Source of the DNA: a virus
Lineage: Duplodnaviria > Caudoviricetes
Direction: 5' to 3' (one strand)
Virus record (IMG/VR): IMGVR_UViG_3300017721_001026
Location: 89,809 to 153,808 of that record
DNA: 64,000 nucleotides
In this document: positions 1-64,000 of the stretch, piece by piece
How the letters are laid out: each line of letters begins with the position of its first letter
Numbering within the stretch: position 1 is the first letter of the stretch
Made by a program: the position numbers and the translations under genes
The notes under the pieces: generated by a model
What the model saw: only the letters and a program-made list of their open reading frames with translations
Told to the model about the DNA's origin: nothing
Databases searched by the model: none

Positions 1-456
1 GAGACCAAAATCTGCGTTACCATTTGATGGATCACTACCTTGAGCATTTGCAACAGGAACTGACGGTTGTCCAATATAAACCGTTCCCATTCCAGTGTCA
101 CGGGAAAGAGTAGTAACTCCAGTAACTACAAGATCCCTAGTTGTTGTTAGTCCACCTACGTTTAACTTGGGGAATGTAGCACCAAAACCAGTTACAGAAC
201 CACTAGATCCATTATCAATATTTAAGTTTCCTTCAATATAAACATCATCTAACAAATATGACTCATTAAAGTTGATCAGTGAGTCATTGGCATTAGAACC
301 TCTTGATGTTCTCTCTGTTAGATAGTCACCGACCGTGCTACCGATACCCACACCACCCAACATCACTATAGATGTTGACAATCCTATGTTTTGATTAGCA
401 TCTCTAATTTCAACAAAAGATGCAAATTGAGATAATTCTCTACTATTTCTAGTCAT
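1..456 (-). CDS. Virion structural/tail-fibre-like protein, 5' part (runs off window)
   Basis: Read by eye: ATG at 456, MTRNSRELSQFASFVEIRDANQNIGLSTS..., open to position 1; CTAAATA late-promoter motif upstream. Confidence 0.7.
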   Translation of the reverse strand, partial: MTRNSRELSQFASFVEIRDANQNIGLSTSIVMLGGVGIGSTVGDYLTERTSRGSNANDSLINFNESYLLDDVYIEGNLNIDNGSSGSVTGFGATFPKLNVGGLTTTRDLVVTGVTTLSRDTGMGTVYIGQPSVPVANAQGSDPSNGNADFGL

Positions 457-488
457 CTATTTCTTTAGCTAGGTGGATCTCTTAAGAG

Positions 489-495
489 TATTTAG
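489..495 (-). promoter_or_regulatory. T4-like late promoter motif (CTAAATA)
   Basis: Motif about 33 nt upstream of the ATG at 456. Confidence 0.5.
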
Positions 496-509
496 TTTTT
501 AATAATCTG

Positions 510-740
510 CTATTTATTATATACACCTCTGGGATACATCTGACCAGACTGTGGTCTCCCTGGTGCATTCCACCCACGTTGCTGTGTAGTTAATCCCACA
601 ACAGAAAAATTAACACCAAGTAAATTTGCATCACGAAATATAGGATTTAATGTTATTGTTGTTACTTTTGTTGATTGAAAACCAGTAGATAAACCAGAAG
701 ATTGAACTGATCCTAATGATGGGATAGAATAATCTGCCAT
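510..740 (-). CDS. Small partner protein (paralog of 2451-2729)
   Basis: 76 aa; MADYSI...RPQSGQMYPR shared with the 92-aa ORF; coupled to the upstream stop (TGATG). Confidence 0.75.
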   Translation of the reverse strand: MADYSIPSLGSVQSSGLSTGFQSTKVTTITLNPIFRDANLLGVNFSVVGLTTQQRGWNAPGRPQSGQMYPRGVYNK

Positions 741-2434
741 CAGACTCTCCTTGCACAGAGTGCAATACCTGAGGTTTCTGTATGTTGATTATAAGAAGCC
801 TGAATTATCTCATAAACTTCAGAACCACTAATTGTGATTGTGTCACCTTGTGTAAAGTTTGTTTCACTAGTAGAGTATTTAAAATCAATTAAAACAAAAT
901 CATCTGGTAGATAATATGGACAAGGAACCATTTTGGAGCAAACTGGAATTCCTTTGATAACAGAATTATAATCTAATTCTGCGGGAGAACTTACACTATC
1001 TGGATAAGTTGCTTTGGTATGATTTGAAGTTCTTGCATATATTGCATTTGGACCACCAATATTGCTTTCATGATAACCATATGCTTGTGAGGTCTGCCCA
1101 TTATAATCATTATTAGTGGCAGACGTTGATGACATTGTACTTCGATACTGATCTGCAAAAACAGTTCTTCCGATGGAATCGGAATTACTTCTCGCATTCA
1201 TATAACCAACAAATGCAGATCTTAAATTTGCAACTCCATTCATAGTATCAAGTGGAGATGACTCAGTGTAATAGTTATAAAAGTTTCCATGAGTTAGTGT
1301 GTCAAAATTTATTTGTGAAAAATTTCCATAAATTGTATTAGTACAACGTTGTGGTCGAATAATAGTTATTGCATTATTATAGCAATAATCATAATCCCAT
1401 AGTGATGAAGTGTAATTATGGAAAAAGAATGTTAGAAATACATTATTATCAATTGATGAACCTGCTAATGTTGGTTGACTAAAAGAAAATATTGCAAATT
1501 TAGGATCAAGAGCAGACTGATATATCCTTAATTTTAAGTCATGGGTTGACGGAGAACTTGTTGTTGCAAATCTGAGAGCATTTGCAAATGAAGTATTATA
1601 ATTTGGATTGCAAGATCCCACTTGGTTACTTCTAAATGCTGTATGGTAAGTGTTGCTAGTGGGATCATATCCATCATTTGAAGTTACATTATACCATGCT
1701 GATGAGGCACTAGTTACTACGTCACTACCACTAACACCAGTAGTGTCTACAAGATATTGACCAGCAAATCTATATTGAAATCCAGAAGAACCATCAGTTG
1801 TGTTAGATGCCTGCGACTGTGATGGATTATTGTCATTGTCAGTATCAGTATATTTTGGTGAATATGGATGGAATGCACTCCCTACAGCAAATGATAAATT
1901 AAAGTCAGACCAAACTTGAAATCCTCTATAAGTTGTACCATATTTTTTACCAGACTCAATTTCATGCCTTAAGACAGCAAAAGGATATTCACTTCCAACT
2001 CCAACATGTTTTTGATAAAATGTAGTTGTAGATCCATATGATGTTGGTGAACCATTTCCAGCAACACTTACAGTAATACCTAATCCAATAGCAGCACCAC
2101 CACCAATTAAAGATGGATCAAAAGTTAAATACTCACCATCAATATATCCATATCCAGGACGATTTACGTGTATATCAATAATTACACCACTACTTCTGTA
2201 AATATCAAAAGTTGCACCAGTACCAATTCCAGATGTTGTTGATGCTTCAACGTTATAATAATCGTCCTCATTTGCAGTTAATTCACCACCATTTCTCTGA
2301 GTAACAAAGGTGACAATACCTGTTAGAGTTTCACCATGAAACTCTACAATTTCAAATGCTTCTTCAAGTGCAAGAACGACATCAGATCTTGCCCAACCTG
2401 CTGATTTTGTAATTGTGCTGATGGATACTGCCAT
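740..2434 (-). CDS. Virion structural/putative adhesin protein (paralog of 2729-4687)
   Basis: 564 aa S/T/G/N-rich; C-terminus IKGIP...PCPYYLPDDFVLI...QGDTITISGSE...CARRV nearly the same as in the 652-aa ORF. Confidence 0.75.
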   Translation of the reverse strand: MAVSISTITKSAGWARSDVVLALEEAFEIVEFHGETLTGIVTFVTQRNGGELTANEDDYYNVEASTTSGIGTGATFDIYRSSGVIIDIHVNRPGYGYIDGEYLTFDPSLIGGGAAIGLGITVSVAGNGSPTSYGSTTTFYQKHVGVGSEYPFAVLRHEIESGKKYGTTYRGFQVWSDFNLSFAVGSAFHPYSPKYTDTDNDNNPSQSQASNTTDGSSGFQYRFAGQYLVDTTGVSGSDVVTSASSAWYNVTSNDGYDPTSNTYHTAFRSNQVGSCNPNYNTSFANALRFATTSSPSTHDLKLRIYQSALDPKFAIFSFSQPTLAGSSIDNNVFLTFFFHNYTSSLWDYDYCYNNAITIIRPQRCTNTIYGNFSQINFDTLTHGNFYNYYTESSPLDTMNGVANLRSAFVGYMNARSNSDSIGRTVFADQYRSTMSSTSATNNDYNGQTSQAYGYHESNIGGPNAIYARTSNHTKATYPDSVSSPAELDYNSVIKGIPVCSKMVPCPYYLPDDFVLIDFKYSTSETNFTQGDTITISGSEVYEIIQASYNQHTETSGIALCARRV

Positions 2435-2450
2435 TGGTTTTTATTTTTAG

Positions 2451-2729
2451 TTATTTATTAAATCTAGGATACATCTGACCATTTGGTGGTCTATCTTGAG
2501 AATCATTTGGACTTACAAATGATTTGGAATCTGGAAGATAAAGTGTTTTTGTTTCTTCAAAACTAATTGAACCAAGTCTTTTGGTTCCATTCATTACAAT
2601 TTTAATAACACTTCCATCTCTTTGCCAAATATAGTCATATGTTGTACCAATAACTGCATCAACATTTAATGCTGTTGATGCAATCCCAGTAACTGTGGTT
2701 GTTAAATTTGCAATAGACCAGTCTGCCAT
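2451..2729 (-). CDS. Small partner protein (paralog of 510-740)
   Basis: 92 aa; MADWSI...RPPNGQMYPR; TAATG overlap with the upstream gene. Confidence 0.75.
   Translation of the reverse strand: MADWSIANLTTTVTGIASTALNVDAVIGTTYDYIWQRDGSVIKIVMNGTKRLGSISFEETKTLYLPDSKSFVSPNDSQDRPPNGQMYPRFNK
2452..2458 (-). promoter_or_regulatory. Late promoter motif (ATAAATA)
   Basis: 18 nt upstream of the 564-aa gene. Confidence 0.55.
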
Positions 2730-4687
2730 TAAACTATCCTCGCACAGAATAAAATTCCTCTTGTCCTGGTGGTCTGATTATATGATGCTTCAATTACTTT
2801 ATAAATTTCAGAACCACTAATTGTGATAGTATCTCCTTGCTGAATATTTGCACCTGTTTGATTATAGTCAAACTGAATAAGAACAAAATCATCTGGTAGA
2901 TAATAGGGGCAAGGTATCATTTTTGTTGAAAGTGGAATACCTTTAATTACCGCATTAAAATCGGTAGAAGGATCCAGTTTATCTGGACCTGCTTGGGAGA
3001 TACCACCAGTTGTTCTCTTGTCAGTACCTCCTGGTCTATAGTAAATACTTACAGTATTTGTAGAAAGTGTCTGTTCATAAGTCTTTGCTTCATAGGTATC
3101 TTCAAAAAATGTGTCAGATGTATCACCATAATATTGATCATAACCAAATTCTGCAGATCTTTTTGATGGATAGTTAGTACCTTCATGAATTCCTTCAAGA
3201 TAAGTTTTAAATTTTATTTTAGGATCAGTTGTATTTCCTCCTTCACCATCAATTACTGTCACTCCACTCAAATATAGATAATCCAAATCCCAAACATTAG
3301 TTGTATAATTACTGAAGAAGAATGTACTTTTAGTTGTCGTATCAAATACTGTACTAGAAGCAGTTGGTTTGAAGAAAGAAAATACTGCAAAATTCGGATC
3401 AATACCAGATCTGTAAACAATTAAATTGAGTTCATATGTAGTAGAACCACCTGTACTCAAAGATGTTTGACCCTGCTGATACAGATTGCCAGTTTGTAAT
3501 AGTTTTGATTCAGAACCGTGTATCACATCAAGATTACTCCAATCTAAGTATGGTGTTCCAGAAAAACGTCTTCCATAACCATGACCACCAGTTGCAGTTT
3601 TAGAAGTTGTACTATTATTTGCTTGTGTAGGTGTTGGGTTATAACCAGAACCTGCTAAAAGATATAATGTTGAATTACTATTGTTAAATACAAATCCTCT
3701 CCAAGTTGTTCCATATCTCTTATTTTCATCTATAACTTGTTTCCAAACTGCGGAAGAAGTACTTCCGTTTCTGTAAGCATCATAAAATGTTGTAGTAGAA
3801 CCATATCCAGTTGTTGAAATGTTTCCAGCATCTGCAGGTTCTACAATGATTGTTGGGTGTAATGCTTCATCAGTTGCAATAGTCGTACTATCTCTAAGTG
3901 GTTTTACATAATATGTTCCTCTCTGACCCCATTCTGGTGTCCAAATCACTGTTGCGTTTGCATCATTACTGTATCCATTTGAATAATGAACATCTACTGC
4001 ATGATCAACATTGTCTACAACAGATGTTTGATAACAACCCGCTAAACTTCCACCAAAAGTTCCAGAGTCAACGATTCCCATATAATATCTAGCACTACTA
4101 CTTCCCATATTACCCACAAGAGTTAAGGTATCACCTTCTTTAATGGTAATTGTAGTTCCAGGACCAAGAACTGAACCATTTCTATCTTCACCAGTTGCAT
4201 ACCAATAATCAACATTGGTTGTAAATGTTACTGCATATGAAACACCACCAGAAATTGTTGAATCAACAATAACTTGAGCTGTAACATGATCTTGATCATA
4301 AGTTCCACCAAAGTAAGATGAAGGTATTTTTATAACTTCTCCACCCACATAATTTTTTCCACATCTATTAACTTGGAAAAAAGTTAATTCACCATTATGG
4401 TCGTAAAAACCGTCAATATTATTAGTTATTCTATGTCCATAAAGTTCGGCACCTGTTCCAATTCCAGTTGTTTCGGTTACATATGCCTCAAAATATTCAT
4501 TATCTGATCCAGTAAGTACATTATTACCAACGTTTACACTACTTATTCCAGAAACTAATCCATAATCAGTATCACCATGCCATTCTAACCAAGTTAGTTG
4601 TTGTTCTAGTAAGTTAATAACGTCTTCACCATTCCAGGTGCCTACGTCGGCAGTATTGACTCCTACTGTATTGATTGCGACTGCCAT
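2729..4687 (-). CDS. Virion structural/putative adhesin protein
   Basis: 652 aa; shares N-terminal, central (KxYGTTxRGF, RSxxDPxFAxFSF) and C-terminal blocks with the 564-aa ORF. Confidence 0.75.
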   Translation of the reverse strand: MAVAINTVGVNTADVGTWNGEDVINLLEQQLTWLEWHGDTDYGLVSGISSVNVGNNVLTGSDNEYFEAYVTETTGIGTGAELYGHRITNNIDGFYDHNGELTFFQVNRCGKNYVGGEVIKIPSSYFGGTYDQDHVTAQVIVDSTISGGVSYAVTFTTNVDYWYATGEDRNGSVLGPGTTITIKEGDTLTLVGNMGSSSARYYMGIVDSGTFGGSLAGCYQTSVVDNVDHAVDVHYSNGYSNDANATVIWTPEWGQRGTYYVKPLRDSTTIATDEALHPTIIVEPADAGNISTTGYGSTTTFYDAYRNGSTSSAVWKQVIDENKRYGTTWRGFVFNNSNSTLYLLAGSGYNPTPTQANNSTTSKTATGGHGYGRRFSGTPYLDWSNLDVIHGSESKLLQTGNLYQQGQTSLSTGGSTTYELNLIVYRSGIDPNFAVFSFFKPTASSTVFDTTTKSTFFFSNYTTNVWDLDYLYLSGVTVIDGEGGNTTDPKIKFKTYLEGIHEGTNYPSKRSAEFGYDQYYGDTSDTFFEDTYEAKTYEQTLSTNTVSIYYRPGGTDKRTTGGISQAGPDKLDPSTDFNAVIKGIPLSTKMIPCPYYLPDDFVLIQFDYNQTGANIQQGDTITISGSEIYKVIEASYNQTTRTRGILFCARIV

Positions 4688-4690
4688 TTA

Positions 4691-7012
4691 TTATGCCTCT
4701 AATTGGAGAATGGTTAGGTTTGCGTTAATTGATTGTGTACTTCCAGATAGATTTGTAATTGCCATATAGATTATGGTATCAACTGGATCATCCATGTTTC
4801 CACCCATTGTGAATGGAGAGATTTTTTGTTCAGTAGAGATGCCTGTCGTTACAACTTCAGCAATAACTCCACTTCCTGCTGCTGGATCTTCCCCAACACT
4901 TCTACTAGAATCAGTAGTTCTAGATTCACTATCAGTATATATTCTAATCCAACCTGCCGTAGATAAACCAACTTTCATCAGTGCATAAGACTTAAATCCA
5001 GTAACTGTTACAAGACCTACAGCATTATCAGCAATAGATCCTGTGGATGCAGAAACTATTGTTCTATTTTGTAGTGAACCACCAGATGCAGTAACAGTAG
5101 CAATACCAGAACTGTAACTAACATCTAGACCAGCATCAAAGTTGATAGTCTTTGCAGAACCAACGTTTGATCCACTGTTTTCAACAACAACACCATCACC
5201 AGTTGCATTAACATTGAGTAGTGCAGATCCGTCAATAGCAGGTAATACACCAGTAAGTTCACCTGAAGGAATACTTGTGAGACCAGCACCAGAACCAACA
5301 AATTCTGAACCAGAACCAGAAAGTGTTACATCACCATAAACAGTAATTCCGTTAGTTGCAGTTTCAAGTCTTAATGTATTGTTATAATAAAGATCAACTG
5401 CACCATCGGAATGTGCAAGTAATCTTTTACTTCCATTTTTATCAATTTTGGTATCTCCATCAGAACGAATAAACAATGTTCCTGTTCGTTGATAAGCAAT
5501 ACCAACATCACTGCCAGTTTCGTAAATATAAAGATCATCATCTACACCAACCTTCAATCCAGAACTGAAACCGTCACCAGTACTCACACTTGTTGCTTCT
5601 ACACTCTGGAATGTAGAAACACCAGAAACCTTCAGAGTATCAGTTTCAATATGTCCAGTTACATCAATACCAGTGCTAGTAATATCACTAAATCCTGAAG
5701 TTCCTGTTGTGCTGATACCAGGAATAGCTGCTGTAACTGTAACAACACCAGCAGATACTGGAGATACATCTAAACCAGTAGAGAAATCAACTGTTGAAGC
5801 AGCACCAATTGATGAACCACTATCCTTGATTTCAATACCAGATCCAACAGCAGATACACCAGTAAGTGCAGAACCATCGAGTGCAGGTAATACTCCTGTA
5901 AGTTGTCCAGCAGGCAATCCTGTAAGTCCAGAAGCAGCACCAGAGTAAGATGTGGCAGTAACACTACCACCAACAGTTAGCATGTCTGTGAGAACTGTTG
6001 TATTGATACCAGTTCTTCCTTCATTATTAATGTATTGTCTAATATTTCCTTCACCATCAGCAATAACAACTCGATTAGATAGACCTCTAATGTCTAGACT
6101 ACCAGAGTTACCGTCATATCCACCAACAACAATGTTATATTGTCCATTAGTAATCAGTTGTCCTGCTTTAATACCTAGACCAACATTATATCCACCAGAG
6201 TTTACATTATTAAGTGACAGTTCACCAATACCAATGTTTCTACCATTACCGCTAGAGAGTGAACCTAGAACCTGATCACCAATTGCAATATTTCTACCAC
6301 TACCAGATCCAGCAGCAATATTACCAAATCTTAGGTTAGATGAAGCATTTGCTTGAATTCTTCCTTGACTGACTGTAAGAGTACCACTAACATTTACGTC
6401 AGTATATGATGGACTGACCTCATCTTCACCTAGAATATAAATTGGACCACCCATATTTGGGTGAGCAGTACACTGATAGTAAAGAATTTTTGGAGAATCA
6501 AGCTGAACATCCCAAACTAGAGTTCCGTTAGTTACATTATTATTTGTAATACCATCATCATATTGTGTTCCAGCAGATCCATTGGGATCACTTTGAATTC
6601 TAAATGGGTGAGCACCCATATTATTAGTGAAATTATATGTCTGACCTCTTACTAAGTAAAGTGTAGGATCATTCTCTGCTCCAGTTAAACCAGGACCAGT
6701 GAATGTATAGTTACTGACACCATCAGCACCTAATGTCCAGGTTCCAGTTGTTCCACCAGCACCTGCTCCACCACCACTTACAGTTGCAATACCTACATCA
6801 TCATACTCTATGAAAAATGAACTATCAAAGTTTAATGTAGTTGTAGCACCAACTGGAACATCAGCACTTGATATTACAACAGATGATGCATTATAATTTA
6901 CTGTAAGATCAGTAGCATATCCTACCCATGCGGTTCCATTCCAAATGTAGGCACTACCTCCAAAATTGAAAATTTCACTTAATGATGGTGAATTAGGAAA
7001 ATCTATTGCCAT
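4691..7012 (-). CDS. Tail-fibre-like virion protein
   Basis: 773 aa; MAIDFPNSP..WNGTAW start; beta-sandwich segment (LVRGQTYNF...HPFRI...LYYQCTAHPNMGG); repeated LTGVLPAxDGSAL and VSGVSTF modules. Confidence 0.75.
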   Translation of the reverse strand: MAIDFPNSPSLSEIFNFGGSAYIWNGTAWVGYATDLTVNYNASSVVISSADVPVGATTTLNFDSSFFIEYDDVGIATVSGGGAGAGGTTGTWTLGADGVSNYTFTGPGLTGAENDPTLYLVRGQTYNFTNNMGAHPFRIQSDPNGSAGTQYDDGITNNNVTNGTLVWDVQLDSPKILYYQCTAHPNMGGPIYILGEDEVSPSYTDVNVSGTLTVSQGRIQANASSNLRFGNIAAGSGSGRNIAIGDQVLGSLSSGNGRNIGIGELSLNNVNSGGYNVGLGIKAGQLITNGQYNIVVGGYDGNSGSLDIRGLSNRVVIADGEGNIRQYINNEGRTGINTTVLTDMLTVGGSVTATSYSGAASGLTGLPAGQLTGVLPALDGSALTGVSAVGSGIEIKDSGSSIGAASTVDFSTGLDVSPVSAGVVTVTAAIPGISTTGTSGFSDITSTGIDVTGHIETDTLKVSGVSTFQSVEATSVSTGDGFSSGLKVGVDDDLYIYETGSDVGIAYQRTGTLFIRSDGDTKIDKNGSKRLLAHSDGAVDLYYNNTLRLETATNGITVYGDVTLSGSGSEFVGSGAGLTSIPSGELTGVLPAIDGSALLNVNATGDGVVVENSGSNVGSAKTINFDAGLDVSYSSGIATVTASGGSLQNRTIVSASTGSIADNAVGLVTVTGFKSYALMKVGLSTAGWIRIYTDSESRTTDSSRSVGEDPAAGSGVIAEVVTTGISTEQKISPFTMGGNMDDPVDTIIYMAITNLSGSTQSINANLTILQLEA

Positions 7013-7030
7013 GTTCTTTAAGATTTTAAG

Positions 7031-7037
7031 TATTTAT
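7031..7037 (-). promoter_or_regulatory. Late promoter motif (ATAAATA)
   Basis: 19 nt upstream of the ATG at 7012. Confidence 0.6.
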
Positions 7038-7072
7038 TGTAAGATAATAAGTCAAGTAACCTATTTAGATGA

Positions 7073-9859
7073 TTATGAATGATTCGTAACTTGAACTGCA
7101 AGTGAACCAGTGTTTACTCCCACATTATCACTTTGTTTATTAATTGTGAAGTCTACATGTGTAGTAGATCTTGCGGCACCAACATATGCAGAAAAACCTT
7201 GATCCATTGGTTGAGTTAGAACAAAGTAATCATCAACATCAGTATAAGAAGATGTGAATGTTAAACGATACTCTCCTTGACCTTGTTGTGAAACAGTAAC
7301 ACCAGATGTTCCTGTCCAAGTTGGAGAAGTTCCAAGTCCAATCTCACCATACTTATCTCCTGGTGGATTAACTGTAGTTGTAAGTGTTCCTGAAGTTGGA
7401 TATGCTTCAGTTGGTGGTGTAAATGTTGTTGTAGTAGCACTACCAATAGAAGTATATCTTGCAACGGTAGAAATTCTTAAGTCATCAATTACTCCATCCC
7501 AGTCATCTTGACCAGATAACGTAGGATTCTTACCAAGATATATCTTTGCACTACTATCAGTCTGTATGTTATTATCAATAACTTGATCATTTATTGTTTT
7601 TTCAGATTCAACTCCATTAAAGTAAAAGTGAATTGAACCATTATCAGGTTCTCTAACAACAGCAATGTGATTCCAACTTTGGAATATAGAAGATTCAGTT
7701 ACTGATCCAATTCCTACACCACCATATGAAGAACCATGTTTTTCATGATTCCACCATTTAAAATCAGTGTAACCAGTATTTCCTGAATCTTCCGCAAGAA
7801 TGGCCCAACTGTTAGCTGCTCCACCATCAGTTTTTGATATTAAAACATCTGCATTTGATATATCATTAATAGGTATTGCATCAAAATAGAACCATCCTTC
7901 TATAGTCCACTCTCCAGTAAAATTATAGTTAGATACATGAGGATATGAAGCATAACCTGCTTGAAGTCTTAGTGCTTTTGCTCCATATTTAACAGGAGAT
8001 GTGACTAGTGATGCATTAGCAATAGCATCAATATTATTACTACTTTTTGATACATCACTATAATCGGTATCAAAAGTAGATCTAAGGATGACATTATCCC
8101 ACTCGGTGTCTTCAGCATCAGTAACTGTTGTTCCACTAGCAAGAGAAAATTCTCTCCAAGAAGATCCATCATAGAAGAATGGAGCACCACCAATCATCTT
8201 AATATCACCAGTTGAACCAGCAGTACCTGCAATTGTTGCATTATTAACTGTAAGATTTACAGCACCATCAACTAATATGGTTGAAGCAAATGAAACATTA
8301 TCATTAAATGTAGAAATACCAGTAACATCAATTCCAGCACCATCTGTTGTTATTCCAACTTCAGTAATACCAGTAATTCTTCCATTATTATCAACTGTTA
8401 TTCGTGCGGATCTATCAAAATTACCATATGTACCCGCAGCAGCACCTGTTAATGCAGTGAATTCTGCACCAGAAGCACCAGCAGTAATAAATCCTGAAAT
8501 TTGCCCAGTAGTTACAATTCCTAATACAGCATTATCAACATATCCTTCAGTAGCATATCCAACTAAAGATGTTGGGGTAAATGCAAAAGTTCCTGATGAA
8601 TTATTGTATGATAATGCATTTGTTCCTGCTGGATTTGATGTTACAGATAAATCTGTGAGACTAATACCAGATCCACCATCAGCAGTCAAGTCTGATGCAG
8701 GTGCCCAAAGAGATCCATTCCACTTAAGAACTTGTCCTGAAGATGGAGTAGTGCTACTGACATTAGAAAGACTTGAAATTTCTGTGTCAGCAATTACTTC
8801 TTCTAATACTGAACCAAAATATGGTGGATCAACTGGACCACTTAAAGTTCCTGAAGTTGGATATGCTTCAGTTGGTGGAGTAAAACTTCCTTCCGTACTA
8901 ATATATCTTGCAACAGTAGAAATTCTTAAGTTATCGATTAATCCATCCCAGTCATCTTGACCATCACCGTGGATAGGATTACTACCCAAATATATTGATG
9001 CACTACTATCATTCTGTATGTTATTGTCAATCACACTACTATTAGTTGTTATTCCAGATTCAACTCCATTAAACCAGAAATGAATTGAACCATCCGTAGA
9101 TTCCCTAGTGACGGCAATGTGATTCCAACTTTGGAATATAGAAGATTCAGTTACTGATCCAATTCCTATACCACCATATGAAGAACCATGTTTTTCATAA
9201 TTAAACCATTTAAAATCAGTGTAACCAGCATTTGGTGAATCTTCCGCAAGAATGGCCCAAGTGTCAGCTGCTCCACCATCAGATTTTGATATTAAAACAT
9301 CTGCATATGTAGCTATATTAACAGGTATTGAATCAAAATAAAACCATCCTTCTATAGTCCAATCACCCTCAAAGTCATATTCAGATCTATGGTTATATGT
9401 AAGATAACCATTTTGTGGAATTCTTAGTGATCCTGTTCCAAATTTTCGTGGTGCTGCAACGACATCTGTATTAACGGCACTGAATGCATTGATGGAAAAT
9501 TTTGAATCAAAATAATTTGATTCTTTATTAAAAGGAGTCAAAAGGACGACATTATCCCATTCAGTATCTGCAGATTCAGTTACTGGTACACCTTCTTTAA
9601 GAAAGAACTCTCTCCAAGCAGTTCCATCATGCATAAATGGAGCACCATGAAACATTTTAATGTCACCAGTTGTCCCTGATGTTCCTGCAAGACTAGTATT
9701 AACACCAACTAATTGTAGACCATCACCAACAGATAGTGTTGCTCCAACAGCAACTGTTGAAGCACTAAGATTTAGATTACTAGAACTCTTAATTGATGGA
9801 GTGCTAGTACCTATGCCTATAACACTCAGTTCTCTTACACCAGAAGACTTTTCTGCCAT
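7073..9859 (-). CDS. Tail-fibre/receptor-binding protein with two LamG (concanavalin A-like) domains
   Basis: 928 aa; two copies of WTIEGWFYF...WNHIAV.R...IHF.FNG...DG.ID.LRIS..ARY. Confidence 0.85.
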   Translation of the reverse strand: MAEKSSGVRELSVIGIGTSTPSIKSSSNLNLSASTVAVGATLSVGDGLQLVGVNTSLAGTSGTTGDIKMFHGAPFMHDGTAWREFFLKEGVPVTESADTEWDNVVLLTPFNKESNYFDSKFSINAFSAVNTDVVAAPRKFGTGSLRIPQNGYLTYNHRSEYDFEGDWTIEGWFYFDSIPVNIATYADVLISKSDGGAADTWAILAEDSPNAGYTDFKWFNYEKHGSSYGGIGIGSVTESSIFQSWNHIAVTRESTDGSIHFWFNGVESGITTNSSVIDNNIQNDSSASIYLGSNPIHGDGQDDWDGLIDNLRISTVARYISTEGSFTPPTEAYPTSGTLSGPVDPPYFGSVLEEVIADTEISSLSNVSSTTPSSGQVLKWNGSLWAPASDLTADGGSGISLTDLSVTSNPAGTNALSYNNSSGTFAFTPTSLVGYATEGYVDNAVLGIVTTGQISGFITAGASGAEFTALTGAAAGTYGNFDRSARITVDNNGRITGITEVGITTDGAGIDVTGISTFNDNVSFASTILVDGAVNLTVNNATIAGTAGSTGDIKMIGGAPFFYDGSSWREFSLASGTTVTDAEDTEWDNVILRSTFDTDYSDVSKSSNNIDAIANASLVTSPVKYGAKALRLQAGYASYPHVSNYNFTGEWTIEGWFYFDAIPINDISNADVLISKTDGGAANSWAILAEDSGNTGYTDFKWWNHEKHGSSYGGVGIGSVTESSIFQSWNHIAVVREPDNGSIHFYFNGVESEKTINDQVIDNNIQTDSSAKIYLGKNPTLSGQDDWDGVIDDLRISTVARYTSIGSATTTTFTPPTEAYPTSGTLTTTVNPPGDKYGEIGLGTSPTWTGTSGVTVSQQGQGEYRLTFTSSYTDVDDYFVLTQPMDQGFSAYVGAARSTTHVDFTINKQSDNVGVNTGSLAVQVTNHS
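7662..9361. repeat. Intragenic direct repeat: 7662-7909 vs 9114-9361 (248 bp, ungapped, offset 1452)
   Basis: Manual alignment: 21 mismatches in 248 bp; weaker similarity continues on both sides. Confidence 0.92.
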
Positions 9860-9870
9860 TGTTTTTTACT

Positions 9871-9877
9871 TATTTAT
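9871..9877 (-). promoter_or_regulatory. Late promoter motif (ATAAATA)
   Basis: 12 nt upstream of the ATG at 9859. Confidence 0.6.
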
Positions 9878-9881
9878 TGGG

Positions 9882-11873
9882 TTAGACTAATGATTGTTTG
9901 CTATATCTGTAAGTTGTAATTCCATTTACTCCAGTTTCGGTAGTTAATGAAAGACTTACAGTTCCTCCAGAAATTGTTGCTCCAGCACCTATTAGAAGAG
10001 TATTGCTAAAGAAAATGTCAGACTCTTGTGTGTATACATCATTATCATCGTGCATAATGATTACTTTTTGTGATTGAATACCATTTGCATGTTGTATCCA
10101 CAATTTGTATTCAACAACCTTATAATCTGAAGCACTAAATGATGCTACATTTGTTGATACTCCAGCAGAAGCAGTAAAGGTTCCTAAACCAGAAGCAACT
10201 TCATAGGAATCTCCAACCTTTAATTTAGTTGTTGATTTAATGTTTCCACCAACTGTTAAAGTATCTGTAATAAATGTAGTATTAATACCAGTACGTCCAT
10301 CAGAATCGCAAAGGTATCTTACATCACCAAGTCCATTTGCAAGAACAATATATCCACTATTTGATGGACTATATGATAAATCCAATCCACCTTCATTTCC
10401 ATCAAATTTACCTATAATAACATTACCATAACTTGTTGTTAAATCATTACCCGCATAGGAACCAAGAAATACATTATTACTATGGTTTGAAGTTCCTGCT
10501 AAATATCCTGCTCTATATCCAACAAAAGTATTAGTGAATGTAGAGTTGGTGCCACCAGTTTCTCTTCCAACTTTTACAGCATAGTTGGTTCCAAAGTTAT
10601 CACCAAATATAACTCTTGAATTACCGTAACTATTAAGTCTGATCTCACTAGCTTCAATATCACCAGAAACATCTAGATCACCATTAATATCAACATCATT
10701 TTGGAATGTAGAAAGACCAGAAACTCTTAAAGTATCAGTCTCAGTGTGACCCGTTACATCAATACCAGTACCAGTGGTCTCAAACTTCGTAGCACCAGCA
10801 TAATGAAGCTTAACACCAGCATTTGATAAGCATTCAATCCATGCTTGATTAGCATTGGCATTGTCTTGAATGTATAGTTCCGTACTTCTGATGTAAAGAT
10901 CACCAGTGCTATTATTTTGAAGCATTGTATGATATCCACCAGCACCATCAGAACTGCTTGAGATAATTGTATTATTGCTTACTGTAAGGGTTCCCGTTAC
11001 ATCTACACCAGCAGAAGTAGTTTCAAGTTTCTTGGAGTTATCATAGAAGAGTTCTACCTGTCCATCTTCATATGCGATAATTCCATCTTCACCAGATTTT
11101 GGTTGAATGAAGATTCTATTAGTTCCAGATGCGTTAGTATCTCTAATGTATAATTCACCAGTAGCATTATCAATATAACCATCAGATCCATTATGATAGA
11201 TTTCAAAATCATCATCAGCACCGAAGACTGCTTTATCACCGTCTCCAAGATTCACATCACTAGTAAAGGTTGATACACCAGAAACACTTAGATTAGTTAA
11301 ATTTGATTGATTACTAACATCTATATTTGTGAAATATGAATTTCCTGAAGTAGAAAGACCTACAATATTACCTGATCCTCCTCCACCAGATGGTGAGAAT
11401 TCCACCCATTGTGAAGAATTGCCGTCATTATAACGAATAAATCCTTTAGCAAGATCACTGCTCCACCATAAAGTATTATCAGTTGCTGGAGATGGTGCTG
11501 CATCACCAATAGATACGTTAGCAATACCACTTAGAGTAGATCCATCTCCATAATATGATACTGCAGTGATAATACCAGTAACAATATTTGCAGTATCTCC
11601 AGCACCGACTACACTACCATCAGACTTTACAAAAGTAGTAGCACGAATTGTTCCACTAACATCAAGTGCTTGTTGCGGAAAAGTGCTACCAATACCTACA
11701 GAATATCCACTCCCAACAATGACATCTGATTGAACTTTACCTCCAATCGTAACATCCGTACTAATCGCAACAGTACTTGCGTTTAGGTTTAGGTTAGTTG
11801 GACTAGTTAAATTTGGGGTGCCAGATGAACCAATAAGTTCTATCTTCTTTACACCAAAATCCTTATTGGCCAT
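9882..11873 (-). CDS. Tail-fibre-like virion protein
   Basis: 663 aa; KxETTxxGxDVTG repeats; N-terminus shared with the 928-aa ORF, C-terminal domain shared with the 1104-aa ORF. Confidence 0.8.
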   Translation of the reverse strand: MANKDFGVKKIELIGSSGTPNLTSPTNLNLNASTVAISTDVTIGGKVQSDVIVGSGYSVGIGSTFPQQALDVSGTIRATTFVKSDGSVVGAGDTANIVTGIITAVSYYGDGSTLSGIANVSIGDAAPSPATDNTLWWSSDLAKGFIRYNDGNSSQWVEFSPSGGGGSGNIVGLSTSGNSYFTNIDVSNQSNLTNLSVSGVSTFTSDVNLGDGDKAVFGADDDFEIYHNGSDGYIDNATGELYIRDTNASGTNRIFIQPKSGEDGIIAYEDGQVELFYDNSKKLETTSAGVDVTGTLTVSNNTIISSSSDGAGGYHTMLQNNSTGDLYIRSTELYIQDNANANQAWIECLSNAGVKLHYAGATKFETTGTGIDVTGHTETDTLRVSGLSTFQNDVDINGDLDVSGDIEASEIRLNSYGNSRVIFGDNFGTNYAVKVGRETGGTNSTFTNTFVGYRAGYLAGTSNHSNNVFLGSYAGNDLTTSYGNVIIGKFDGNEGGLDLSYSPSNSGYIVLANGLGDVRYLCDSDGRTGINTTFITDTLTVGGNIKSTTKLKVGDSYEVASGLGTFTASAGVSTNVASFSASDYKVVEYKLWIQHANGIQSQKVIIMHDDNDVYTQESDIFFSNTLLIGAGATISGGTVSLSLTTETGVNGITTYRYSKQSLV

Positions 11874-11887
11874 AAGTCTTTTTTAGT

Positions 11888-11894
11888 TATTTAT
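11888..11894 (-). promoter_or_regulatory. Late promoter motif (ATAAATA)
   Basis: 15 nt upstream of the ATG at 11873. Confidence 0.6.
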
Positions 11895-14809
11895 TAGAAT
11901 GTGAAAGTAATGCCTTCTAGAGATAATTTAGGTTTCGCAGCAAGACCAAATGTAGGCAATTGCTCAGTATAATTTGTTTCCACTTCAGCATCAGTAAATG
12001 CTCTTCTATAGAATCTTATAGCACCAATGGTTCCATTAAATGAATAGGAACCAGAAGCTGAATATTTTCCAATTAAAACATCTGAGAGTGTTGCATTTAT
12101 ATTTGGACTATAAATTTTAGTTGTTTCATCTTTAACATTATCAAGATAAAAACTAATCATATTGCCAGATCTAGTTACTACAGCATGATGCCAAGTGTTA
12201 AGAGAAACTGTGTTTGAATGACCAGCTGTCATTCCACCATAAGTTTCACTATTATCTAATTCATACACAAGTGTATTACTATTATTGACATAAAATATAA
12301 ACTTATTACTGCTATTATTAAATGTTGACCAACTAGAGAATAATGCAGATGGATAAGCTCCATTTGGAGTTGCAGTCATATAGAACCATGTTTCAAATGT
12401 AAAGTCACCTATTGTTTGAAAATCAGATGTTTTTGCAAATGATCCATAGTTACCATTACTAAAGACATAACCATATCCATTATAAGTTACACCAGAAGTT
12501 AAAGTTACATGATGACTATTTTTAGCACTGTTATACCAACTGGTTGTATTCGATGAGTGATTTCTACCATCCAATTCAAGAACTAAATCTTGCCTACTAG
12601 CAAGTTGTTCTTCAAGTCTAATAGTTACTGTCATTAGTGATGATTCATCACTTGGTGCATTGCCAGTTAATGCATCCCAAAGAATTTTTCTAGGACCACC
12701 TTGTAAATTTATTTCAGAATTCCAATTAGAACTACTTGATGTCGTAGCTTCAGTTCCTTGGTAAAAAAGATCATCACTTGATTGATCTGTAACTTCAGTT
12801 TCTAACCAATTCTTAAGATTTGCCCAAGTCCAATCTCTGTTGTACTGCATCTTGGTAGCAAATAGTCCCGCACCAACAGGACAGGCAGAACTTGTACCAT
12901 TAAAAAATTTATCATATGATGTAAGAGATTGTGTACCACCAGATTCCACTATATTATAATTTGAATCCAATCTATAACTATTATCATTTCTTTGATATCC
13001 ACTAGATGACTCACCTCCTTGAGCACCAATAGAACCATCACCAATAGTATAAAAATCTACAGCATTTCCCATATTACTATATGTTGCTTTCTGTTCTTGA
13101 TAAGTACCATCAAAGTTATTGTCAGTATCATCGTCAAGAGCACCAACATTGAATGTACGATATACATCTATTCCAGTACCATTATAATTTTGTACGCATC
13201 CAATACAAGCAGGATTTCCAGGACGATTGACCATTTCTTCATTTGACTCTGCACTTGATAGTGTTCTAGCACTTGAAGAACTTACATAATTATTATAATC
13301 TGGATGATCACCTTTAACCTGTTTGTTGTTATTATTTCCTGAAGAAGAAAGCCATATTACTCCAGAATCGAGCATTGCTGCTCCTTCAATCATTGTACTG
13401 TCACTAGGTGGATACCATCTAGCATGTTTGTTACCACTATAAAAATATCTTAACCAATTTGGAGAACTAACGTTGCTTCCTGATACACTAATTGTTTCTT
13501 CACCAGTTCCATTACCAGGAGTACGAAAATAAGCATAACTACCATTATAAAAAGATCTTGTGCTACCCCAACTATTAGAAGAAATTGTGGGATTTTTTGT
13601 ATTATCAGATGTTCTATTTGGTTTTAAATCATGAAAAACTTTTATTACTTCGTACAATTTATCTGTGCTTATTGCTCCAAAAGACCAAATTATACTAATA
13701 TACCATTTATTGGAATTGTAAGCCCACCCATGAGTTTTTCCAAATGCTTGTGACATACATGGAGTGCCATGAGTTGCTGTAGTACCATCATAATTGCCTG
13801 TATGTAAAGTATCAAGATCTCCATTATGTCTTGCTTCAGTATAATTCGACGAAACATTTATTTCACCAAAATCTTCATTACTTCCTATAACAGCAGTTCC
13901 ACCAGATATATTTGAACTCACATACTTTGCAGATCTATATGTTGTACTTTCATTCCCCCACCAATCTACTGCTGCAGATTCAACAGGAAGAGTAGTCCCA
14001 TCCCAACGAACCCTTAATCTATTACCAGCATCTGCTTCAAAAAAATCTGGGTCAATATAATAAGGTGCAGATAAAATTACATCCAATACACCACATACTC
14101 CTGTTGTAGCAGAAGGAGCAAATCCACTTTTTAATACATTTGTTCCGACAAAATTGGTTGGTTCTCCTACACCAGTTTTTATGAATTCAATATGACCTAA
14201 CCATGCTGCACTATCACAAACAATAAGATCAACGTCAGTTCCATCTCCATACTGTTCAGGATTGTCTGTAATAATATTATTATCACTTTGAGTTTTCCAA
14301 GGATTATCTAAAGTTTGATGTCTATAAATTTGAGCGGCAGTTTTAGATAACCAAGTACTATCAACTCCAGTATAATATCCAGATGCTGAGTTATCTCTTG
14401 AAATTTTTACATCGCCACCATATCTAGGAGTTTTACTTGAGGGATCTGACATTAAAAAAGTATCACGACCCTTGTAAGTGCCTTCATAATATCCTTCATC
14501 AATATTAACACCAATAACTTTTGGGTGATTTTTTAATTGCTCTGCTTCTGCGTCTGACATCTCATATGATCCAATCCTATCACAAGTTTTCTTTGGATTG
14601 ATACAATCTATTTTTCTATTTGGAATACCATCAATTTCATTTTCATTAATGATGTAATTGTGAATTTCATTCCAATCTCCTGCATTAACACATGCCACAC
14701 AAAAAACTTTTGGTCCAGTTTCTGGAACAAAAAGCAATCCTTCTGCTTTAGCAGATTCTATTCTTCTTTCTTCATATGCATCATAATCAAAATCAGTTGT
14801 TATAGACAT
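11894..14809 (-). CDS. Subtilisin-like (S8) serine protease with C-terminal LamG domain
   Basis: 971 aa; LIVCDS (Asp), HGTPC (His), SSGN (oxyanion Asn), FNGTSSACP (Ser); LamG motifs FTFETW...WHHAVVTR...FYLD...IRFYRRA. Confidence 0.85.
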   Translation of the reverse strand: MSITTDFDYDAYEERRIESAKAEGLLFVPETGPKVFCVACVNAGDWNEIHNYIINENEIDGIPNRKIDCINPKKTCDRIGSYEMSDAEAEQLKNHPKVIGVNIDEGYYEGTYKGRDTFLMSDPSSKTPRYGGDVKISRDNSASGYYTGVDSTWLSKTAAQIYRHQTLDNPWKTQSDNNIITDNPEQYGDGTDVDLIVCDSAAWLGHIEFIKTGVGEPTNFVGTNVLKSGFAPSATTGVCGVLDVILSAPYYIDPDFFEADAGNRLRVRWDGTTLPVESAAVDWWGNESTTYRSAKYVSSNISGGTAVIGSNEDFGEINVSSNYTEARHNGDLDTLHTGNYDGTTATHGTPCMSQAFGKTHGWAYNSNKWYISIIWSFGAISTDKLYEVIKVFHDLKPNRTSDNTKNPTISSNSWGSTRSFYNGSYAYFRTPGNGTGEETISVSGSNVSSPNWLRYFYSGNKHARWYPPSDSTMIEGAAMLDSGVIWLSSSGNNNNKQVKGDHPDYNNYVSSSSARTLSSAESNEEMVNRPGNPACIGCVQNYNGTGIDVYRTFNVGALDDDTDNNFDGTYQEQKATYSNMGNAVDFYTIGDGSIGAQGGESSSGYQRNDNSYRLDSNYNIVESGGTQSLTSYDKFFNGTSSACPVGAGLFATKMQYNRDWTWANLKNWLETEVTDQSSDDLFYQGTEATTSSSSNWNSEINLQGGPRKILWDALTGNAPSDESSLMTVTIRLEEQLASRQDLVLELDGRNHSSNTTSWYNSAKNSHHVTLTSGVTYNGYGYVFSNGNYGSFAKTSDFQTIGDFTFETWFYMTATPNGAYPSALFSSWSTFNNSSNKFIFYVNNSNTLVYELDNSETYGGMTAGHSNTVSLNTWHHAVVTRSGNMISFYLDNVKDETTKIYSPNINATLSDVLIGKYSASGSYSFNGTIGAIRFYRRAFTDAEVETNYTEQLPTFGLAAKPKLSLEGITFTF

Positions 14810-17800
14810 CAGAGCATTGTCTCCCTTACTACTCTATATGTAACAATACCACTAACTCCTGTCTGTGGAGTCCATAGTAATTCACAAGTTCCAGAAGTGA
14901 TAGATGCACCAACAGAAACTAAAAGATCATTATTATACATGATAGCATATTCTTGAGCATATGCTGTGCTTCCATCATTCATCACAAGAACTTTCTGAGA
15001 TTGAATTCCAGAAGAATGTTGGAAATATAATGTATATTCTGCAGTCTTGAAGTCATCAGTTGCAATTACCCAAGAAGCATCACCCGTTGTAGTAACACCA
15101 GAAGATGCTGTGAATGTTCCATAGTCAGTGTAAACACCATAGACTTCTTCAACTTGTAGAGGTGTTCTTGGATTGGTGGTTCCGAGACCAACATGAGCTG
15201 CTGTTGTATGTATACCAGCATTAGTCTGGTTGTTATCGAAGTATCCAGTTCCACTTCCACCACCAGCAATAATACCAGTTAGATTTGATCCATCACCATA
15301 GTAAGTTGTTGCAGTTACAGCACCACCAACAGTTAGAGTATATGTTTCAGATGCATCTGTACCAACACCAACTCTTCCATCATCAATAGATAATCCTAGA
15401 ACACTAGATGGACCTGTTTTAAACAACCACTCATCATCGGCATAATTGTAAAATGCCATCTGTTGCTGGAAAACTCCAGTGTTATCAGTTTTTTCTATGG
15501 CAAAATATTGTTCTGATGGTGGATTATTATTGAGGTGTACTAACTGAGTTCCATTTGAAGAGTTTAGAAGTTCAACTCTTGAACCTCTAAATTGAGATGT
15601 ATTATTTGTATATAAAGTTAATTCTGGATCACTTTTTGACGTACTATTATTTGTTAGTAGTGCAGTTTGATTAATTCCATTATCAATTGTAACATCACTT
15701 GTAAATGTTGTAATGCCACTGAAACGGAAACTTCCATTTACATTGATGTTACCAGTTCCGTTGATGGTTCTGCTATTGAGATCTAAGTTACCACCAAGTT
15801 GTGGTGTGGTGTCATTAATAACCTCTGCAGATGCAGCAGTAACAGTAACAACACCAGCAGTTGAAGAGGATACAGTAATTCCAGAACCAAAGTTAATTGT
15901 TCCAGCAGTACCTACAAGATTATCATTATCTTCAATGATGACTTCGGTGCCTCCACCACCACCTCCTCCACCTCCTCCAGAGATGAGAGTTGCAGTAATG
16001 CCAGTAATTCTTCCATCAGTCACCTCTATCTGTGGTGATACAGTAGAACCACCATAGGTTCCATCTGCAACATCAACTGTTGCAGTTAGACCAATACCTG
16101 ATCCATAGAACGATACTGCAGAAGAAATACCCGTAACGTATGTACCGTTAGGAGTTGTTCCAAATTTTTGAGAATTAGAATAATAAAGTCTTGTTGATCC
16201 ATTTTCTGTACTAGAAAGAACACTATCACCGTTTACCCTTAAATGTATATTAGCACCAGCATCAATAATCATGTTGGAATTTGAATCAGTCTCAATGCTG
16301 GCAATATTGCCATCATGACTGCTGAATCTCATGTAGACGCCATAAGGATTACCTGAGGCATGAGAAATTGATAGACTACCACCAGGATTTGTATCACTAA
16401 GGAAACGAACTTCACTTCCAGATCCATAATAACCCATGGTAAATGTAGTCATTCCAGACACATTCAGTCCATCTGTCTCAACATTACCAGTTACATCAAT
16501 ACCATCCGAAGTAGTTTCAAACTTCTTAGAATTATTATGGAAGAGACTTACACCAGCACCCACTCTAAAGGATGCCATTTCTTCAGTAGTTCCATACTGA
16601 CCAATCGTGACTGATGGGTTTGCTTCAATATTAAGACCACCAGTTCCTTGATCTTGGATGTAACTATTTGCACCATCAAAGTAAATCCTTAAGTCATTAC
16701 CTGCACCAAAGATTGCTTGATCATTATTTCCGAGTTGAATATTACCTTGGAAAGTTGCAGAATCTGTAAATGTTGATATACCATTTACTTGTAATCCACG
16801 AGTGCTAGTAACACCAAGATTAGAAAGTTGAGCAGATGATGGATTATATTGTAATTTTCCACCTAGATCAAATCTATTAAATGTATGTCCACCTTGTTCT
16901 GGATCTAGGAATAGTGCAATATCATAGTCATCACTATTAGATACACCTGCAGTAAATACTTTGTGTTGACCAACTAAGTCACCATCAAATCCTGTTGCAG
17001 TAACAATACCAGTAATTTGTAGGTTTGCAGTTTGAGTGATTGTGTCTGCAGATAGTGTGAAACCAGCACCAATTCTGATCTCATCATTAATACCATCAAT
17101 TGCAATACTAGAAGAACCAACAGTCAGAATACCAGTGATTCTTGCATCACCATTGACCAATAGTTGTGTTCCAGCAGCACCTACATGTCCAATTTCTACT
17201 TGGACTCGTGGATTTGTTGTGCCAAGACCAACTGCAGCACTGTCAGTGAAGATACCAACAGCAGAATCATCATTAAGTAATCCAAATACTCCTGATGGAC
17301 CATCAGCACCTCCACCTAGTCCAAGACCATATCCAGTAATATTAAGAGTAGAGATACCAGTGATATTAGAACCATCACCATGGAATTCTGTTGCAGTGAC
17401 AACACCTACACCAGCAATACCATTGTTGTTTAGATCTAAGTATCCACCAAGTTGTGGTGTTGGGTCATTAATAACAGCAGTTAGACCACCAGAGTCGATG
17501 TATGCTGTAACCAGACCTGTTGTTCCATCTAGGGTGACACCTAGACCAACGAAGTCAATAATATTAATTCTACCAGCAGTTCCACTATCGATACCTGCCT
17601 TTCTGACAGAAACACCAAGGATACCAGTGCTTCCTGCTCCTACACCAGCAGCACCATGAGCAATAACTTCAATCTCTTCTCCACCAAATGCAGCAGCAAA
17701 TAGTGTTATCGATCCACCACCCGAATTGATAGCATAATCACCTTCAGTAAGTTTTACACCATCTAGAAATATACTAGACAGTGGATACTCTGTAAGTAAG

Positions 17801-18123
17801 AAACTACCAAAACTTCCCGTAGCAGGAACTCTTGTTTGTCCTGCGGTGAGTGTAATTCTTTGTGCTTGTCTATTGACGGGAAATGACTCCCATTTCCACT
17901 TGTCTCCAGTTGATTGTAAATATTGACCACTTACACCACTAGTTCCACCAGTTGATACTGGTGAGTATAAACCACCATCAATCTGTGCATCACCAATAAC
18001 GTCTAATGCATGTTCAGGTGTTCCTGAGTTAATGCCAACACGATTAGTTTCATCATTTGCATATAACAAGGTATTCGCAACTTCAAGACCATTGCGAACG
18101 ACAAAATTCTTGTTAATACCCAT
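14809..18123 (-). CDS. Tail-fibre protein
   Basis: 1104 aa; MGINKNFVVRNGLEV start; VGxGTTNP and VINDxTPQLGGxLDLN repeats. Confidence 0.8.
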   Translation of the reverse strand: MGINKNFVVRNGLEVANTLLYANDETNRVGINSGTPEHALDVIGDAQIDGGLYSPVSTGGTSGVSGQYLQSTGDKWKWESFPVNRQAQRITLTAGQTRVPATGSFGSFLLTEYPLSSIFLDGVKLTEGDYAINSGGGSITLFAAAFGGEEIEVIAHGAAGVGAGSTGILGVSVRKAGIDSGTAGRINIIDFVGLGVTLDGTTGLVTAYIDSGGLTAVINDPTPQLGGYLDLNNNGIAGVGVVTATEFHGDGSNITGISTLNITGYGLGLGGGADGPSGVFGLLNDDSAVGIFTDSAAVGLGTTNPRVQVEIGHVGAAGTQLLVNGDARITGILTVGSSSIAIDGINDEIRIGAGFTLSADTITQTANLQITGIVTATGFDGDLVGQHKVFTAGVSNSDDYDIALFLDPEQGGHTFNRFDLGGKLQYNPSSAQLSNLGVTSTRGLQVNGISTFTDSATFQGNIQLGNNDQAIFGAGNDLRIYFDGANSYIQDQGTGGLNIEANPSVTIGQYGTTEEMASFRVGAGVSLFHNNSKKFETTSDGIDVTGNVETDGLNVSGMTTFTMGYYGSGSEVRFLSDTNPGGSLSISHASGNPYGVYMRFSSHDGNIASIETDSNSNMIIDAGANIHLRVNGDSVLSSTENGSTRLYYSNSQKFGTTPNGTYVTGISSAVSFYGSGIGLTATVDVADGTYGGSTVSPQIEVTDGRITGITATLISGGGGGGGGGGTEVIIEDNDNLVGTAGTINFGSGITVSSSTAGVVTVTAASAEVINDTTPQLGGNLDLNSRTINGTGNINVNGSFRFSGITTFTSDVTIDNGINQTALLTNNSTSKSDPELTLYTNNTSQFRGSRVELLNSSNGTQLVHLNNNPPSEQYFAIEKTDNTGVFQQQMAFYNYADDEWLFKTGPSSVLGLSIDDGRVGVGTDASETYTLTVGGAVTATTYYGDGSNLTGIIAGGGSGTGYFDNNQTNAGIHTTAAHVGLGTTNPRTPLQVEEVYGVYTDYGTFTASSGVTTTGDASWVIATDDFKTAEYTLYFQHSSGIQSQKVLVMNDGSTAYAQEYAIMYNNDLLVSVGASITSGTCELLWTPQTGVSGIVTYRVVRETML

Positions 18124-18171
18124 CGATTCTCCTGGGGTTCACTCTCCCCCCGATTTAAATTTTACTAATGC

Positions 18172-18178
18172 TATTTAT
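18172..18178 (-). promoter_or_regulatory. Late promoter motif (ATAAATA)
   Basis: Intergenic, upstream of a G/C hairpin and the AGGAG RBS of the 1104-aa gene. Confidence 0.55.
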
Positions 18179-18198
18179 GCTAATTCAATCAGAAGAAA

Positions 18199-21100
18199 CT
18201 ATTTCAGTTTAGTATAGGAATTTCCACAGTTATCTCTGTTATTGGTTGATTTAGTTCCTTTAATAGAATTTGAAATAGCACTATACAGAGCATTTAAAGT
18301 TTGATAATTCTGTGGTTGGTCTCTATATCTATTGTACCAGGTTCCCATTTCAGGACCAGTTGGTGGGTAGTTTCTTGTATCCCAGTATGCCGCACCAATT
18401 TTTAAGAACACCTGAACTTTAGTTGCTTTTTCATATGAAATAGTATATTTAATAGCTACAGCACCATGACCACCACTTCCTCCACCATTGCCACATCCAC
18501 CACCAGATCCACCTCCACCAAAGTCTTGTCCACGAGCTCCTTCTTCTCTTCCTCGATCCTGTCTATTACTTCCATTACACTCACCTCCGAAACCAGAACC
18601 TTGTCCTGGTCCACCTTGATCGCATGGTCTTGAACCCCTATCGGCTACTCCACTAGAACATGCTCCACCATATATTCTTCCAGCACCTCCACCATGTCCA
18701 CCTTCATCACCTCTTCTACTACCACCATTATCTCCACTTCCAGCACCACGTCCTGAACCACCTCTGCCTCCACCTCTTTCATCTCCACCACCACCTCCAT
18801 CTGCTTGAGCTGTGTCTCTCTGTCTTGTTCCTCGGATTTGAATATAAGAACTTTCTCCACTTTCACCAGATCTTCCACCACCATTACCACCCCTACCTGC
18901 TCGGAAGATAATTGTATCACCACCTTCTGCTTGATTCCATTCTTTTTTGAAGGCACCACCACCTCCTCCTCCACCTGCTCCTTCTTCAGTGTTCTCTTTA
19001 CCACCAGCTCCACCACCAGCAATACCTTTTGCCTCTACTGCTATTGTTCCTGCTGGTAGAATAAATGATGTATTTTTTTGATTTTGAAATCTATCAATAC
19101 GACCAGTTGTAGTAGTCTCTCTTTTTCCACCAGTTGTTCCATTACAATTACTAACACCAGTTACACCCATTCTATTATCACCTTGAGTTCCACGGAATCT
19201 TGTAGTATTTAATGTACATCCACCAACTGAATATGTACCTCTTTCTACTTTACAATCTTTTGTTTTTACCTTGAAGGTTTTACTAACTCCACCAATGTTC
19301 ATTGTGGCAGTTTTTGTAGTGTTGAAAGAATTGGATGCATTCATCTTAATTCTTAGATCGTTACAAGAAGTTCCATTAGATACAGTTTTTGTTGTAGATC
19401 CATTAAGGAATGTAGCACCACCACCACTAACTTTAGCAGTTACACTGATACCAGGAGATAGACCATGAACAGAATTTGTGGGAGAAGAAGTAAATTTTGG
19501 TTGAGATTCTCTTTTTTCACCAAGATTTCGGTTAGTTTCACTTGATGGATTCATATTATAATTATCAATTGTTGTATCATCAACTACTGTTACCGAGTCA
19601 TTACCATTATCGGTTTCACCAGTCCCATCATCTTTAACGGTGATTGACCAATTGTAATTACCATTGTTCGGCATATTTACCGATGTACTACCAGATAATG
19701 CAGTAATATTATTAAAACCTAGTCCACTACTAGATATTACTTTATCAGCATCAATAGAAGACCATGTAATTGTTACATTGTTTCCAGTAGTTACGTTTCC
19801 TGGAGTTGCAGTAAGAGTTACTGATGGTTTGAATCTGAATGTAACAGATTTAGAAACTGTTTGTGGATTTACTCCAGCACCAAATGCTTTGGCAGTATAA
19901 ACTTCACCATCAGATGAAGGTGTTACAGTATCATTTCCACTTTGCTTATCATTAGTATTAAATCCAGTTCCTTTCGTTGCTTGGACTTTAACTGCATTAG
20001 TTGAAGACCAATACAATTTTGTACTATTATTTCTCTTAATATTAAAAGTGGTTGCACAACTACTTGTGGGAGGATTTTTGTTTACACAGAAGAATAATGT
20101 CGGTGCTGGCGGAGTTCCAGTAATAACATTGATTGAATCTGTTGTAGTTCCAGTACAATTAGAAACCGATAATGTAAATGTGCTTTGTCCACTTTGTAAA
20201 TTACTTACATTTCTAGTTCCAGTTTTTGTTTGATCACCAAGAGTTGTTACACTAATTGAAGATAGATTACCAAATCCACCAGGACCAGTAGCATTTACTG
20301 AACTATCTGTAACATGAGTATATTCATACTGAACCGTCGTACTTCCACCATCAGGGAAAACAAATGGTGGATTTAAATTGGTAGCAGATAGATTTAATGT
20401 TGGTTTTGGTGGTGAAGGTGGTGATATTGTCCAGTTTGCAGTTTGTGAAGAACCTGAAGTTGTAAATGCTGCAGATAGAGATACTGTTGTAGTTCTGGTT
20501 TCGCAGAAATACGGAGTTATCATATAAACTTCAATAATATCTCCTATTTTTACATCATTTAACGTTGTTCCTTGCAGATTAGTTCCTTTTTTCTTAAGGA
20601 ATGAGTTAGAATTTGATGTAGTTGCGATAATATTACAATCAAATTCAAATGTCCCACCAACCGTAAATTCTACTTTTGCTTGATCACCAGGATTTAACGT
20701 TGATGATGCCTGAGATACATTTGGTAAATTAAATGCACTTATACCACAATCTCTAGACTTTGATGTTACGTTCCAGGTATCCGTTGTAGATCCATTAACT
20801 CCACTGAGAATTGTAAATGTATTTGTACCAGAAACAGTGAAAGTAGCACTTGCAGTGCCTTGAGATTGTGTTGCTGATAATAATCTCAGTTGAATTTGAT
20901 CACCAAGTTGAACTCCAAATGATCCATTAGTCCAACTTTGTACTATTGAACCATTTCTGGTGACTTGATACCTTGCATCGGATCCAGTAGATCCAGAGAT
21001 ACTTGCAGTGCCCTCATCACCAAAAGCAGTCATACCTGCTAAGGTGATTGTGTTACTATAAATTAATTCGTTTCTTAATACGTTTGTTTGATCATTAAAT

Positions 21101-22260
21101 GTGAATGCATTTGGAATCGTATCAACTGGTCTTGGTCGTGTTCCTACTGAAAAAGTATCTGATTGATTTGCAACAGACAATGTTGCATCAGTCTGTGTAC
21201 TATAATTTCCAGATGCTGTTTGCTTTAATTGAATTACATCACCATTATTACAAGTAGATGGAGATAGATCTGTATAATCTACTATTACCGTTCCATTTCG
21301 TGTAATTTGATATTCACCATTACCAGTAAAAGTTAATGGTAATGGGTTATTTCCACCAATATTATTATCTGCACCACTAATTGTAATTGAATTGCTTTCA
21401 TGAATTGTTCCGATGTCTACATTATCAACATCAGTAAATACAAAAGCATTAATTGTGGTATCTGCAGCTCTTGTTCTTATTTTAAATGTAGCTTGGAAAA
21501 CACCTAGTTGTACTGTCGTGACTATAGTTCCATCACTACTTCCATTAGTAGATGCAAATGATTCACCTGGATCTTGATAGAAATTGGAAGTTGTATTTCT
21601 TAATTGTAATGTATCTCCATCAAATATCTTTCCCGAACTTACAAATGCACCACCATTAATACTTAATTCACCAGAACCTACGATAAAAATATCGACACCA
21701 ATCGTAGCATCAATACCAGTTACAGTAACAACATCACTATTAGTTAGGGTACTGATTTCTAGATTATCTAAGTCGATGAAATCAAATGGATCTGGATCGT
21801 CATCAAGTTCTCTAGTTTTAGCAACCCAACCTTCTGGTCCTCTTTTACCGATATTAACATCTACTGAATACGTTGCATTAAATGCAGCTATACCAATAGA
21901 TACTGGTAGAGTAAGCACTTCAAGTTCAATCTTATCCTTATTACGGACAATAACCCTATTATTCGGATCATTGCCAGGTAAAAAGGGTCCTGTGGGACCA
22001 TATGAATCAGTTTCTTCAATATATGGAGTAACTCTAACAGAAGCAGCAATTCCTGCAGCAATTGCACCAGATGGTTGCTGTAGTTCCGCAGTTACTAGTG
22101 CCTTATAGTTAATTCCAGTAATAGTTACTGGAGTACAAGTCGCAGCTGTTCCTGGAAATACTTCTTCAACTTGTACAAAACTAAATGCGTCTGGATATTC
22201 ATCCAGATTACCTCTCCATGATATATTAGATCCAGGACCCTGAGCACCAATTAAAGGCAT
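18199..22260 (-). CDS. Large virion protein with tandem Ig-like repeats and a Gly-rich C-terminal domain
   Basis: 1353 aa; about 110-aa repeats starting DxxPxxFxFxD; C-terminal AGGGAGG...GAGGGGGGGAF region. Confidence 0.75.
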   Translation of the reverse strand: MPLIGAQGPGSNISWRGNLDEYPDAFSFVQVEEVFPGTAATCTPVTITGINYKALVTAELQQPSGAIAAGIAASVRVTPYIEETDSYGPTGPFLPGNDPNNRVIVRNKDKIELEVLTLPVSIGIAAFNATYSVDVNIGKRGPEGWVAKTRELDDDPDPFDFIDLDNLEISTLTNSDVVTVTGIDATIGVDIFIVGSGELSINGGAFVSSGKIFDGDTLQLRNTTSNFYQDPGESFASTNGSSDGTIVTTVQLGVFQATFKIRTRAADTTINAFVFTDVDNVDIGTIHESNSITISGADNNIGGNNPLPLTFTGNGEYQITRNGTVIVDYTDLSPSTCNNGDVIQLKQTASGNYSTQTDATLSVANQSDTFSVGTRPRPVDTIPNAFTFNDQTNVLRNELIYSNTITLAGMTAFGDEGTASISGSTGSDARYQVTRNGSIVQSWTNGSFGVQLGDQIQLRLLSATQSQGTASATFTVSGTNTFTILSGVNGSTTDTWNVTSKSRDCGISAFNLPNVSQASSTLNPGDQAKVEFTVGGTFEFDCNIIATTSNSNSFLKKKGTNLQGTTLNDVKIGDIIEVYMITPYFCETRTTTVSLSAAFTTSGSSQTANWTISPPSPPKPTLNLSATNLNPPFVFPDGGSTTVQYEYTHVTDSSVNATGPGGFGNLSSISVTTLGDQTKTGTRNVSNLQSGQSTFTLSVSNCTGTTTDSINVITGTPPAPTLFFCVNKNPPTSSCATTFNIKRNNSTKLYWSSTNAVKVQATKGTGFNTNDKQSGNDTVTPSSDGEVYTAKAFGAGVNPQTVSKSVTFRFKPSVTLTATPGNVTTGNNVTITWSSIDADKVISSSGLGFNNITALSGSTSVNMPNNGNYNWSITVKDDGTGETDNGNDSVTVVDDTTIDNYNMNPSSETNRNLGEKRESQPKFTSSPTNSVHGLSPGISVTAKVSGGGATFLNGSTTKTVSNGTSCNDLRIKMNASNSFNTTKTATMNIGGVSKTFKVKTKDCKVERGTYSVGGCTLNTTRFRGTQGDNRMGVTGVSNCNGTTGGKRETTTTGRIDRFQNQKNTSFILPAGTIAVEAKGIAGGGAGGKENTEEGAGGGGGGGAFKKEWNQAEGGDTIIFRAGRGGNGGGRSGESGESSYIQIRGTRQRDTAQADGGGGGDERGGGRGGSGRGAGSGDNGGSRRGDEGGHGGGAGRIYGGACSSGVADRGSRPCDQGGPGQGSGFGGECNGSNRQDRGREEGARGQDFGGGGSGGGCGNGGGSGGHGAVAIKYTISYEKATKVQVFLKIGAAYWDTRNYPPTGPEMGTWYNRYRDQPQNYQTLNALYSAISNSIKGTKSTNNRDNCGNSYTKLK

Positions 22261-22280
22261 TTATCAAATCCTCCGAAGTA

Positions 22281-25200
22281 TTATTGATATTGAGATTGAG
22301 AATATAGAACGTCAAAGTCATTTACTGGATCACCAGTACTGTTCTTTCTGACTAACACATAAGTATATAGATCTATACTGTTCGCATTTCCAGTATTTAT
22401 AGCCAATGAACCGTAATATCTTGGAGACATTCTGATATCATCGATATAAACTTCATCATTGTAATATGGTGTTGGACCTTGTTTCGTGGTTATAGCAACG
22501 GTAATAGATTCACTAACTTCTAAGAACTCAGTTAGTGCAAGTCCTGCACGTGCTCTCATGTTCACTGCCCAGTTAGCACCAGCATCTTGTGTGAAGTAGT
22601 AGATAGAAGATCTATCTAGATCAACCTCAACAATTGTAGTACCAATACCGATGACTGTAGAGTTATCTAGAGTGGTGTTTTCAATGATTTCAAACACCTT
22701 CATGGTGCCTCTGATTTCTGCATTGCCTTGAACATACATGGCAACGTCTGGTTTGGAACTATTCGTAGAACCAAAACCTACATTACGAGTGGTATGAATA
22801 CCTGTTGCATCAATTGCCCAGATGTCAGACACGTCAGTGAGACCAGATCCATCACCTGTAAATGTACCGATGAAGTATCCACCAATCTCAAATACATCTG
22901 TTTTATTGGAAATAGCACCCCAAGGATACCAATCATTATCAGTTGTGTAGCACCAACCAGCATTTTGACCTCTGAATGGGTTGCCGTTGAAGATAATATC
23001 ACCTGGGTTTCCTGCACCTTCTCCGACAAGTTCTACAGAAGATGCTGGTTGGGTAACACCTACAGTGTACTTTCTAGAAACCGTCTCATTACCTTGTAGG
23101 AATAGACTTGGAGATTCTAATCCTTTATTTGATGTAACAGTAAGTTTATTATTAACAAGAAGTGGACCATCAAACTGTGAAATAGTAGTTTTACTATCAC
23201 CACCATCAACTCTTACAGCATCAGAGACATTAACTTCAGATGCTTTAATGACATTGAATCCAAGTTTAGTGTCTGGAATCTGTTTAGATTCACCTCTAAA
23301 TCTGGGACGTGGTGTGGAGAACACTTCTTCATCACCTGCAGTAGTAATGACTCTCTTATTAGAGATATAGAAGTCACCATCACTATTCATACCAGTATAA
23401 ACAACAAATCCACCTTCTTCTTGGAATGATTGGGAAAGAACTTCTTCTGAAGCACTCAACTGACGATCATGACGATCTGGGAATGCAGTAGAGTAGTTAC
23501 CAGGACCATAACCAAGATATTCAAAAGTATGACCAGATGCACGAATAATAGAGTGCCTTCTAAACTCAATTGGTTTTGATATGATTCTTCTGAGTGCAGA
23601 TCCACTGGTATGTGCTTCTGCTTGTGTTCCTAAAAGACCTCTGTAAACTTTAACTGGGTTTCCAGTCACAGTTTGCTTAATCCTCATAATTTCACTATCA
23701 ATTATAATATAATCACCAATTTCTAAATCTAGATCATCTAGATCAGTGACATTCATATTTGTATCAAGTTTTGTCATTGCAAGTGCAAGACTTCCATAAA
23801 GATTACCATATGGAGTTGAGAGTCTACTGCTGAAACTTTCATCACCAGTAGTAATTTCTCCACCTTTAGCACCTAACGTAGTAGGATATATTACTGGTGA
23901 TCCACCAAGAGTAATAGATGGTAGTGTTGAAACACCGACATTAATAACAAGTTCAGATAGGGAATCAACTCTCTGAATTAAGAATGGTCCGTTGAATGCT
24001 TCACTGTCTCCTGTTGCACCACCAATAAAGACCTTATCATTAACTTGCAATCCATGTGGATTGATTCCTGTGGTGAATGTGGCAATACCTGTTGCTGGAG
24101 TGAAATCTGATGCAGTGATATTAAATGATGGTCCATTCAAATATGCAAATGCATCAGATGCGTTTGTTTCACCAATACCACCAAGTGTCGATCCAATACC
24201 AACTGGAGTCGAAGATATTACATCAAAACTTCGAGTTTCACCATCGTCAACAGTATTAATTTCATATGTTGTATTATAATCATGATACAATTCACTAATT
24301 CTTTCTAGTGTGAGTGAGTCACCAATGTTACTGTAAACTTTGGTTACTCTTACAGTACCTGCAGTATGTCCAGTTGTTGTAGCAATACCAACAACAGACA
24401 TAGTGTTTCCTACACCATATGCAGAACCACCATCCATGATAAAGACACTAGAAAGTGTTCCTGCAGATGACACCTGCACCCTTGCTGTTGCATTTTCACC
24501 AGTAATCGATCCACCAAAACCAACTAATTTTGCATTATAGAGGTTTTCAGTAACACCAATACCAGTTCCGTAGTTTGTTCCTGGGTCAACAACTTCAACT
24601 TTAACAATTCTGTTTAAACCATGATCATTTTTAGTGAAGATTGTATGTCTGTAACCATCAACTTCATCTTCAGAAAGAATGTCAGTGACACCAATACCAA
24701 CACCATAATTTTCTAGAGTAGAAATTACTGTTTCTTTTGTAATACTCTTCTCTGGATCATTGATGACAACCTTACCAATTGGATCTGCAACAGCAAAACA
24801 CTTAGAAGCATATGGATCAGAGTTTGGATTATCTCTATCATATTCTGGATATAGATTATCAAGAGGTTGTAACAGTTTTACATTATTAAATGGTGATACA
24901 TTTGGTGTGCTTGAAGAATTAACAACAGTTAGATGATATACACCATCCTGTTCATTTTGCACATACCTCTGGATTTCATCAGATTTGTAAACAACGAAAG
25001 TTCCTTCGTGCTTTTTCTTCTTCAGTTTTGGAAGGTTTTGATTGCGAATGGAAGTATCTGATGTGAAATCACCAGGATTTGTTGCAACACTAACCTTAAA
25101 TTCCTTTCTACTTATAATATCTGATACATCAAATGTTCCATTAAATCCTATATTTGCTTTTCCTGTGGTATTAAATCCACTGGTTGTATTAGTGATTTCT

Positions 25201-27842
25201 ACCTGAGATCCAGAAGTTAAATTGTGTGGAAGTTCAGTTCTAATAGTTGCTTTACTATCAATAGAACTCCATTCAGCATCTGCAATGAACTTAAAGTTTC
25301 TGAACTCGGTTGAATTTGATAGTGTTTGACTATCAAAACTTAGATACTTTTCAACTTCTGCATTAGATGTACCATCGATGTTATTTGATTCCTGTAGGAT
25401 AAATCCATCAACAGGAGGTCTACCTAATATTGGAGAATCTTTTGGTAGAACATAACGCATCTTATAGATGCTTGCTTCAATGTTTCTATCAGTTGGTTTT
25501 CTTAAGACGAAAGTTCTTGGAGTCGTCTCACCCAATTCTGCAACACCTCTGTCGAAAAGTTGCTTATAAATGCTTGCATCAGTGCTACCAGTTGATACAT
25601 TAATATACCATTGACTCTGTGTTGCATCCCACTGAACTGGGTGTCCAAGATCTCCTGCAGATTTGTCAGATACTCTACTTACAACACTAAGAATACCACC
25701 AGTGTTATTAAGAGTAATTGGGATATCATTGTTTGCATCATTTAGAGTTGCAGCAAGTTTTAATTGATTTGCTCCAAGTGCTGGATTAGGAGCAATTGCT
25801 GTAGTAATTACATGATATACTCTTTCTTCTTCAACACCATCAGGTAGTCCACCATTTTCACTAATAACTCTAACTGTTTCTCCATTTAGGAAAGTATGAT
25901 TTCCCTGTAGAGTGATTGTGTTAGATGAAATGACGTTTACGCCAGCAGTTTGCTTAACTTTATGAATTTTTTCAGATATCTTTTCATCACTAGTGTCTTC
26001 TGTGTTGGGCATTACAACTTTAGAGTGATAAGTTGTAATTTCGTTTCCTTCTGCAAGAAGAACTTTTAGTGCTTCATTTTTATTAGAACCAACACGATAT
26101 CCATCAATAACTGTTGCTGGTGGAACATCAAAGTTATTCTCTTCATACAAGAAGAGTTTACTGGTTGTTGCAATACCTACAGAAGTAGTGACTCCTACGT
26201 CAATACCTAGGAATTCGATACCTGCCTCAACAGACTCAATTTCTTTTGGTGAAACTACGTGTGAAATATAACCAATATCGTCTCTTGCGAATGCATCTGG
26301 ACGGAATCCTCTAGAAACAAGAGCTTTAGCACCAAAGTTAGAGTTGGAGTTAGTGATAGACGCATCACCACCAGACTCTAATAAGAAGTGGTTATTGAAA
26401 CCAATTGCAAAGACCGAAACGATCTGTAGTAGTGAATTGTTACTACACTTAATATGGAAGTTTTCGTATGATGGTTTAAATCTTGCTTCGGAGTCTGTAT
26501 GAATATTTTCATTACCTGCAGCAAGAGTTCCTTCATATAATCCAGTAGTTGAATTATACTTAACAAACGCATTATCATCTTTCTGAAGTCCAATTCCCGT
26601 GAATTGAGCTAGAACCATGGATTTGAATCCAGTTGCCTTAGATCCATCTGCATGAAGACCACACATACCAAAAACAGATCTCAAAGATATGTTAAAGATA
26701 TATGGTGATGCAGAAGTAACAGTGTCAACAGAGATATTCAGAGTTGCACCTGAAGTTGTTGCTGGTAGTGCATTATCTGGTGGAACAGATACTTGATACT
26801 TAATCTCTGTAGTTGACAGAACTTCAAATACAGCAAATTGACCGTCATATCCAGAATCAGCAATACCTTCAATACGAATTGGAGTATTTACATCTAGTCC
26901 AGGAACTGCATTCTCTAAGGTGACTGTAATTTCTGTTGTGGATATAGCACCATCACCTGCCTTAATACTGGTAATTCCTACTTCAGCACCAGTAGAACCA
27001 ACAATACGAAATTCATCAATCTTTGGTTCAATGTCTAGAGTATCGGAAGGATAATCGGGAGAAACTTCTCTTCCAGATGGTTTACCATATGCGAAACCAA
27101 CCTTTTGATAATACATCTCAAGGTCAGTATTTGAATCATCATAGACTAGGAAGTCATCATTGATAGATACACCGTTTACACCATCAGCATACTCAAAACA
27201 AGCGAGTTTGTGGTGTGAGAAGTTGGGAACAAATGCGTTAGTTGTGTAATCTTTATATACCGTACCAGTCTGATCACCATCAAAGATGGAGAACTGCCAC
27301 ATATAACAAGCACCAGTTAAACGGAAGACAGCACTTCTTGCAACCTGGTCGTTTTCTGGATTGGGAACATATTTGGGAATAATTTTAGTCTTTCTTAGGT
27401 CAAGACCTACAAGTGATGTACCTCTAGGAATGATAACACCACCATGAACACTGTTAATTTTATATAATGCATTATTAGGACTGTCTAAATCAAAATTACT
27501 GTTAACATCTAGTGGTGGGAAATCATCAGAAGTAGTACCAGACCTAAGTCTATATGTATTTGCTATTTGATCTTGAATTGGTATCCATCCTGGTCTATTA
27601 TCTACGACGTGCTCACCAGGATATAGTAGAATAGTAGTTCTACCAAATCTATCGTTATTTTCTCCTGCTTGATAGGAGAATCGTGCTGCTTCTAGCAGTG
27701 CTCTTTGAATTGTTTTAAATGGTCTTGCTAAAGAGTTTCCTTTATTCTCAATACTATCAGTAGAATCCAAACTTGAAGGATCTACATAAAGAATCTCACC
27801 TTTGGTACTCTTTAGAAAATTATCCAGACGACTAAGACCCAT
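22281..27842 (-). CDS. Very large conserved cyanophage virion structural protein
   Basis: 1853 aa; MGLSRLDNFLKS...LYVDP...GNSLARPFKTIQRALLEA; beta-helix-like segments; HTFEYLGYGPGNYS. Confidence 0.8.
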   Translation of the reverse strand: MGLSRLDNFLKSTKGEILYVDPSSLDSTDSIENKGNSLARPFKTIQRALLEAARFSYQAGENNDRFGRTTILLYPGEHVVDNRPGWIPIQDQIANTYRLRSGTTSDDFPPLDVNSNFDLDSPNNALYKINSVHGGVIIPRGTSLVGLDLRKTKIIPKYVPNPENDQVARSAVFRLTGACYMWQFSIFDGDQTGTVYKDYTTNAFVPNFSHHKLACFEYADGVNGVSINDDFLVYDDSNTDLEMYYQKVGFAYGKPSGREVSPDYPSDTLDIEPKIDEFRIVGSTGAEVGITSIKAGDGAISTTEITVTLENAVPGLDVNTPIRIEGIADSGYDGQFAVFEVLSTTEIKYQVSVPPDNALPATTSGATLNISVDTVTSASPYIFNISLRSVFGMCGLHADGSKATGFKSMVLAQFTGIGLQKDDNAFVKYNSTTGLYEGTLAAGNENIHTDSEARFKPSYENFHIKCSNNSLLQIVSVFAIGFNNHFLLESGGDASITNSNSNFGAKALVSRGFRPDAFARDDIGYISHVVSPKEIESVEAGIEFLGIDVGVTTSVGIATTSKLFLYEENNFDVPPATVIDGYRVGSNKNEALKVLLAEGNEITTYHSKVVMPNTEDTSDEKISEKIHKVKQTAGVNVISSNTITLQGNHTFLNGETVRVISENGGLPDGVEEERVYHVITTAIAPNPALGANQLKLAATLNDANNDIPITLNNTGGILSVVSRVSDKSAGDLGHPVQWDATQSQWYINVSTGSTDASIYKQLFDRGVAELGETTPRTFVLRKPTDRNIEASIYKMRYVLPKDSPILGRPPVDGFILQESNNIDGTSNAEVEKYLSFDSQTLSNSTEFRNFKFIADAEWSSIDSKATIRTELPHNLTSGSQVEITNTTSGFNTTGKANIGFNGTFDVSDIISRKEFKVSVATNPGDFTSDTSIRNQNLPKLKKKKHEGTFVVYKSDEIQRYVQNEQDGVYHLTVVNSSSTPNVSPFNNVKLLQPLDNLYPEYDRDNPNSDPYASKCFAVADPIGKVVINDPEKSITKETVISTLENYGVGIGVTDILSEDEVDGYRHTIFTKNDHGLNRIVKVEVVDPGTNYGTGIGVTENLYNAKLVGFGGSITGENATARVQVSSAGTLSSVFIMDGGSAYGVGNTMSVVGIATTTGHTAGTVRVTKVYSNIGDSLTLERISELYHDYNTTYEINTVDDGETRSFDVISSTPVGIGSTLGGIGETNASDAFAYLNGPSFNITASDFTPATGIATFTTGINPHGLQVNDKVFIGGATGDSEAFNGPFLIQRVDSLSELVINVGVSTLPSITLGGSPVIYPTTLGAKGGEITTGDESFSSRLSTPYGNLYGSLALAMTKLDTNMNVTDLDDLDLEIGDYIIIDSEIMRIKQTVTGNPVKVYRGLLGTQAEAHTSGSALRRIISKPIEFRRHSIIRASGHTFEYLGYGPGNYSTAFPDRHDRQLSASEEVLSQSFQEEGGFVVYTGMNSDGDFYISNKRVITTAGDEEVFSTPRPRFRGESKQIPDTKLGFNVIKASEVNVSDAVRVDGGDSKTTISQFDGPLLVNNKLTVTSNKGLESPSLFLQGNETVSRKYTVGVTQPASSVELVGEGAGNPGDIIFNGNPFRGQNAGWCYTTDNDWYPWGAISNKTDVFEIGGYFIGTFTGDGSGLTDVSDIWAIDATGIHTTRNVGFGSTNSSKPDVAMYVQGNAEIRGTMKVFEIIENTTLDNSTVIGIGTTIVEVDLDRSSIYYFTQDAGANWAVNMRARAGLALTEFLEVSESITVAITTKQGPTPYYNDEVYIDDIRMSPRYYGSLAINTGNANSIDLYTYVLVRKNSTGDPVNDFDVLYSQSQYQ

Positions 27843-27871
27843 TGTATTAACGCGTTAAATTCCTATAGGTC

Positions 27872-27878
27872 TATTTAT
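27872..27878 (-). promoter_or_regulatory. Late promoter motif (ATAAATA)
   Basis: 30 nt upstream of the 1853-aa gene. Confidence 0.6.
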
Positions 27879-27905
27879 CAATATAATTATAGTAATAATT
27901 TATAA

Positions 27906-27998
27906 TGGAAGTGGTGGGACTCGAACCCACAACCGCGCACTAATCTGGTGCATACAGAAGGTATAAGCTTCTCGCTCTGCCAATTGAGCTACACTTCC
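27906..27998 (-). tRNA. tRNA-Ile(UAU) with a 25-nt variable region; CCA not encoded
   Basis: Acceptor GGAAGTG/CACTTCC+A; D arm GCTC-AATTGGCA-GAGC; anticodon arm AGAAG-CT TAT AC-CTTCT; T arm GTGGG-TTCGAGT-CCCAC. Confidence 0.92.
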
Positions 27999-28003
27999 GA
28001 AAT

Positions 28004-28561
28004 TTATTTGAACCGTGGTCCACCCATCCAACCAACTAAAGAAAATCTATTTCCACTTTTTATTTTCCTAACTCTATGTTGTATTATTGATGGAAACACC
28101 AACACATCACCACAATCAAGTTTAAATGAATCTTTGAATTCAGATGCTGGATAAAATATTTCAAGTTCACCACCTTCATAATCATCCTTTGATGATAAGC
28201 ACATTACAACACTCAATTTTCTAGTGAATTCTTGAGATAAAATCTCAATGTCTGCATCTATGTGCCAGTTGTAAAAATCACCTTCGTTATATTGAGTAAA
28301 TTGTATTTTCTTTCGATACCCATCAATGTCAAAGTTAAAATAATGTTTATTTGCACTAAGTACAAAATGTGACATCATTCCAGCAATCCAACTATCATTA
28401 TCAATCCAATTAACTTTAGACTTCCTATGTTTTGGATTTACATTACCGTCACCAAGTCCAACATAAGCATCTTCTAAATCAATTCGATATTCTTTGATAA
28501 TTTCATCACAAATACTTTTAGGAATTTGTGATGGGATTTGGTAGTAATTGAGGAGTGTCAT
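28004..28561 (-). CDS. 2OG-Fe(II) oxygenase (prolyl-4-hydroxylase-like)
   Basis: FYNWHID (HxD), RKLS, DYEGGEL, VFPS..HRV, RFSLVGW. Confidence 0.92.
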   Translation of the reverse strand: MTLLNYYQIPSQIPKSICDEIIKEYRIDLEDAYVGLGDGNVNPKHRKSKVNWIDNDSWIAGMMSHFVLSANKHYFNFDIDGYRKKIQFTQYNEGDFYNWHIDADIEILSQEFTRKLSVVMCLSSKDDYEGGELEIFYPASEFKDSFKLDCGDVLVFPSIIQHRVRKIKSGNRFSLVGWMGGPRFK

Positions 28562-28712
28562 CTATTTTCCAAGTGGGTGGGTGAAAAACACAGTATTCAT
28601 TAAATGTTATTTTCATTTCCTTTTCTGTTAATCCACAATTTTTTGCTGCTTTTGGAAGATTCCATTTTGCCGAAAATAGCATTTCCATTGACTCTCTTGT
28701 TTCTGGTCTCAT
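28518..28712 (-). CDS. Small hypothetical protein (HTH-like)
   Basis: 64 aa; WNLPKAAKNCGLTEKEMK; on the coding strand. Confidence 0.7.
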   Translation of the reverse strand: MRPETRESMEMLFSAKWNLPKAAKNCGLTEKEMKITFNEYCVFHPPTWKIDDTPQLLPNPITNS

Positions 28713-28715
28713 AAT

Positions 28716-28790
28716 TTTGAAAACCTCTCATATGAAAAAATTGTGGGGATTTTTTTGCCCCGATTTTTGGATTTAAAACCCGTTTTCCTT
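28716..28790. repeat. Dispersed A/T-tract element, copy 1
   Basis: aaaaaattgtggggatttttttgccccgatttttggatttaaaa; similar to 47824-47900. Confidence 0.7.
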
Positions 28791-29231
28791 TTGGAGTTCA
28801 TAATATGTTGGTGAACCCCACTCAAGTTTACTGCCTTTCCATCCTTGATCCATACTACGATAAGTATATCCATCAAATTCTACGAAACTTTTAAGTGTTG
28901 TTTCACGAATGCTTGGATCTGGATTAATCAATTCACCTTTATAGAACGTATCTGTAAGTATGAACTTCATATCGAATATAGGATTATGAGTCCAAGAGAT
29001 TCCCCAGTTCTCAACAATGATAGAATCATCTTTTGCCACGATCTTATGGCATCGAGAACGATAGGGTCTTGATTCTCCCTCATGATCATACCATTGTTTA
29101 ATGGTCATCCTACCTCCTTCACGAAGGTCTGTCCACTCAATATGAACATGAGAGTGATCTCTGGGACTTGATTGTGCTTGTCTTAAATTATTATACTTTC
29201 CTGCTAATTTTGATATGAACTCTTCAATCAT
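28773..29231 (-). CDS. cpeT: CpeT/CpcT-like phycobilin lyase (phage T-type)
   Basis: LAGKYNNLRQAQSSP..HSHVHI, KQWY...PYR, SMDQGW...WGS. Confidence 0.85.
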   Translation of the reverse strand: MIEEFISKLAGKYNNLRQAQSSPRDHSHVHIEWTDLREGGRMTIKQWYDHEGESRPYRSRCHKIVAKDDSIIVENWGISWTHNPIFDMKFILTDTFYKGELINPDPSIRETTLKSFVEFDGYTYRSMDQGWKGSKLEWGSPTYYELQKENGF

Positions 29232-29437
29232 GCTGCTACATTTGGTTTGGTGTAGAAAATCATTTCTTCGTCAACCTTATCACGGACAACCTTGAAAACA
29301 TTCATAAACTCATCATATGTATTACACTCAATAACTTTCTCATTGCCTTGGGTTGAGAACAAAGTGAAATGCCTCTTACTCATATCGATGAGGACTGAAT
29401 TGATGTACTCTTCCATGGTGTTCCCTGGTTTACCCAC
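29228..29437 (-). CDS. Small hypothetical protein (start may be ATG at 29416)
   Basis: Up to 69 aa; directly behind a consensus early promoter. Confidence 0.7.
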   Translation of the reverse strand: MGKPGNTMEEYINSVLIDMSKRHFTLFSTQGNEKVIECNTYDEFMNVFKVVRDKVDEEMIFYTKPNVAA

Positions 29438-29439
29438 GT

Positions 29440-29468
29440 ATTATAGCAGGATCAGGGATCCGTGTCAA
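29440..29468 (-). promoter_or_regulatory. Sigma70-type early promoter
   Basis: TTGACA-17 nt-TATAAT. Confidence 0.85.
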
Positions 29469-30075
29469 CCTCTGCTTGCTCGATGACTAGTGAATCGATA
29501 TCCTTACGTTCTCCGTAGATATGATAGAAACAGTCTATTGGCATACCACCTTGTGCTTGAAGATGTACTTTTTCGGCATCAAGTCTTTTTATAATAACAT
29601 TTTGATGAGCACCAATGGGTGTTAGTAAAACAGTCATTGTCCTAACATCTACAAGATCTTTCCAATATGCAGGGAGACTAATTTCTTTCTGATTGGTTAC
29701 TCGACCACGAACATATACACCATATTCTGGTCCTTCAAGGCATCCGTGCCATAACCGAACACCTTCTTTATTAGGTGATGGGTGTGGAATATTGAATGCT
29801 TTCGAGTTTGAACTGAATGATCCAGCAGACACTAAACCAGAAAATGTTGCAGTTGTTCCTGTTAAAGGACCAGCAAGAGTTAGTGATGTAGTAACTGTAA
29901 AATTATCAATCTTTGCAGTGGAATAATATCTATTTGGACAAGCCTCTGTTGGATAATCCTCTTCTGCAAGTAGAAACTGTTTAGTAATGTACTGATCAAG
30001 AGCAGATGGAACTCCATATGCTGCTCTATCTGCACAATCGGGACCATCAGGTCTGCTTCCTGGTGTAAATGTCAT
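29452..30075 (-). CDS. Baseplate/tail-associated protein with a FxIPHP..LxHxCLEGPE C-terminal domain
   Basis: 207 aa; C-terminal domain paralogous to the next gene; lies in the gp5 operon. Confidence 0.7.
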   Translation of the reverse strand: MTFTPGSRPDGPDCADRAAYGVPSALDQYITKQFLLAEEDYPTEACPNRYYSTAKIDNFTVTTSLTLAGPLTGTTATFSGLVSAGSFSSNSKAFNIPHPSPNKEGVRLWHGCLEGPEYGVYVRGRVTNQKEISLPAYWKDLVDVRTMTVLLTPIGAHQNVIIKRLDAEKVHLQAQGGMPIDCFYHIYGERKDIDSLVIEQAEVDTDP

Positions 30076-30908
30076 TATTTTTCCTCAATGTTGTTTAAAT
30101 TTTCTTTAACCATGTCTTTAATCAATCCTTCAACATAGTTATGTTCAAAGTTGAATGAGTATCCTTCGTTTCCTCCAGGATAATCTTCATGTGATTCACC
30201 CTCATATTCTACTATAAGATCGTCATCAAGTCTACGGGCAACAATGTGGTAATCACCACTGATAGGTCCACCAAGATTATTTCTTACAACAACTTGCCTT
30301 CCCCATCTAATTTCTTGAACGAATAGTTCTTGCCAAGTTCCAAACGGTGTTAAATTAATGGACATATCTTCTTTATTGACGAGACCATCCCAGAAAGATG
30401 GAAGTTCAATAACACCATTTGGTGGAATCTTTCCTCTACAATATACAGCAATCTCTGGACCTTCTATACAAACGTGCCTCAATCTCCACCCATCTTTATT
30501 TGGATGAGGCATATCAAATGGCAAATCCTTCTTAAGTGCAAGAACATGTCTTCCACAACTACCTATAACCATTCCTTGTGCTAAAACGTTAGCACCTACG
30601 ACTGCATTGGTGGCAACATTAAGATCACCCAGAATACCAACACTACCCAAGACTGCTAATGAGAATGGGTTTGCGGGTGGTCCATAGCAGAACCCACCAG
30701 GAATGAATGGTGGTGGTGAATCGGGATTGATTAGAGGACCAATATTGACTGTACCAAAACAAAGAGGGAATGGTGTGCCAACATTCATTGGTCCTTCAAT
30801 GAATGCGGAACCTCGAACTCGTGCAGGTCCAAGTCCAAAAAATGGAACGACACCTAGACCAACGTTGAGTTGATGTTGAATAGTTAAATCATCGACTGAC
30901 CATGCCAT
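30075..30908 (-). CDS. Baseplate/tail-associated protein with a FDMPHP..LRHVCIEGPE domain
   Basis: 277 aa; paralog of 29452-30075. Confidence 0.7.
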   Translation of the reverse strand: MAWSVDDLTIQHQLNVGLGVVPFFGLGPARVRGSAFIEGPMNVGTPFPLCFGTVNIGPLINPDSPPPFIPGGFCYGPPANPFSLAVLGSVGILGDLNVATNAVVGANVLAQGMVIGSCGRHVLALKKDLPFDMPHPNKDGWRLRHVCIEGPEIAVYCRGKIPPNGVIELPSFWDGLVNKEDMSINLTPFGTWQELFVQEIRWGRQVVVRNNLGGPISGDYHIVARRLDDDLIVEYEGESHEDYPGGNEGYSFNFEHNYVEGLIKDMVKENLNNIEEK

Positions 30909-30914
30909 AATTAT

Positions 30915-31505
30915 TTAAACGTAAGATGATAGTGTTGTGAAATCTGCGACATTCAACGGATCTGTTTTACCGATTAGTTTGGAAGAGGCACATGTTAATC
31001 CTTTAATAAAGTTTGATACTATTTTCATTTCAGTATTTGCTACAATTTTTGCAACGTTTGGTGTAAAAAGTCTATATCCTACTTCTGCTTTTAAATCAAA
31101 AGATCCATCACATTTGAGTTTGATATCTTGGTTTGCTTCTATTTTAACATGACCTCTTCCAGTGGTCTCACCATTTGCTAGAATATCAATATCCCTAGCA
31201 ACCAGTCTAATACGACCATTGTCTGCTGTCAAGTTTATGTCACCATTAAGGCAATGAATATCTATTCCAGGTTCTGTACCATTTACAGTGTCACCACACT
31301 TTATCTGAAAAACACCAGGATTTCTTAAAGAAGTCCATCCTGCTCTATTTCCATCATTATCCATATGTAGATAGTGTAATGGATGGAAAGCTTCTAATCC
31401 AGCACCAGTAACTACACCGTCACCGCACTGAGTTCCAAGTAACAAATCACCTTGAGGGTTAGTTTTCTTTACCTGAACATGCCTTAATGCTTTTGAATCT
31501 GACAT
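30915..31505 (-). CDS. Putative baseplate spike beta-helix protein (gp5 C-terminal-like)
   Basis: 196 aa; short periodic strands GDINLTADNGRIRLVARDIDILA; immediately after gp5. Confidence 0.5.
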   Translation of the reverse strand: MSDSKALRHVQVKKTNPQGDLLLGTQCGDGVVTGAGLEAFHPLHYLHMDNDGNRAGWTSLRNPGVFQIKCGDTVNGTEPGIDIHCLNGDINLTADNGRIRLVARDIDILANGETTGRGHVKIEANQDIKLKCDGSFDLKAEVGYRLFTPNVAKIVANTEMKIVSNFIKGLTCASSKLIGKTDPLNVADFTTLSSYV

Positions 31506-31524
31506 ACTATGTTTTTATCTGTAT

Positions 31525-34374
31525 TTAGTATCCACCTCCACCACTTCCACTACTATATCCACCACTAGATGGTGGTGGTGTGGGTGTTGGTGCAGGAGGT
31601 GGTGTAGGTGCTGGTGTTGGTTGAGGAACCGTAGTAGTAGTCGTTGTTGCAGTTGGTGTAGGTATTGGATCTACAACCACACCTTCTGCAGATTCTTGTT
31701 CTTCATCAGCAGGAATTGGTTGAATAGCATTTCCAACTTTTGGAGTTGGTTTTGCGTATGGATCTCTCAAACTTTCTTCTGGAGTATCATAGATGTAGGA
31801 ATGATTTATCGGACTATGAAGTCTTCCAACCATCTTTCTTCCTTTATGTTTATGGTATGGTCCATAATATGGTTGTCCATTCACATAACCAATAACCAAT
31901 CTACCAATACAATCATCAACAGTAATAATTCTGTCACCAGAAAGAGTTTTTGCATTATCATCAGGATTTTCATCAATTCTCTTCTTAAATATTGGTAAGA
32001 TTATTGCATTAATACCTGTATTTGATCTTATGTAGATATCTGGATATGAACTAAACGTAGAACCAGGATCTTGAATTACAACTTCAATAAGTTGACCAAT
32101 ATCATTGAAAACTGGAACTAATTTTAAACCAGTATCTGATCCTCGTTTTTCTCCACCACCATCAACTACAATTACATCACCCTGCTTATAATTAAATCCA
32201 GGATTGTAAATATACACTGCATCTAGTATAATATCTGCCCTCTCACCACCACTGATAGGTCTATTATCACGTGGTCCTTTTATAAGTCTCCATTTGCCAC
32301 CATCCCAAATTGATTTATCTCCTTCTCTAACATCTTCACCAACAAATCCTTCCCAGTTACCAGTACCGTTTGTAACATTAGTATATGGAGAATTGATTTG
32401 AGGATCTGTAGGTGCAGTTCCAGTAAAATCTGCAGGACCTAGTTCATTCTTAAATGTATTTGTAGGAGTTGGAACTGTAAGTGACCCACCATTACACATT
32501 AAAATAGGACTTGTTGGTCCTTGACCACTAATAACTTGAATTACATTCCCATCTGGATCAAATACTTCAACTTCTGTATCTACTGGTAATGTAATACTGG
32601 GACAACGATCATATCCTTCTGCCTTATAAGGTATTTCAATTGCATCATCAGGTTTCTTTACTTCCCATTTACCAGTTTGATCTCTAAGAATTGCTTCTTC
32701 TGGTTTACTAATATTTGTAGAACCATCTGGTTCATCTAGATAACCATTGCCAGGTTGAACTACGAGAGCACCAACAATTTGAATATCATCACCTTGTTTT
32801 AGTGATGTATCTGCTGGACTATCTGGATTATTCGCATCATTAGTAATAAGTTCAATTTTATAACCACCACCATTTCCGCAAGCATCTGTGATACTAATTG
32901 TTGGTGTGTAAGTATACCCACTACCAAAACTACTAAAGTCAACACCCATGATCTGACCACCAAAGGTAATTAGATCAGCAGCAAGACCTTGACCACCTCC
33001 ACCACTGAAAGAAATACTAGGAGGACCACAAGGTAATTGTGATGTATTACATTCTGGACCGACTTCACCAGGGATTGCTTTGGAAATGTCATCCATAATG
33101 CCCGCAATTCCCTCAGACACATCTGCTGATAAACTAGATCCGTCCCAGAAACTCCACTGATCTTTATACTCACAGTTTGGAGTAGAATCACATTTTAAGA
33201 AATTAAGAAGACCTTGAATAATTTCAAGAACAGAGAATGCCTGACTAACTATTCCTGCTCCCTGTCCAACTAAACCAGCAATACCACTTACTGCACTATT
33301 AACAGCACCAGTAATCTCACCAAGAATATTACCAAGCATATCACCGACCATCTTCTCGGCAGCACACATTGGTGCCATCACATAATTATCAACCAACTGC
33401 TCGAACATACCCTTTGCCATCTGAAAGAGTGTATCCATAATTTTTTGGAATACACAAGCAAGAGTATCGGTAGTGGTTGATGCACCACCAGAGAATATCT
33501 GTCTCAAGTTTGGTGGTAACAACTCTCCAACATCTTTAAGACCAGCATTGATTTTGTTGAGGATAAATCCTCTCATCTTACCAACAATCATCTTAAAGAG
33601 ACTTGCAACTGCACCAGCAACTTGATTTGTAATGTTCTGTATGTTTGCTAGGATACTATTTGCAGTCTCAATCGCAGTTGATGCGAATAGTTTTATTCTT
33701 TTAATAGTTGCAAGAGCTCTTTGGATAAATCCTTGAACACCTTTTACTGGTCCAGCACCACCTTCACACTCAATATTTCTTTTTCTAGGTGATCCTTCCT
33801 TACCATCTGCCGTTTGTATAAGTTCCTTTTTTGTTTTTTGGGAAGAATCTGCACTGAATGATTCAATGATTTGCTTGTCTCCAGCTGCTGGTGCAGTGGG
33901 GATGGATGGTTCTTTTATGGATTTCGGTCCAGTCTTACCATCATAACCAGTTCTACCAACATATCCTTCTTCAGGATCTCCACCAAACAGTGCAGTATTT
34001 GGGTCGTTAGGAAGAGCTCCTAAAATGACTGGTTGTCTACCTTCAACCCCATCCCAGAACCAACCTACAACCCAGGATCCTTGAGCCAGACAAATAGTTT
34101 CACTATAACCACCATGACCAGTACCTGCAGTTACAGGGAGAATGACATCCGCCATATCCAGTTGTTGATCTGGGACAACTTTTACCTCAGAATCTCTACC
34201 GAATATTCTTACACGATATCTTGTACCATGACCTTTTTTATCTTGGCGATCATGGTTTTCTAGGACTTGATTTCCAATCCAAGTAGACTCGTCAACAATT
34301 TGACCAGTCCACCAGTACATTTGGTTTTTTGAAAGTCCAGTTGAATTATACTGGTTTGTTAACTGTCTGACCAT
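31525..34374 (-). CDS. gp5: Baseplate hub subunit gp5-like
   Basis: 949 aa; N-terminal OB-fold pattern WWTGQIVD...RYRVRIFG...GSWVVGWFWDG..GRQPVILG. Confidence 0.8.
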   Translation of the reverse strand: MVRQLTNQYNSTGLSKNQMYWWTGQIVDESTWIGNQVLENHDRQDKKGHGTRYRVRIFGRDSEVKVVPDQQLDMADVILPVTAGTGHGGYSETICLAQGSWVVGWFWDGVEGRQPVILGALPNDPNTALFGGDPEEGYVGRTGYDGKTGPKSIKEPSIPTAPAAGDKQIIESFSADSSQKTKKELIQTADGKEGSPRKRNIECEGGAGPVKGVQGFIQRALATIKRIKLFASTAIETANSILANIQNITNQVAGAVASLFKMIVGKMRGFILNKINAGLKDVGELLPPNLRQIFSGGASTTTDTLACVFQKIMDTLFQMAKGMFEQLVDNYVMAPMCAAEKMVGDMLGNILGEITGAVNSAVSGIAGLVGQGAGIVSQAFSVLEIIQGLLNFLKCDSTPNCEYKDQWSFWDGSSLSADVSEGIAGIMDDISKAIPGEVGPECNTSQLPCGPPSISFSGGGGQGLAADLITFGGQIMGVDFSSFGSGYTYTPTISITDACGNGGGYKIELITNDANNPDSPADTSLKQGDDIQIVGALVVQPGNGYLDEPDGSTNISKPEEAILRDQTGKWEVKKPDDAIEIPYKAEGYDRCPSITLPVDTEVEVFDPDGNVIQVISGQGPTSPILMCNGGSLTVPTPTNTFKNELGPADFTGTAPTDPQINSPYTNVTNGTGNWEGFVGEDVREGDKSIWDGGKWRLIKGPRDNRPISGGERADIILDAVYIYNPGFNYKQGDVIVVDGGGEKRGSDTGLKLVPVFNDIGQLIEVVIQDPGSTFSSYPDIYIRSNTGINAIILPIFKKRIDENPDDNAKTLSGDRIITVDDCIGRLVIGYVNGQPYYGPYHKHKGRKMVGRLHSPINHSYIYDTPEESLRDPYAKPTPKVGNAIQPIPADEEQESAEGVVVDPIPTPTATTTTTTVPQPTPAPTPPPAPTPTPPPSSGGYSSGSGGGGY

Positions 34375-34381
34375 GAGTTAC

Positions 34382-34609
34382 TCAGTCCTCATATACTAGG
34401 CATTCTGGTTCTGATGGGTTAGCATCACAATACAGTTCTAGTGGTGATGGATCATGATGATCACCTGCTTCAATTTCTTTCTTGTGATGCTCTGCATAAT
34501 CTTCCAACTCGTGCAACTCACCTTCAATATGACGACGTTGTTGTGGTGAGATGGTAGGATTCTCAAGAATCTTTTTATCTGTTTCGATGTGCGTTTCTAT
34601 GTTTTCCAT
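34382..34609 (-). CDS. cp12: CP12 Calvin-cycle inhibitor (phage type)
   Basis: SPQQRRH..ELHELE...DHHDPSPLELYCDANPSEPECLVYED; ATG at 34609 preferred over 34627. Confidence 0.9.
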   Translation of the reverse strand: MENIETHIETDKKILENPTISPQQRRHIEGELHELEDYAEHHKKEIEAGDHHDPSPLELYCDANPSEPECLVYED

Positions 34610-34616
34610 GTTTAAA

Positions 34617-35912
34617 TTATTCGACAATAGAGTCTCTGATAATATTTAGCTTGGTGTAGCAACCTTCTGCAGCAATTAAATGTGCAACGTCTGCTACTAA
34701 GTATTTTCCAGATTTTTTCTTAGATATATCTTTTCTTTTTTGATTGGCAGAAATTTCTGGAAAGTCACAATATACTACATCACCAGGGAAAATGCCAAAA
34801 TCACCATCTATCTTAAGATTTACATGAAATAAATTAGACTGATAGTATCTTTTTGCTGCAATCTGAGGTATTTCGTCATGGTTGAATGATGGTTCTTGTG
34901 CTGCATTAAGTTGTTTATCAAGAGTTGGTCCTGTTGGTTGAACACCAGTGTCTCTAAATTTGTGAGAAATATTCCCAGTAACTTTATCGGGTAATCCTAA
35001 ATGTGTACCAACTTGTGGTTTATCAGCACTTAAATTATTATCTCCTTGATACGAATCATCACTCGCATGTGAGGTTTGTGTGTATAAATGTGAATATGGA
35101 TCTATTGTTCTTGTTTTAGTATTTTGCAATGCACCAAGATGTAAAGTATCAATTATGTTTGTGTTGTTTGAAAATTCAACACTCAAAATTTTATTACTAT
35201 ATCCAGGAGGAAGTTTGGTAGTTTCTGTTAACAACATTCTTCTCTTTGGTTCCTGACTAAACATGACATCAATAGATCTAAAGTTTAATCCATTGTAAGT
35301 ATCAAATAAAAAGTAACCAGCAGATTTAGGAAACTTTTCTGGTTGTGCTTTGTTGCATAGTGTAGTAACAAAATCTAAAGGTCTTTCAGTACAACCCTTA
35401 ACTGGTAATTCAGTTACAGTTGGATCAATGGCAATTGGTCTCTGAGTAATTTTAGAAAGAACTTGATTTACAGTATCACTTATCTTCTGGTCGAACCTAG
35501 AAACAACATAGTTTTCTTCTAACTCATTTAATATAAAATCATCCATACACAAATCAATTCTGTGCATTTCTTTCATGGTATTTGTTGCCGATGATATCAC
35601 TTCAGCAATAGTAAACTCAGATGCTCCAGTGAATACTAATTCAACTTGATTTTCATCTACAACAGTTAGATCAACTTTTTCTCCCGTGATAAGATTTATT
35701 TCTCCAGATTGATCGGCAGATATTGTACCATCTTTTCCATCTATTCTTATTCCACTATCAAACATTTCAAAAGTAGCACGGACGGAATGATCAAAAATAC
35801 TTTGAAAGATTAAAATATGTGAAAATGCACCTTCCCCCAACAAACTAAGATCACTACCGTAGTTTGATGTAATCGTAAATTTCTTTACGTTATGTACTAA
35901 GGGTTTTGTCAT
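34617..35912 (-). CDS. Baseplate hub protein (gp27-like)
   Basis: 431 aa; between tape-measure-like genes and gp5; GYFLFDTYNGLNFRSID and IDGD..IFPGDVV...SGKYLV..VAH patterns. Confidence 0.6.
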   Translation of the reverse strand: MTKPLVHNVKKFTITSNYGSDLSLLGEGAFSHILIFQSIFDHSVRATFEMFDSGIRIDGKDGTISADQSGEINLITGEKVDLTVVDENQVELVFTGASEFTIAEVISSATNTMKEMHRIDLCMDDFILNELEENYVVSRFDQKISDTVNQVLSKITQRPIAIDPTVTELPVKGCTERPLDFVTTLCNKAQPEKFPKSAGYFLFDTYNGLNFRSIDVMFSQEPKRRMLLTETTKLPPGYSNKILSVEFSNNTNIIDTLHLGALQNTKTRTIDPYSHLYTQTSHASDDSYQGDNNLSADKPQVGTHLGLPDKVTGNISHKFRDTGVQPTGPTLDKQLNAAQEPSFNHDEIPQIAAKRYYQSNLFHVNLKIDGDFGIFPGDVVYCDFPEISANQKRKDISKKKSGKYLVADVAHLIAAEGCYTKLNIIRDSIVE

Positions 35913-38900
35913 TTATGTATAGTATTTGCTACCTGAGGTGCTTACTTTTTGACTGTTATTTGTATTACTATCAATTATATATGGTTGATTTATAAGAACT
36001 ATCTTAGTACCATCTTCTTCATAATCAGCATGACTTCTTAATTTATCATCACTATTTAGATTGACTGGAGTAATATTACTGGGACTTACAGAATTTGAAC
36101 TTGGTTTATTGAAAAATTGTGATTGTTGGCCAGCAGAAGTTGCTGCATGTTCTCTTGCACCCGCAAATATATCAGTGAATCCACTGGTTCCTTGTAGTGA
36201 TGAGAAGTTTGCTTGCTGACTATCCTCATTTTGAGTAGTTTCTTTTTCTTTCTTTGAGGGAATTATAGGTGGTCCTTTAGTAATTGTTGGAGTTTTAACT
36301 GGTTTTGCATCAACTCCATACTTACTAGAAAGTAATGCACTCACCTTTTCTGCATCAAATTTAGGTTTTTCTCCAGCTGGTGCCAGTGACTCTGGACCAT
36401 CAGCATCACTGATCCCTCTTATAGAATCAGTTTCGGAAGTTTTATTTGCTAATTCTGCTTTGAAGTTTCTAAAATGTTTTTTAACCATATCACGAATAAT
36501 TGGACCACCACTTCCAGGTTTTCCACCTTGCTTGATCATCCATAAATCCCATCTTGCACCAAGACCTCCCCATGCCGTAGGACCATAATTATCAGGTTGT
36601 CCATCTCCATCCGAATCAGCATGACCTGCCAATCCTCTTGGATCATAACCAGAACCTGCCTCAGCATGAGTCCAAATATTTTTATCAATATCACCTTCAC
36701 CCCATCCCCATTTAATTGCAAGTCTTGCCGCTTCAGCAGACATTTGATTTAACTGTTCATGTGTAACTGGTTTGCTGCCAAAATTATTCGGTGTGGCACC
36801 AGCCATTGCAGCAAGTGATAGTCCTACAGAATTACCATTCTTACCTTCAGTGTGCTTTCCTGTCACATCATAATCTTTATTTCTATAAACACTACCATCA
36901 CCTCCAAATATTGTATGGTATCCATAACTTTTACTTGCATCATTATAATTTCCAGCAGTCCAATGTAAGTAAATTTGAGTATCCTTACCTCTTGTTTTTC
37001 CTGGAGTAAAGTTTGGATCACCAAATTTAACTGGAGTAATTGTTCCAGTTCCAGATGGAAGGCTACGTCTACCACTACCTTGACTTACTGTCGGTCCACT
37101 TCCTCCAGGACTTTGAGATTCATCACCTTCAGAATCGTTGGTTCCTCGTTTATCAGTGGCAATAGATTTACTATAAACTGAACCTTCATTATTTGGATCC
37201 GATTCGGAGAAGAATGCTGTTCTTAAAACATTAAACTTTTTAACTAGATTATACTCTAAAGGATTTAATAAAGTAGCCCAACCACCAAGTTTTATCTTAC
37301 CAAGATTTAAGAAGGGAACCCATGATAAATCAATTTGTGGTCCATCTTGTTTTTGGATATTACTAATACCCTTCATCATCCATTCAGAAAATAATTTAGC
37401 ACCATTTACAACTTTTAAAATATCATTTTTCAGTCTCTTTCCAACCGCAGATGCACCTCCACCATTCAATAGTTCATACATCAGATCACCGACATATTCA
37501 CCAGCAAGTGTTCCAATGATTGTTCCTAAGAATGGAATTGGGATAAATGAACCAAGGAATCCACCAAGTGCAGAACCACCTACCTTAAACAATGCTCTAT
37601 CAAGTTTACCATCTTCCATATAGGAAGCAATACCAATCATAAGTGGACCAATAATTGGTATTCTACCTAGAGGTCCAGAACTAACTTTGGCAAATTTACT
37701 TGCAAGTCTTGCTCCTGATCTATTCAAACCAAGTCTTGCACCACGACCCATAATTCTGGTCTGAAGACGACTTCCAGATTTTGCAAGTCCTCTTCTAAAA
37801 ACACCACCCGCTCTTCCAGATGCTGGTCTTCCTCCAGCACCTGTTCCAAGACCAGGACCTGATGGTTTAGGAACAAACTTTTTGTTCCTAATCATCTTAT
37901 CCACATTTGCTTTTGCTCTCCTTGCTGCTTGAGTTGGAGTCTTACCAGATTTTATAGCATCATCATATGCATTCTGATATGCTCTAGCAGCATCATTACC
38001 ATACTTTCTTTCAAATAATTTTGCCTGCCGACCACGATTCATATATTCCGAAGTCTTACTTGCTCCTGATGCTGGTTTTCCACCAGGTGATAGTTTAGTT
38101 TGAGGTTGTACTCCAGGTTTTGCTCCAGGAGTCATACCATTAAGAGGAACTCCAGACATTGCCAAGATCATTGCAATGTTGATAAACTTGTTGAATTTTC
38201 CTAAGAACTTAGTATATTCTTTTTCAGCATCCTCACCACCAACACCTTCAATTTCTCTTCCTATTGCATCTGTAACATCATAGGCACCATCAACTACAGA
38301 TATAATTCCATTTAGAATTTTTCCTCCTAGATTTACAATAAATTCTGTTGCAGCAGCAAGATTTTTTACAATATTAAATACTGTCTCCCTATTCTCAAAT
38401 AAAAATATTAATATTTTACCAGCAATGACACTGAATATAAAGTTTTGGATGGCATCAATAATTCCACCTTTAGGAAGAATTTTTGAAAGTGCTGCTCCAC
38501 CAAGTCCAGCACCAATTTTAGATTTATTTTCTAGTTTTGTCTCTTTAGACTGTCTTTGTTCCTTTTCAAATAATTTTTTCTTAGTAGTTACATCTTTTTT
38601 CTCTTCTTTTATTGACTTACCAAGTAAATTTCTAATGTCAAGAACTTCCTTGTCGATACGTTCAAGTGTTCCTGGACCAGACTTTGGTGATCCAGATACT
38701 TGAGTTTTGTTATTTCTTGCTGGAATAGATGTTGAAGGTATAAGTGCAGTCTTTGGGTTTATTGTAATCGCATTACTTTTTCCTTGTTCTTGCCCTTGAG
38801 TCTGACGTTTAACAATTTGAGTATTTTTACCACCACTAAATGCTTTTTTTGCAGCACGTTTTGCTAGTTGACCACCAACTGCTCTTGAAATTGAACCTCC

Positions 38901-38915
38901 TAGCAATCCAATCAC
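35913..38915 (-). CDS. Tape-measure/hub-like protein with N-acetylmuramoyl-L-alanine amidase domain
   Basis: 1000 aa; IYLHWTAG, YH, HTEGKNGNSVG, IWTHAE amidase motifs; K/E coiled coil and Gly/hydrophobic helices. Confidence 0.75.
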   Translation of the reverse strand: MIGLLGGSISRAVGGQLAKRAAKKAFSGGKNTQIVKRQTQGQEQGKSNAITINPKTALIPSTSIPARNNKTQVSGSPKSGPGTLERIDKEVLDIRNLLGKSIKEEKKDVTTKKKLFEKEQRQSKETKLENKSKIGAGLGGAALSKILPKGGIIDAIQNFIFSVIAGKILIFLFENRETVFNIVKNLAAATEFIVNLGGKILNGIISVVDGAYDVTDAIGREIEGVGGEDAEKEYTKFLGKFNKFINIAMILAMSGVPLNGMTPGAKPGVQPQTKLSPGGKPASGASKTSEYMNRGRQAKLFERKYGNDAARAYQNAYDDAIKSGKTPTQAARRAKANVDKMIRNKKFVPKPSGPGLGTGAGGRPASGRAGGVFRRGLAKSGSRLQTRIMGRGARLGLNRSGARLASKFAKVSSGPLGRIPIIGPLMIGIASYMEDGKLDRALFKVGGSALGGFLGSFIPIPFLGTIIGTLAGEYVGDLMYELLNGGGASAVGKRLKNDILKVVNGAKLFSEWMMKGISNIQKQDGPQIDLSWVPFLNLGKIKLGGWATLLNPLEYNLVKKFNVLRTAFFSESDPNNEGSVYSKSIATDKRGTNDSEGDESQSPGGSGPTVSQGSGRRSLPSGTGTITPVKFGDPNFTPGKTRGKDTQIYLHWTAGNYNDASKSYGYHTIFGGDGSVYRNKDYDVTGKHTEGKNGNSVGLSLAAMAGATPNNFGSKPVTHEQLNQMSAEAARLAIKWGWGEGDIDKNIWTHAEAGSGYDPRGLAGHADSDGDGQPDNYGPTAWGGLGARWDLWMIKQGGKPGSGGPIIRDMVKKHFRNFKAELANKTSETDSIRGISDADGPESLAPAGEKPKFDAEKVSALLSSKYGVDAKPVKTPTITKGPPIIPSKKEKETTQNEDSQQANFSSLQGTSGFTDIFAGAREHAATSAGQQSQFFNKPSSNSVSPSNITPVNLNSDDKLRSHADYEEDGTKIVLINQPYIIDSNTNNSQKVSTSGSKYYT

Positions 38916-41362
38916 TGGAAGTCACCTCCTAATGTATTTGCAATCATGGTCTTTCTTACTTCAGCTGCAAGTTTTGATGGTGATGTTGTTGGGAAATCTG
39001 GATCAGTTGGTACATTCCCAGTTTCAGAATCGTTGGCAGGAAATCCTGCAATTGGAGGCATAGTTATAGCATCAGTAGAATTTTTGGGGACATGCTTCAA
39101 TCTCTCTGTAGGAGAAATTTTTTCTATCGGTAATGGAGTAAGTTGTGAATTTTCTTTTGGTAAGATTTTTGATGATATTTGCCCAGAAGGTTTTGCTAAT
39201 TTTGCTCTTGCACCTGCAAAAATATCAGAGAACGCACTAGTTCCTTTTAATGATGAGAAGTCTATATCATCATTGGGATTATCTATACGAATATTGTTAT
39301 AACTATTCTCAGTAATACCAGTTTGAGTACTAATTACGTTACCTTGAGAAGTTGCCCCAAATGATTTTACTGGATCTGACCATCCAAATCCTTCAAACAT
39401 AGAAATTGTGTTAGGAGGATCTCCAGGTCTTCCTTTTACATAATCACCTGCAACATATCCTTTAGTATTGGGATTTCCATCATTAGTAAAGGTTTCTTTT
39501 TCTTGTGTCCATGCTGGTACTTTATCCAAAGATGGAATCATAGATTTTGCTACAGTTGCTTTAGAATTTCTAAGTGCATCCATAGTTTCACTTACAGTAT
39601 GACGTGCTGCATTACCACCTTTACCTTCATAATAACTTTGTCCCGCACTTACTTGTTGTACATGACCTCTCATATTTTTGGGAACAGGAATTGATGCAAA
39701 TTCCATGGCAAGATCAATTTGTGCTGCCTCAATATCATTACTTTTACCCATCAAATACGAGGAAAGTCTTTCTCTTCCAGGTTTATTCAATAGAAGATTT
39801 GTGCCCATCTTATCCTGGTTTGACCTATTGAACATGTCATCATCTTTCAAACCAGTTCCATTTAATGCATTAGGCATAGTTTGTGGAGTTATTTGATAAC
39901 GACCAGCAGCATATAATTTACCAGAATTCTGATGTCTCCTTACTTCCCCAATAGTCATATCAAATAGATTCTTACCCAGTATTGTAGAAGCATTATTGGT
40001 GCTTCCCACGATTCTATTACCACTACTACCTTGATTCATGGAGTTATAATTACCCTCACCTTTAGAAACAAAATCTAGTAGTGGTTTAACTGCTCCAACA
40101 TATCCACCACCTGATGCATATGTGGTTCCACTTACCATTCTTGGTTTATTTGTACCACCACCAGCAGCATTGATAGATTCCATAAAACCACTACCAAACT
40201 TATCAACAGCACCACGACTCATTACAAACTCACCTGGAGTAAGCATGGCAGGAACAGTGTCAGTTCCACGAGCCATACCACCACCAGAAAATCCTTCTCG
40301 TTCATTCAAAGAAGGTAGTATACCTCTAGTAAATGTTTCCATAATACTACCAGGTTTTGATAGTTCATCTGCTTGCTTCTTTGGAGTAGCATCAGTCAGA
40401 CCTTTACTTTCTAGTTGTTGTTCAGTGCTATCCTTAGCCCTGAATGCTAAAGCACCAGCACCGATGGCAGTGGCAATCGCAGCAGCTGCAAGTGGATTCT
40501 TTGCTGCAAAACCTATTAACGCAGGTATTGCTCTTGTTACTAAGAACGCAGTAAGTCTTGCCATTCCACTTACTACGGTTCTAATAAAACTACCTAGTGG
40601 AGTAGCAAATAATACGAATGCAGCAGTAAGTGCTGGCCACCAATCTTTTAAGAACCTACCAAGAGTATCAAGTTTTTTCTTATTCTTTGGATCTGACATC
40701 CATTCAATAATATTGACAAGAATTTTACCCAGAACTACATTCTTTATCCAATTAAATATTGTATCAAATATACTTAGTTGAGGTAAAGCACCTTTTAATT
40801 TTTTAAGGAAACCTTTTCCTTTCTTATCTTTTTCTAAAGATTCTTCTTTTGCTTTTCTTTTTTTCTTCTGAAGGTTCTTTCTTTCAATGTCTCTAATACT
40901 CTTAGTTACATTAAGTCTTTCCTTAATCAGACCTTTTATTGCAATAATATTTTTTAGAATACTAGAGAGAAGTTTATCACTCTTATCTACTTTTACATTC
41001 TTCTTCTCAATCTTAGATTCTTCTACAGATTCTTCTGTAGGTTTCTGATATGGAACAAGAGCAGAACTTGGAAGTGCCCTTACTTCAGATACTTTTGCTT
41101 TGGATTTAAAAGAACTCTTGGATATTTTTGCCGTTTTTGCCTTGAACTTTGGATCTGCTGCTTTTCTTTTCTTTCTTACTGCTATAATTTCTTTTCTTAA
41201 TGCTTCAGATCTATCATCCCCAGCACCTTTTGTTTGGAACTCAATGGTTGCTGCTGCTTCCATCAAGGCACTAAGATAATCTTCCTCACCAGAGAGGTTA
41301 TCTAGGTCTACACCCATCTCTAAGAGTATTTCTATTGGATCGGTAGTAGTCCTAGATGCCAT
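38912..41362 (-). CDS. Tape-measure/hub-like protein with lysozyme-like domain
   Basis: 816 aa; LLDFVSKGEG.YN...AAGRYQI..T...NQD...LAMEFASIP; GTDTVPAMLTPGEFVM. Confidence 0.75.
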   Translation of the reverse strand: MASRTTTDPIEILLEMGVDLDNLSGEEDYLSALMEAAATIEFQTKGAGDDRSEALRKEIIAVRKKRKAADPKFKAKTAKISKSSFKSKAKVSEVRALPSSALVPYQKPTEESVEESKIEKKNVKVDKSDKLLSSILKNIIAIKGLIKERLNVTKSIRDIERKNLQKKKRKAKEESLEKDKKGKGFLKKLKGALPQLSIFDTIFNWIKNVVLGKILVNIIEWMSDPKNKKKLDTLGRFLKDWWPALTAAFVLFATPLGSFIRTVVSGMARLTAFLVTRAIPALIGFAAKNPLAAAAIATAIGAGALAFRAKDSTEQQLESKGLTDATPKKQADELSKPGSIMETFTRGILPSLNEREGFSGGGMARGTDTVPAMLTPGEFVMSRGAVDKFGSGFMESINAAGGGTNKPRMVSGTTYASGGGYVGAVKPLLDFVSKGEGNYNSMNQGSSGNRIVGSTNNASTILGKNLFDMTIGEVRRHQNSGKLYAAGRYQITPQTMPNALNGTGLKDDDMFNRSNQDKMGTNLLLNKPGRERLSSYLMGKSNDIEAAQIDLAMEFASIPVPKNMRGHVQQVSAGQSYYEGKGGNAARHTVSETMDALRNSKATVAKSMIPSLDKVPAWTQEKETFTNDGNPNTKGYVAGDYVKGRPGDPPNTISMFEGFGWSDPVKSFGATSQGNVISTQTGITENSYNNIRIDNPNDDIDFSSLKGTSAFSDIFAGARAKLAKPSGQISSKILPKENSQLTPLPIEKISPTERLKHVPKNSTDAITMPPIAGFPANDSETGNVPTDPDFPTTSPSKLAAEVRKTMIANTLGGDFQ

Positions 41363-41531
41363 TTGCTGTTTGTTGTTTTAACTTCTCTTCATCAAGATGT
41401 TGTTGAAGTAGCATAACGTAGATATCACGTTCGATCGGAATCATATTCTCGATCTCTGTTAATGAGTATTTATGGTACTGCATCAAGGCAAAATTGAGAC
41501 GGAAATAGTTCTCAAGATCCATATGGATCAT
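41352..41531 (-). CDS. gp51: Small baseplate hub assembly protein (cyanophage gp51-like); absent from the ORF track
   Basis: 59 aa read by eye: MIHMDLENYFRLNFALMQYHKYSLTEIENMIPIERDIYVMLLQQHLDEEKLKQQTANGI. Confidence 0.85.
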   Translation of the reverse strand: MIHMDLENYFRLNFALMQYHKYSLTEIENMIPIERDIYVMLLQQHLDEEKLKQQTANGI

Positions 41532-41533
41532 GC

Positions 41534-42247
41534 CTATGCGAAAAAAGACGCTAGACCCTCAAGTACAACTTCACTTTCAACTTTAGTATTTGGATTTGTA
41601 ATCTTTACTGTATGAGTTAGTTTGGGCATACTAGTAAAGAAATCTTCAATCTTTTTAAATTGTGTTGAATTCATTTGCTCAACAAACTCCATAAGTTCTT
41701 TCTTAGTGCAGTTTGCAGCCTCCCAGACTTCATCTTCAGTATAAACTTTGTCAATACATGTTGTAATTAAATCAAAGGATCTATCTGCTTCACTTTCAGT
41801 ATCAAAGTTTTCTTTAACAAACTGTGCTAGAGACGGATATGCCATCTCAATCATAATATTATCATCCAATTTAATCTGAGTATCATGTCCCTTTTCTTTA
41901 TGGACTTCAATTTCTTCAACATTAATTTGAACAGTGACAGTACTCTGACCATCATCGGGACAAATTAGGTTAACCTCAATATCTTCTCCAACAGACTTTC
42001 CACGAATATTTAAAAATAGATATTCAATATCAAAAGTTGGAAGTTTTTCAACCTTAATACCTTTCGTTTTGATGCAGTTCTTAATGACAGTCTTCACTGC
42101 ATTACTAATCTGCTTTTGACTTTCAGTTTCCAATGCGTATAGGAGAACCTTTTCTTCTTTAACTAGAAATGGTCTATACTCAATCGTTTGTCCTGTTGAA
42201 GGTAGTTCCAACTCAAATGTTGGTGTAGCAATTGTTGGTAAAGGCAT
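41534..42247 (-). CDS. gp26: Baseplate hub assembly protein gp26-like
   Basis: MPLP...YRPFLVKEEKVLL...FDIEYLFLNIRGKSVGE...LEGLASFF. Confidence 0.9.
   Translation of the reverse strand: MPLPTIATPTFELELPSTGQTIEYRPFLVKEEKVLLYALETESQKQISNAVKTVIKNCIKTKGIKVEKLPTFDIEYLFLNIRGKSVGEDIEVNLICPDDGQSTVTVQINVEEIEVHKEKGHDTQIKLDDNIMIEMAYPSLAQFVKENFDTESEADRSFDLITTCIDKVYTEDEVWEAANCTKKELMEFVEQMNSTQFKKIEDFFTSMPKLTHTVKITNPNTKVESEVVLEGLASFFA
41540..41546 (-). promoter_or_regulatory. Candidate -1 ribosomal slippery heptamer T TTT TTC
   Basis: In correct phase at the end of gp26; the -1 frame is open into gp51; hairpin 7 nt downstream. Confidence 0.65.
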
Positions 42248-42273
42248 AATAATCCAATAAAAAATTCAGGTTG

Positions 42274-42280
42274 TATTTAT
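42274..42280 (-). promoter_or_regulatory. Late promoter motif (ATAAATA)
   Basis: Upstream of gp26. Confidence 0.55.
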
Positions 42281-42298
42281 TTATTCTAGTTCTACGAA

Positions 42299-42928
42299 TC
42301 ATGTAGTAGAAGAATAATATTTTTGATAATCCATTGTCACAGTCATCGTTAGTAAATCAGTTGCTCCCTGAGAAATTGGCATACTATTAATAGATGATGG
42401 AAATGCATTTATAAATTTATAGTTTAATGTTTTCTTCTTTGATGGGGTTGAAGAAAAAGTATCTTTTTCATACTTAATAATGTTTAAATTTGACATATAT
42501 TCATCTGTAAAGGGAACTCTATAACTTTGCCTTGCTTCCTCTCTATTATATTCTTCACTACTCTCTCCACCAATATATCCCATCCATCCCTCAAACATTC
42601 TTAAGAGAGTATACTCCCTATCAATAGCAAAAGTAAAATCAATTTTACCGTCAAATTGTCTACGGTATGCGTGCCTCTCAGTAATTCCAGAATAATCATT
42701 TGTAATTTCATGAGTTGCAAGACTAGATCCTGGCAATGTGGTATCTATACAAGCAATTTCTATTAAATTTTGAACTTGTGATGAAGTAACCCCGTATTTA
42801 TTTCTTACATGATCTCCTATTCTGCTGGGTAGTGTAAAAAATACTTGATAAAAATTAGTGGATGCATAATTACCCATCCTGGCTTTAACATCAGCCATAC
42901 TAAATTTCTTTGGTCCAGTGTCTGCCAT
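42299..42928 (-). CDS. Tail-tube-fold protein (gp54/gp19-like)
   Basis: C..TTLPG.S, IDFTF.ID...FEGWM, YKFINAFP.SI, MTVTMDY. Confidence 0.7.
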   Translation of the reverse strand: MADTGPKKFSMADVKARMGNYASTNFYQVFFTLPSRIGDHVRNKYGVTSSQVQNLIEIACIDTTLPGSSLATHEITNDYSGITERHAYRRQFDGKIDFTFAIDREYTLLRMFEGWMGYIGGESSEEYNREEARQSYRVPFTDEYMSNLNIIKYEKDTFSSTPSKKKTLNYKFINAFPSSINSMPISQGATDLLTMTVTMDYQKYYSSTT

Positions 42929-42933
42929 TACAC

Positions 42934-42941
42934 TATAAATA
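42934..42941 (+). promoter_or_regulatory. T4 late promoter TATAAATA
   Basis: Exact T4 consensus 30 nt upstream of gp4. Confidence 0.75.
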
Positions 42942-42970
42942 AAGATACTTTGTTATACTATGTATAAGAG

Positions 42971-43420
42971 ATGTCGAAAAGCATCAAGAGTAGATTTAAA
43001 CCTTCAAACACTCAAAAGTATGTGGGTGATGTAAATAATATAATTTGTAGAAGTTCATGGGAAAGGAGATTCTGCAATTGGTGTGATACTAATGAAAGTA
43101 TTTTAGAATGGGGTAGTGAAGAGTTTTGGATACCATATCGTTCTCCCGTTGATAATCGAGTTCATAAATACTTTCCAGATTTTTTCGTTAAGGTTCGTGA
43201 AAAAAATGGAATAGTTAAAAAGTATGTCATTGAAGTAAAACCACATAAGCAAACACAACAACCTAATCCAAAACCAAAACGTAAAACTAAATCATGGTTG
43301 TATGAAGTAAAAACATACGCAGTAAACCAAGCAAAATGGAGAGCAGCAACAGAATTTTGTGCTGATCGTTTACTTGAATTTAAAATCATAACAGAAAACG
43401 AACTTGGCATTAAGAGATGA
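42971..43420 (+). CDS. gp4: Head completion nuclease gp4
   Basis: KYVGD..NIICRSSWE, WGSEE..IPY.SP.D...H.YFPDF, IEVKP, NQAKW.AA. Confidence 0.93.
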   Translation: MSKSIKSRFKPSNTQKYVGDVNNIICRSSWERRFCNWCDTNESILEWGSEEFWIPYRSPVDNRVHKYFPDFFVKVREKNGIVKKYVIEVKPHKQTQQPNPKPKRKTKSWLYEVKTYAVNQAKWRAATEFCADRLLEFKIITENELGIKR

Positions 43421-43764
43421 ACCGCACTGCAGAATTAGGAGAACTAATCGATACCTTTTCTGATCCCGATGATTACATGACTGCGATTCTTGAAGTGTTT
43501 ACTGAGTCTGATTATATTCCAGAAGCAGGAAATTACTATACATTTGTTTATCTTGCAAAAACCCCCAAAATTATTTACGATCAACATCCATTGATTGCAT
43601 GTACTTCTATTCAGTCTTGGGGATTTACTGGTTTGAACTTTCATTTAAGTATGCCAAGACGATATACTTGGCAAGAAGTTATTGGTAAAGTTCATCGAGT
43701 ATATAATGAAGAGATTGAATATATGAAATCTATACCGTATCAAAAAACGATCCTAAATAGCTAG
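43417..43764 (+). CDS. gp2: DNA end protector gp2-like (short)
   Basis: YYTFVY.AKT...YDQHPLI...GFTGLNFH. Confidence 0.7.
   Translation: MNRTAELGELIDTFSDPDDYMTAILEVFTESDYIPEAGNYYTFVYLAKTPKIIYDQHPLIACTSIQSWGFTGLNFHLSMPRRYTWQEVIGKVHRVYNEEIEYMKSIPYQKTILNS
43753..43759 (+). promoter_or_regulatory. Late promoter motif (CTAAATA)
   Basis: 23 nt upstream of gp48. Confidence 0.5.
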
Positions 43765-43781
43765 ATAATAGCATCTACTAG

Positions 43782-45227
43782 ATGGCATACAAAGATAAAA
43801 AAGAACATACTCTTGAACTTAAAATCGATGTGTCCAAGGGTAGTAAAGTTCAAAATAAAATCTATAAAGTACCAGTTATCTACAAGTTTCCTTCTACGGA
43901 AGAAGAACTTGTAAAGAATGGTGGTGGGTATGATATTTTTACTCTTGTTGATGGAGTAGAGACGAAAATTGGTGAGGGTGGTGCAATTAATAATGATGGA
44001 AAAGTTAGTATTACTGATCAAGATTCATTTCTAAAGTCTGTAAAGGCATTGCCTGGTGGTAATAGTGTAACCGATACAAACTTAAATTTTTCTATGGCAA
44101 ATGGTGGATCTGATAATCTTAAGAAGAATGGTCAAGAAAAAAGAAATAGTAATCTAAGTCCAAAAAGCCAAGGAGAGTTGGCAACGACTTTTAATATGAC
44201 TCCCAAGCAACAGGAAGCACAAGGATTATCCAATAATGTTAGTGATTTAAATACTCCACAAACTGAACCCAGTGCTGTGGATGCAGCAAGTACATCTACA
44301 TCAGCAGAAGAAACAACACCCACACCTCTCAGCACTTCTGCTTTGAAATTTAAGACAAAATCTCAGCAATTTGGAACTGCATTAGTTTTTCCACAAAATT
44401 TATTGGACTTAAAGGCACAAGATTATATTAAATTTAGAACTTATCGTTACATCCCACAAACATTTAAGAAGTCAGAATTTGGATTCACTGAACAGACTAC
44501 AAAGACCCTAGGAACACCAGAAGGAACTTGCTACTTACCAGTATCTAACGGTCCAAAAGATGCTAATAGTGTAAGTTGGAGTGACAATAAAGTAAATCCA
44601 TTACAATCAGCAGCATTTGAAGCAGCTTACACTGCCATTGCTAGTAATAATCTAAATGAGCTCGGTGGTGTATTCAATAAAGCAAGAAATACTCTTGCTG
44701 GTAAAAATGAAGAGATCAAGAAGTTTGTTGCGACACAGATGGCTCAAAAAGCAGCTGGTGTCCAAGGTATGTTAAGCAGAACCAGTGGTGCTATCCTAAA
44801 TCCAAATATGGTTCTGCTATTTTCAAATCCAGAGTTAAGGAATTTTTCATTCAATTTTGAATTACGTGCAAGAACCAGAGATGAAGGGCAAACGATTAAA
44901 AGAATAATTAGATTGTTTAAACAATCAATGACAGTAAGAAAGGAAAACACAAATCTCTTCTTGCTAGCACCTAATGTCTTTTCAATTTCTTATCATCATG
45001 GTACAGTTGATGGTAATACAGATGATCATCATAAATCAATTGGAAAAATAAAAATTTGTGCTCTTACGAATATTGGTATTGATTATGCTCCTGATGGGAG
45101 TTATATGACTTTTGATGACCCCGAAGCAACAATGACAGCATATTCTATGCAATTACAATTTAGTGAACTTGAACCAGTTTACTATGATGATTATGCAGAA
45201 ATTCCCGCAGACGAAATAGGATTCTAA
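43782..45227 (+). CDS. gp48: Baseplate tail-tube cap gp48
   Basis: ILNPNMVLLF..PELRNFSFNF...I..IIRLFK; CALTNI.IDYAPDG; MQLQFSELEP. Confidence 0.88.
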   Translation: MAYKDKKEHTLELKIDVSKGSKVQNKIYKVPVIYKFPSTEEELVKNGGGYDIFTLVDGVETKIGEGGAINNDGKVSITDQDSFLKSVKALPGGNSVTDTNLNFSMANGGSDNLKKNGQEKRNSNLSPKSQGELATTFNMTPKQQEAQGLSNNVSDLNTPQTEPSAVDAASTSTSAEETTPTPLSTSALKFKTKSQQFGTALVFPQNLLDLKAQDYIKFRTYRYIPQTFKKSEFGFTEQTTKTLGTPEGTCYLPVSNGPKDANSVSWSDNKVNPLQSAAFEAAYTAIASNNLNELGGVFNKARNTLAGKNEEIKKFVATQMAQKAAGVQGMLSRTSGAILNPNMVLLFSNPELRNFSFNFELRARTRDEGQTIKRIIRLFKQSMTVRKENTNLFLLAPNVFSISYHHGTVDGNTDDHHKSIGKIKICALTNIGIDYAPDGSYMTFDDPEATMTAYSMQLQFSELEPVYYDDYAEIPADEIGF

Positions 45228-45229
45228 TT

Positions 45230-45883
45230 ATGTCAAACTATTTTAAGAGACTACCAAACATAAATTATCAAAATCTTTTGGAGTTAAATTCTCCTGGATT
45301 GCAGAACGAAAACAAAAATCTTTTTAGGAGAGCAAAACTTAGAGAAGATATTGCAGATAAAGCAATCTTCTTTGAGGATTACTTTATTATTGGTGATGAA
45401 AGACCAGATAATGTTGCATTTAAAGTCTATGATGATTCTGACTTAGATTGGGTTATTTTAATTAGCAATAATATACTAAACATCCAGGAAGAATGGCCAT
45501 TGAGTACGGCAGTATATAATGAATATCTATTGGAAAAGTATGGAACTTATGAGGCAATCTATGAAATACATCATTACGAGTCTAAACTAATAAAAAATAC
45601 TGATGGAGTAACAGTTTTACCAAAGGGACTTATTATAGATGAAAACTATAAAGTTGAATATTATGATGAAAGTTTAGATCAACATGTAACTCTAGAGGAT
45701 TGTTCTTCAGAAGTAACGAATTTTATGTATGAAGAGAGAATTCAAGAACAAAAAAGAACAATTAAAATCTTAAAACCAAAATACTTAAACGTCGTATTTG
45801 AAGACATTCAAGAAATTATGACATATAAAAAAGGTTCCACTGGTTTTATCAGTGAAACCCTTAAAAATACAGAATCTATTTAA
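45230..45883 (+). CDS. gp53: Baseplate wedge subunit gp53
   Basis: YFKRLPNI.Y, ERPDNVA..VYDDS.LDWVILI.N, EWPL, IHHYE. Confidence 0.92.
   Translation: MSNYFKRLPNINYQNLLELNSPGLQNENKNLFRRAKLREDIADKAIFFEDYFIIGDERPDNVAFKVYDDSDLDWVILISNNILNIQEEWPLSTAVYNEYLLEKYGTYEAIYEIHHYESKLIKNTDGVTVLPKGLIIDENYKVEYYDESLDQHVTLEDCSSEVTNFMYEERIQEQKRTIKILKPKYLNVVFEDIQEIMTYKKGSTGFISETLKNTESI
45827..45859 (-). terminator. Rho-independent terminator for gp32, inside the gp53 3' end
   Basis: GGTTTCACTG-ATAAAAC-CAGTGGAACC-TTTTTT on the minus strand. Confidence 0.7.
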
Positions 45884-45891
45884 GTATTAGA

Positions 45892-46821
45892 TTACTCTTC
45901 TTCAGCAAGTTTTTGGAAGAATGAGAGTGCATCATCCTCTTCTGTGGTTGTTTCCAGAGAAGGTTCAGGTGCAGGAGTTGGAGCAGAATTGAACTTGGGG
46001 GTGAAAGAAGTTTCTTCACCACGATTCTGACGACGGAACTCTTCTTCTTCCTCTACAGTTTCTTGATCTTGGAAACGAGGAGTGCCTTTGTTACCTAGAA
46101 CATAGTCAAGACGCTTCTTTAGATCCTCATAAGTCTTGAACTGGTCTGCTGCAACTAATGCGGAGAGTGAATACTCTCTTTTCCAGAGTGCTTCTAGTGC
46201 ATCGTCGTCATCAAGAAGAGGACTGACACGATCAAACTCAGAAGAATCATAGTTCCAGTAACCTGCAACCTTCTTGATCTTCAGTTTGAAGTTAGCACCC
46301 TGCCAGAAATCGAAGGGATTGATGGGTTGCTCGTCTTCAAATTCTGGTTGCATTGCTGCCATGATCTTATCAAAGATCTTCTTACCAAACTTATAGAGGA
46401 AGACTTGACCTTCGTTAGAAGGATTTGCAGTATCTTTTACAACATAGATGTTGGCATAATATGACAGTTTACGTTTTTGCTTACGAACAGTTTCCTTATC
46501 TGCTTCATTACCACTGTTCCAGAGTTCACGATTATACTCTGATACAGGATCTTTACCACCATTTGTAGTCAGTGAGTTCTCAATAAACCAACCACCAGGA
46601 CCTTGGAAGGCATGGGAATACATCTTTGCCCATGGGAGTTCTTCTCCATCTGGTGCAGGCAAGAAACGGATTACAGCATAACCATTACCAGACTTATCTA
46701 GTTCTGGTTTCCAGAGACGGTCATCTCCACCACTCTTGGTGCTCATTTTTTCTACTTCCCTGACCAGTTTAGATGTCAGAGAACCAAGAGATGATTGCTT
46801 TTTAAGATTTGAAAAGGACAT
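45892..46821 (-). CDS. gp32: Single-stranded DNA-binding protein gp32
   Basis: DDRLWK..DKSGNGYAVIRFLPA, HAFQGPGGW.IEN, YKFGKKIFDKI, GANFKLKI; acidic tail. Confidence 0.97.
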   Translation of the reverse strand: MSFSNLKKQSSLGSLTSKLVREVEKMSTKSGGDDRLWKPELDKSGNGYAVIRFLPAPDGEELPWAKMYSHAFQGPGGWFIENSLTTNGGKDPVSEYNRELWNSGNEADKETVRKQKRKLSYYANIYVVKDTANPSNEGQVFLYKFGKKIFDKIMAAMQPEFEDEQPINPFDFWQGANFKLKIKKVAGYWNYDSSEFDRVSPLLDDDDALEALWKREYSLSALVAADQFKTYEDLKKRLDYVLGNKGTPRFQDQETVEEEEEFRRQNRGEETSFTPKFNSAPTPAPEPSLETTTEEDDALSFFQKLAEEE

Positions 46822-46866
46822 TCGGATTACCTCGGTTTGTTTGTATTGTGGCTTGTGTGCTCTGCC

Positions 46867-46895
46867 ATTATAGCAGGCATTTTATTTAGTGTCAA
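46867..46895 (-). promoter_or_regulatory. Early promoter with an embedded late motif, driving gp32
   Basis: TTGACA-ctaaataaaatgcctgc(17)-TATAAT. Confidence 0.85.
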
Positions 46896-47230
46896 TCGAT
46901 TTCCCTGAGTAATTCCTCTTTGAGATTACCAACCAACGTAGTCATATTAGCAAAGAGTGCGTTCATGTCAACATCTTCGGGAAGACCCATCATTGTTGCA
47001 GAATCCTGAATTCTTAATTTCATATTCAGTGCATCTGGATCATCTGATAACGCAAGTCTCATATAAAGAATCTTTTGCTTCTCCATAAGCATCTCAAGAT
47101 CACTAATATGCTTAAGTTTACCATCTCTATCTAAACTTGGAAAGACGAACACATTTGAATAAACTTTTTCCTGTAATTTAGAGATTTCATCCATCTCACT
47201 CTGTACAAGTTCAGATTCAAAGAAAGTCAT
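46892..47230 (-). CDS. Conserved cyanophage hypothetical protein
   Basis: 112 aa; FFESELV...KQKILY.RL.LSDDPDA. Confidence 0.75.
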   Translation of the reverse strand: MTFFESELVQSEMDEISKLQEKVYSNVFVFPSLDRDGKLKHISDLEMLMEKQKILYMRLALSDDPDALNMKLRIQDSATMMGLPEDVDMNALFANMTTLVGNLKEELLREID

Positions 47231-47823
47231 AAAACTATCTCCTTTAAGATTTTTTTGTATTTAAAGACATCGATATTTAGAAAGGGAATATACTTTTTGA
47301 TTCGTAGACTGGTCAATTCCCATACTGGATCCTTCAGAGACTTATCAAAGTGCTTCTTGTAACCTAAGATTTTTTCCAAAATTACTAGTGATTCGATAGA
47401 AATGTCACCACACAAATGCTTCTTTAGGATGATTGGATGACCTTTCTCTACGGAAAATAATGAATCAAAGTCTTTATTCTCAAGAAGACTTTGAACTTCC
47501 TCTCGGAAAACGTATGATAGAGATTGATTCCTCTTCTGCCACTTAGTATAGTTTGTTTGACCAGAACGAATAATTTCACCTATCCATAGAGTTTGTGGAT
47601 CATCACAAGAAATGAAGTTAGAAACAAAAAAGTCTCTAACTTCATTATCATCTTTCTGTCTAGAAATTTTTTCAAACCAATATCTATCTTTCCTCTTGTA
47701 AAAGGAATTTAGAGTTGCTCTAGTCTTTCCACAATATTTGTGATAATCGAAACTATCTTTTGTGAAATGATTCTTTAGAGCAACATAAGTTTTATAACAA
47801 TCAAATGGAGTCATCTTTATCAT
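47227..47823 (-). CDS. gp59: Helicase loader gp59
   Basis: YKTYVALKNHFT...DYHKY.GK...SFYKRKDRYWFEK. Confidence 0.9.
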   Translation of the reverse strand: MIKMTPFDCYKTYVALKNHFTKDSFDYHKYCGKTRATLNSFYKRKDRYWFEKISRQKDDNEVRDFFVSNFISCDDPQTLWIGEIIRSGQTNYTKWQKRNQSLSYVFREEVQSLLENKDFDSLFSVEKGHPIILKKHLCGDISIESLVILEKILGYKKHFDKSLKDPVWELTSLRIKKYIPFLNIDVFKYKKILKEIVL

Positions 47824-47900
47824 TTTATAAAAAACCCTACGCGTAAAAAATTCTGGGGATTTTTTTTCGACCTTTTTTGGAATTAAAAGTCGATTTTCAA
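47824..47900. repeat. Dispersed A/T-tract element, copy 2
   Basis: aaaaaattctggggattttttttcgaccttttttggaattaaaa; similar to 28716-28790. Confidence 0.7.
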
Positions 47901-48190
47901 ATTGAGAGTTTAGCTCTACTAGTTCTCTTTAGGAAGTTAAGTTCCATTGCTTCGTATTTAATTTTTTCTTTTAACGGTTTCGAGATTAGTTTGGGAATAG
48001 ATTCAACATCTATCTTATTAAGTTCGCAAAAATGCATTACACTATCAATGTAACTCATATCAGAATTCTTGGTGTAGATTTCTTCAATATCCTGTGACAC
48101 TTTTGCCTGAGAATAGAATTTATTTTCTAGTTCCTTATTTAACTCTTCGTTTTCTTTCTTCGGCATAACATCGGAAAAGATCGATAACAT
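47897..48190 (-). CDS. gp33: Late transcription coactivator gp33
   Basis: SYIDSV..FCE.N.ID.ES..KLISKPLKEKI..EA.ELNFL. Confidence 0.9.
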   Translation of the reverse strand: MLSIFSDVMPKKENEELNKELENKFYSQAKVSQDIEEIYTKNSDMSYIDSVMHFCELNKIDVESIPKLISKPLKEKIKYEAMELNFLKRTSRAKLSI

Positions 48191-48214
48191 ATAATAAAAT
48201 TAGTTCATTTGTAA

Positions 48215-48243
48215 ATTATAACATTAGACGCACTAAAGGTCAA
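48215..48243 (-). promoter_or_regulatory. Early promoter
   Basis: TTGACC-17 nt-TATAAT upstream of gp33. Confidence 0.8.
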
Positions 48244-48947
48244 GAAAGTTTATCTTCGACAAACTTTTTAATATACTTAGCTAATAGACGAATATATTTT
48301 TCTTTATTGTACTCTTCGTATACTTCCACTTCACCGTTCTCACATGACATAATGATTACGAATTTTTTGACTGATAGACCAGTCAACTCATGAAGCATAC
48401 ATGCATATGCACAGCACTGCACAAAGTAGTTTTCGATCCAATCTCTAGGTTTGGGTTTCTTAGATGTCTTGAAGTCTATAATCGAAAGCTCACCGTCAAA
48501 CTCTGCAATACAATCGACGGTTCCTGCAATACCTAAGTACTGACTATATAGGGACCTTTCAAGAGCGTAAATATTATTTATTCTCTTAAGATCATTCTTT
48601 GCAAGTAGATATAGAAACTCTGATAATGGTTGTACGGAACCAGAAGGCATCTCTTCATTGCGAAGGAAGTTCTCTACAAGTGTGTGCATGTCAGTACCAC
48701 GACTTGTAGATTGTTTGGTTACTTTATTAGCTTCTGCTTCACCAACTCTCTTCCTCCACTTTACAAAAATTTCACGATTGAAGTGACTGGTGATTGAGGT
48801 GACAGATACTAACTTGAGTGGACCTTCATGAGATGGTACAGTATAATACCTAACACCGTCAATGGTTTCTCTACTTAGTTCTGGTAGATCAATATCGATG
48901 TGATTAAACATTGTGGAAAGGGCATTTTTTTCTGGCATCTTTATCAA
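48240..48947 (-). CDS. PD-(D/E)XK exonuclease (likely start about 48911)
   Basis: SVTSI, WRKRVG, RGT.MH, AGTVDCIAE.DG..SIIDFKTS, YFVQ..AY. Confidence 0.9.
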   Translation of the reverse strand: MIKMPEKNALSTMFNHIDIDLPELSRETIDGVRYYTVPSHEGPLKLVSVTSITSHFNREIFVKWRKRVGEAEANKVTKQSTSRGTDMHTLVENFLRNEEMPSGSVQPLSEFLYLLAKNDLKRINNIYALERSLYSQYLGIAGTVDCIAEFDGELSIIDFKTSKKPKPRDWIENYFVQCCAYACMLHELTGLSVKKFVIIMSCENGEVEVYEEYNKEKYIRLLAKYIKKFVEDKLS

Positions 48948-49641
48948 ATAAAATTGTATTCATAAACTTACGATCACTAACAAGTATGTCTCTTCGATTA
49001 TCAAATGAATCTAAAAATTCTTCTGATGCTTTTTTCTTTTCGAGTGTGAATTTATCGTTCATATTTTCACTATAAAATCTAATCCTAAAAAGAGGATCTC
49101 CTTTTTCAATATAAAGATCTTCACAACCATCCTGCAACTTAATTGCAAGAGATATAATTCTAGGATGACTTCCCAGATTCCACCATCCACCAATAGCAAT
49201 AAAGTTATTGTTTAGTGCAGTCTCTGGATGATCTAACATCTCAAACCAAACATATTCATTATCAAAGTCTGTCCAGAAATGAGAATTAGGAAACTTTAAC
49301 TGAAGTACAGGTTGATCTTGATCTTGAATATCACTAAGAACACAATAGATATTATCATCGATGAAATCATCTTCTTCATTACCTAAAGAATCTAATCCAG
49401 CATTGAAATCTTCCATATCGATTTCAACAACATCCTCATCATCAAGTTTATATTGAAGTATATTCTCATCCAAACCCATTCTAAATGTACATGGTGAATA
49501 TCCAACGAATGTCCTATTATGTCTATGTTTCCAAACAGGACATTCACTATAAGTATAGTTACTGTGTACTGATGAATTTTCTAAGTTAATAGTTGCTTCT
49601 TCAAAAAAGTTTTCTGGACAATAATATACTTTATAACTCAT
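48904..49641 (-). CDS. Acidic hypothetical protein
   Basis: 245 aa; ECPVW, GGWWNLG..PR, IEKGDPLFRIRF, KCPF end. Confidence 0.7.
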   Translation of the reverse strand: MSYKVYYCPENFFEEATINLENSSVHSNYTYSECPVWKHRHNRTFVGYSPCTFRMGLDENILQYKLDDEDVVEIDMEDFNAGLDSLGNEEDDFIDDNIYCVLSDIQDQDQPVLQLKFPNSHFWTDFDNEYVWFEMLDHPETALNNNFIAIGGWWNLGSHPRIISLAIKLQDGCEDLYIEKGDPLFRIRFYSENMNDKFTLEKKKASEEFLDSFDNRRDILVSDRKFMNTILFDKDARKKCPFHNV

Positions 49642-50399
49642 AGAATACCTAATTCATTCTTAGCAATGATGTATTCTCTACACAGACCAGATCTTACAAT
49701 ATCATCAGCATCAAACTCAACGATATCTACTGAAGGCATTTGCTCTAGGATTTTCATAAAGTCAACAATACCATTCTTCTCGTTAGTCTTTACCAAATCA
49801 CTTTGACTTGCATCACCGCAGAACATAATCTTACAGTTGTCACCAACTCGTGTAATAATACTATCGAGTTCATGATAGTTCAAGTTTTGAAATTCGTCAA
49901 TGACAAGAATAGAATTGTCAAATGTAGTACCACGAATGAATGATGTACTCCAAAAACTAACTGTTCCCTGAGTCTTTAGATTGCCATAGAGCATTTCAAA
50001 CTCAGCATCAGAAGGCATTTGGAACATGTACTTAACCATATTCTTATACGGAATCTGATAAAGATTAGATTTGTCATCATGATCTCCTGGAAGAAAACCA
50101 ATCTCTCTAGTTGCCACAAGAGATCTAATCACATACACCTTTTCGTATGGTGTAAATTGATCTAAAGCTTCTTTGATTGCATGATATAAGGTAATGAATG
50201 TTTTACCTGTACCAGCAGTTCCATAGGCAACAATGTGCTTCCCTTCCTTATAAGATTCAAACAACTTCTTCTGATTTTCAGTGAGTGGTTCGATATTTAA
50301 AAGGTGATCTGTATTGATTGGCTTCTTACCTTTAAGTGCTTGACGATGATACTCCGAATTAATACCAACGTTATTGTTGTTTCTTTTTCTTCTAGCCAT
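49638..50399 (-). CDS. phoH: PhoH-family ATPase
   Basis: GTAGTGKT, REIGFLPG, FIRGTT, IDEFQN, ITRVG, GD..QSDL, DIVRSG. Confidence 0.96.
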   Translation of the reverse strand: MARRKRNNNNVGINSEYHRQALKGKKPINTDHLLNIEPLTENQKKLFESYKEGKHIVAYGTAGTGKTFITLYHAIKEALDQFTPYEKVYVIRSLVATREIGFLPGDHDDKSNLYQIPYKNMVKYMFQMPSDAEFEMLYGNLKTQGTVSFWSTSFIRGTTFDNSILVIDEFQNLNYHELDSIITRVGDNCKIMFCGDASQSDLVKTNEKNGIVDFMKILEQMPSVDIVEFDADDIVRSGLCREYIIAKNELGIL

Positions 50400-50400
50400 A

Positions 50401-50661
50401 TCAGATCTTTAGATTTTGTGCTCCAGGTTGTTGTGATGCTTTATCAAGGATTTCATTCCAACCTGGTTTTGATTTAACAAGTTTGTCTTTCCACTCACCA
50501 ATTGGTTCTAGTCCCAATCCAGGTGAATTTTCTGGAGTAAAAAATCGTTCCCAATTTGGATTATCAATTTTCCATTGGTCCCATTCATGAATACTCATTT
50601 TCACTTCTTTGGTTTCACCAGTTTGTTTATTCTTAACAGGGTATGTTGCCATAATTATCAC
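50401..50661 (-). CDS. Conserved small hypothetical protein (likely start 50652)
   Basis: MATYPVKN..TGE.KE..MS..EWDQW..DNP. Confidence 0.75.
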   Translation of the reverse strand: MIIMATYPVKNKQTGETKEVKMSIHEWDQWKIDNPNWERFFTPENSPGLGLEPIGEWKDKLVKSKPGWNEILDKASQQPGAQNLKI

Positions 50662-50675
50662 TGAGTGTAGTTTAT

Positions 50676-51704
50676 TTAGATCTTAATCCAACGTTCATTT
50701 GCAAGTGTCCATTGAACAACCTCCTTAACACGATCACGGATATCTTTTGGTTGCCATCCCATTGCCTTCATCTTTTCACCAGATAATGCATAACGTAAGT
50801 CATGACCAGGACGTGCAGAGTGGAAGTCAACCATCTCATACTTAAGTTCTTTGCCCTGAGCATCAGCAATCATCTGTGCAAGTTGAAGATTGTTGAGTTC
50901 TTCTGCACCAACGATGTTGAACTTGGGACACCTTGCACCACCCCAAGTGTAAGACTCTACGTTCTTACCAAGAAGAAACAAAAGTGCATCTGCGACATCT
51001 TCAGCATGAATGTAATGCCGTGACCCAGGAATTTCCTTAGTTGGATCACTGTGAATCGTGATTGTCTCACCATCACGGGCACGTTTAATGCACATGGGAA
51101 TGAACTTTTCTGGGTGTTGACGTTGCCCAAAGACATTCATTGTGTGAGTAATGTATACGGGTACTCCGTAAGTGTTGTGGAAAGCAACTGCTAGTTCCTC
51201 ACCACCTGCCTTAGTTGCACTGTATGGGTTTGTAGAATTATAACGATCGTTCTCTTCATACAGAATACCATCTGGTGCAGGACCAAAGACTTCATCAGTA
51301 CCAAAGTAAACAAATCTTTCTAGATGATCTAGACTACGGGCATAGTCAAGGATGTTGCAGGTTGCTACAACGTTATCCATGACAAATTCCATAGGATATT
51401 CGATGCTGCGGTCAACATGAGAACCAGCAGCAAGGTGAAGAATGTAGTCAATCTTACCAATGTCTGCAGCAATCAGTGGATTCACTGCTGCTTTTAGATC
51501 ATGGAATACAATCCTCACCCGAGAACGATCCTCAGCAGAAAAATCTTTTAAAACGTCTTGAAGACGGTTAAGATTTCCACTAAAGTCCAGACGATCTAGC
51601 GTAACTACTTCCCAGTCTGTATTTCTCAGAATCTGTGAAATTAAATGGTGTGCAATAAAACCTGCACCACCAGTAATTAACGCTCTTTTCATGTCTTTTC
51701 TCAA
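50676..51704 (-). CDS. NDP-glucose 4,6-dehydratase (RmlB-like extended SDR)
   Basis: TGGAGFIA, HLAAGSHVDRSI, GTDEVFG, PYSATK, RPGHDLRYA. Confidence 0.92.
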   Translation of the reverse strand: MRKDMKRALITGGAGFIAHHLISQILRNTDWEVVTLDRLDFSGNLNRLQDVLKDFSAEDRSRVRIVFHDLKAAVNPLIAADIGKIDYILHLAAGSHVDRSIEYPMEFVMDNVVATCNILDYARSLDHLERFVYFGTDEVFGPAPDGILYEENDRYNSTNPYSATKAGGEELAVAFHNTYGVPVYITHTMNVFGQRQHPEKFIPMCIKRARDGETITIHSDPTKEIPGSRHYIHAEDVADALLFLLGKNVESYTWGGARCPKFNIVGAEELNNLQLAQMIADAQGKELKYEMVDFHSARPGHDLRYALSGEKMKAMGWQPKDIRDRVKEVVQWTLANERWIKI

Positions 51705-51711
51705 ATACTTT

Positions 51712-52935
51712 TCAATTATAACCTATATTGTTCTGTCTTGCAACCTCCAATTCAATCTGCTTTTTTAAAATACTATTTGGTAGTTGCTTTGATCCATGGT
51801 AAATATTTTTAAATGGATACTTCTCCGTTGATTTTGTTTCATTATAGTAAAATAATTTTGCTGCTCCAAGAGACTGACAAGCATCACCTGCAATAGGATC
51901 AATAAAGAAGTTAATGTCAGGGAATTTTTCTTGGATGACTGAGTTTGCACAAATGTTCAATGCACAACCCCCAGAGAATACAATGTTCTTTGTGTCTGGT
52001 CTTAAATCAAGAACTTGCTGAACTCTCATGACTAAAACTTTCTCCATACAATCTTGTATTTCCCATGCAAGATCTGCTTTCTTTTGGAAATCGTCATGAT
52101 GTCTAAGTTGAGGGAAGTTTGTTGTGTTGAATAGTCTATTACTATAAAACACATTCATGTTTGCCATTCCATTATCAAGAATGAATGATGGTAAGTCATC
52201 ATTATGTTCACCATATGCAGCAAGACCCATCGTCTTTCCACACTCATCCCTAATCCATCCAAGGTGATATGTAACAGTTCCATACATCACACCAATGTCG
52301 TAACATGAATTGACATCAATGATATCATTATCTGTCAACATCTCAAAGAAATTGTTTGGGAAATTGACTTGAATGAATCCTCTTGGTGATGGTGCAGGAA
52401 CAATCAGATTTTTATAGAGTAATTTAAAATCGTTTGGATACTCTGCATAATACAATGAAGTACTCTCCAGGAACATGATGTCACTCCACTTCTCAGCATT
52501 TTCTTTGTCTTGATCAGAGAGTTCAATCTCTGCCAATTCCATAAGAGCATTAATTCTATAATCAGCACCCCAACCATCAATCACAATGACAGCAGCTTCA
52601 TCAAATCCAGATGCATAAAAACCAGAAGCAGCATGGTAAAGATGATGTTCATCAACTTCAATGGTTGTTGTAATTTTATCCAGTTTGAATTTCCTTAAGA
52701 TCTCTTCAATATCTCCAATATCTTTATCATCACCATTAGTAATTACAAACTCATCTATACCATATTGCTCATGAAACTTTAGAACAGGATCAAAAACACA
52801 AAGAAGTGAATTGTCATGCTTCTTACCAGAGAGTCTTTCTTCTAGAATAATTTCATGAACTTCTCCATTACGGAGCATGGTGACACCTGCTTCATGTCCA
52901 CTAATTGAAAAACATACTACATTATATTTTTTCAT
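51712..52935 (-). CDS. NodU/CmcH carbamoyltransferase, N-terminal (Kae1-like) domain only, copy 2
   Basis: EERLS..KHD, HHLYHA, IDGWG, GKTMGLAAYG, SGGCALN, P.AGD..QSLGAA. Confidence 0.9.
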   Translation of the reverse strand: MKKYNVVCFSISGHEAGVTMLRNGEVHEIILEERLSGKKHDNSLLCVFDPVLKFHEQYGIDEFVITNGDDKDIGDIEEILRKFKLDKITTTIEVDEHHLYHAASGFYASGFDEAAVIVIDGWGADYRINALMELAEIELSDQDKENAEKWSDIMFLESTSLYYAEYPNDFKLLYKNLIVPAPSPRGFIQVNFPNNFFEMLTDNDIIDVNSCYDIGVMYGTVTYHLGWIRDECGKTMGLAAYGEHNDDLPSFILDNGMANMNVFYSNRLFNTTNFPQLRHHDDFQKKADLAWEIQDCMEKVLVMRVQQVLDLRPDTKNIVFSGGCALNICANSVIQEKFPDINFFIDPIAGDACQSLGAAKLFYYNETKSTEKYPFKNIYHGSKQLPNSILKKQIELEVARQNNIGYN

Positions 52936-53489
52936 TTGACTACCAACATACCAGTATCAGGAAAATAAACATAATATAGATCTGATTTATTCAGAGATGC
53001 AATTGCTTGCTTTACAGTTTCAACTATCGGATCCCCAGCAAGATTAAATGATGTATTCAATAAGATTGGAACCTGTGTATTGATATAGAAAGTTTTAATT
53101 AGATTGTAGTAGTGAAGATTTTCTTGTTCATTAACTGTCTGTATCCTACAAGTTCCATCTACATGAGTAATAGCAGGGATATATTCCTGCATAGTTTCTC
53201 TTACTCTAAGATTGAATGTCATATAAGGAGAACTCTTCATCCCAATCATATCAAACCATTTATCTGCATGTTCCTCCAATACAGAACCAGCAAATGGTCT
53301 AAAACTTTCTCGGTTTTTTACAGTATTAACAATATCTTTTCCGTTAGAAATTCTAGGATCAAAAATAATAGACCTATTGCCCAATGCCCTAGGTCCGACT
53401 TCTGATCTTCCTTGATGTATTGCTCCTATCTTTTTATCTAAGATTAATTCAACAACATCATCATATGTAACATCATATCTAATCTTCAT
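52932..53489 (-). CDS. Carbamoyltransferase C-terminal (YrdC-like) domain only, copy 2
   Basis: GRSEVGPRALGNRSI, KNRESFRPFA, HVDGTCRIQTV, LNTSFNLAG.PIVET. Confidence 0.92.
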   Translation of the reverse strand: MKIRYDVTYDDVVELILDKKIGAIHQGRSEVGPRALGNRSIIFDPRISNGKDIVNTVKNRESFRPFAGSVLEEHADKWFDMIGMKSSPYMTFNLRVRETMQEYIPAITHVDGTCRIQTVNEQENLHYYNLIKTFYINTQVPILLNTSFNLAGDPIVETVKQAIASLNKSDLYYVYFPDTGMLVVK

Positions 53490-54724
53490 ACACTGGGTCC
53501 AAAATAAACATGATCAAATGGAAACTTTTCTTTACTCTTTGTCAATCCATACCATAAGTATTTTGCCGCACCAATTGCAGTTCCACCATCATGAGCAATA
53601 GGGTCAACAAAAAATTCTACTTCTGGGAATTCCTTTGTATATTTATAGTTGTTAACGCAATTTAAAAAGTAACCACCAGACAACACAATCTTATTCTTAC
53701 CAGTCATATCAATTGTTTTTTGTATCATTCTACAAGTATGTTTATATGTTTCTTCTTGTAGTTTATGTGCAAGAGATGCACACAAATAAGTATCTAAATC
53801 TGGCAATTCAATTTCAGATTTGATATCATTATCATCCATAAAGTTTTCCATTGCCGATTGGATATTATCAATCGTTACCCAAACACCTTCATGCTCATAG
53901 AACCAATCACATACAAAAATGAATTTATCTTTCTCATAGTTGTTTAGAATATGATAGTTCTGTTTGTATGAATCGGATGCAAGTCTATGTCCAGATAGAC
54001 CCATCAATTTACCTGCTGCATTTCCACTGTCCTCAAGTCCAAATACACCACACATTATATTGAATAGATCTCCACAACTTTTTGTTCTGGAGTAGATTTC
54101 ATTCTTATTTCTTTTCCAAAATAATTCTCTTTCAGTATCAGGATCTTCATCATCCTCATCATCGTCTAACATAGAACAATGCTTAAACTTTGTAGAGAAA
54201 AGATTATCATAAGAACAATCGAAGATACTTTCAATTTCTCTAAAAGGATATTCTGAATGTTTGGATGTTTCATTCTCTCTATATTCTACATCATAAGCAC
54301 CACCACCATCTAGAACGAGTGCAGCTGCATCATCAAATCCAGATGCAAAGAATGCATTCGCAGCATGATATATGTGATGATTATTAGCATATATCATAGA
54401 GGTATTAAAAGAAATACCGTCTTTCTGAAGTGCTCTAATGATATTTGTCCTAAGAAAGTCATCGTCTCCAATTTCATCTCTACCATAAGAGGTAAAAATA
54501 ATATAATCAATCCATGATGTATATTTTTTAATCACATCTGAATGACAATAAGTCTCAGGGAATTCACCACTTTCTTCATACTCGTCAAGCATTTCTGATA
54601 CATCGTAACAACTCTCTATCTTTTCACCGCACAGTCGTTCATCTTCAGCAAAATATACAATCTCACCATCCTTTAAAAGGCAGGTAGATCGGTCATGAGA
54701 GATATTGATTCCTAGAATATACAT
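53486..54724 (-). CDS. Carbamoyltransferase N-terminal domain only, copy 1
   Basis: ILGINISHD, EDERL, HHIYHA, LDGGG, GKLMGL, LSGGYFLNCVNN, HDGGTAIGAA, YFGP. Confidence 0.9.
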   Translation of the reverse strand: MYILGINISHDRSTCLLKDGEIVYFAEDERLCGEKIESCYDVSEMLDEYEESGEFPETYCHSDVIKKYTSWIDYIIFTSYGRDEIGDDDFLRTNIIRALQKDGISFNTSMIYANNHHIYHAANAFFASGFDDAAALVLDGGGAYDVEYRENETSKHSEYPFREIESIFDCSYDNLFSTKFKHCSMLDDDEDDEDPDTERELFWKRNKNEIYSRTKSCGDLFNIMCGVFGLEDSGNAAGKLMGLSGHRLASDSYKQNYHILNNYEKDKFIFVCDWFYEHEGVWVTIDNIQSAMENFMDDNDIKSEIELPDLDTYLCASLAHKLQEETYKHTCRMIQKTIDMTGKNKIVLSGGYFLNCVNNYKYTKEFPEVEFFVDPIAHDGGTAIGAAKYLWYGLTKSKEKFPFDHVYFGPSV

Positions 54725-54727
54725 TTA

Positions 54728-55297
54728 TTATACCTCGTTCTTTGCGTAAATTAGAGTTTCTTTTTCTGGAAGATAAAGATATTCAAATGATGATCTCTCT
54801 AGTGTAGATAATGCCTGCTTCATAGTATGAACAATTGGTTCTCCAGCAAGATTAAAAGATGTGTTTCCAACTATAGGAATTCCAGTTAGATTCTTATATG
54901 CTTTGATCAAATTATAGTAGTGAGGATTGTTCTTTTCACTTACAGTTTGAACTCTGCAAGTTTTATTTTTATGAATGATTGCTGGAATTTTCTTCAATTT
55001 ATCTGGTCTTACATCAATAGCATAAGTCATGAATGGAGATTCTTCTATGGTTCCGTTATCAAACCACTCGGAAAAATCTTCCAACAAAATAGATCCAGCA
55101 ACAGGTCTATACCACTCTCTCCTCTTTAGGATATTGACATGCTGCCACATCTCGTAAATACGTGGATTGAATAGGAATGATCTATTTCCTAGAGCACGTG
55201 GTCCTCCCTCATCAGAACCCTGATAAATGGCAACAACATGACCATCATCAATAAATTTAGCAATGGTAGAATATTTTACCTTTGGGATTACTTTCAT
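54728..55297 (-). CDS. Carbamoyltransferase C-terminal domain only, copy 1
   Basis: EGGPRALGNRS, KRREWYRPVA, SPFM, TCRVQTV, NTSFNLAGEPIV. Confidence 0.9.
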   Translation of the reverse strand: MKVIPKVKYSTIAKFIDDGHVVAIYQGSDEGGPRALGNRSFLFNPRIYEMWQHVNILKRREWYRPVAGSILLEDFSEWFDNGTIEESPFMTYAIDVRPDKLKKIPAIIHKNKTCRVQTVSEKNNPHYYNLIKAYKNLTGIPIVGNTSFNLAGEPIVHTMKQALSTLERSSFEYLYLPEKETLIYAKNEV

Positions 55298-55317
55298 CTG
55301 AAGAACTACTATATGTT

Positions 55318-55965
55318 TTATTTATTATGCTCAGTCCACCCAAGTGCTTCAGCAATCACTGGAAACTGTCCAGCAAAGACACACTTACACTCATTGGCAA
55401 TATCCATATGTTCTTTCTGTGTTCCATGAGCAGAACGCAGATCGATATAATGTATCCATGACCGCACTGAACCGCTCATGTAAATTTTTGTGGGAACTGC
55501 TAAAGGAAGCACAAAGCGAGCACACTCCTTTGCCACACCATGATCAAGCATGGTTTGATATAGATCCATAGCAGAAGCAAAATGCCTCTCGATAGCAATC
55601 TCAAACTCTTGCTTATGGAAAGCATCCAAATCATCAGTAGAGTTTTGACGATTCTTTGTATCTTGACGACGCAAGTCTGGAAGAGGAATCTTAGTTGCTA
55701 ACATAGAACTATCAGCATACCGTTGAGAAAACTCTTGGAATGTAAAAGATCTATGACGAAGGATCTGAGCTGCCAATCCTCTCGTGGTCTCAATCTCAAG
55801 AGTCATGAATGCCATCTCAAAAATACTCCAATGCTGATGATTGATGCAGTATTTAAGGAGACCAGCAATCTTTTCATTCTCCTGATTATTTGGATTACTT
55901 ACACGGGCACAATATGCAATATTCTTCTCAGCATCAGGTGTGACAGAGATCAGTTTAACGTTCAT
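55318..55965 (-). CDS. thyX: Flavin-dependent thymidylate synthase
   Basis: HWSIFE, QILRHRSFTFQEFSQRY, KECARFVLP; start set at MNVKLISVT. Confidence 0.97.
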   Translation of the reverse strand: MNVKLISVTPDAEKNIAYCARVSNPNNQENEKIAGLLKYCINHQHWSIFEMAFMTLEIETTRGLAAQILRHRSFTFQEFSQRYADSSMLATKIPLPDLRRQDTKNRQNSTDDLDAFHKQEFEIAIERHFASAMDLYQTMLDHGVAKECARFVLPLAVPTKIYMSGSVRSWIHYIDLRSAHGTQKEHMDIANECKCVFAGQFPVIAEALGWTEHNK

Positions 55966-56134
55966 CTTTTTTAAATTGCTTACGACATTTCTTAACATCT
56001 TTGAGTTCTTCTTTAATCATCTGATATGCATCTTCAGGTGACAACTTCTTTGCCATTTCCATAGCAGTGATGATCTCAACTCTTGTTCCGAAGTGCTTGA
56101 GTGCCTCTTCAAAACAGTTTAATTCTTCATACAT
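55955..56134 (-). CDS. Small hypothetical protein
   Basis: MYEELNCFEEALKHFGTRVE..; start trimmed to the ATG. Confidence 0.7.
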   Translation of the reverse strand: MYEELNCFEEALKHFGTRVEIITAMEMAKKLSPEDAYQMIKEELKDVKKCRKQFKKDER

Positions 56135-56136
56135 GA

Positions 56137-56325
56137 TTAAGCAGTCCACTCATCATCAGTGTACACCTCATCAAAATCTGAGACTGGAGCATAATAAGAT
56201 TCTGGGTCATCAAAGTTCTCCTGCTTCGTTTGATATGCATTTACATCTGAGTATACTTCCGATTCCAGAGCATCGACCAGCAGTTTTAAATTCCTTACTA
56301 TCAGTTTCAAATTGTCCTTTTCCAT
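56137..56325 (-). CDS. Small hypothetical protein
   Basis: 62 aa; LKLIVRNLKLLVDALESEVYSD; follows an early promoter. Confidence 0.75.
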   Translation of the reverse strand: MEKDNLKLIVRNLKLLVDALESEVYSDVNAYQTKQENFDDPESYYAPVSDFDEVYTDDEWTA

Positions 56326-56346
56326 AGCACAAAATCTACTGTACTA

Positions 56347-56375
56347 ATTATACTCATAAAAAAAGGACCTGTCAA
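56347..56375 (-). promoter_or_regulatory. Early promoter overlapping a terminator
   Basis: TTGACA-17 nt-TATAAT. Confidence 0.85.
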
Positions 56376-56384
56376 GCAGGTCCT
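56358..56384 (-). terminator. Rho-independent terminator closing the riboswitch transcript
   Basis: AGGACCTG-CTTGA-CAGGTCCT-TTTTTT. Confidence 0.85.
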
Positions 56385-56404
56385 GATAGTCTAATACAAG
56401 TAAC

Positions 56405-56572
56405 TCACTTGCTGTAAGTACGTCCACGATAGCAGAATGTACCGTGTGTTTCCTTACTCTCTACACAACGTGTCGAGTACTTAACACCACGATATGAGGT
56501 GTGAAGAACTTGTGCGTCGTGAAGTGCAGATGCCTTGTTGATCTGCTTTCTGATCATGTTTAGTGTATTCAT
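56405..56572 (-). CDS. DUF4278-like small protein (two YRG motifs)
   Basis: 55 aa MNTLNMIRKQ...TSYRGVKY...FCYRGRTYSK; AGGAG RBS 8 nt upstream. Confidence 0.8.
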   Translation of the reverse strand: MNTLNMIRKQINKASALHDAQVLHTSYRGVKYSTRCVESKETHGTFCYRGRTYSK

Positions 56573-56636
56573 TGTAGGTACTCCTGAAGTTGGGTGAAAA
56601 TTAACCTTCTCATCTTTCGATGGATCCGTTTTTTCC

Positions 56637-56864
56637 CGTTCCTTCAGTCGTTTGCGTCCCAATACCACTCACATTCTGGTGATGATTCCTTAAGGGTCTC
56701 AACCAACTCTACCTTCAATACAGAAGATAGATTCGCATTGTTCTCAATCTTCAGCATGATAGCATCAGTTTGAGTACAAGTGAGTGTTGTATAGAATAAT
56801 AGTTCTAGCATGGGATGAACGCTCCGTTCCGCGACTTACTTGCGTCTCCCTAAGGAGATGAACG
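56637..56864 (-). ncRNA. Nested double glutamine riboswitch (glnA/Downstream-peptide family) enclosing an ORF
   Basis: CGTTC-A-TCTCC(TTAG)GGAGA-CGCAAGTA-AGTCG ... CGACT-GAAG-GAACG-G, with a second GAACG-GAG-CGTTC-A-TCCCA...TGGGA-CGCAA inside. Confidence 0.82.
56644..56811 (-). CDS. 55-aa protein encoded inside the riboswitch; absent from the ORF track
   Basis: MLELLFYTTLTCTQTDAIMLKIENNANLSSVLKVELVETLKESSPECEWYWDAND; GGAG RBS 10 nt upstream. Confidence 0.75.
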   Translation of the reverse strand: MLELLFYTTLTCTQTDAIMLKIENNANLSSVLKVELVETLKESSPECEWYWDAND

Positions 56865-56872
56865 ACAGGTCT

Positions 56873-56901
56873 ATTATAGACCGTATAATCTATTTAGTCA
56901 A
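56873..56901 (-). promoter_or_regulatory. Early promoter (with overlapping CTAAATA late motif) for the riboswitch transcript
   Basis: TTGACT-17 nt-TATAAT; predicted +1 at about 56866, right at the aptamer 5' end. Confidence 0.85.
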
Positions 56902-56929
56902 GTGTGTTTGTATCCCCACAAACTATAAG

Positions 56930-57169
56930 TTAATGAATGAGTTCGTTGCGTCTCATATAATGAAGTGTGTCATGCATATTACCAAGATGCTTGGCACCAA
57001 TAGAAACCTGAGGGTATGTTGCATCAGATCCAAACTCTGATTCAAATGCTCTTTGAGTAAAGTGTTCATTGAGTCTATACTCTAGGAACTCTCCACCTAT
57101 TGACTTCAGTAGTGATGCAACACGATCACACTCTTGACTACCGTTACTGTAGATTACTGCTGTCTTCAT
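56930..57169 (-). CDS. Glutaredoxin-like protein (single Cys)
   Basis: IYS...QEC, F..EFG..ATYPQV.IG.KHLG. Confidence 0.75.
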   Translation of the reverse strand: MKTAVIYSNGSQECDRVASLLKSIGGEFLEYRLNEHFTQRAFESEFGSDATYPQVSIGAKHLGNMHDTLHYMRRNELIH

Positions 57170-57484
57170 TTAATCTCTTTGCCTCCAGTCATCGGGTTTG
57201 TCTCGTTGAAACCAATCTTTAATATCATCAGCACTGTTGAACCCCGTTTTATGATTGGATGGATCGGGGTCTCCTAGTCCCATCCTATTCAGAAAATCGT
57301 CTGTACTACCTTCTTCAATGTCTTGTGCTGCTTGGCGTCGTGCTTGCTTTAACCAATCTCTTGCAAGAGTATGGGACTTAGCAAGTTTCTCTGCCCAGAT
57401 CATGTCATCTAATGGGACACTTTCTTTATTTGCGATACATCTACAGATAGACTCTAATCTAAGTCGGTAAGCAGTAGAAAGCAT
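57170..57484 (-). CDS. Conserved cyanophage hypothetical protein
   Basis: MLSTAYRLRLE.IC...DMIWAEKLAK...GLGDPDP...DDWRQRD; start trimmed. Confidence 0.8.
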   Translation of the reverse strand: MLSTAYRLRLESICRCIANKESVPLDDMIWAEKLAKSHTLARDWLKQARRQAAQDIEEGSTDDFLNRMGLGDPDPSNHKTGFNSADDIKDWFQRDKPDDWRQRD

Positions 57485-57485
57485 G

Positions 57486-57680
57486 TTAATCTCGTAGTTT
57501 TTGTTGTAGATCTGAAACACGTTGATACTCATCAAGAGCACTTTCCGAACGATATTTAAGAATAGATTGAATATCTTCTAAGATAATCTCTGCATCAACA
57601 TAGTCATCAAGATATTTATCAATCGCATCTTTAAGATAACGTAATCTATGCCACTCTGGACTGTAAGGTTTGTATTCCAT
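57486..57680 (-). CDS. Small hypothetical protein
   Basis: 64 aa; YKPYSPEWHR.RYL; follows an early promoter. Confidence 0.75.
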   Translation of the reverse strand: MEYKPYSPEWHRLRYLKDAIDKYLDDYVDAEIILEDIQSILKYRSESALDEYQRVSDLQQKLRD

Positions 57681-57703
57681 AATAATGCGTTTGATATTTT
57701 TGA

Positions 57704-57732
57704 ATTATATAGGTATCTTGACCAATTGTCAA
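57704..57732 (-). promoter_or_regulatory. Early promoter
   Basis: TTGACA-17 nt-TATAAT. Confidence 0.85.
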
Positions 57733-57744
57733 TAAACACTTAAC

Positions 57745-57966
57745 TTAAATTTCAAAATCCTTAGATTCTTCAATCAGTGAGTTAATATATGTTTCGGTTC
57801 CATCAAGTTTCTTGACTTCAAATAAAGGAGATCTCATGTATTTTTTAATACCTTTGTACTCCTTCATAAGTTTATCGACTTCACGTTGATTAAGAGTGAT
57901 CTTTGCTTTTCCATTATAAGAATCGTCTATGTTATTATTAGAAAATCCACCAAATCCTTTACTCAT
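57745..57966 (-). CDS. Small hypothetical protein
   Basis: 73 aa; ATGA overlap with the upstream gene. Confidence 0.7.
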   Translation of the reverse strand: MSKGFGGFSNNNIDDSYNGKAKITLNQREVDKLMKEYKGIKKYMRSPLFEVKKLDGTETYINSLIEESKDFEI

Positions 57967-58223
57967 TTCTTTTTCTTTTCTACTGGTGCTTTATATCCAT
58001 ACAAGTTAGGTCTGATTCTTCCTTCAGTTTGATTGAAGTTCAATAGATCATAACGATACAAATCATAATAATGATCAAAGATATCCACCTTTTTACTTGC
58101 CATTACAATATCGTAATGTATTTTTTTGTCAAGAACATACTCTACCATATATGAATTTGTTGGTAGAGATTTATCTTCTGCTAGTTTAGGATCGCAATCC
58201 TCATGAATGATAATAAATTTCAA
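57963..58223 (-). CDS. Conserved hypothetical protein
   Basis: 86 aa; IHEDCDP...LP..SY.V.Y...DIFD.YYD. Confidence 0.75.
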   Translation of the reverse strand: MKFIIIHEDCDPKLAEDKSLPTNSYMVEYVLDKKIHYDIVMASKKVDIFDHYYDLYRYDLLNFNQTEGRIRPNLYGYKAPVEKKKK

Positions 58224-58795
58224 CTACGTCCTCCCCATGTGATATCTGGGTATGCTTCTTTTACATTATCTAAAGAAATCTTATACTTAGTGGATAATTT
58301 TTTATCCTTTACAAGAACTAAAATTTCTGCTTCTTCGGGATGTAGACCTTCAAGAATATTGATGAACATCACTTCTCTTCGGATGGAAGATAAAGAGTTG
58401 TTACCACCCTGAACAAAGTTGTAAAACTTCTCCGATTCTTTTCGGATAGATGTCTTCTTTGCTCTCTGAGATTCTTCAGCAACACTATTTTTTACTTGAC
58501 TCGATGCTTTAATCTTATCAGAAAGATTGCCAGATGCTGTTACATCTTCCTTAAGATTGCCATAGGGTACATCACCTGGAGGAAGCAATGAACGAACTGT
58601 TTCATCAAAATTCCAAATAAGAATTGATTTTAATGGAAGGCAGTTATTCTTTTTAAGAACTTCTACCTTTTTTGCATTACTCCTTTGCTTTGAAACCAAT
58701 TCAAGAATTTCATGCATAAAAGCATTTGTTGGAAGTTCAGGAAGAGGGTTCGTCGTCTTCTTCTTTTTCGTAGTAGTCGTCATAACTGTTTTCAA
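58220..58795 (-). CDS. Conserved T4-like hypothetical protein
   Basis: 191 aa; LIWNFD....LLP.G.VPY, RRE.MFI.ILEGLHP.EA. Confidence 0.8.
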   Translation of the reverse strand: MKTVMTTTTKKKKTTNPLPELPTNAFMHEILELVSKQRSNAKKVEVLKKNNCLPLKSILIWNFDETVRSLLPPGDVPYGNLKEDVTASGNLSDKIKASSQVKNSVAEESQRAKKTSIRKESEKFYNFVQGGNNSLSSIRREVMFINILEGLHPEEAEILVLVKDKKLSTKYKISLDNVKEAYPDITWGGRS

Positions 58796-58970
58796 ATCGT
58801 ACTGCTATAATTTCGTCTGGTAAGATGTTACCGTTTTGGTCAAACATCTCTGGGTGTGTATATCCCTTATAGGAATATAGATTCTCTTTCACTAAAAATC
58901 CAATTACTAAACCAAGTGCTAGTAAACATATCCCTAACACAATGCTGATTGCTATGATTGCTGCTTGCAT
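58737..58970 (-). CDS. Small membrane-anchored protein
   Basis: N-terminal hydrophobic helix then HPEMFD.NGN..PDE..AVRF. Confidence 0.75.
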   Translation of the reverse strand: MQAAIIAISIVLGICLLALGLVIGFLVKENLYSYKGYTHPEMFDQNGNILPDEIIAVRFENSYDDYYEKEEDDEPSS

Positions 58971-59161
58971 GGATCGTCTCCCTGAGAACGTTTCTTAATT
59001 TCCAAAGTCACTTCAAACTTAAACAACTTAATTTTAAATTGAAATACTTCTTCTTTTGATTTTACGATCTCCCTCCCAGATTCTAACATAAGTTCTAATC
59101 CACGGTCAACGCGGATGTCATTATTATTTAGATCTCTTTCTGATCCTTTTGCTTTTGTCAT
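58952..59161 (-). CDS. Small hypothetical protein
   Basis: Up to 69 aa; bridges neighbouring genes; start uncertain. Confidence 0.5.
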   Translation of the reverse strand: MTKAKGSERDLNNNDIRVDRGLELMLESGREIVKSKEEVFQFKIKLFKFEVTLEIKKRSQGDDPCKQQS

Positions 59162-59483
59162 TTTTGTACCGCATTACATCATCTAACATTCCATCAAGAT
59201 ATATTTTCACTTTTCTTGCAAGTGGTTTTGATAGATATCCATATGCTTCACGAAGTTGCTTATGCTCATTATCAGAACCACCTTCAATGTAATCACTAAG
59301 TTCGGAACTTATAGATGAAATACTATTAGCACTTGAACTATGTAGTATCTCACCCAAATCATCTTTAGTAAAATTATTTTGTTTTAAATAATCATATAAC
59401 TTTAGATTTAAGTTCTGTTTCAAAAACGCATCATCTACGGCACCCTCAATAAGGTTATAGAAGTCTGCTAGTTTTTGTTTCAT
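59124..59483 (-). CDS. Conserved hypothetical protein
   Basis: 119 aa; YIEGG.D..HKQLREAYG.L.KP.ARK. Confidence 0.8.
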   Translation of the reverse strand: MKQKLADFYNLIEGAVDDAFLKQNLNLKLYDYLKQNNFTKDDLGEILHSSSANSISSISSELSDYIEGGSDNEHKQLREAYGYLSKPLARKVKIYLDGMLDDVMRYKNDKSKRIRKRSK

Positions 59484-59731
59484 TAGATTACTTTCTGTTC
59501 CTTTAGATATGCAACTGTTTCAGTACAACCACCGAGTTTGACTGAATCATTCGCACCAGCATTAAGAATTACTTGTGGGAAAGTAGATCCATTTCCAAAC
59601 TCTTCATAAAACTCTTCTCTAGTATAGTCAGTTCCAAGATCATAGACAACATGCTTCTGATCTGAAAGTTGCATAATGTTTTTGATTTTGTCACAAAAAG
59701 GACAACCATACTTTGAATAGATTGTGTACAT
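59483..59731 (-). CDS. nrdC: Glutaredoxin (NrdC-like)
   Basis: YSK.GCPFC, TFPQV, LGGCTE. Confidence 0.92.
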   Translation of the reverse strand: MYTIYSKYGCPFCDKIKNIMQLSDQKHVVYDLGTDYTREEFYEEFGNGSTFPQVILNAGANDSVKLGGCTETVAYLKEQKVI

Positions 59732-59781
59732 AGAATTCCTCCAAACGGTATAATTATACCAGATATTTTCTAATATGCAAC

Positions 59782-59808
59782 AAAAAAGAGCCTACATTAT
59801 AGACTCTT
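59782..59808 (-). terminator. Rho-independent terminator after HNH
   Basis: AAGAGTCTA-TAATG-TAGGCTCTT-TTTT. Confidence 0.7.
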
Positions 59809-59835
59809 GATTACATATTCAATTTTTATATAGGA

Positions 59836-60222
59836 TTATGCAACTCCTGGGATAAAATTTCTCCTAGGTTTATACCGATATAACTTGACTTTACCGTCCT
59901 CATGATGTCCTATCCAATCCTGAATTTTTCGTTTGTTTATTTCCTGAAAAAATTCCTGATTTAAATACCACTCTTGCCATTCTGTGTTTGCTTTAGATCC
60001 ATTACATGATAAACAAGAGCAAACAACATTAGTTGTATAGTTAGTTCCTCCTTTTGATTTTGGAACTACATGGTCAATGGTCAGATTCTCTGTTGAACCA
60101 CAGTAGGCACATTGATTGTCCCACTGTTCTTTGATTCTTCTTCTCCACATTTTCCTAGCTTCCTTTCTATTTACGGTGTGCAAGTTATAGAGATATCCTT
60201 GAGGAGATGCGTAAAGTTCCAT
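59836..60222 (-). CDS. Free-standing HNH endonuclease
   Basis: CAYCG...LTIDHVVPKSKGG....NVVCSCLSCN.SK; start set to ATG 60222. Confidence 0.92.
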   Translation of the reverse strand: MELYASPQGYLYNLHTVNRKEARKMWRRRIKEQWDNQCAYCGSTENLTIDHVVPKSKGGTNYTTNVVCSCLSCNGSKANTEWQEWYLNQEFFQEINKRKIQDWIGHHEDGKVKLYRYKPRRNFIPGVA

Positions 60223-60240
60223 ACGATACGAATAAAGTAC

Positions 60241-60271
60241 AAAAAAAGACAGTCCCGTAATGGGAACTGTC
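60241..60271 (-). terminator. Rho-independent terminator just upstream of HNH
   Basis: GACAGTTCCC-ATTAC-GGGACTGTC-TTTTTTT. Confidence 0.8.
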
Positions 60272-60337
60272 CAGAGAGATTTAAAAATAATTTTGACTTT
60301 GCATATAGAGTGTTTCAACTCTCACGATTTTATTTAG

Positions 60338-60562
60338 TCAACCAAATCCTTTATTAGTACTCTTTGTTGCATCTAATACTTCTATGGTACAACCCTTAAA
60401 GTTTCTACATTGCTCAAACCATACTGCTCGAAGGATTTCATAGTCTTCGATTACAACTGATTTATATCCAGGAACATTCAACCTATAGGTATGACGATCA
60501 TAGGTATCATCTGAGGTTTGTGTGAAGTATTGAGGATCTGTAGGATCAATTAGTTGAGTCAT
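60338..60562 (-). CDS. Small hypothetical protein
   Basis: 74 aa; YF.QTS...YDRH.Y...KGFG. Confidence 0.75.
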   Translation of the reverse strand: MTQLIDPTDPQYFTQTSDDTYDRHTYRLNVPGYKSVVIEDYEILRAVWFEQCRNFKGCTIEVLDATKSTNKGFG

Positions 60563-61206
60563 TCTTTTACAATTTTAGCAGCATCACGATCAAAGATCTC
60601 AAGACCAGCATCAGTGAGGATGTGATCATACATTCCATCAAATACTTTTGGTGGCATTGTACAGATCTCTGCGCCATTATACCAGGAACGAATTGCACGT
60701 TGAACATTGCGGATCGAAGCAGCAAGAACCTGAGTTTCCATACGATGGATCCGATAGAGTTCGGAGATAGATCGTATAACCTCCAGACCTGCCACTGACT
60801 GGTCGTCTAAACGTCCTACGAAGGGTGAGACATAAGTTGCACCAGCCTTTGCTGCTAGGACTGCCTGAGCAGCACAGAAGATAAGAGTGACATTGGTACG
60901 GATCTTCTCTTTAGAGAGTTCTTTACAAACTTTTAAACCATCACGAGTCATAGGAAGTTTGATTGTGCTTACACTACCAAACTTATCAACCAGTCGGATT
61001 GCTTCATTCAGCATAGTCTGAGCATCACCCATGACTTCCATACTGATATCTTGTACACCAATATCTTTGATCTCTTGGTATACAACTTCAGGATCTCGTC
61101 CTGACTTCATAATCAATGACGGGTTAGTTGTGACACCATCAACTAGTCCAGTGTCAAAGTAATTACGAATAAGTTCTGTGTCTGCTGTGTCTAGGAAAAT
61201 TTTCAT
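60559..61206 (-). CDS. talC: Transaldolase (TalC/FSA type)
   Basis: FLDTAD, GVTTNPSL, IKLP, NVTLIF, YVSPFVGRLDD, LAASIR. Confidence 0.97.
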   Translation of the reverse strand: MKIFLDTADTELIRNYFDTGLVDGVTTNPSLIMKSGRDPEVVYQEIKDIGVQDISMEVMGDAQTMLNEAIRLVDKFGSVSTIKLPMTRDGLKVCKELSKEKIRTNVTLIFCAAQAVLAAKAGATYVSPFVGRLDDQSVAGLEVIRSISELYRIHRMETQVLAASIRNVQRAIRSWYNGAEICTMPPKVFDGMYDHILTDAGLEIFDRDAAKIVKE

Positions 61207-61421
61207 TTATTGTTTAAGTACTCCCGTTCTGATTTATACAAGAAATCCATTCTTTTGTCAAGGTATATTTGAGCACCTTGATAAAGATCTGGTAGTAACC
61301 ACTCATGAATAGGAAGACATGCTTGCCAGTTCACTGGTTGGATGCAGTTCATTACCACAACAGAGAAAAATGCGGATAAGTGATTAATAATAGTAGTCAT
61401 TTTACTTCTCCAATAATCCAA
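61203..61421 (-). CDS. Small hypothetical protein (likely start 61400)
   Basis: VVMNCIQPVNWQACLP.HEWL. Confidence 0.7.
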   Translation of the reverse strand: MDYWRSKMTTIINHLSAFFSVVVMNCIQPVNWQACLPIHEWLLPDLYQGAQIYLDKRMDFLYKSEREYLNNK

Positions 61422-62326
61422 GACTGCATACCAAAAGGTGTGTCGGCAATCAAAGTTTGAGTATGTTCTGCTACTTCTTTTGGCACCACTAAACAGAATC
61501 CAATACCAAGATTGAATACATTACGCATCTCTTCCTCAGCAATCTCTCCTGCCTCCTGGATCTTGTTAAAGAGTTCTGGTCTCTCCCAAGCATCGTAGTC
61601 AAAGTCCACACCCAAACCCTTAGGAATACACCTAGGAAGATTCTCAGGCAGTCCTCCTCCTGTGATGTGTGCCATACCTAAGATAGGAATCTCATCTAAT
61701 AGGTATTGAATAAGACGAGCATAGATGGTGGTTGGCACCAACAACTCAGGCATATCTTTGTAAAAGATTTTATTTCTCCATAGCATATCATTGACCAGTG
61801 TGTATCCATTACTATGAAGACCACTACTCTCAATACCAATGACTACATCACCTGGTTGGATGTTACTACCATCAACAATCTCATTCTTCTCTACAATACC
61901 AGTACAAAAACCAGCAAGGTCATAATCATTTGCTCTGTAATGCTCGGCAGTCTCTCCTCCTAGAAGTTCCATTCCAGCAATCTCACATCCTTTGACAACT
62001 CCATACACAATGTCACTTACATTGGCATCAAGTGTTTTAGTAGAAACATAATCTAAAAAATATAGTGGTTTAGCACCAGAACATATAACGTCATTGACGC
62101 ACATAGCAACAAGATCCTGACCAATAGTGGTGTAATCATCAGCAATCCTACAAATATTAATTTTAGTTCCTACACCATCAGCACCAGATACCAAAACAGG
62201 TTTCTCATATCCTGGTGAGATCTCCATCATTCCATTGAACCCACCAATGTTAGGTGCCATTACCTTAAGATATTCCACAAAGGATCTACCCTTTTCAATA
62301 TCAACACCAGAAGTTTTGTAGTCCAT
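61397..62326 (-). CDS. purM: AIR synthetase
   Basis: YKTSGVDI, DGVGTK, DLVAMCVND, GGETAE, SSGLHSNGY, HITGGG..ENLPR, VFNLGIG. Confidence 0.97.
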   Translation of the reverse strand: MDYKTSGVDIEKGRSFVEYLKVMAPNIGGFNGMMEISPGYEKPVLVSGADGVGTKINICRIADDYTTIGQDLVAMCVNDVICSGAKPLYFLDYVSTKTLDANVSDIVYGVVKGCEIAGMELLGGETAEHYRANDYDLAGFCTGIVEKNEIVDGSNIQPGDVVIGIESSGLHSNGYTLVNDMLWRNKIFYKDMPELLVPTTIYARLIQYLLDEIPILGMAHITGGGLPENLPRCIPKGLGVDFDYDAWERPELFNKIQEAGEIAEEEMRNVFNLGIGFCLVVPKEVAEHTQTLIADTPFGMQSWIIGEVK

Positions 62327-62595
62327 TAGTGAATTTCTCCTTTCACAATTTGTTCACGACGTTTTAGTTTCCATACAATATAGTCCATGGTCGGTACACA
62401 CTGAGGATTCCATCCAGCAAAGGTGGAGTGTTCTCCACTTGGAATCTGCCAACAGGGAGCATCATCGTTTTCAAGATCTAGTGACTCACGATATGCTTCG
62501 TCACCGAGTAGAACACATGCTCTCTCTGCTTGATTCAAACTACCGAAGCAAGCAAATCCATTCTTCTTAATCTCCTCAGGGATTTCGTGTTTCAT
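62326..62595 (-). CDS. Hypothetical protein
   Basis: 89 aa; translationally coupled on both sides. Confidence 0.75.
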   Translation of the reverse strand: MKHEIPEEIKKNGFACFGSLNQAERACVLLGDEAYRESLDLENDDAPCWQIPSGEHSTFAGWNPQCVPTMDYIVWKLKRREQIVKGEIH

Positions 62596-63290
62596 TGAAT
62601 AGCAAGTGGTTGTAGTCTATCTAGAATCTCACGATAGGCAGGAACAATATCACCTTCATCATTCCTGAATAGATCTTTATCAAATCTCTCATCACTACCG
62701 ATCTTCCATAGTCTCATACTGTCAGGACTGATCTCATCGGCAAGATACAAATCACCATGAGCATCATAACCATACTCAACCTTAAAATCTACAAGATCAA
62801 TACCTAAGATGTAGAACATCTGACGAAGGTAGTCATTGATTCGTAATGTCATCTCAATGAAAGGTTCAGGATTATATCCCATCAGACGCACACGATCTGG
62901 TGTGAGTAGAGGATCATGCTTGCTATCATCCTTCAAGAAAAACTCAACAATCGGTTGCGGTAATGGAGCACCTTCTACAAGAGTTGTCTCACGAACAATA
63001 GATCCAGCAGCACGATTGCGACAGATAACTTCTAGAGGAACAATTTCTACCTTCTTACAGATCATCTTATTCGCACCAACCATATTGATGTAGTGATTGG
63101 GGATAAGTTCTTTAGAAAGTTTCTCAAAGATAAGAGATGAGATACTACAACAAAGAGAACCTTTACCTAAAGGATGATCTTCCTTCTCTCCGTTGCCAGC
63201 AGTCACCTTATCATGATACTCAATGATCACACGATCAGCATCGTCTCCCTGATAAACAGTTTTGACTTTACCTTCAATAATTACTTCCAT
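62592..63290 (-). CDS. purC: SAICAR synthetase
   Basis: EGKVKTVY, PLEVICRN.AAGS, K.D..HDP, LVDFKVEYG, LADEISPDSMRLW, DKD.FR. Confidence 0.97.
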   Translation of the reverse strand: MEVIIEGKVKTVYQGDDADRVIIEYHDKVTAGNGEKEDHPLGKGSLCCSISSLIFEKLSKELIPNHYINMVGANKMICKKVEIVPLEVICRNRAAGSIVRETTLVEGAPLPQPIVEFFLKDDSKHDPLLTPDRVRLMGYNPEPFIEMTLRINDYLRQMFYILGIDLVDFKVEYGYDAHGDLYLADEISPDSMRLWKIGSDERFDKDLFRNDEGDIVPAYREILDRLQPLAIQ

Positions 63291-63484
63291 TAATCCTCCT
63301 GCTTGTATGTAATAGTAATTTGTTTGTATACTTCATCTCTATTGTCACTGTTGTATACATTACAACGTTCGATCTTAGCATTTAAGATTTTCACTACATT
63401 ATCGAGTTGTAAATTAACTACAAAATCTGTAAATACAGGAGTGATTCCTATTTTATTAGATCCTGGTGCGTTAAAATCAGTCAT
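63290..63484 (-). CDS. Small hypothetical protein
   Basis: 64 aa; overlaps the purS stop and purC start. Confidence 0.65.
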   Translation of the reverse strand: MTDFNAPGSNKIGITPVFTDFVVNLQLDNVVKILNAKIERCNVYNSDNRDEVYKQITITYKQED

Positions 63485-63759
63485 GCTTCAATACCTTTAG
63501 GGAATGTTTCAATCTCAGTCAGTTCATAGTCCCAGTCTTCCATGACTGTATTGGCAAGAAATCTATCAGATAACATTTCAAGTTCCTTCTCAGCATACTC
63601 TCTGCTCTCTGCTTCCAACCAAACATCAATGACCTTACCCAATCTAAGTTTCTTGATATCTAACTCGGACAATCTCTTACAGGCATCTCTCACAGCATTA
63701 CCTGCTGAGTCATCAACCTGTGATCGTAGTCGGATGAATACTAATGCTTTAAACTTCAT
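63481..63759 (-). CDS. purS: FGAM synthase subunit PurS
   Basis: V.IRLR..V.D.AGNAV...LRLGK.I....LANTVMED; start at MKFKA. Confidence 0.9.
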   Translation of the reverse strand: MKFKALVFIRLRSQVDDSAGNAVRDACKRLSELDIKKLRLGKVIDVWLEAESREYAEKELEMLSDRFLANTVMEDWDYELTEIETFPKGIEA

Positions 63760-63922
63760 TATTATAATATGCGATAGTTGCATGAAACTTATCTATGGGA
63801 TCAATTGTCTCTCCCAATGCACTCCGTATTCTTACCTTCACTTCTTCATTACTAATCTCTTTCAAGATCTGTCGTAGTTCATCATCATCAAACTTGACGT
63901 AATAGTTATCACGATGCTTCAT
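63749..63922 (-). CDS. 57-aa hypothetical protein; absent from the ORF track
   Basis: MKHRDNYYVKFDDDELRQIL...YYNNEV; ATGA overlap and GGGAG RBS. Confidence 0.65.
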   Translation of the reverse strand: MKHRDNYYVKFDDDELRQILKEISNEEVKVRIRSALGETIDPIDKFHATIAYYNNEV

Positions 63923-64000
63923 GCTTTCTCCCTTTCGTCAAGTGCTTCATTGATGATTTGCTTCAACTCGACACGTTCTTGTGGTGTAAAGATTGTACGA
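63919..64000 (-). CDS. 3' end of a hypothetical protein (partial)
   Basis: ...RTIFTPQERVELKQIINEALDEREKA*. Confidence 0.55.
   Translation of the reverse strand, partial: RTIFTPQERVELKQIINEALDEREKA

Follow-up and report, generated by a model that had tools for sequence, protein, structure and literature searches.

The window, that is, the whole 64,000-nucleotide stretch that was analysed (positions 89,809 to 153,808 of the IMG/VR virus record IMGVR_UViG_3300017721_001026) and comes from a T4-like cyanophage, carries on its minus strand a gp26-like gene that runs into a short ORF of the kind elsewhere annotated as gp51, between a tail-tube-family gene and a large ORF. The features of the locus, in the order in which they are read, are as follows.

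42299 to 42928, minus strand: upstream tail-tube-family ORF, 209 aa (PF23849 and phrog_45)
41534 to 42247, minus strand: gp26-like ORF (G part), zero-frame product of 237 aa, stop TAG at 41536-41534
41556 to 41560, minus strand: SD-like GAGGG, 10 nt upstream of the heptamer, candidate dnaX-type upstream stimulator, function inferred
41540 to 41546, minus strand: slippery heptamer T_TTT_TTC in the X_XXY_YYZ phase of gp26, read from the sequence
41513 to 41532, minus strand: downstream hairpin, core stem GATCC/GGATC, loop AUAU, beginning 7 nt past the heptamer
41352 to 41540, minus strand: -1 frame extension (T part, the short 'gp51' of other genomes), 62 codons after the slip, stop at 41354-41352
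38912 to 41362, minus strand: downstream ORF of 816 aa, candidate tape measure, inferred from position and composition

The gp26-like ORF matched Pfam PF12322 (T4_baseplate) with E 2.8e-73 and 246.7 bits (cut-off 24.5) over profile positions 2-219 of 219, and phrog_150 with E 3.7e-79. The short gp51 ORF (59 codons) had phrog_634 as a match (E 1.3e-25), with a further match in the C-terminal part of phrog_150 (positions 241-280). The identities given to the two ORFs in the original prediction are thus supported by both Pfam and PHROGs. No other PF12322 match was found in the 153.8-kb record, so the record holds no separate full-length gp51. On the minus strand the last codons of the gp26-like gene read GCG TCT TTT TTC GCA TAG, with the heptamer ending 3 nt before the stop, and the -1 frame after a slip would read CGC ATA GGC ATG ATC CAT ATG GAT CTT, remaining open until 41354-41352. 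The original prediction had claimed an in-phase T_TTT_TTC at the 3' end of gp26 and a -1 frame open into the gp51-like ORF with a fusion of about 298 aa. Both claims held, the heptamer lying at 41546-41540 and the fusion amounting to 236+62 = 298 aa, with the predicted junction ...LEGLASFF/RIGMIHMDLENY.

The upstream ORF matched PF23849 (Phage_TTP_2, E 2.2e-15) and phrog_45 (E 1.6e-32). Its counterparts in relatives are annotated as gp54-like or 'tail tube', and in Aeromonas phage CC2 the ORF in this place carries the annotation gp54 baseplate-tail tube initiator. The downstream 816-aa protein has a Lys-rich helical, hydrophobic N-terminal half and a lysozyme-like domain. Its matches to tape-measure PHROGs, at their C-terminal ends (E 3e-5 to 6e-4), and to the endolysin family phrog_1200 were weak, and its BLASTP comparison with T4 gp29 was not significant (E 0.015). 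The claim that the next gene is tape-measure-like therefore has weak sequence support only, and the protein remains a candidate tape measure by inference from position and composition. The structural table of the long-tailed phage S-CREM2 contains two virion 'endolysins', ORFs 208 and 209 (PMC10665884), of about 1565 and 1456 aa as computed from their coordinates, which are assumed here to be the positional counterparts of the 816-aa gene.

Two scans yielded 140 distinct related loci (30-79% identity), in which the conservation of the slip site was examined. These loci are phylogenetically related, so the counts below are not independent events. The in-phase heptamer was present in 140/140 loci, and the stop codon lay 0-24 nt after it, mostly 3 nt. 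Two tests that could have refuted the original prediction, a varying phase and freely varying Phe-Phe codons, both came out in its favour. The T domain was in the -1 frame in 156/157 loci (81/82 close relatives and 75/75 distant ones), including every one of the 140 distinct loci, and the Phe-Phe codons were TTT TTC in 129 loci (T_TTT_TTC), TTT TTT in 11 (T_TTT_TTT) and of no other kind. The single exception in phase was the closest isolate, S-SCSM1, in which an 11-nt insert places gp51 in the +1 frame and the -1 frame is shut after 4 codons. The three wobble positions of the heptamer had zero entropy in 79/79 distinct close junctions, compared with 1.3-1.9 bits at the flanking wobbles. The codon preceding the heptamer was always NNT (AGT, TCT, AAT, GAT, GCT, ACT, GGT or CAT) in the 140 loci; elsewhere, T-ending codons make up just 56% for Ser and just 31% for Ala, and a further Phe-Phe pair within gp26 is usually encoded as TTC TTT. 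Judged by codon usage, the slip site is conserved synonymously beyond what the protein requires, and the arrangement, as counted across these loci, far exceeds chance.

Two candidate stimulators flank the heptamer. The hairpin (CA-t-GATCC-ATAT-GGATC-t-TG, 41532-41513) was correctly located in the original prediction at 7 nt past the heptamer, but the window's own hairpin, taken alone, has no unusual stability (-9.7 kcal/mol, z -0.95). Across the 140 loci, the segment holding the hairpin had the lowest mean MFE among 41 windows, with a mean z of -1.54 vs -0.5 to +0.1 in control windows. In the covariation analysis, 78% of the cells were paired, 59 cells were changed on both sides vs 22 ± 4 in shuffles (0 of 500), and a slide control was best at offset 0; the consensus alifold energy was weak (-1.57 kcal/mol). 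An SD-like tetramer was found 12-15 nt upstream of the heptamer in 130/140 loci, and 98 loci used GAG and 22 used GAA as the Glu codon at this site, while GAG accounts for 31% elsewhere in the same genes. The hairpin and the SD-like GAGG probably stimulate the slip, although both roles are inferred and that of the SD-like element rests on codon bias alone.

In our judgement, the gp26-like gene and the short gp51 are very probably expressed by programmed -1 ribosomal frameshifting of the kind known from lambda G/GT, for which there is no protein-level evidence. Most ribosomes would read the gp26-like gene through to the TAG and yield the 237-aa protein. A minority would slip back one base, with two tRNA-Phe on U_UUU_UUC, and would continue with CGC AUA GGC AUG ..., adding 62 residues and giving the 298-aa fusion. 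The slip would probably be stimulated by the hairpin 7 nt downstream and the SD-like GAGG 10 nt upstream. The 237-aa and 298-aa proteins would have a common chaperone body, with a helical C-terminal domain in the long form only. By analogy with lambda gpG/gpGT and T4 gp26/gp51, both forms may work for a limited time only, helping to build the complex of hub and tape measure from which the tail tube starts, the slip frequency would set the short/long ratio, and neither form would be retained in the virion. The signal and its conservation are observed; the slip itself, its frequency and the binding partners are inferred.

The observed homology with T4 gp51 bears directly on this reading. T4 gp26 (208 aa) and gp51 (249 aa) are hub assembly chaperones (Leiman et al., 2010, PMC3004832, Table 2), and gp51 is needed for assembly and missing from the virion (PMC3004832). 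The T4 and window proteins belong to the same Pfam and PHROG families, T4 gp26 resembling the short form and T4 gp51 the long form. T4 gp51 matched PF12322 at residues 1-201 (E 3.9e-52) and phrog_150 at 3-248, and the T4 gp26 match to phrog_150 ended at profile position 235. In the alignment, the window's fusion was colinear with T4 gp51 across the junction, the T part corresponding to about the C-terminal 50 residues of gp51, and T4 gp26 ended 3 residues past the common G-L-x-x-F-F motif. What is proposed here as a fusion exists in T4 as a naturally in-frame protein, gp51, which consists of a gp26-family domain plus this C-terminal domain. The window's long form would have this architecture, a gp26-like body followed by a C-terminal domain of about 50 residues, only if the -1 shift occurs. 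In T4, however, the two proteins come from separate, divergently transcribed paralogous genes, whereas the window would use one gene and recoding. No slippery run was found in T4 gene 26 or 51, the Phe-Phe codons of gene 26 being TTC TTT and the junction of gene 51 reading GTG TTT AAG. In the tree, T4 gp26 and gp51 were sisters (88/82), both on long branches, so the tree is unreliable for dating the T4 duplication.

The same fusion could in principle arise without any ribosomal slip, if RNA polymerase slippage on the T6 run added an extra U to some transcripts. The run is a conserved homopolymer and reaches T7 in 11 loci, and the record of Stenotrophomonas phage IME-SM1 differs by one T in the run from its relative Ps15, which shows the run to be indel-prone to some degree. 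However, T6 is short, since known bacterial sites of this kind usually run to at least 9 (Atkins et al., 2016, PMC5009743), and the last base of the heptamer is C in 129/140 loci, capping the run instead of extending it. Transcriptional slippage also leaves unaccounted for the two stimulators of ribosomal type at canonical spacings. We regard it as very improbable, and the choice between ribosomal and transcriptional slippage remains unsettled.

It is very improbable, in our estimation, that the two ORFs are simply independent genes, the short gp51 being made only from its own ATG (41531 or 41522), perhaps by termination-reinitiation, and the T-run being no more than conserved Phe-Phe codons. 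An ATG lies 5 nt after the stop in the window and in 47/80 close relatives, and a free T peptide may therefore also be made; the +1-frame gp51 ORF of S-SCSM1 has its own ATG; and all of the 12 inspected public records annotate separate genes or nothing. Against this, the other 33 of the 80 close relatives have a Leu codon where the window has its ATG, in 51/140 loci the 15 codons that follow the slip contain no ATG, and one locus (L023) has no ATG, GTG or TTG among the first 8 codons of the T ORF. The observed lack of starts extends to isolates: the T ORF is unannotated and without a start codon in Aeromonas phage CC2, and unannotated in Klebsiella phage May, where no ATG was seen near its head by eye. 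In Sf-CH5 and S-RIM8 it is annotated from a late internal ATG. A pair of independent genes would also leave unexplained the invariant wobble bases, the NNT rule at a preceding residue that itself varies, the constant -1 phase and the fusion of this domain to a gp26-like body in T4 gp51. The earlier argument that the small ORF has no clear RBS weighs little here, because the start of gp26 itself has no SD. The absence of the first ~200 residues from cyanophage and marine-vibriophage gp51 was reported without explanation by Sullivan et al. (2010, PMC3037559). Lastly, the IME-SM1 record suggests that homopolymer errors happen, but a chance, artefactual or pseudogene origin, with a sequencing indel splitting one gene or a functionless overlap, is effectively refuted because the same layout, with its closely following stop, recurs in the 140 distinct loci from independent metagenomes and isolates.

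The structural comparison concerned the body common to both predicted forms. The gp26-like protein was modelled with AlphaFold2 (pLDDT 88), and a VIA-align search of the model against 48,161 chains gave as its best three matches 3fgx (Z 8.0, rmsd 4.0, 86 aligned), the HK97 TAC 2ob9 (Z 7.6, rmsd 4.0, 85 aligned) and YqbN 3klu (Z 7.3, rmsd 4.3, 86 aligned); Z 7-8 is a common best score in such searches. All three lay on gp26 residues 1-92, and the fourth match had Z 4.8. These are exactly the three phage tail assembly chaperones with solved structures that PMC9603447 names. Foldseek of the same model against the PDB gave no match below E 0.001 (2ob9, E 1.2, prob 0.75). For gp51, the T4-type protein that was folded came from a fetched natural locus and was not the window's fusion; its model resembled TAC only weakly (3fgx, Z 3.3), and its C-terminal (T) domain gave non-specific helical matches only, at Z 4.4 or less, with no informative structural relative. 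The model suggests, at modest Z only, that the N-terminal ~90 residues of gp26 resemble the tail-assembly-chaperone fold.

The TAC genes of long-tailed phages have a conserved -1 frameshift (Levin, 1993; Xu, Hendrix and Duda, 2004, cited in Atkins et al., 2016, PMC5009743), and T4 is explicitly named as the one exception (Atkins et al., 2016, PMC5009743). The present locus resembles lambda G/GT in its two overlapping ORFs, which follow a gene of the tube family and precede a large gene that may be a tape measure, in an in-phase X_XXY_YYZ a few codons before the first stop with the second ORF in -1 and often without a start, and in a predicted short and long product with a common N-terminal body. 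The model of the N-terminal domain adds, at modest Z, a likeness to the TAC fold of HK97, YqbN and Rbstp2171. It differs from lambda in that the PF12322 family is not annotated as TAC, the gp26-like protein has 237 aa vs ~140 aa for gpG, the heptamer is U_UUU_UUC vs G_GGA_AAG, and the function assigned in T4 is hub assembly, not tube polymerisation; no sequence similarity of the window's proteins to gpG or gpT was found. The dnaX frameshift of E. coli uses A_AAA_AAG, preceded by an SD and followed by a hairpin (also PMC5009743). It truncates its product with ~50% efficiency, whereas the shift proposed here would lengthen it. The window has in common with dnaX a homopolymer-type heptamer that has an SD-like element ~10 nt before it and a stem-loop a few nt after it. 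The literature and database records examined contained no report of a gp26/gp51 slip; subscription journals were thinly covered, and the absence of a report is unproven.

The proposal that gp26 and gp51 are the parts of a G/GT-type chaperone is supported by these results, with no fusion protein observed. The U_UUU_UUC arrangement was found in Kyanoviridae, in KVP40-like and Aeromonas Straboviridae, in rhizobiophages and Menderavirus, and in numerous uncultured lineages of marine and freshwater origin. A KVP40-type gp26 used as query against IMG/VR gave no match. In GenBank, about 690 records matched gp26. We consider it likely that the gp26/gp51 family is the missing TAC of the T4 superfamily, that the U_UUU_UUC -1 frameshift is ancestral and prevalent, and that the T-even lineage swapped recoding for duplication into 26 and 51. 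T4 is the reference contractile-tail phage, and the roles of its gp26 and gp51 in hub assembly are still unclear. Should the slip be real, the annotation of hundreds of T4-like genomes is wrong, with gp51 given as an independent gene of 43-60 aa or missing, and a cheap annotation rule would be to look at the end of the PF12322 gene for TTTTTTC followed by a stop 0-24 nt later. The puzzle of 2010, marine gp51 without its first ~200 residues, would be solved, and T4 gp26/gp51 would be a natural experiment in which a protein ratio fixed by recoding was replaced by two genes. If the proposed family history is true, the words 'except T4' would drop from the G/GT frameshift rule of long-tailed phages, and the long-unexplained 'catalytic' role of T4 gp51 would gain a mechanistic reading.

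Five consecutive minus-strand ORFs lie at the window locus, among which the gp26-like ORF ends in GCG TCT TTT TTC GCA TAG, with the heptamer T_TTT_TTC (41546-41540) in X_XXY_YYZ phase. The original prediction was that a lambda G/GT-like -1 frameshift at this slippery site fuses gp26 to gp51, and its observation is confirmed, every coordinate and sequence being correct. The -1 frame, CGC ATA GGC ATG ATC CAT ATG GAT and onward, runs directly into the short gp51-like ORF (the T ORF), giving a predicted fusion of 298 aa (236 + 62) with the junction ...LEGLASFF/RIGMIHMDLENY; a hairpin lies 7 nt 3' of the heptamer (41532-41513). The frameshift interpretation is supported and, in our judgment, very probably right; there is no protein-level evidence. 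The features are as follows.

42928-42299, minus strand: tail-tube-family ORF (PF23849)
42247-41534, minus strand: gp26-like ORF, 237 aa (PF12322, E 2.8e-73; phrog_150)
41560-41557, minus strand: SD-like GAGG, 10-nt spacer upstream of the heptamer
41531-41352, minus strand: 59-codon ORF (phrog_634 'baseplate hub assembly catalyst', E 1.3e-25)
41362-38912, minus strand: 816-aa ORF, after the 59-codon ORF
Within 35913-41362, minus strand: 1000-aa ORF, following the 816-aa ORF

Among isolates, Synechococcus phage S-SCSM1 (Kyanoviridae; gp26 identity 76.5%) is nearest, and gp26 relatives in 688 phage records were mostly from cyanophages, with others from Vibrio, Aeromonas, Stenotrophomonas and Sinorhizobium phages. 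The whole 153.8-kb IMG/VR record, estimated to be 67% complete, has a single PF12322 gene. About 30 nt 5' of the gp26 start, AATAAATAAATA (42273-42285, minus strand) resembles, by eye only, the T4 late-promoter box TATAAATA. The 816-aa and 1000-aa ORFs (35913-41362) each contain a peptidoglycan-hydrolase-like domain (phrog_1200 endolysin; Amidase_2), and their S-SCSM1 counterparts are annotated as 'lysozyme' and 'D-alanyl-D-alanine carboxypeptidase', both virion proteins. The very long-tailed S-CREM2 has two virion 'endolysins' of ~1565 and ~1456 aa, as calculated here (PMC10665884), sizes that hint at a tape-measure role for the two ORFs if these are the same genes. The case for a downstream tape-measure gene is weak, resting on position, composition and weak profile matches only.

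Both the reading phase and the heptamer proved to be conserved in IMG/VR loci fetched with the window's gp26 (close set, 80 loci, 64-79% identity) or with phiN3 gp26 (distant set, 79 loci, 30-40% identity to phiN3). The gp51-like domain occupied the -1 frame at 81 of 82 close loci and at all 75 evaluable distant loci. The in-phase heptamer nearest upstream of the stop was T_TTT_TTC in 129 of 140 distinct loci and T_TTT_TTT in the other 11, at 0-24 nt from the stop (3 nt in 116). Because of their relatedness, the loci cannot be counted as 140 independent events; they do represent several families. Within the heptamer, none of the three wobble positions varied across 79 distinct close junctions, compared with a wobble entropy of 1.3-1.9 bits in the seven variable codons 5' of it. 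Different residues (S, N, D, A, T, G, H) precede Phe-Phe, and their codon is NNT without exception (AGT 51, TCT 45, AAT 17, GAT 11, GCT 9, ACT 4, GGT 2, CAT 1); elsewhere in the same genes, T-ending codons make up 56% for Ser, 40% for Thr and 31% for Ala, and TTT makes up 70% of Phe codons. A second conserved Phe-Phe in gp26 (IEDFF, 41620-41640, minus strand), in the same column in 140 loci, is mostly encoded with the T-run broken (TTC TTT 84, TTT TTT 42, TTC TTC 9, TTT TTC 5 loci), as if slippery runs were avoided away from the programmed site. The invariant wobble bases, the NNT rule and this other Phe-Phe codon use point to selection on nucleotides; judged from codon patterns, the T-run is under selection beyond that on the protein alone. 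Transcriptional slippage on the same T6 cannot be excluded, since sequence alone does not rule it out.

Candidate stimulators of the -1 frameshift lie on both sides of the heptamer. The 3' hairpin is present as predicted and covaries among relatives, but the window's own copy is not unusually stable (z -0.95). Across 79 close sequences, its columns were paired in 78%, with 59 double-sided changes where shuffles gave 22 +/- 4 (0/500), and all slid controls were worse; pair 21-32 was GC in 26, AU in 24 and GU in 17 sequences. The consensus hairpin energy is weak. Among 41 windows scanned in the 140 loci, the 40-nt stretch from 5 nt after the heptamer had the lowest mean MFE (-7.8 vs -2.2 to -7.0 kcal/mol), with a mean shuffle z of -1.54 vs -0.5 to +0.1 in controls, one of equal G+C content. 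Upstream, Glu in the L-E-G-L motif is encoded by GAG in 98 loci and by GAA in 22, and GAA makes up 69% of Glu codons elsewhere in these genes. GAG here produces the GAGG 10 nt from the heptamer. The E. coli dnaX stimulator has an SD-like element at such spacing, and by this analogy a stimulatory function of GAGG is inferred.

Independent starts for the T ORF are often missing. At the position of the window's ATG (41531), 33 of 80 close relatives have a Leu codon (CTA, CTG, CTC, TTA or TTG). Two of these relatives lack ATG in the first eight codons, and one of them, comparison locus L023, has no ATG, GTG or TTG there. No ATG occurs within 15 codons after the slip in 51 of 140 loci, a stretch well inside the conserved ~60-residue domain. 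These missing starts are mirrored in public annotation. In Aeromonas phage CC2 (L083:4700-4872), which carries the canonical T_TTT_TTC, the T ORF is unannotated, without a start codon, in the gap after gp26 and in the -1 frame. The T domain of Klebsiella phage May (Ackermannviridae; L089:3300-3480) likewise lies unannotated in the gap that follows gp26, in the -1 frame, and no ATG was seen by eye near its head. In Sf-CH5 and S-RIM8, the annotated start is a late internal ATG, and none of 12 public records inspected had an annotated join of gp26 and gp51.

Several phages depart from this arrangement. S-SCSM1 (MK867354.2; L001:4715-4745) retains TTTTTTC and has an 11-nt insert, aatcctaatag, right after the gp26 TAG. 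With this insert, the -1 frame stays open for only four codons, and gp51, which has an ATG of its own, is shifted to +1; either gp51 is decoupled in this phage or the record contains a local error. Vibrio phage K445 (L087) and phage May lack a canonical heptamer even though their domain is in the -1 frame, and may therefore use another slip site or mechanism. Stenotrophomonas phage IME-SM1 (NC_054952; L086:3190-3320) reads GAT TTT TCG, with five T, and its relative Ps15 (L170:2190-2260) has the canonical GAT TTT TTC GGC TGA. The missing T accounts for two features of the IME-SM1 record, a 280-aa 'gp26' whose 30-residue tail is non-homologous and a T domain shifted to +1, and is probably a homopolymer error or recent indel.

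In T4 gp51 (249 aa), residues 1-201 match the Pfam family of gp26 (E 3.9e-52) and residues 3-248 match phrog_150, and T4 gp26 (208 aa) spans profile positions 14-235 only. MAFFT aligned the predicted frameshift fusions of the window, P-SSM4, S-CRM01, phiN3, Vibrio K575 and Aeromonas CC2 colinearly with T4 gp51 over the junction and on through the C-terminal domain, and T4 gp26 ended three residues past the common G-L-x-x-F-F motif. Neither T4 gene has a slippery run, because the gene 26 Phe-Phe codons are TTC TTT and the gene 51 junction is GTG TTT AAG, and the two are divergently transcribed. Thus, the short and long forms in T4 come from two paralogous genes, whereas the long form in the window requires a -1 shift. 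Cyanophage and marine vibriophage gp51 lacking the first ~200 residues, and a gp51 'missing' in Aeh1, were reported without explanation (Sullivan et al., 2010, PMC3037559); frameshifting is our explanation for both. T4 gp26 (L090:7803-8429) also weakly matches the gp28 'baseplate hub distal subunit' family (phrog_1140; E 9e-4, residues 32-141), and on this similarity gp28 may be a third distant paralogue.

Both gp26 and gp51 are listed as hub assembly chaperones of unknown mechanism (Leiman et al., 2010). An AlphaFold2 model of the window's gp26 with 29 homologues (pLDDT 88, pTM 0.80) gave nothing significant in Foldseek (2ob9, probability 0.75 at E 1.2). With VIA-align against 48,161 chains, the top three were 3fgx (Z 8.0), 2ob9 (HK97 tail assembly chaperone, Z 7.6) and 3klu (YqbN, Z 7.3), all on residues 1-92, the next match being at Z 4.8. 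These are precisely the three entries called phage tail assembly chaperones in PMC9603447. Z 7-8 is commonly the best score in VIA-align, and a T4-type gp51 model (pLDDT 89; C-terminal 50 residues helical, pLDDT 64-72) reached only Z 3.3 against 3fgx. For these reasons, the modeled tail assembly chaperone fold is considered supportive but not established.

No published description or database record of a slip at gp26/gp51 was found in our search of literature and records. A review of recoding (Atkins et al., 2016, PMC5009743) sets T4 apart as the exception to the chaperone frameshift conserved among long-tailed phages. The proposed slip is a new case of a known recoding type, and it has real consequences for the annotation of T4-like phages and for the interpretation of T4 gp26 and gp51.

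Follow-up and report, generated by a model that had tools for sequence, protein, structure and literature searches.

Whether a single phage RNA of about 510 nt can carry both a glutamine sensor and the two small genes whose translation it governs, and in which direction each gene would respond, is the question raised by a locus of a T4-like cyanomyovirus (a 153.8-kb IMG/VR record), where the unit is neighbored by an nrdC-like glutaredoxin gene and thyX. The window, that is, the whole stretch of DNA analyzed, comprises 64,000 nt, and the unit lies on its minus strand. A previous reading made from sequence only had proposed that this transcript acts as a glutamine-controlled toggle. Here, approximately 155 distinct units were gathered from IMG/VR and GenBank for comparison, and most features of the unit were found to be kept across approximately 150 distinct cyanomyovirus loci. 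The anatomy of the unit, its conservation and covariation, and the coding status of its inner ORF are observed directly, and the two-gene layout built on a glutamine-aptamer leader is real and widespread.

Layout of the Transcription Unit

The unit and the elements at its two ends are as follows.

56901-56357, minus strand: self-contained transcription unit, its RNA of about 510 nt consisting of leader and two 55-codon ORFs
56873..56901, minus strand: sigma-70-like promoter, TTGACT (56901-56896), 17 nt, TATAAT (56878-56873), 11 of 12 matches
56896-56891, minus strand: T4-late-like TAAATA, overlapping the -35 of the sigma-70-like promoter
56868..56882, minus strand: inverted repeat GGUCUAUAAUAGACC around the -10 hexamer, its arms covarying between phages
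56357..56384, minus strand: intrinsic terminator, an 8-bp stem (56384-56364) followed by a T-run

Between promoter and terminator, only two 55-codon ORFs are present, at 56811-56644 and 56572-56405 on the minus strand. The sequence-only reading had described such a unit, with a promoter just 5' of P1 and a strong terminator after the second ORF, and each of these elements was recovered. The distance from the end of the -10 hexamer to CGUUCA (56864-56859) is 8 nt, with the predicted +1 near 56866. Among the related distinct units with enough upstream sequence, 73 of 78 possess a promoter of at least 9 of 12 matches ending 7-9 nt 5' of CGUUCA, and a comparable terminator is located 3' of the second gene in 122 of 158 related units. 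The loop of the terminator contains the -35 of the next promoter (56375-56347).

TAAATA is located 26-27 nt upstream of CGUUCA in 42 relatives. The arms of the inverted repeat vary among phages as GGUCUA/UAGACC, GGUA/UACC, and GUGCUA/UAGCAC, and phages that lack the sigma-70 promoter retain TATAAATA together with a separate hairpin at the same site. The repeat would form a 5' stem-loop in any transcript initiated upstream of it. Since TAAATA is conserved and the inverted repeat covaries, some transcripts may start approximately 20 nt further upstream and carry this 5' hairpin. The earlier placement of +1 within about 2 nt of P1 is thus retained for the sigma-70-like promoter, with the qualification that such a second start is possible.

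The Outer Aptamer

The strands of the leader that form the outer aptamer are listed below in 5' to 3' order.

56860..56864, minus strand: outer P1 5' strand CGUUC, pairing with GAACG at 56641-56637
56845..56858, minus strand: P1a hairpin UCUCC-UUAG-GGAGA, directly after CGUUCA
56837..56844, minus strand: junction CGCAAGUA (type-I consensus CGGAAGUA), invariant in both alignments
56832..56836, minus strand: outer P2 5' strand AGUCG, pairing with CGACU at 56650-56646 and enclosing the whole inner domain
56637..56661, minus strand: aptamer 3' strands UGGGA (P2'), CGCAAA, CGACU (P2), GAAG (J2/1), and GAACG (P1)

A search of the window at the Rfam gathering cut-offs (35 bits for RF01739, 33 bits for RF01704) returned no match in the leader. 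At a permissive threshold, RF01739 gave 30.0 bits (E 2e-4) for a local, tandem-like alignment of 56866-56821 only, and RF01704, a model with pseudoknot topology, gave 26.2 bits for the 5' part only (56867-56818). In relatives that carry the same strands without the inner ORF, RF01739 scored 38.6-43.6 bits, above its cut-off, and the lower score of the window is most simply explained by an insert of approximately 205 nt composed of the inner core and the ORF. In these relatives, Rfam treats the CGUUC and GAACG strands as P1 and puts P2 at the AGUCG/CGACU site. It should be noted that both P1 strands (56864-56860 and 56641-56637) are invariant in the alignments, so that no covariation is seen there, and a scan found no GCAACG-type compensating variant of the outer P1 3' strand. 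The outer P2 is perfectly complementary, its sole variant being A to G, which leaves a G-U pair, and no compensatory changes were seen. Because these strands are invariant, the case for pairing of outer P1 and P2 is made by complementarity and by the way Rfam aligns the relatives, and this alignment also backs the earlier assignment of a P1 to the 5' end of the transcript. P1a displays compensatory changes in all five of its pairs among 74 relatives, with 97% of cells paired. The two RF01739 junctions that flank P2, ACGGAAGUA and GAAG, are present as ACGCAAGUA and GAAG (56645-56642); the former differs from the consensus at one position, and the same difference occurs in relatives that pass the cut-off. 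By these sequence features, the outer aptamer would belong to type I (glnA-class) and is a putative glutamine binder.

The Inner Core and the Predicted Nested Fold

Inside the outer P2 arm, three elements precede the enclosed gene.

56817..56829, minus strand: inner hairpin H (called P1' in the sequence-only reading), GAACG, loop GAG, CGUUC
56825-56822, minus strand: GGAG, Shine-Dalgarno sequence of the inner ORF, formed by the last stem base and the 3-nt loop of H
56811..56815, minus strand: inner stem P2' 5' strand UCCCA, including the A of AUG, pairing with UGGGA at 56661-56657 across the ORF

The inner core is made up of helix H, the stem UCCCA:UGGGA, and a CGCA linker, the same parts as in a type-II aptamer but arranged in a permuted order. 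Helix H is 100% paired in 74 aligned sequences, with a compensatory change from G:C to C:G in seven of them (GC 67, CG 7), and it is these seven in which a tandem helix would be broken. In a wider tally, GGAACG in its first occurrence and CGUUCA in its second changed jointly to GCAACG and CGUUGA in 8 of 166 distinct sequences; neither change occurred alone, and the outermost strands stayed the same. The base that follows the first GGAACG opens the loop of H and belongs to GGAG; it is G in 165 of 165 sequences. The inner stem P2' comprises five pairs that are 97-100% paired in 94 relatives. Its changes are of the C to U wobble type only, because UGG-GAC is coding. In forms without the ORF, the homologous inner stem varies to UUCGC/GCGAA and UUCUC/GAGAA, so that direct covariation is found in homologous stems of relatives, with wobble changes only in the stem across the present gene itself. 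The sequence-only reading had located the inner RBS in the P1' hairpin, the AUG in P2', and a stem closing around the ORF; GGAG at 56825-56822, the AUG at 56811, and the conserved pairing agree well with that description.

Regarding the connection between the two cores, relatives without the inner ORF possess a plain UCCC-loop-GGGA as second hairpin. When RF01739 is aligned to those relatives, the first CGUUC pairs with the last GAACG, P2 is formed by AGU...ACU, GAAG provides the junction, and the inner core is read as an insertion into P2. In constrained folding of the window, the nested arrangement reached -76.0 kcal/mol and the tandem arrangement -73.5 kcal/mol, the former being lower by 2.5 kcal/mol. 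The alignments of relatives, the GCAACG/CGUUGA variants, and the folding energy all favor nesting, and the leader is, as far as sequence comparison indicates, a nested double glutamine aptamer in which a permuted inner core replaces the P2 arm.

The Enclosed Gene

The gene enclosed by the inner stem ends within the aptamer.

56644..56811, minus strand: inner ORF, 55 aa, cyanophage T4-like gene cluster 430, "gp197", with its stop UGA at 56646-56644

Full-length matches to the inner ORF were obtained by tblastn in 311 phage records, and its homologues are confined to metagenome or phage-sized contigs of up to 195 kb. Lengths range from 51 to 56 codons, with a few outliers of 59-66 that include one different ORF family. 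Codon entropy is lowest at position 2 and highest at position 3, with position 1 between them, and two Cys and one Trp are invariant. The inner ORF is truly coding. A Pfam search of the protein gave no match; its AlphaFold2 model is a small helical bundle with a pLDDT of 79.

The last five codons (W-D-A-N-D) and the stop double as the aptamer 3' strands. In these five codons, third-position entropy falls to 0.00-0.10, against approximately 1-1.9 elsewhere in the inner ORF. In S-CAM1, the inner ORF ends earlier and the aptamer strands are retained as non-coding sequence. The frozen synonymous sites and the retention of the strands in S-CAM1 demonstrate that constraint on the RNA holds those bases. 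At the other end of the gene, 148 of 154 forms with the inner ORF have a spacer in hairpin H whose first bases are GAG, compared with 0 of 9 forms without it. GAG is thus confined to ORF-bearing forms, which identifies GGAG as the Shine-Dalgarno sequence of the inner ORF. Of the eight double-mutant variants, five have GUUC as the loop and possess no Shine-Dalgarno sequence. The inner stop falls within the strand CUGAAG, which can also mask the downstream RBS, as considered below.

Stems Closing Around Genes in Other Phages

Enclosure of a gene by a stem of the leader extends to other loops. In S-IOM18, Syn10, Syn19, S-CAM1, Sf-CH3, and others, a 66-codon gene, gp196 (cluster 936), lies within the outer P1a hairpin, the closing stem of which occurs as UCUCAUG/CAUGAGA, UCUUAUG/CAUAAGA, and UCCUAUG/CAUAGGA. 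It can be observed that the stop of gp196 (UGA, UAA, or UAG) covaries with the bases just 5' of its own start, 200 nt apart. The inner loop of the units L127, L185, and L188 holds a different 66-codon ORF, and in Sf-CH5 a homing endonuclease gene is located in the loop of H. All three terminal loops therefore carry genes across phages, and in every family the start codon is placed in the closing stem. On this comparative evidence, the gene-spanning stems are real.

The Masking Helix and the Downstream Gene

The region between the aptamer and the second gene contains the following features.

56584..56647, minus strand: RBS-masking helix CUGAAG (56647-56642) with CUUCAG (56589-56584), enclosing a linker domain
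56622-56611, minus strand: GNRA hairpin CAUC-GAAA-GAUG within the linker domain
56572-56405, minus strand: downstream ORF, 55 aa, DUF4278-like, "gp198", gene cluster 937, with Shine-Dalgarno AGGAG at 56585-56581

The complementarity of CUGAAG with CUUCAG overlapping AGGAG, and the hairpin between the two strands, had both been pointed out by the sequence-only reading and survive comparison. The helix is perfectly complementary in the window and pairable in 94 of 94 aligned relatives. It is present in the minimum free energy fold (-86.4 kcal/mol), where two extra pairs flank what remains of AGGAG. The third pair of the helix is GC in 41, AU in 40, and GU in 13 relatives, and A opposite C never occurs in 153 units. 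When this pair was followed on a tree of the inner ORF, 10 independent pairs were obtained, of which approximately 8 changed in the same way and 0 in the opposite way (median p 0.008), a result that recombination of the 3' module could also give. Since the A-U class belongs to one linker family, and sites 40-90 nt apart may travel together by recombination, the covariation of the masking helix is supportive but not decisive, and may reflect few events. The GNRA hairpin is part of a long-linker variant, which 25 of 153 units possess, and the stem of this hairpin covaries as AUC/GAU, UCG/CGA, AGC/GCU, UGC/GCA, ACC/GGU, and UCC/GGA.

In the Rfam alignment of relatives, the CU of CUGAAG forms the end of P2 and GAAG forms J2/1. 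The bound outer fold and the masking helix are therefore mutually exclusive. An aptamer strand that pairs with the RBS, and a pairing that excludes the bound fold, are the two properties of the translational ON class, and both were found here, for what is a predicted switch.

The downstream protein contains two YRG motifs and matches Pfam PF14105 over residues 26-54 with an E-value of 6e-4 and 20.5 bits, below the gathering cut-off of 25.3; of its 638 homologues, two have a precomputed PF14105 assignment. By sequence, it is graded as "DUF4278-like" only. A search of genome contigs with this protein for host copies yielded only two loci, in MAGs titled Verrucomicrobiales and Euryarchaeota, which are taken as phage contamination.

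Proposed Mechanism and Alternative Explanations

From the anatomy described above we infer that the RNA binds its ligand, in which direction each gene responds, and how the two are coupled. Without glutamine, CUGAAG would pair with CUUCAG, and the Shine-Dalgarno sequence of the DUF4278/IF17-like gene would be buried. With glutamine, the outer fold would form from P1 (CGUUC:GAACG), P2 (AGUCG:CGACU), and the junction GAAG. This fold would take up the CUGAAG strand and leave the downstream RBS free, so that the DUF4278/IF17-like gene would be switched ON. That glutamine turns the downstream gene ON is judged likely, by analogy, and it is well grounded because of homology to tested glutamine riboswitches and the conserved helix that masks the RBS.

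The inner gene would be controlled differently. Its Shine-Dalgarno sequence is located in the 3-nt loop of H, its AUG in the gene-spanning stem, and its last codons and stop in the 3' strands of both cores. A ribosome at work on the inner gene and a folded sensor would therefore be physically incompatible. Secondary-structure folding, however, predicts H and the inner stem in the OFF fold (-86.4 kcal/mol) as well as in the aptamer fold (-76.0 kcal/mol), so that an effect of glutamine on the inner ORF requires ligand binding by the inner core itself. The aptamer fold lies 10 kcal/mol above the OFF fold in this model, which considers secondary structure only, and the gap exceeds what glutamine binding alone would pay. 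Glutamine would most likely lower initiation on the inner gene provided that the inner core binds the ligand, a reasonable structural expectation to which we give slight preference. Furthermore, a ribosome terminating at the UGA inside CUGAAG would also open the masking helix and free CUUCAG-GAG; this geometry should constitute classic translational coupling by unmasking. More probably than a clean toggle, the output would then be a shift, set by glutamine, in how much of each small protein is made relative to the other; the chances of such a ratio shift appear about even.

The explanation that survives best beside such a shift is the strict reciprocal toggle proposed earlier, in which at high glutamine the inner ORF would be silent and the DUF4278 gene expressed, and vice versa at low glutamine. 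The inner Shine-Dalgarno sequence and AUG are indeed built into the inner core, and the downstream Shine-Dalgarno sequence is masked by an aptamer strand. Solved glutamine aptamers possess a ligand-dependent, long-range "linchpin" G (PMC6698751), and the invariant G after the first GGAACG occupies this position within GGAG, so that ligand binding should tighten sequestration of the Shine-Dalgarno sequence. Against strict reciprocity, ribosomes that translate the inner gene should uncover the downstream RBS instead of leaving it off, folding predicts the inner hairpin and stem whether the switch is ON or OFF, and the GUUC-loop variants without a Shine-Dalgarno sequence demonstrate that its sequestration is not universal. 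The ratio shift is favored over the strict toggle because the inner stop lies inside the masking strand, where a terminating ribosome unmasks the downstream RBS. The part of the toggle concerning the downstream gene, which matches the switches in PMC6212724 and the masking helix, is likely; its strict reciprocity is weakened and the full toggle is now rather doubtful.

The enclosed genes may alternatively be passengers. The riboswitch would then control the DUF4278 gene alone, and the small genes, having landed in tolerant terminal loops, would borrow the promoter and be co-expressed or coupled. This agrees with the existence of ORF-less forms that have the same cores and masking helix, with the three unrelated ORFs and the homing endonuclease that fill the three terminal loops in different phages, and with an ORF that simply runs to the first in-frame stop within an aptamer strand. 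It does not readily account for a start codon in the closing stem of every family, for a GAG spacer present only with the ORF, for frozen synonymous sites, or for the joint constraint on aptamer and gene in more than 140 distinct sequences. In addition, ribosomes on the ORF must disturb the sensor, which makes some interplay unavoidable. We consider the passenger explanation unlikely.

A different role for the masking helix itself was also weighed. CUGAAG:CUUCAG could be a constitutive, type-II-like P2 that flanks GGAACG and coexists with the bound state, regulation then proceeding via another alternative structure. The topology is the same as that of the RF01704 P2, and the linker CGCAAACGA is similar to CGCAGUUCGA of type II. 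Type II is also the kind present in marine picocyanobacterial hosts (PMC6212724), and its P2 forms without ligand (PMC6698751). However, it is the type-I model, not type II, that passes the cut-off on relatives without the inner gene; the type-I alignment excludes the helix when the ligand is bound by placing CU in P2 and GAAG in J2/1; and the window's RF01704 score, confined to the 5' part, stays below the cut-off. A constitutive P2 is accordingly quite improbable. Two independent tandem aptamers, the second split by the ORF, would suit the local 30-bit alignment as one aptamer and the known tandem glnA RNAs (PMC2864571), but they are contradicted by the GCAACG/CGUUGA variants, in which both tandem P1 helices are mismatched while the nested helices are intact, and by the nested alignments of relatives above threshold, and are hardly credible.

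Returning to the ratio shift, a more far-reaching form of it may be offered tentatively, as possible but not probable. The nested genes would be an integral second output, in which glutamine locks the double-core fold, silences the enclosed gene, and exposes the IF17-like gene, while ribosomes on the enclosed gene hold the sensor open. The RNA of about 510 nt might then be a bistable switch, gated by translation, through which the proportion of two small effectors of host nitrogen metabolism is fixed during infection, and the three terminal loops might serve as docking sites for regulated phage genes.

Significance

Riboswitches are usually described as untranslated leaders, and here conserved protein genes are located inside aptamer hairpins. 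Start and stop codons form the closing stems and the last codons form predicted ligand-pocket strands, in hundreds of abundant ocean phages. The arrangement would provide a natural system for competition between translation and ligand sensing on a single RNA, and it explains how family scans overlook such elements. Two unstudied small phage proteins, one of them IF17-like, are likely tools with which to read or rewire host nitrogen status, which bears on nitrogen management by cyanophages in nitrogen-poor seas.

Comparison with Known Systems

That cyanophages carry glutamine riboswitches, and that such riboswitches are linked to DUF4278 genes, is already known (PMC2864571, PMC9964418, PMC6212724). 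Type-I and type-II glutamine riboswitches located before DUF4278 genes are ON switches in reporters, for which a helix blocking the RBS and melted by glutamine has been proposed, as in the gifB leader arrangement (PMC6212724). The gifB (IF17) leader of Synechocystis is itself type-I, glutamine-ON, and translational (Klahn et al. 2018, PMC6212724). With gifB-type type I (RF01739), the window shares P1 CGUUC/GAACG, a variable P1a, the junctions CGxAAGUA and GAAG, a P2 arm, a DUF4278-type gene downstream, and an aptamer strand that can base-pair with the RBS. Unlike type I, its P2 bears a second aptamer-like core rather than a small hairpin; its terminal loop holds a 55-codon gene whose Shine-Dalgarno sequence, AUG, last codons, and stop are parts of the aptamer; and the window copy falls below the Rfam cut-off.

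With type II (Downstream-peptide motif, RF01704), the inner core has in common the CGUUC:GGAACG helix, an adjacent hairpin, the CGCA linker, and the G after GGAACG. In contrast to type II, it is circularly permuted, with GGAACG located 5' of CGUUCA and a 3-nt loop joining them, and it is a candidate binder. A two-piece form of type II assembles on glutamine, which shows that a break in the chain does not prevent folding (Huang et al. 2019, PMC6698751). The inner core differs from that form in being interrupted by a gene and not by a strand break.

The glnA RNAs annotated in T4-like cyanophages (Weinberg et al. 2010, PMC2864571), among them that of S-CREM1, a 99-nt hit of 44 bits (PMC9964418), belong to the same RNA family and phage group as the window, and probably represent the double-core form without the inner gene. 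In these two reports, the cyanophage glnA RNAs are given as an Rfam match only. In the searchable literature, neither the double core nor the nested genes nor the two-gene unit was found described.

Competition between an embedded ORF and a sensor RNA has relatives in bacteria. The Mg2+ leader of Salmonella mgtA contains the leader ORF mgtL. The nearest precedent found is that of the uORFs within the glycine, cobalamin, and YdaO aptamers of M. tuberculosis (bioRxiv 10.1101/2022.06.01.494293). Both systems have in common with the cyanophage unit that translation of the embedded ORF competes with folding of the sensor RNA. They consist of short leader peptides or uORFs, whereas those of the cyanophages are conserved families of 53-68 aa held in hairpin loops, and the cyanophage ORFs differ further in that their start and stop codons make the closing stem.

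Genes in the Terminal Loops of the Riboswitch

The terminal loops of the glutamine riboswitch carry different genes in different relatives. gp196, a gene of 66 aa (gene cluster 936), is enclosed by the outer P1a hairpin in about 23 distinct sequences, among them those of the following phages.

L087: S-IOM18
L088: Syn10
L094: Syn19
L084: S-CAM1
L096: Sf-CH3

The stop codon of gp196 (UGA, UAA or UAG) covaries with the bases immediately 5' of its own AUG, at a distance of 200 nt. In hairpin H, a homing endonuclease gene, or a remnant of one ending in an HTH, occupies the loop in Sf-CH5 (L231, 590-1162) and also in L149, L202 and L217, where it is flanked by the first GGAACG on one side and by the second CGUUCA on the other. 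With the H loop occupied, genes are therefore found in all three riboswitch terminal loops of Sf-CH5. Regarding the inner loop, gp197 is replaced in L127, L185 and L188 (alignment A1 of relatives) by a different ORF of 66 codons, which begins with a signal-peptide-like N-terminus, MKFLLPLLLL..., and ends in D-A-N-D, the same aptamer-encoded residues as in gp197.

Other RNAs

Contig L107, from a related phage, carries a form of the riboswitch without the inner gene, as well as a PhotoRC-II RNA (RF01717, 57 bits) at 1021-1116. A further structured RNA is found in the window itself.

27906-27998, minus strand: 93-nt tRNA gene (Rfam score, 61.3 bits; anticodon UAU), whose variable region contains a long insert

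The Downstream Gene

The outer aptamer 5' strand GUUCAU (56860-56866) is complementary to AUGAAU (56564-56572), the start codon and codon 2 of the DUF4278-like downstream gene, where most relatives have AUGAAC instead. The resulting long-range helix of 9 bp is present in the predicted MFE fold of the OFF state, the glutamine-free form, and may represent a second lock on the downstream start codon, or may be due to chance. The downstream gene is absent from L114 and L217; at their junction the strand GACUAAAGGAACGACUGAAGGAAAC occurs in duplicate, followed by a hairpin and a further CGUUCAUCCCAUC, an arrangement that suggests recombination between aptamer repeats. When genome contigs were searched with the DUF4278-like protein, the only matches were L219 and L220, from MAGs labelled Verrucomicrobiales and Euryarchaeota, which are almost certainly mis-binned cyanophage contigs.

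Promoters Flanking the Unit

Promoter elements are located at both ends of the unit.

56868-56896: T4-late-like TAAATA overlapping the -35 of the unit's promoter, and a covarying inverted repeat centred on its -10
56375-56347: next sigma-70 promoter, TTGACA-17-TATAAT, a perfect match (12/12)
56347-56384: region of the terminator hairpin and of that next promoter, the -35 of which lies in the hairpin loop
56325-56137: next small ORF, served by the 56375-56347 promoter

The TAAATA and the inverted repeat at 56868-56896 may point to dual early and late promoters for the unit, with the late transcript bearing a 5' stem-loop.

Follow-up and report, generated by a model that had tools for sequence, protein, structure and literature searches.

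A phage leader RNA likely to fold as two strand-exchanged glutamine riboswitch cores enclosing a gene

How can two copies of a glutamine riboswitch core and a complete gene share one short phage leader RNA, and which of the repeated strands pair with which? The locus lies in a window of 64,000 nucleotides (the whole stretch of DNA analysed) within a 154-kb IMG/VR virus record. The neighbouring genes, which include ThyX, glutaredoxin and carbamoyltransferases, are typical of T4-like cyanophages, and ~420 phage records have the region in common. We consider it likely that the leader is a glutamine riboswitch in which two cores exchange their P1 strands, share the P3 helix, enclose a gene and act through a single ON platform. 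Elsewhere in the window, a tRNA was detected at positions 27906–27998 on the minus strand (61 bits), with UAU as its anticodon in the alignment and 21 nt inserted in its variable region.

All features described below are on the minus strand and numbered by window position. They form a compact unit comprising a promoter, an RNA element (56864–56636) enclosing the open reading frame ORF1, a second open reading frame (ORF2) and an intrinsic terminator. The promoter (56901–56873) is of the sigma-70 type, with TTGACT at 56901–56896, a 17-nt spacer and TATAAT at 56878–56873, matching at 11 of 12 positions; homologues have the same promoter in the same position. The transcript is predicted to start at ~56866, 1–3 nt ahead of the first aptamer base. 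The unit ends at the terminator (56384–56364), an 8-bp stem followed by a T run. The stem overlaps the promoter of the following gene, a perfect TTGACA-17-TATAAT (56347–56375). Just upstream of the −35 hexamer is an NtcA-like box, GTT-N8-TAC (56910–56923), and three homologous loci (L003, L132 and L174, in our numbering) have a perfect GTA-N8-TAC at the equivalent place; transcription of the unit may thus additionally respond to nitrogen. This is a self-contained phage transcription unit whose leader is a riboswitch with ORF1 inside it.

The original prediction, made from this sequence alone, described an outer three-way junction whose P3 helix opens into a second, circularly permuted junction closed around a gene. 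Read directly from the minus strand, all of its elements are where it had placed them. The outer P1 pairs CGUUC(1) (56864–56860) with GAACG(2) (56641–56637); A56859 follows the 5′ strand and leads to the heavily covarying P2 hairpin UCUCC-UUAG-GGAGA (56858–56845). The joining strand J2/3, CGCAAGUA (56844–56837), supplies CGC as the ligand-site strand of the predicted outer pocket and AGUA (56840–56837) as the 5′ strand of the E-loop. It is invariant apart from an UGCAAGUA variant in 3 of 208 loci and agrees with the consensus CGGAAGUA of the glutamine-I model RF01739. The P3 5′ strand AGUCG (56836–56832) pairs with CGACU (56650–56646), and is followed by C and G (56831–56830). On the 3′ side, positions 56645–56636, aligned to GAAGGAACG of RF01739, comprise the J3/1 sequence GAAG (56645–56642), the E-loop 3′ strand, then GAACG(2) and G56636, the partner in the outer long-range C-G pair. 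The E-loop strands AGUA and GAA (56645–56643) flank P3, and homologues align both to the E-loop columns of the model, the non-canonical pairs themselves being predicted; GAA varies only to AAA. In three loci (L132, L155 and L174) the A after CGUUC(1) is changed to G jointly with a change of the first C of CGCAAGUA to U, and this exchange of A.C for G.U suggests a wobble-type pair closing P2.

Enclosed by P3 lies the second junction, of 39–46 nt in compact homologues and about 180 nt in the window. Its P1′ is the hairpin GAACG(1)-GAG-CGUUC(2) (56829–56817), followed by A56816 and the P2′ 5′ strand UCCCA (56815–56811), whose final A is the first base of the ORF1 AUG (56811–56809), as originally described. 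The P2′ 3′ strand UGGGA (56661–56657) leads to J2/3′, CGCAAA (56656–56651), where CGC would be the ligand-site strand of the inner pocket; its letters are retained in homologues that lack the ORF and in which they are non-coding. A loop of about 150 nt holding a 55-codon gene had been predicted for P2′; it measures 149 nt, and ORF1 (56811–56644) encodes 55 amino acids. The gene's last codons, TGG GAC GCA AAC GAC TGA, have the letters claimed for them and build the P2′ 3′ strand, J2/3′, the P3 3′ strand and the start of J3/1. Long-range pairs are possible between C56842 and G56636 (outer) and between C56654 and G56824 (inner), although variation at these positions is uninformative. The swap of this pair to C-G noted in the original prediction is real, and glutamine-II has been solved with this orientation (C19:G41; PMC6698751). 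The inner junction has no E-loop, with AAA in J2/3′ and a single C in J3/1′, which makes ligand binding there less certain.

Because both CGUUC copies and both GAACG copies are identical in most phages, only variants can decide which strands pair. The window carries the majority haplotype, and its sequence permits both the nested register and a tandem one. A collection of 80 IMG/VR loci, obtained through ORF1, was enlarged by ~140 with patterns fixed to the element's 3′ half; parsing of 208 loci into elements gave 123 distinct core haplotypes. All five helices are conserved in these 208 homologous loci, with compensatory changes, which exceeds what chance would produce. GAACG(1) is changed to CAACG in 28 loci (14 cores), and CGUUC(2) is CGUUG in 28/28, a G-C to C-G exchange in the inner P1′. 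GAACG(2) is changed to AAACG in 16 loci (5 cores with U-A), and CGUUC(1), ~250 nt upstream, is CGUUU in 16/16, converting C-G to U-A in the outer P1. Inner and outer changes occur together in 15 loci. In the nested register, P1 and P1′ are 100% Watson–Crick across the 123 cores; in the tandem register, 15 of the 123 are mismatched in both helices (C.C or U.C in one; G.G, G.A or C.A in the other).

Each P1 helix has one variable base pair, the remaining four being constant, and the choice between the two registers turns on this single pair. The position corresponds to G36:C5 of the glutamine-II structure, which lies outside the base triples and ligand contacts (PMC6698751); no other pair in the ligand helix is plain in this sense, and this accounts for variation being confined to the site. 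P3 is canonical in 100% of the 123 cores, with compensatory AGUCA/UGACU in six loci and AAUCG/CGAUU in two, and one-sided changes give only G.U pairs. On a tree of flanking sequence we counted 11 changes for the inner pair, 9 for P3 and 2 for the outer pair, a small number of independent events for the last; the counts are confounded by recombination. The inner variable sites are inherited together, being only ~8–12 nt apart. The substitutions in P1, P1′ and P3 support the nested register as the sole one compatible with the homologues, and the opening of P3 into a circularly permuted second junction is upheld with it. For the window itself, we infer the nested fold by homology. The alternative raised originally, of two tandem aptamers whose loops kiss, is disfavoured by the CGUUU/AAACG and CAACG/CGUUG substitutions. 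The covariation check came out in favour of the fold: the AGTCG/CGACT and TCCCA/TGGGA complementarity is retained in ORF-bearing loci, where compensatory changes are seen.

Two loci have unusual arrangements. L194 has a single fused unit, in which CGUUC(1) and the start of an ORF in P2 are joined to the 3′ half of the second unit and the P3 partner is absent, probably a deletion between the repeated cores. L161 has three consecutive units, of which the second and third are nested (AGUCA/UGACU) and the first carries AGCCGACU, for which there is no obvious partner.

At gathering thresholds, Rfam gave no match at the element. In E-value mode, only the 5′ 46–50 nt of the element in the window were matched, in the local register, by RF01739 (30 bits; threshold 35) and by the glutamine-II (Downstream-peptide) model RF01704 (26.2 bits; threshold 33), the latter with non-canonical pairs in the model's P2. 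The RF01739 score is low and local because the 149-nt ORF interrupts the fold. Natural homologues that lack the ORF allow the same models to be applied to an uninterrupted element. P2′ has a short loop in 12 loci; 10 of these are short in both hairpin loops and have an element of ~85–96 nt. With such ORF-less homologues, RF01739 chose the nested alignment in 5/7, scoring 38–41 bits (gathering threshold 35) against 30–34 bits for local alignments. That alignment runs through CGUUC(1), P2, CGCAAGUA, AGU, an insert of 39–46 nt, ACU, AAAG and GAACG(2). The Infernal comparison proposed with the original prediction, in which the glnA model is applied with the ORF loop removed, is thereby answered above threshold for 5/7 natural sequences, and the glnA layout assigned to the outer junction is supported.

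Folding gave the same picture. The RNAfold minimum-free-energy structure was nested for 5/5 compact homologues. When nine compact homologues were aligned, 99.6% of cells were paired; 0 of 500 shuffles reached this level, and slid controls gave 34–53%. A nested covariance model built from the nine, R1, matched the window as two halves (32.6 and 11.6 bits) without bridging the 149-nt ORF; this split reflects a hit-length limit and is no argument against the fold.

An ordinary tandem doublet, in which CGUUC(1)/GAACG(1) and CGUUC(2)/GAACG(2) form independently and the complementarity within GAACG-GAG-CGUUC is incidental, would account for the purely local Rfam matches in the window and is compatible with the window's sequence. 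It is also how such elements have been treated in the papers examined: the 2010 alignments of Weinberg include these sequences, with the 5′ unit aligned locally and the remainder treated as flank (PMC2864571), and in a 2022 survey of tandem riboswitches 157 glutamine doublets are entered as "pseudo-cooperative" units that work independently (PMC9481103). However, it leaves both helices mismatched in the 15 cores where the nested register stays Watson–Crick, and it leaves the AGUA/GAA E-loop strands and the P3 strands without partners, although P3 covaries. RF01739 scores the nested alignment above the local one once the ORF is absent, and there is a single anti-Shine–Dalgarno platform where independent aptamers would be expected to have one each. 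We regard this reading as most improbable.

The identical repeats also admit an RNA that alternates between the tandem and nested registers, so that the exchange itself is the switch and no separate platform is needed. There is a precedent of sorts in glutamine-II, whose crystals contain a strand-exchanged dimer in which the PK helices (the ligand helices) are hybrid, and which functions as two pieces (PMC6698751). Yet the cores with U-A or C-G substitutions are free of mismatches only when nested, with the rest of the element unchanged, and a separate covarying anti-Shine–Dalgarno helix is present. Register switching seems very unlikely, if marginally less so than the independent doublet.

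Accepting the nested fold, a single sensor might suffice: the outer junction would bind ligand and the inner one would be a relic of duplication or a scaffold for ORF1, or the roles might be reversed. The missing E-loop and shorter joining strands of the inner junction fit this idea, and ORF1 coding could account for part of the inner conservation. On the other hand, inner CGUUC, CGC and GGAACGG are as invariant as their outer counterparts, with change tolerated only at the same single free pair, and the inner letters are retained in ORF-less homologues where they are non-coding. A one-sensor element is the least implausible of the three alternatives, but we still consider it unlikely. In the preferred reading of two exchanged cores, each junction has the full ligand-site set known from the glutamine-I and -II structures (CGUUC, GGAACGG, the strand CGC and a long-range C-G pair), so that two glutamine sites on a shared helix are predicted.

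The hairpin loops of this architecture accommodate genes. ORF1 fills the P2′ loop and ends with the stop codon UGA at 56646–56644; its product is annotated as T4-GC 430 hypothetical protein (phrog_504). The synonymous share of single-nucleotide codon differences is 65%, where 23% is expected; lengths vary in 3-nt steps, and entropy rises from codon position 2 through 1 to 3. By these codon statistics, ORF1 is a real gene under purifying selection. All ORFs found in P2′ loops belong to one family of 156 distinct proteins, around which P2′ shows the compensatory variants UCCUA/UAGGA, UCCUC/GAGGA, UCUAU/AUAGA and UCCGU/ACGGA. Since the W-D-A-N-D-stop codons use nucleotides that are kept as non-coding sequence in ORF-less homologues, the RNA dictates the C-terminus of ORF1. 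A possible Shine–Dalgarno sequence for ORF1 is GGAG, formed by the P1′ loop and G56825, the last base of the 5′ arm.

P2 also accepts genes. Its loop has an insert of >100 nt in 33 loci, mostly a 66-aa ORF unrelated to ORF1. In these ORFs the AUG pairs with CAU plus a stop codon (UCUCAUG/CAUGAGA or UCUUAUG/CAUAAGA), and as a result the stop codon used (UGA, UAA or UAG) covaries with a 5′ strand that is not translated. The 66-aa small-protein family (MLSILLALTLAHH...GQC) occupies the P2 loop in 31 loci, for example L092, L097, L100, L115 and L147. Every insert falls in a terminal loop of the nested model. In the P1′ loop, a homing-endonuclease gene or a 60–100 nt remnant was observed at exactly this place in L003 (890–1462; Sf-CH5), L050, L082, L151, L175 and L226, and the invariant riboswitch core looks like the homing target.

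What the element regulates had been left out of the original prediction, in which neither the platform nor ORF2 appears. The segment CUGAAG (56647–56642), consisting of the last two nucleotides of P3 and J3/1, is complementary to CUUCAG (56589–56584), which overlaps the Shine–Dalgarno sequence AGGAG (56585–56581) of ORF2. In homologues, CUAAAG is found with CUUUAG in 68/68 and never opposite C, and CUGAAG is found with CUUCAG or G.U variants. The CUGAAG/CUUCAG helix is present in the minimum-free-energy fold of the window, and this anti-Shine–Dalgarno helix, located after the second unit, is the only one found. Between the aptamer and the Shine–Dalgarno sequence is an additional hairpin, CAUC-GAAA-GAUG (56611–56622), which covaries in related loci (CUGA/UCAG, CUGC/GCAG and CUCG/CGAG); an AAACGG repeat lies nearby, within GGAACGGGAAAAAACGG.

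ORF2 (56572–56405) encodes 55 amino acids with two YRGxxY motifs and is annotated as T4-GC 937 hypothetical protein (phrog_545, 1.3e-35). Against DUF4278 (PF14105) it scores 20.5 bits, below the cut-off of 25.3. It is one of the "downstream peptides" described by Weinberg 2010 (PMC2864571 supplement) and a relative of the IF17-like proteins studied by Klähn 2018 (PMC6212724). That study found that the glutamine-I riboswitch of the gifB leader turns synthesis of IF17 (DUF4278) ON by freeing the ribosome site. This YRG gene is likely to be the regulated output in the phage, and the alternative CUGAAG/CUUCAG helix at its Shine–Dalgarno sequence predicts a glutamine ON switch.

A mechanism can be proposed on this basis. 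CGUUC(1) would pair with GAACG(2), ~220 nt downstream, to give a canonical glutamine-I three-way junction (P1, P2, the AGUA/GAA E-loop and P3), and the uncapped P3 would lead to the permuted junction of P1′ (GAACG(1)/CGUUC(2)), P2′ and CGCAAA. P2′ would close around the 55-codon gene, whose AUG and last five codons double as aptamer nucleotides. When ligand is absent, CUGAAG is expected to pair with CUUCAG adjoining the ORF2 Shine–Dalgarno sequence; the glutamine-stabilised fold would draw CUGAAG into P3 and the E-loop, freeing the ORF2 ribosome site in the ON state. The same fold would bury the ORF1 AUG in P2′, and probably GGAG in the P1′ loop as well, so that ORF1 and ORF2 may be expressed reciprocally, the unfolded sensor favouring ORF1. 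A ribosome terminating at the UGA within CUGAAG could open the anti-Shine–Dalgarno helix regardless of glutamine, blurring the ON/OFF logic.

The arrangement may extend beyond these loci. In a sister class of phage doublets (L444–L562), both units contain AGCCGACU, and pairing of AGCCGACU with AGCCGACU between units gives an 8-pair P3 with two C.A positions. The end pair of this P3 switches from U-A to A-U, AGCCGACA occurring with UGCCGACU in 14/14. Local 2-bp P3 hairpins (AG-CCGA-CU), which the 2010 alignment takes for granted, were considered for this class and rejected, being broken by the inter-unit AGCCGACA/UGCCGACU covariation. The U-A to A-U switch supports inter-unit pairing in the sister class and suggests that phage glutamine doublets are nested in general. 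In a sample of 151 cyanobacterial genomes, in which marine picocyanobacteria were not specifically represented, the 15 loci inspected were all canonical single glutamine-I aptamers. A search of genome contigs for the pattern CGGAACGG-N(1-6)-CGTTCA gave no riboswitch-like match among the at least 120 matches listed, a result that is not informative on host genomes.

The phage element combines properties of both glutamine riboswitch classes. With glutamine-I (RF01739; Synechocystis gifB leader, PMC6212724; structure of Ren et al. 2015, as summarised in PMC6698751) it shares the outer P1 CGUUC/GAACG, the following A, P2, a J2/3 ending in AGUA, P3, GAAG and a long-range pair, together with placement in a 5′ leader that precedes a YRG/DUF4278 gene and an anti-Shine–Dalgarno helix that predicts an ON switch. 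It differs in that P3 is a 5-bp helix leading into a second, permuted core and not a capped hairpin, in the C-G orientation of the long-range pair (G-C in glutamine-I) and in having whole genes in its hairpin loops. With glutamine-II (RF01704; 6QN3, PMC6698751) it has in common the CGCA linker, a long-range pair oriented C:G, the nucleotides of the ligand site and an association with YRG peptides. The strand exchange of the glutamine-II crystal is comparable to that in the phage element, where it would be hard-wired within one chain. In contrast to glutamine-II, the phage element does not display GGAACGG in the loop of a P2 hairpin, and its exchange is intramolecular and conserved. No covarying hairpin was found around either GGAACGG in the homologue set, and a type-II-like 3-bp hairpin, CGC-GGAACGGA-GCG, was rejected as it is broken by the linker variants AGC, AGU and UUC.

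The tandem glycine riboswitch is another parallel, with two homologous amino-acid aptamers coupled to one platform and cooperativity a possibility for both. Glycine aptamers, however, are arranged in series and communicate through tertiary contacts, whereas in the phage a helix of one core contains the other core, and P1 strands are exchanged. Group I introns with homing-endonuclease ORFs in their loops likewise illustrate a structured RNA that tolerates an ORF in a terminal loop; the host RNA in the phage is a ~90-nt metabolite sensor, and the sensor's helices include the codons at which the ORF starts and stops. We found no description of a nested, domain-swapped or gene-enclosing glutamine riboswitch in the literature searched.

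The usual picture of a glutamine riboswitch is a simple sensor of 60 nt, and the frequent doublets are regarded as independent of each other. Should the nested fold be true, many phage doublets would be one two-site device with one output, the second dual-aptamer amino-acid sensor after glycine, and would show RNA strand exchange occurring naturally within one molecule. They would also represent a metabolite aptamer kept by selection around complete genes, with start and stop codons as aptamer nucleotides, and translation would be coupled to sensing in a way not previously described. Standard Rfam scans miss or mis-register such elements, and phage riboswitch counts are consequently underestimated. 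A broader proposal, which we offer tentatively and hold to be possible but doubtful, is that most phage "tandem" glutamine riboswitches are single two-site sensors, with P1 strands exchanged over a shared P3 and hairpins that serve as gene slots. They would act as a toggle, yielding the enclosed protein when glutamine is low and the IF17-like protein when it is high, and would respond cooperatively and more steeply than a single aptamer; an RNA whose enclosed gene carries ribosomes could not at the same time undergo folding driven by glutamine. The putative target protein has relatives among the inhibitors of host glutamine synthetase, which points to phage control of host nitrogen metabolism tuned to the glutamine level of the cell.
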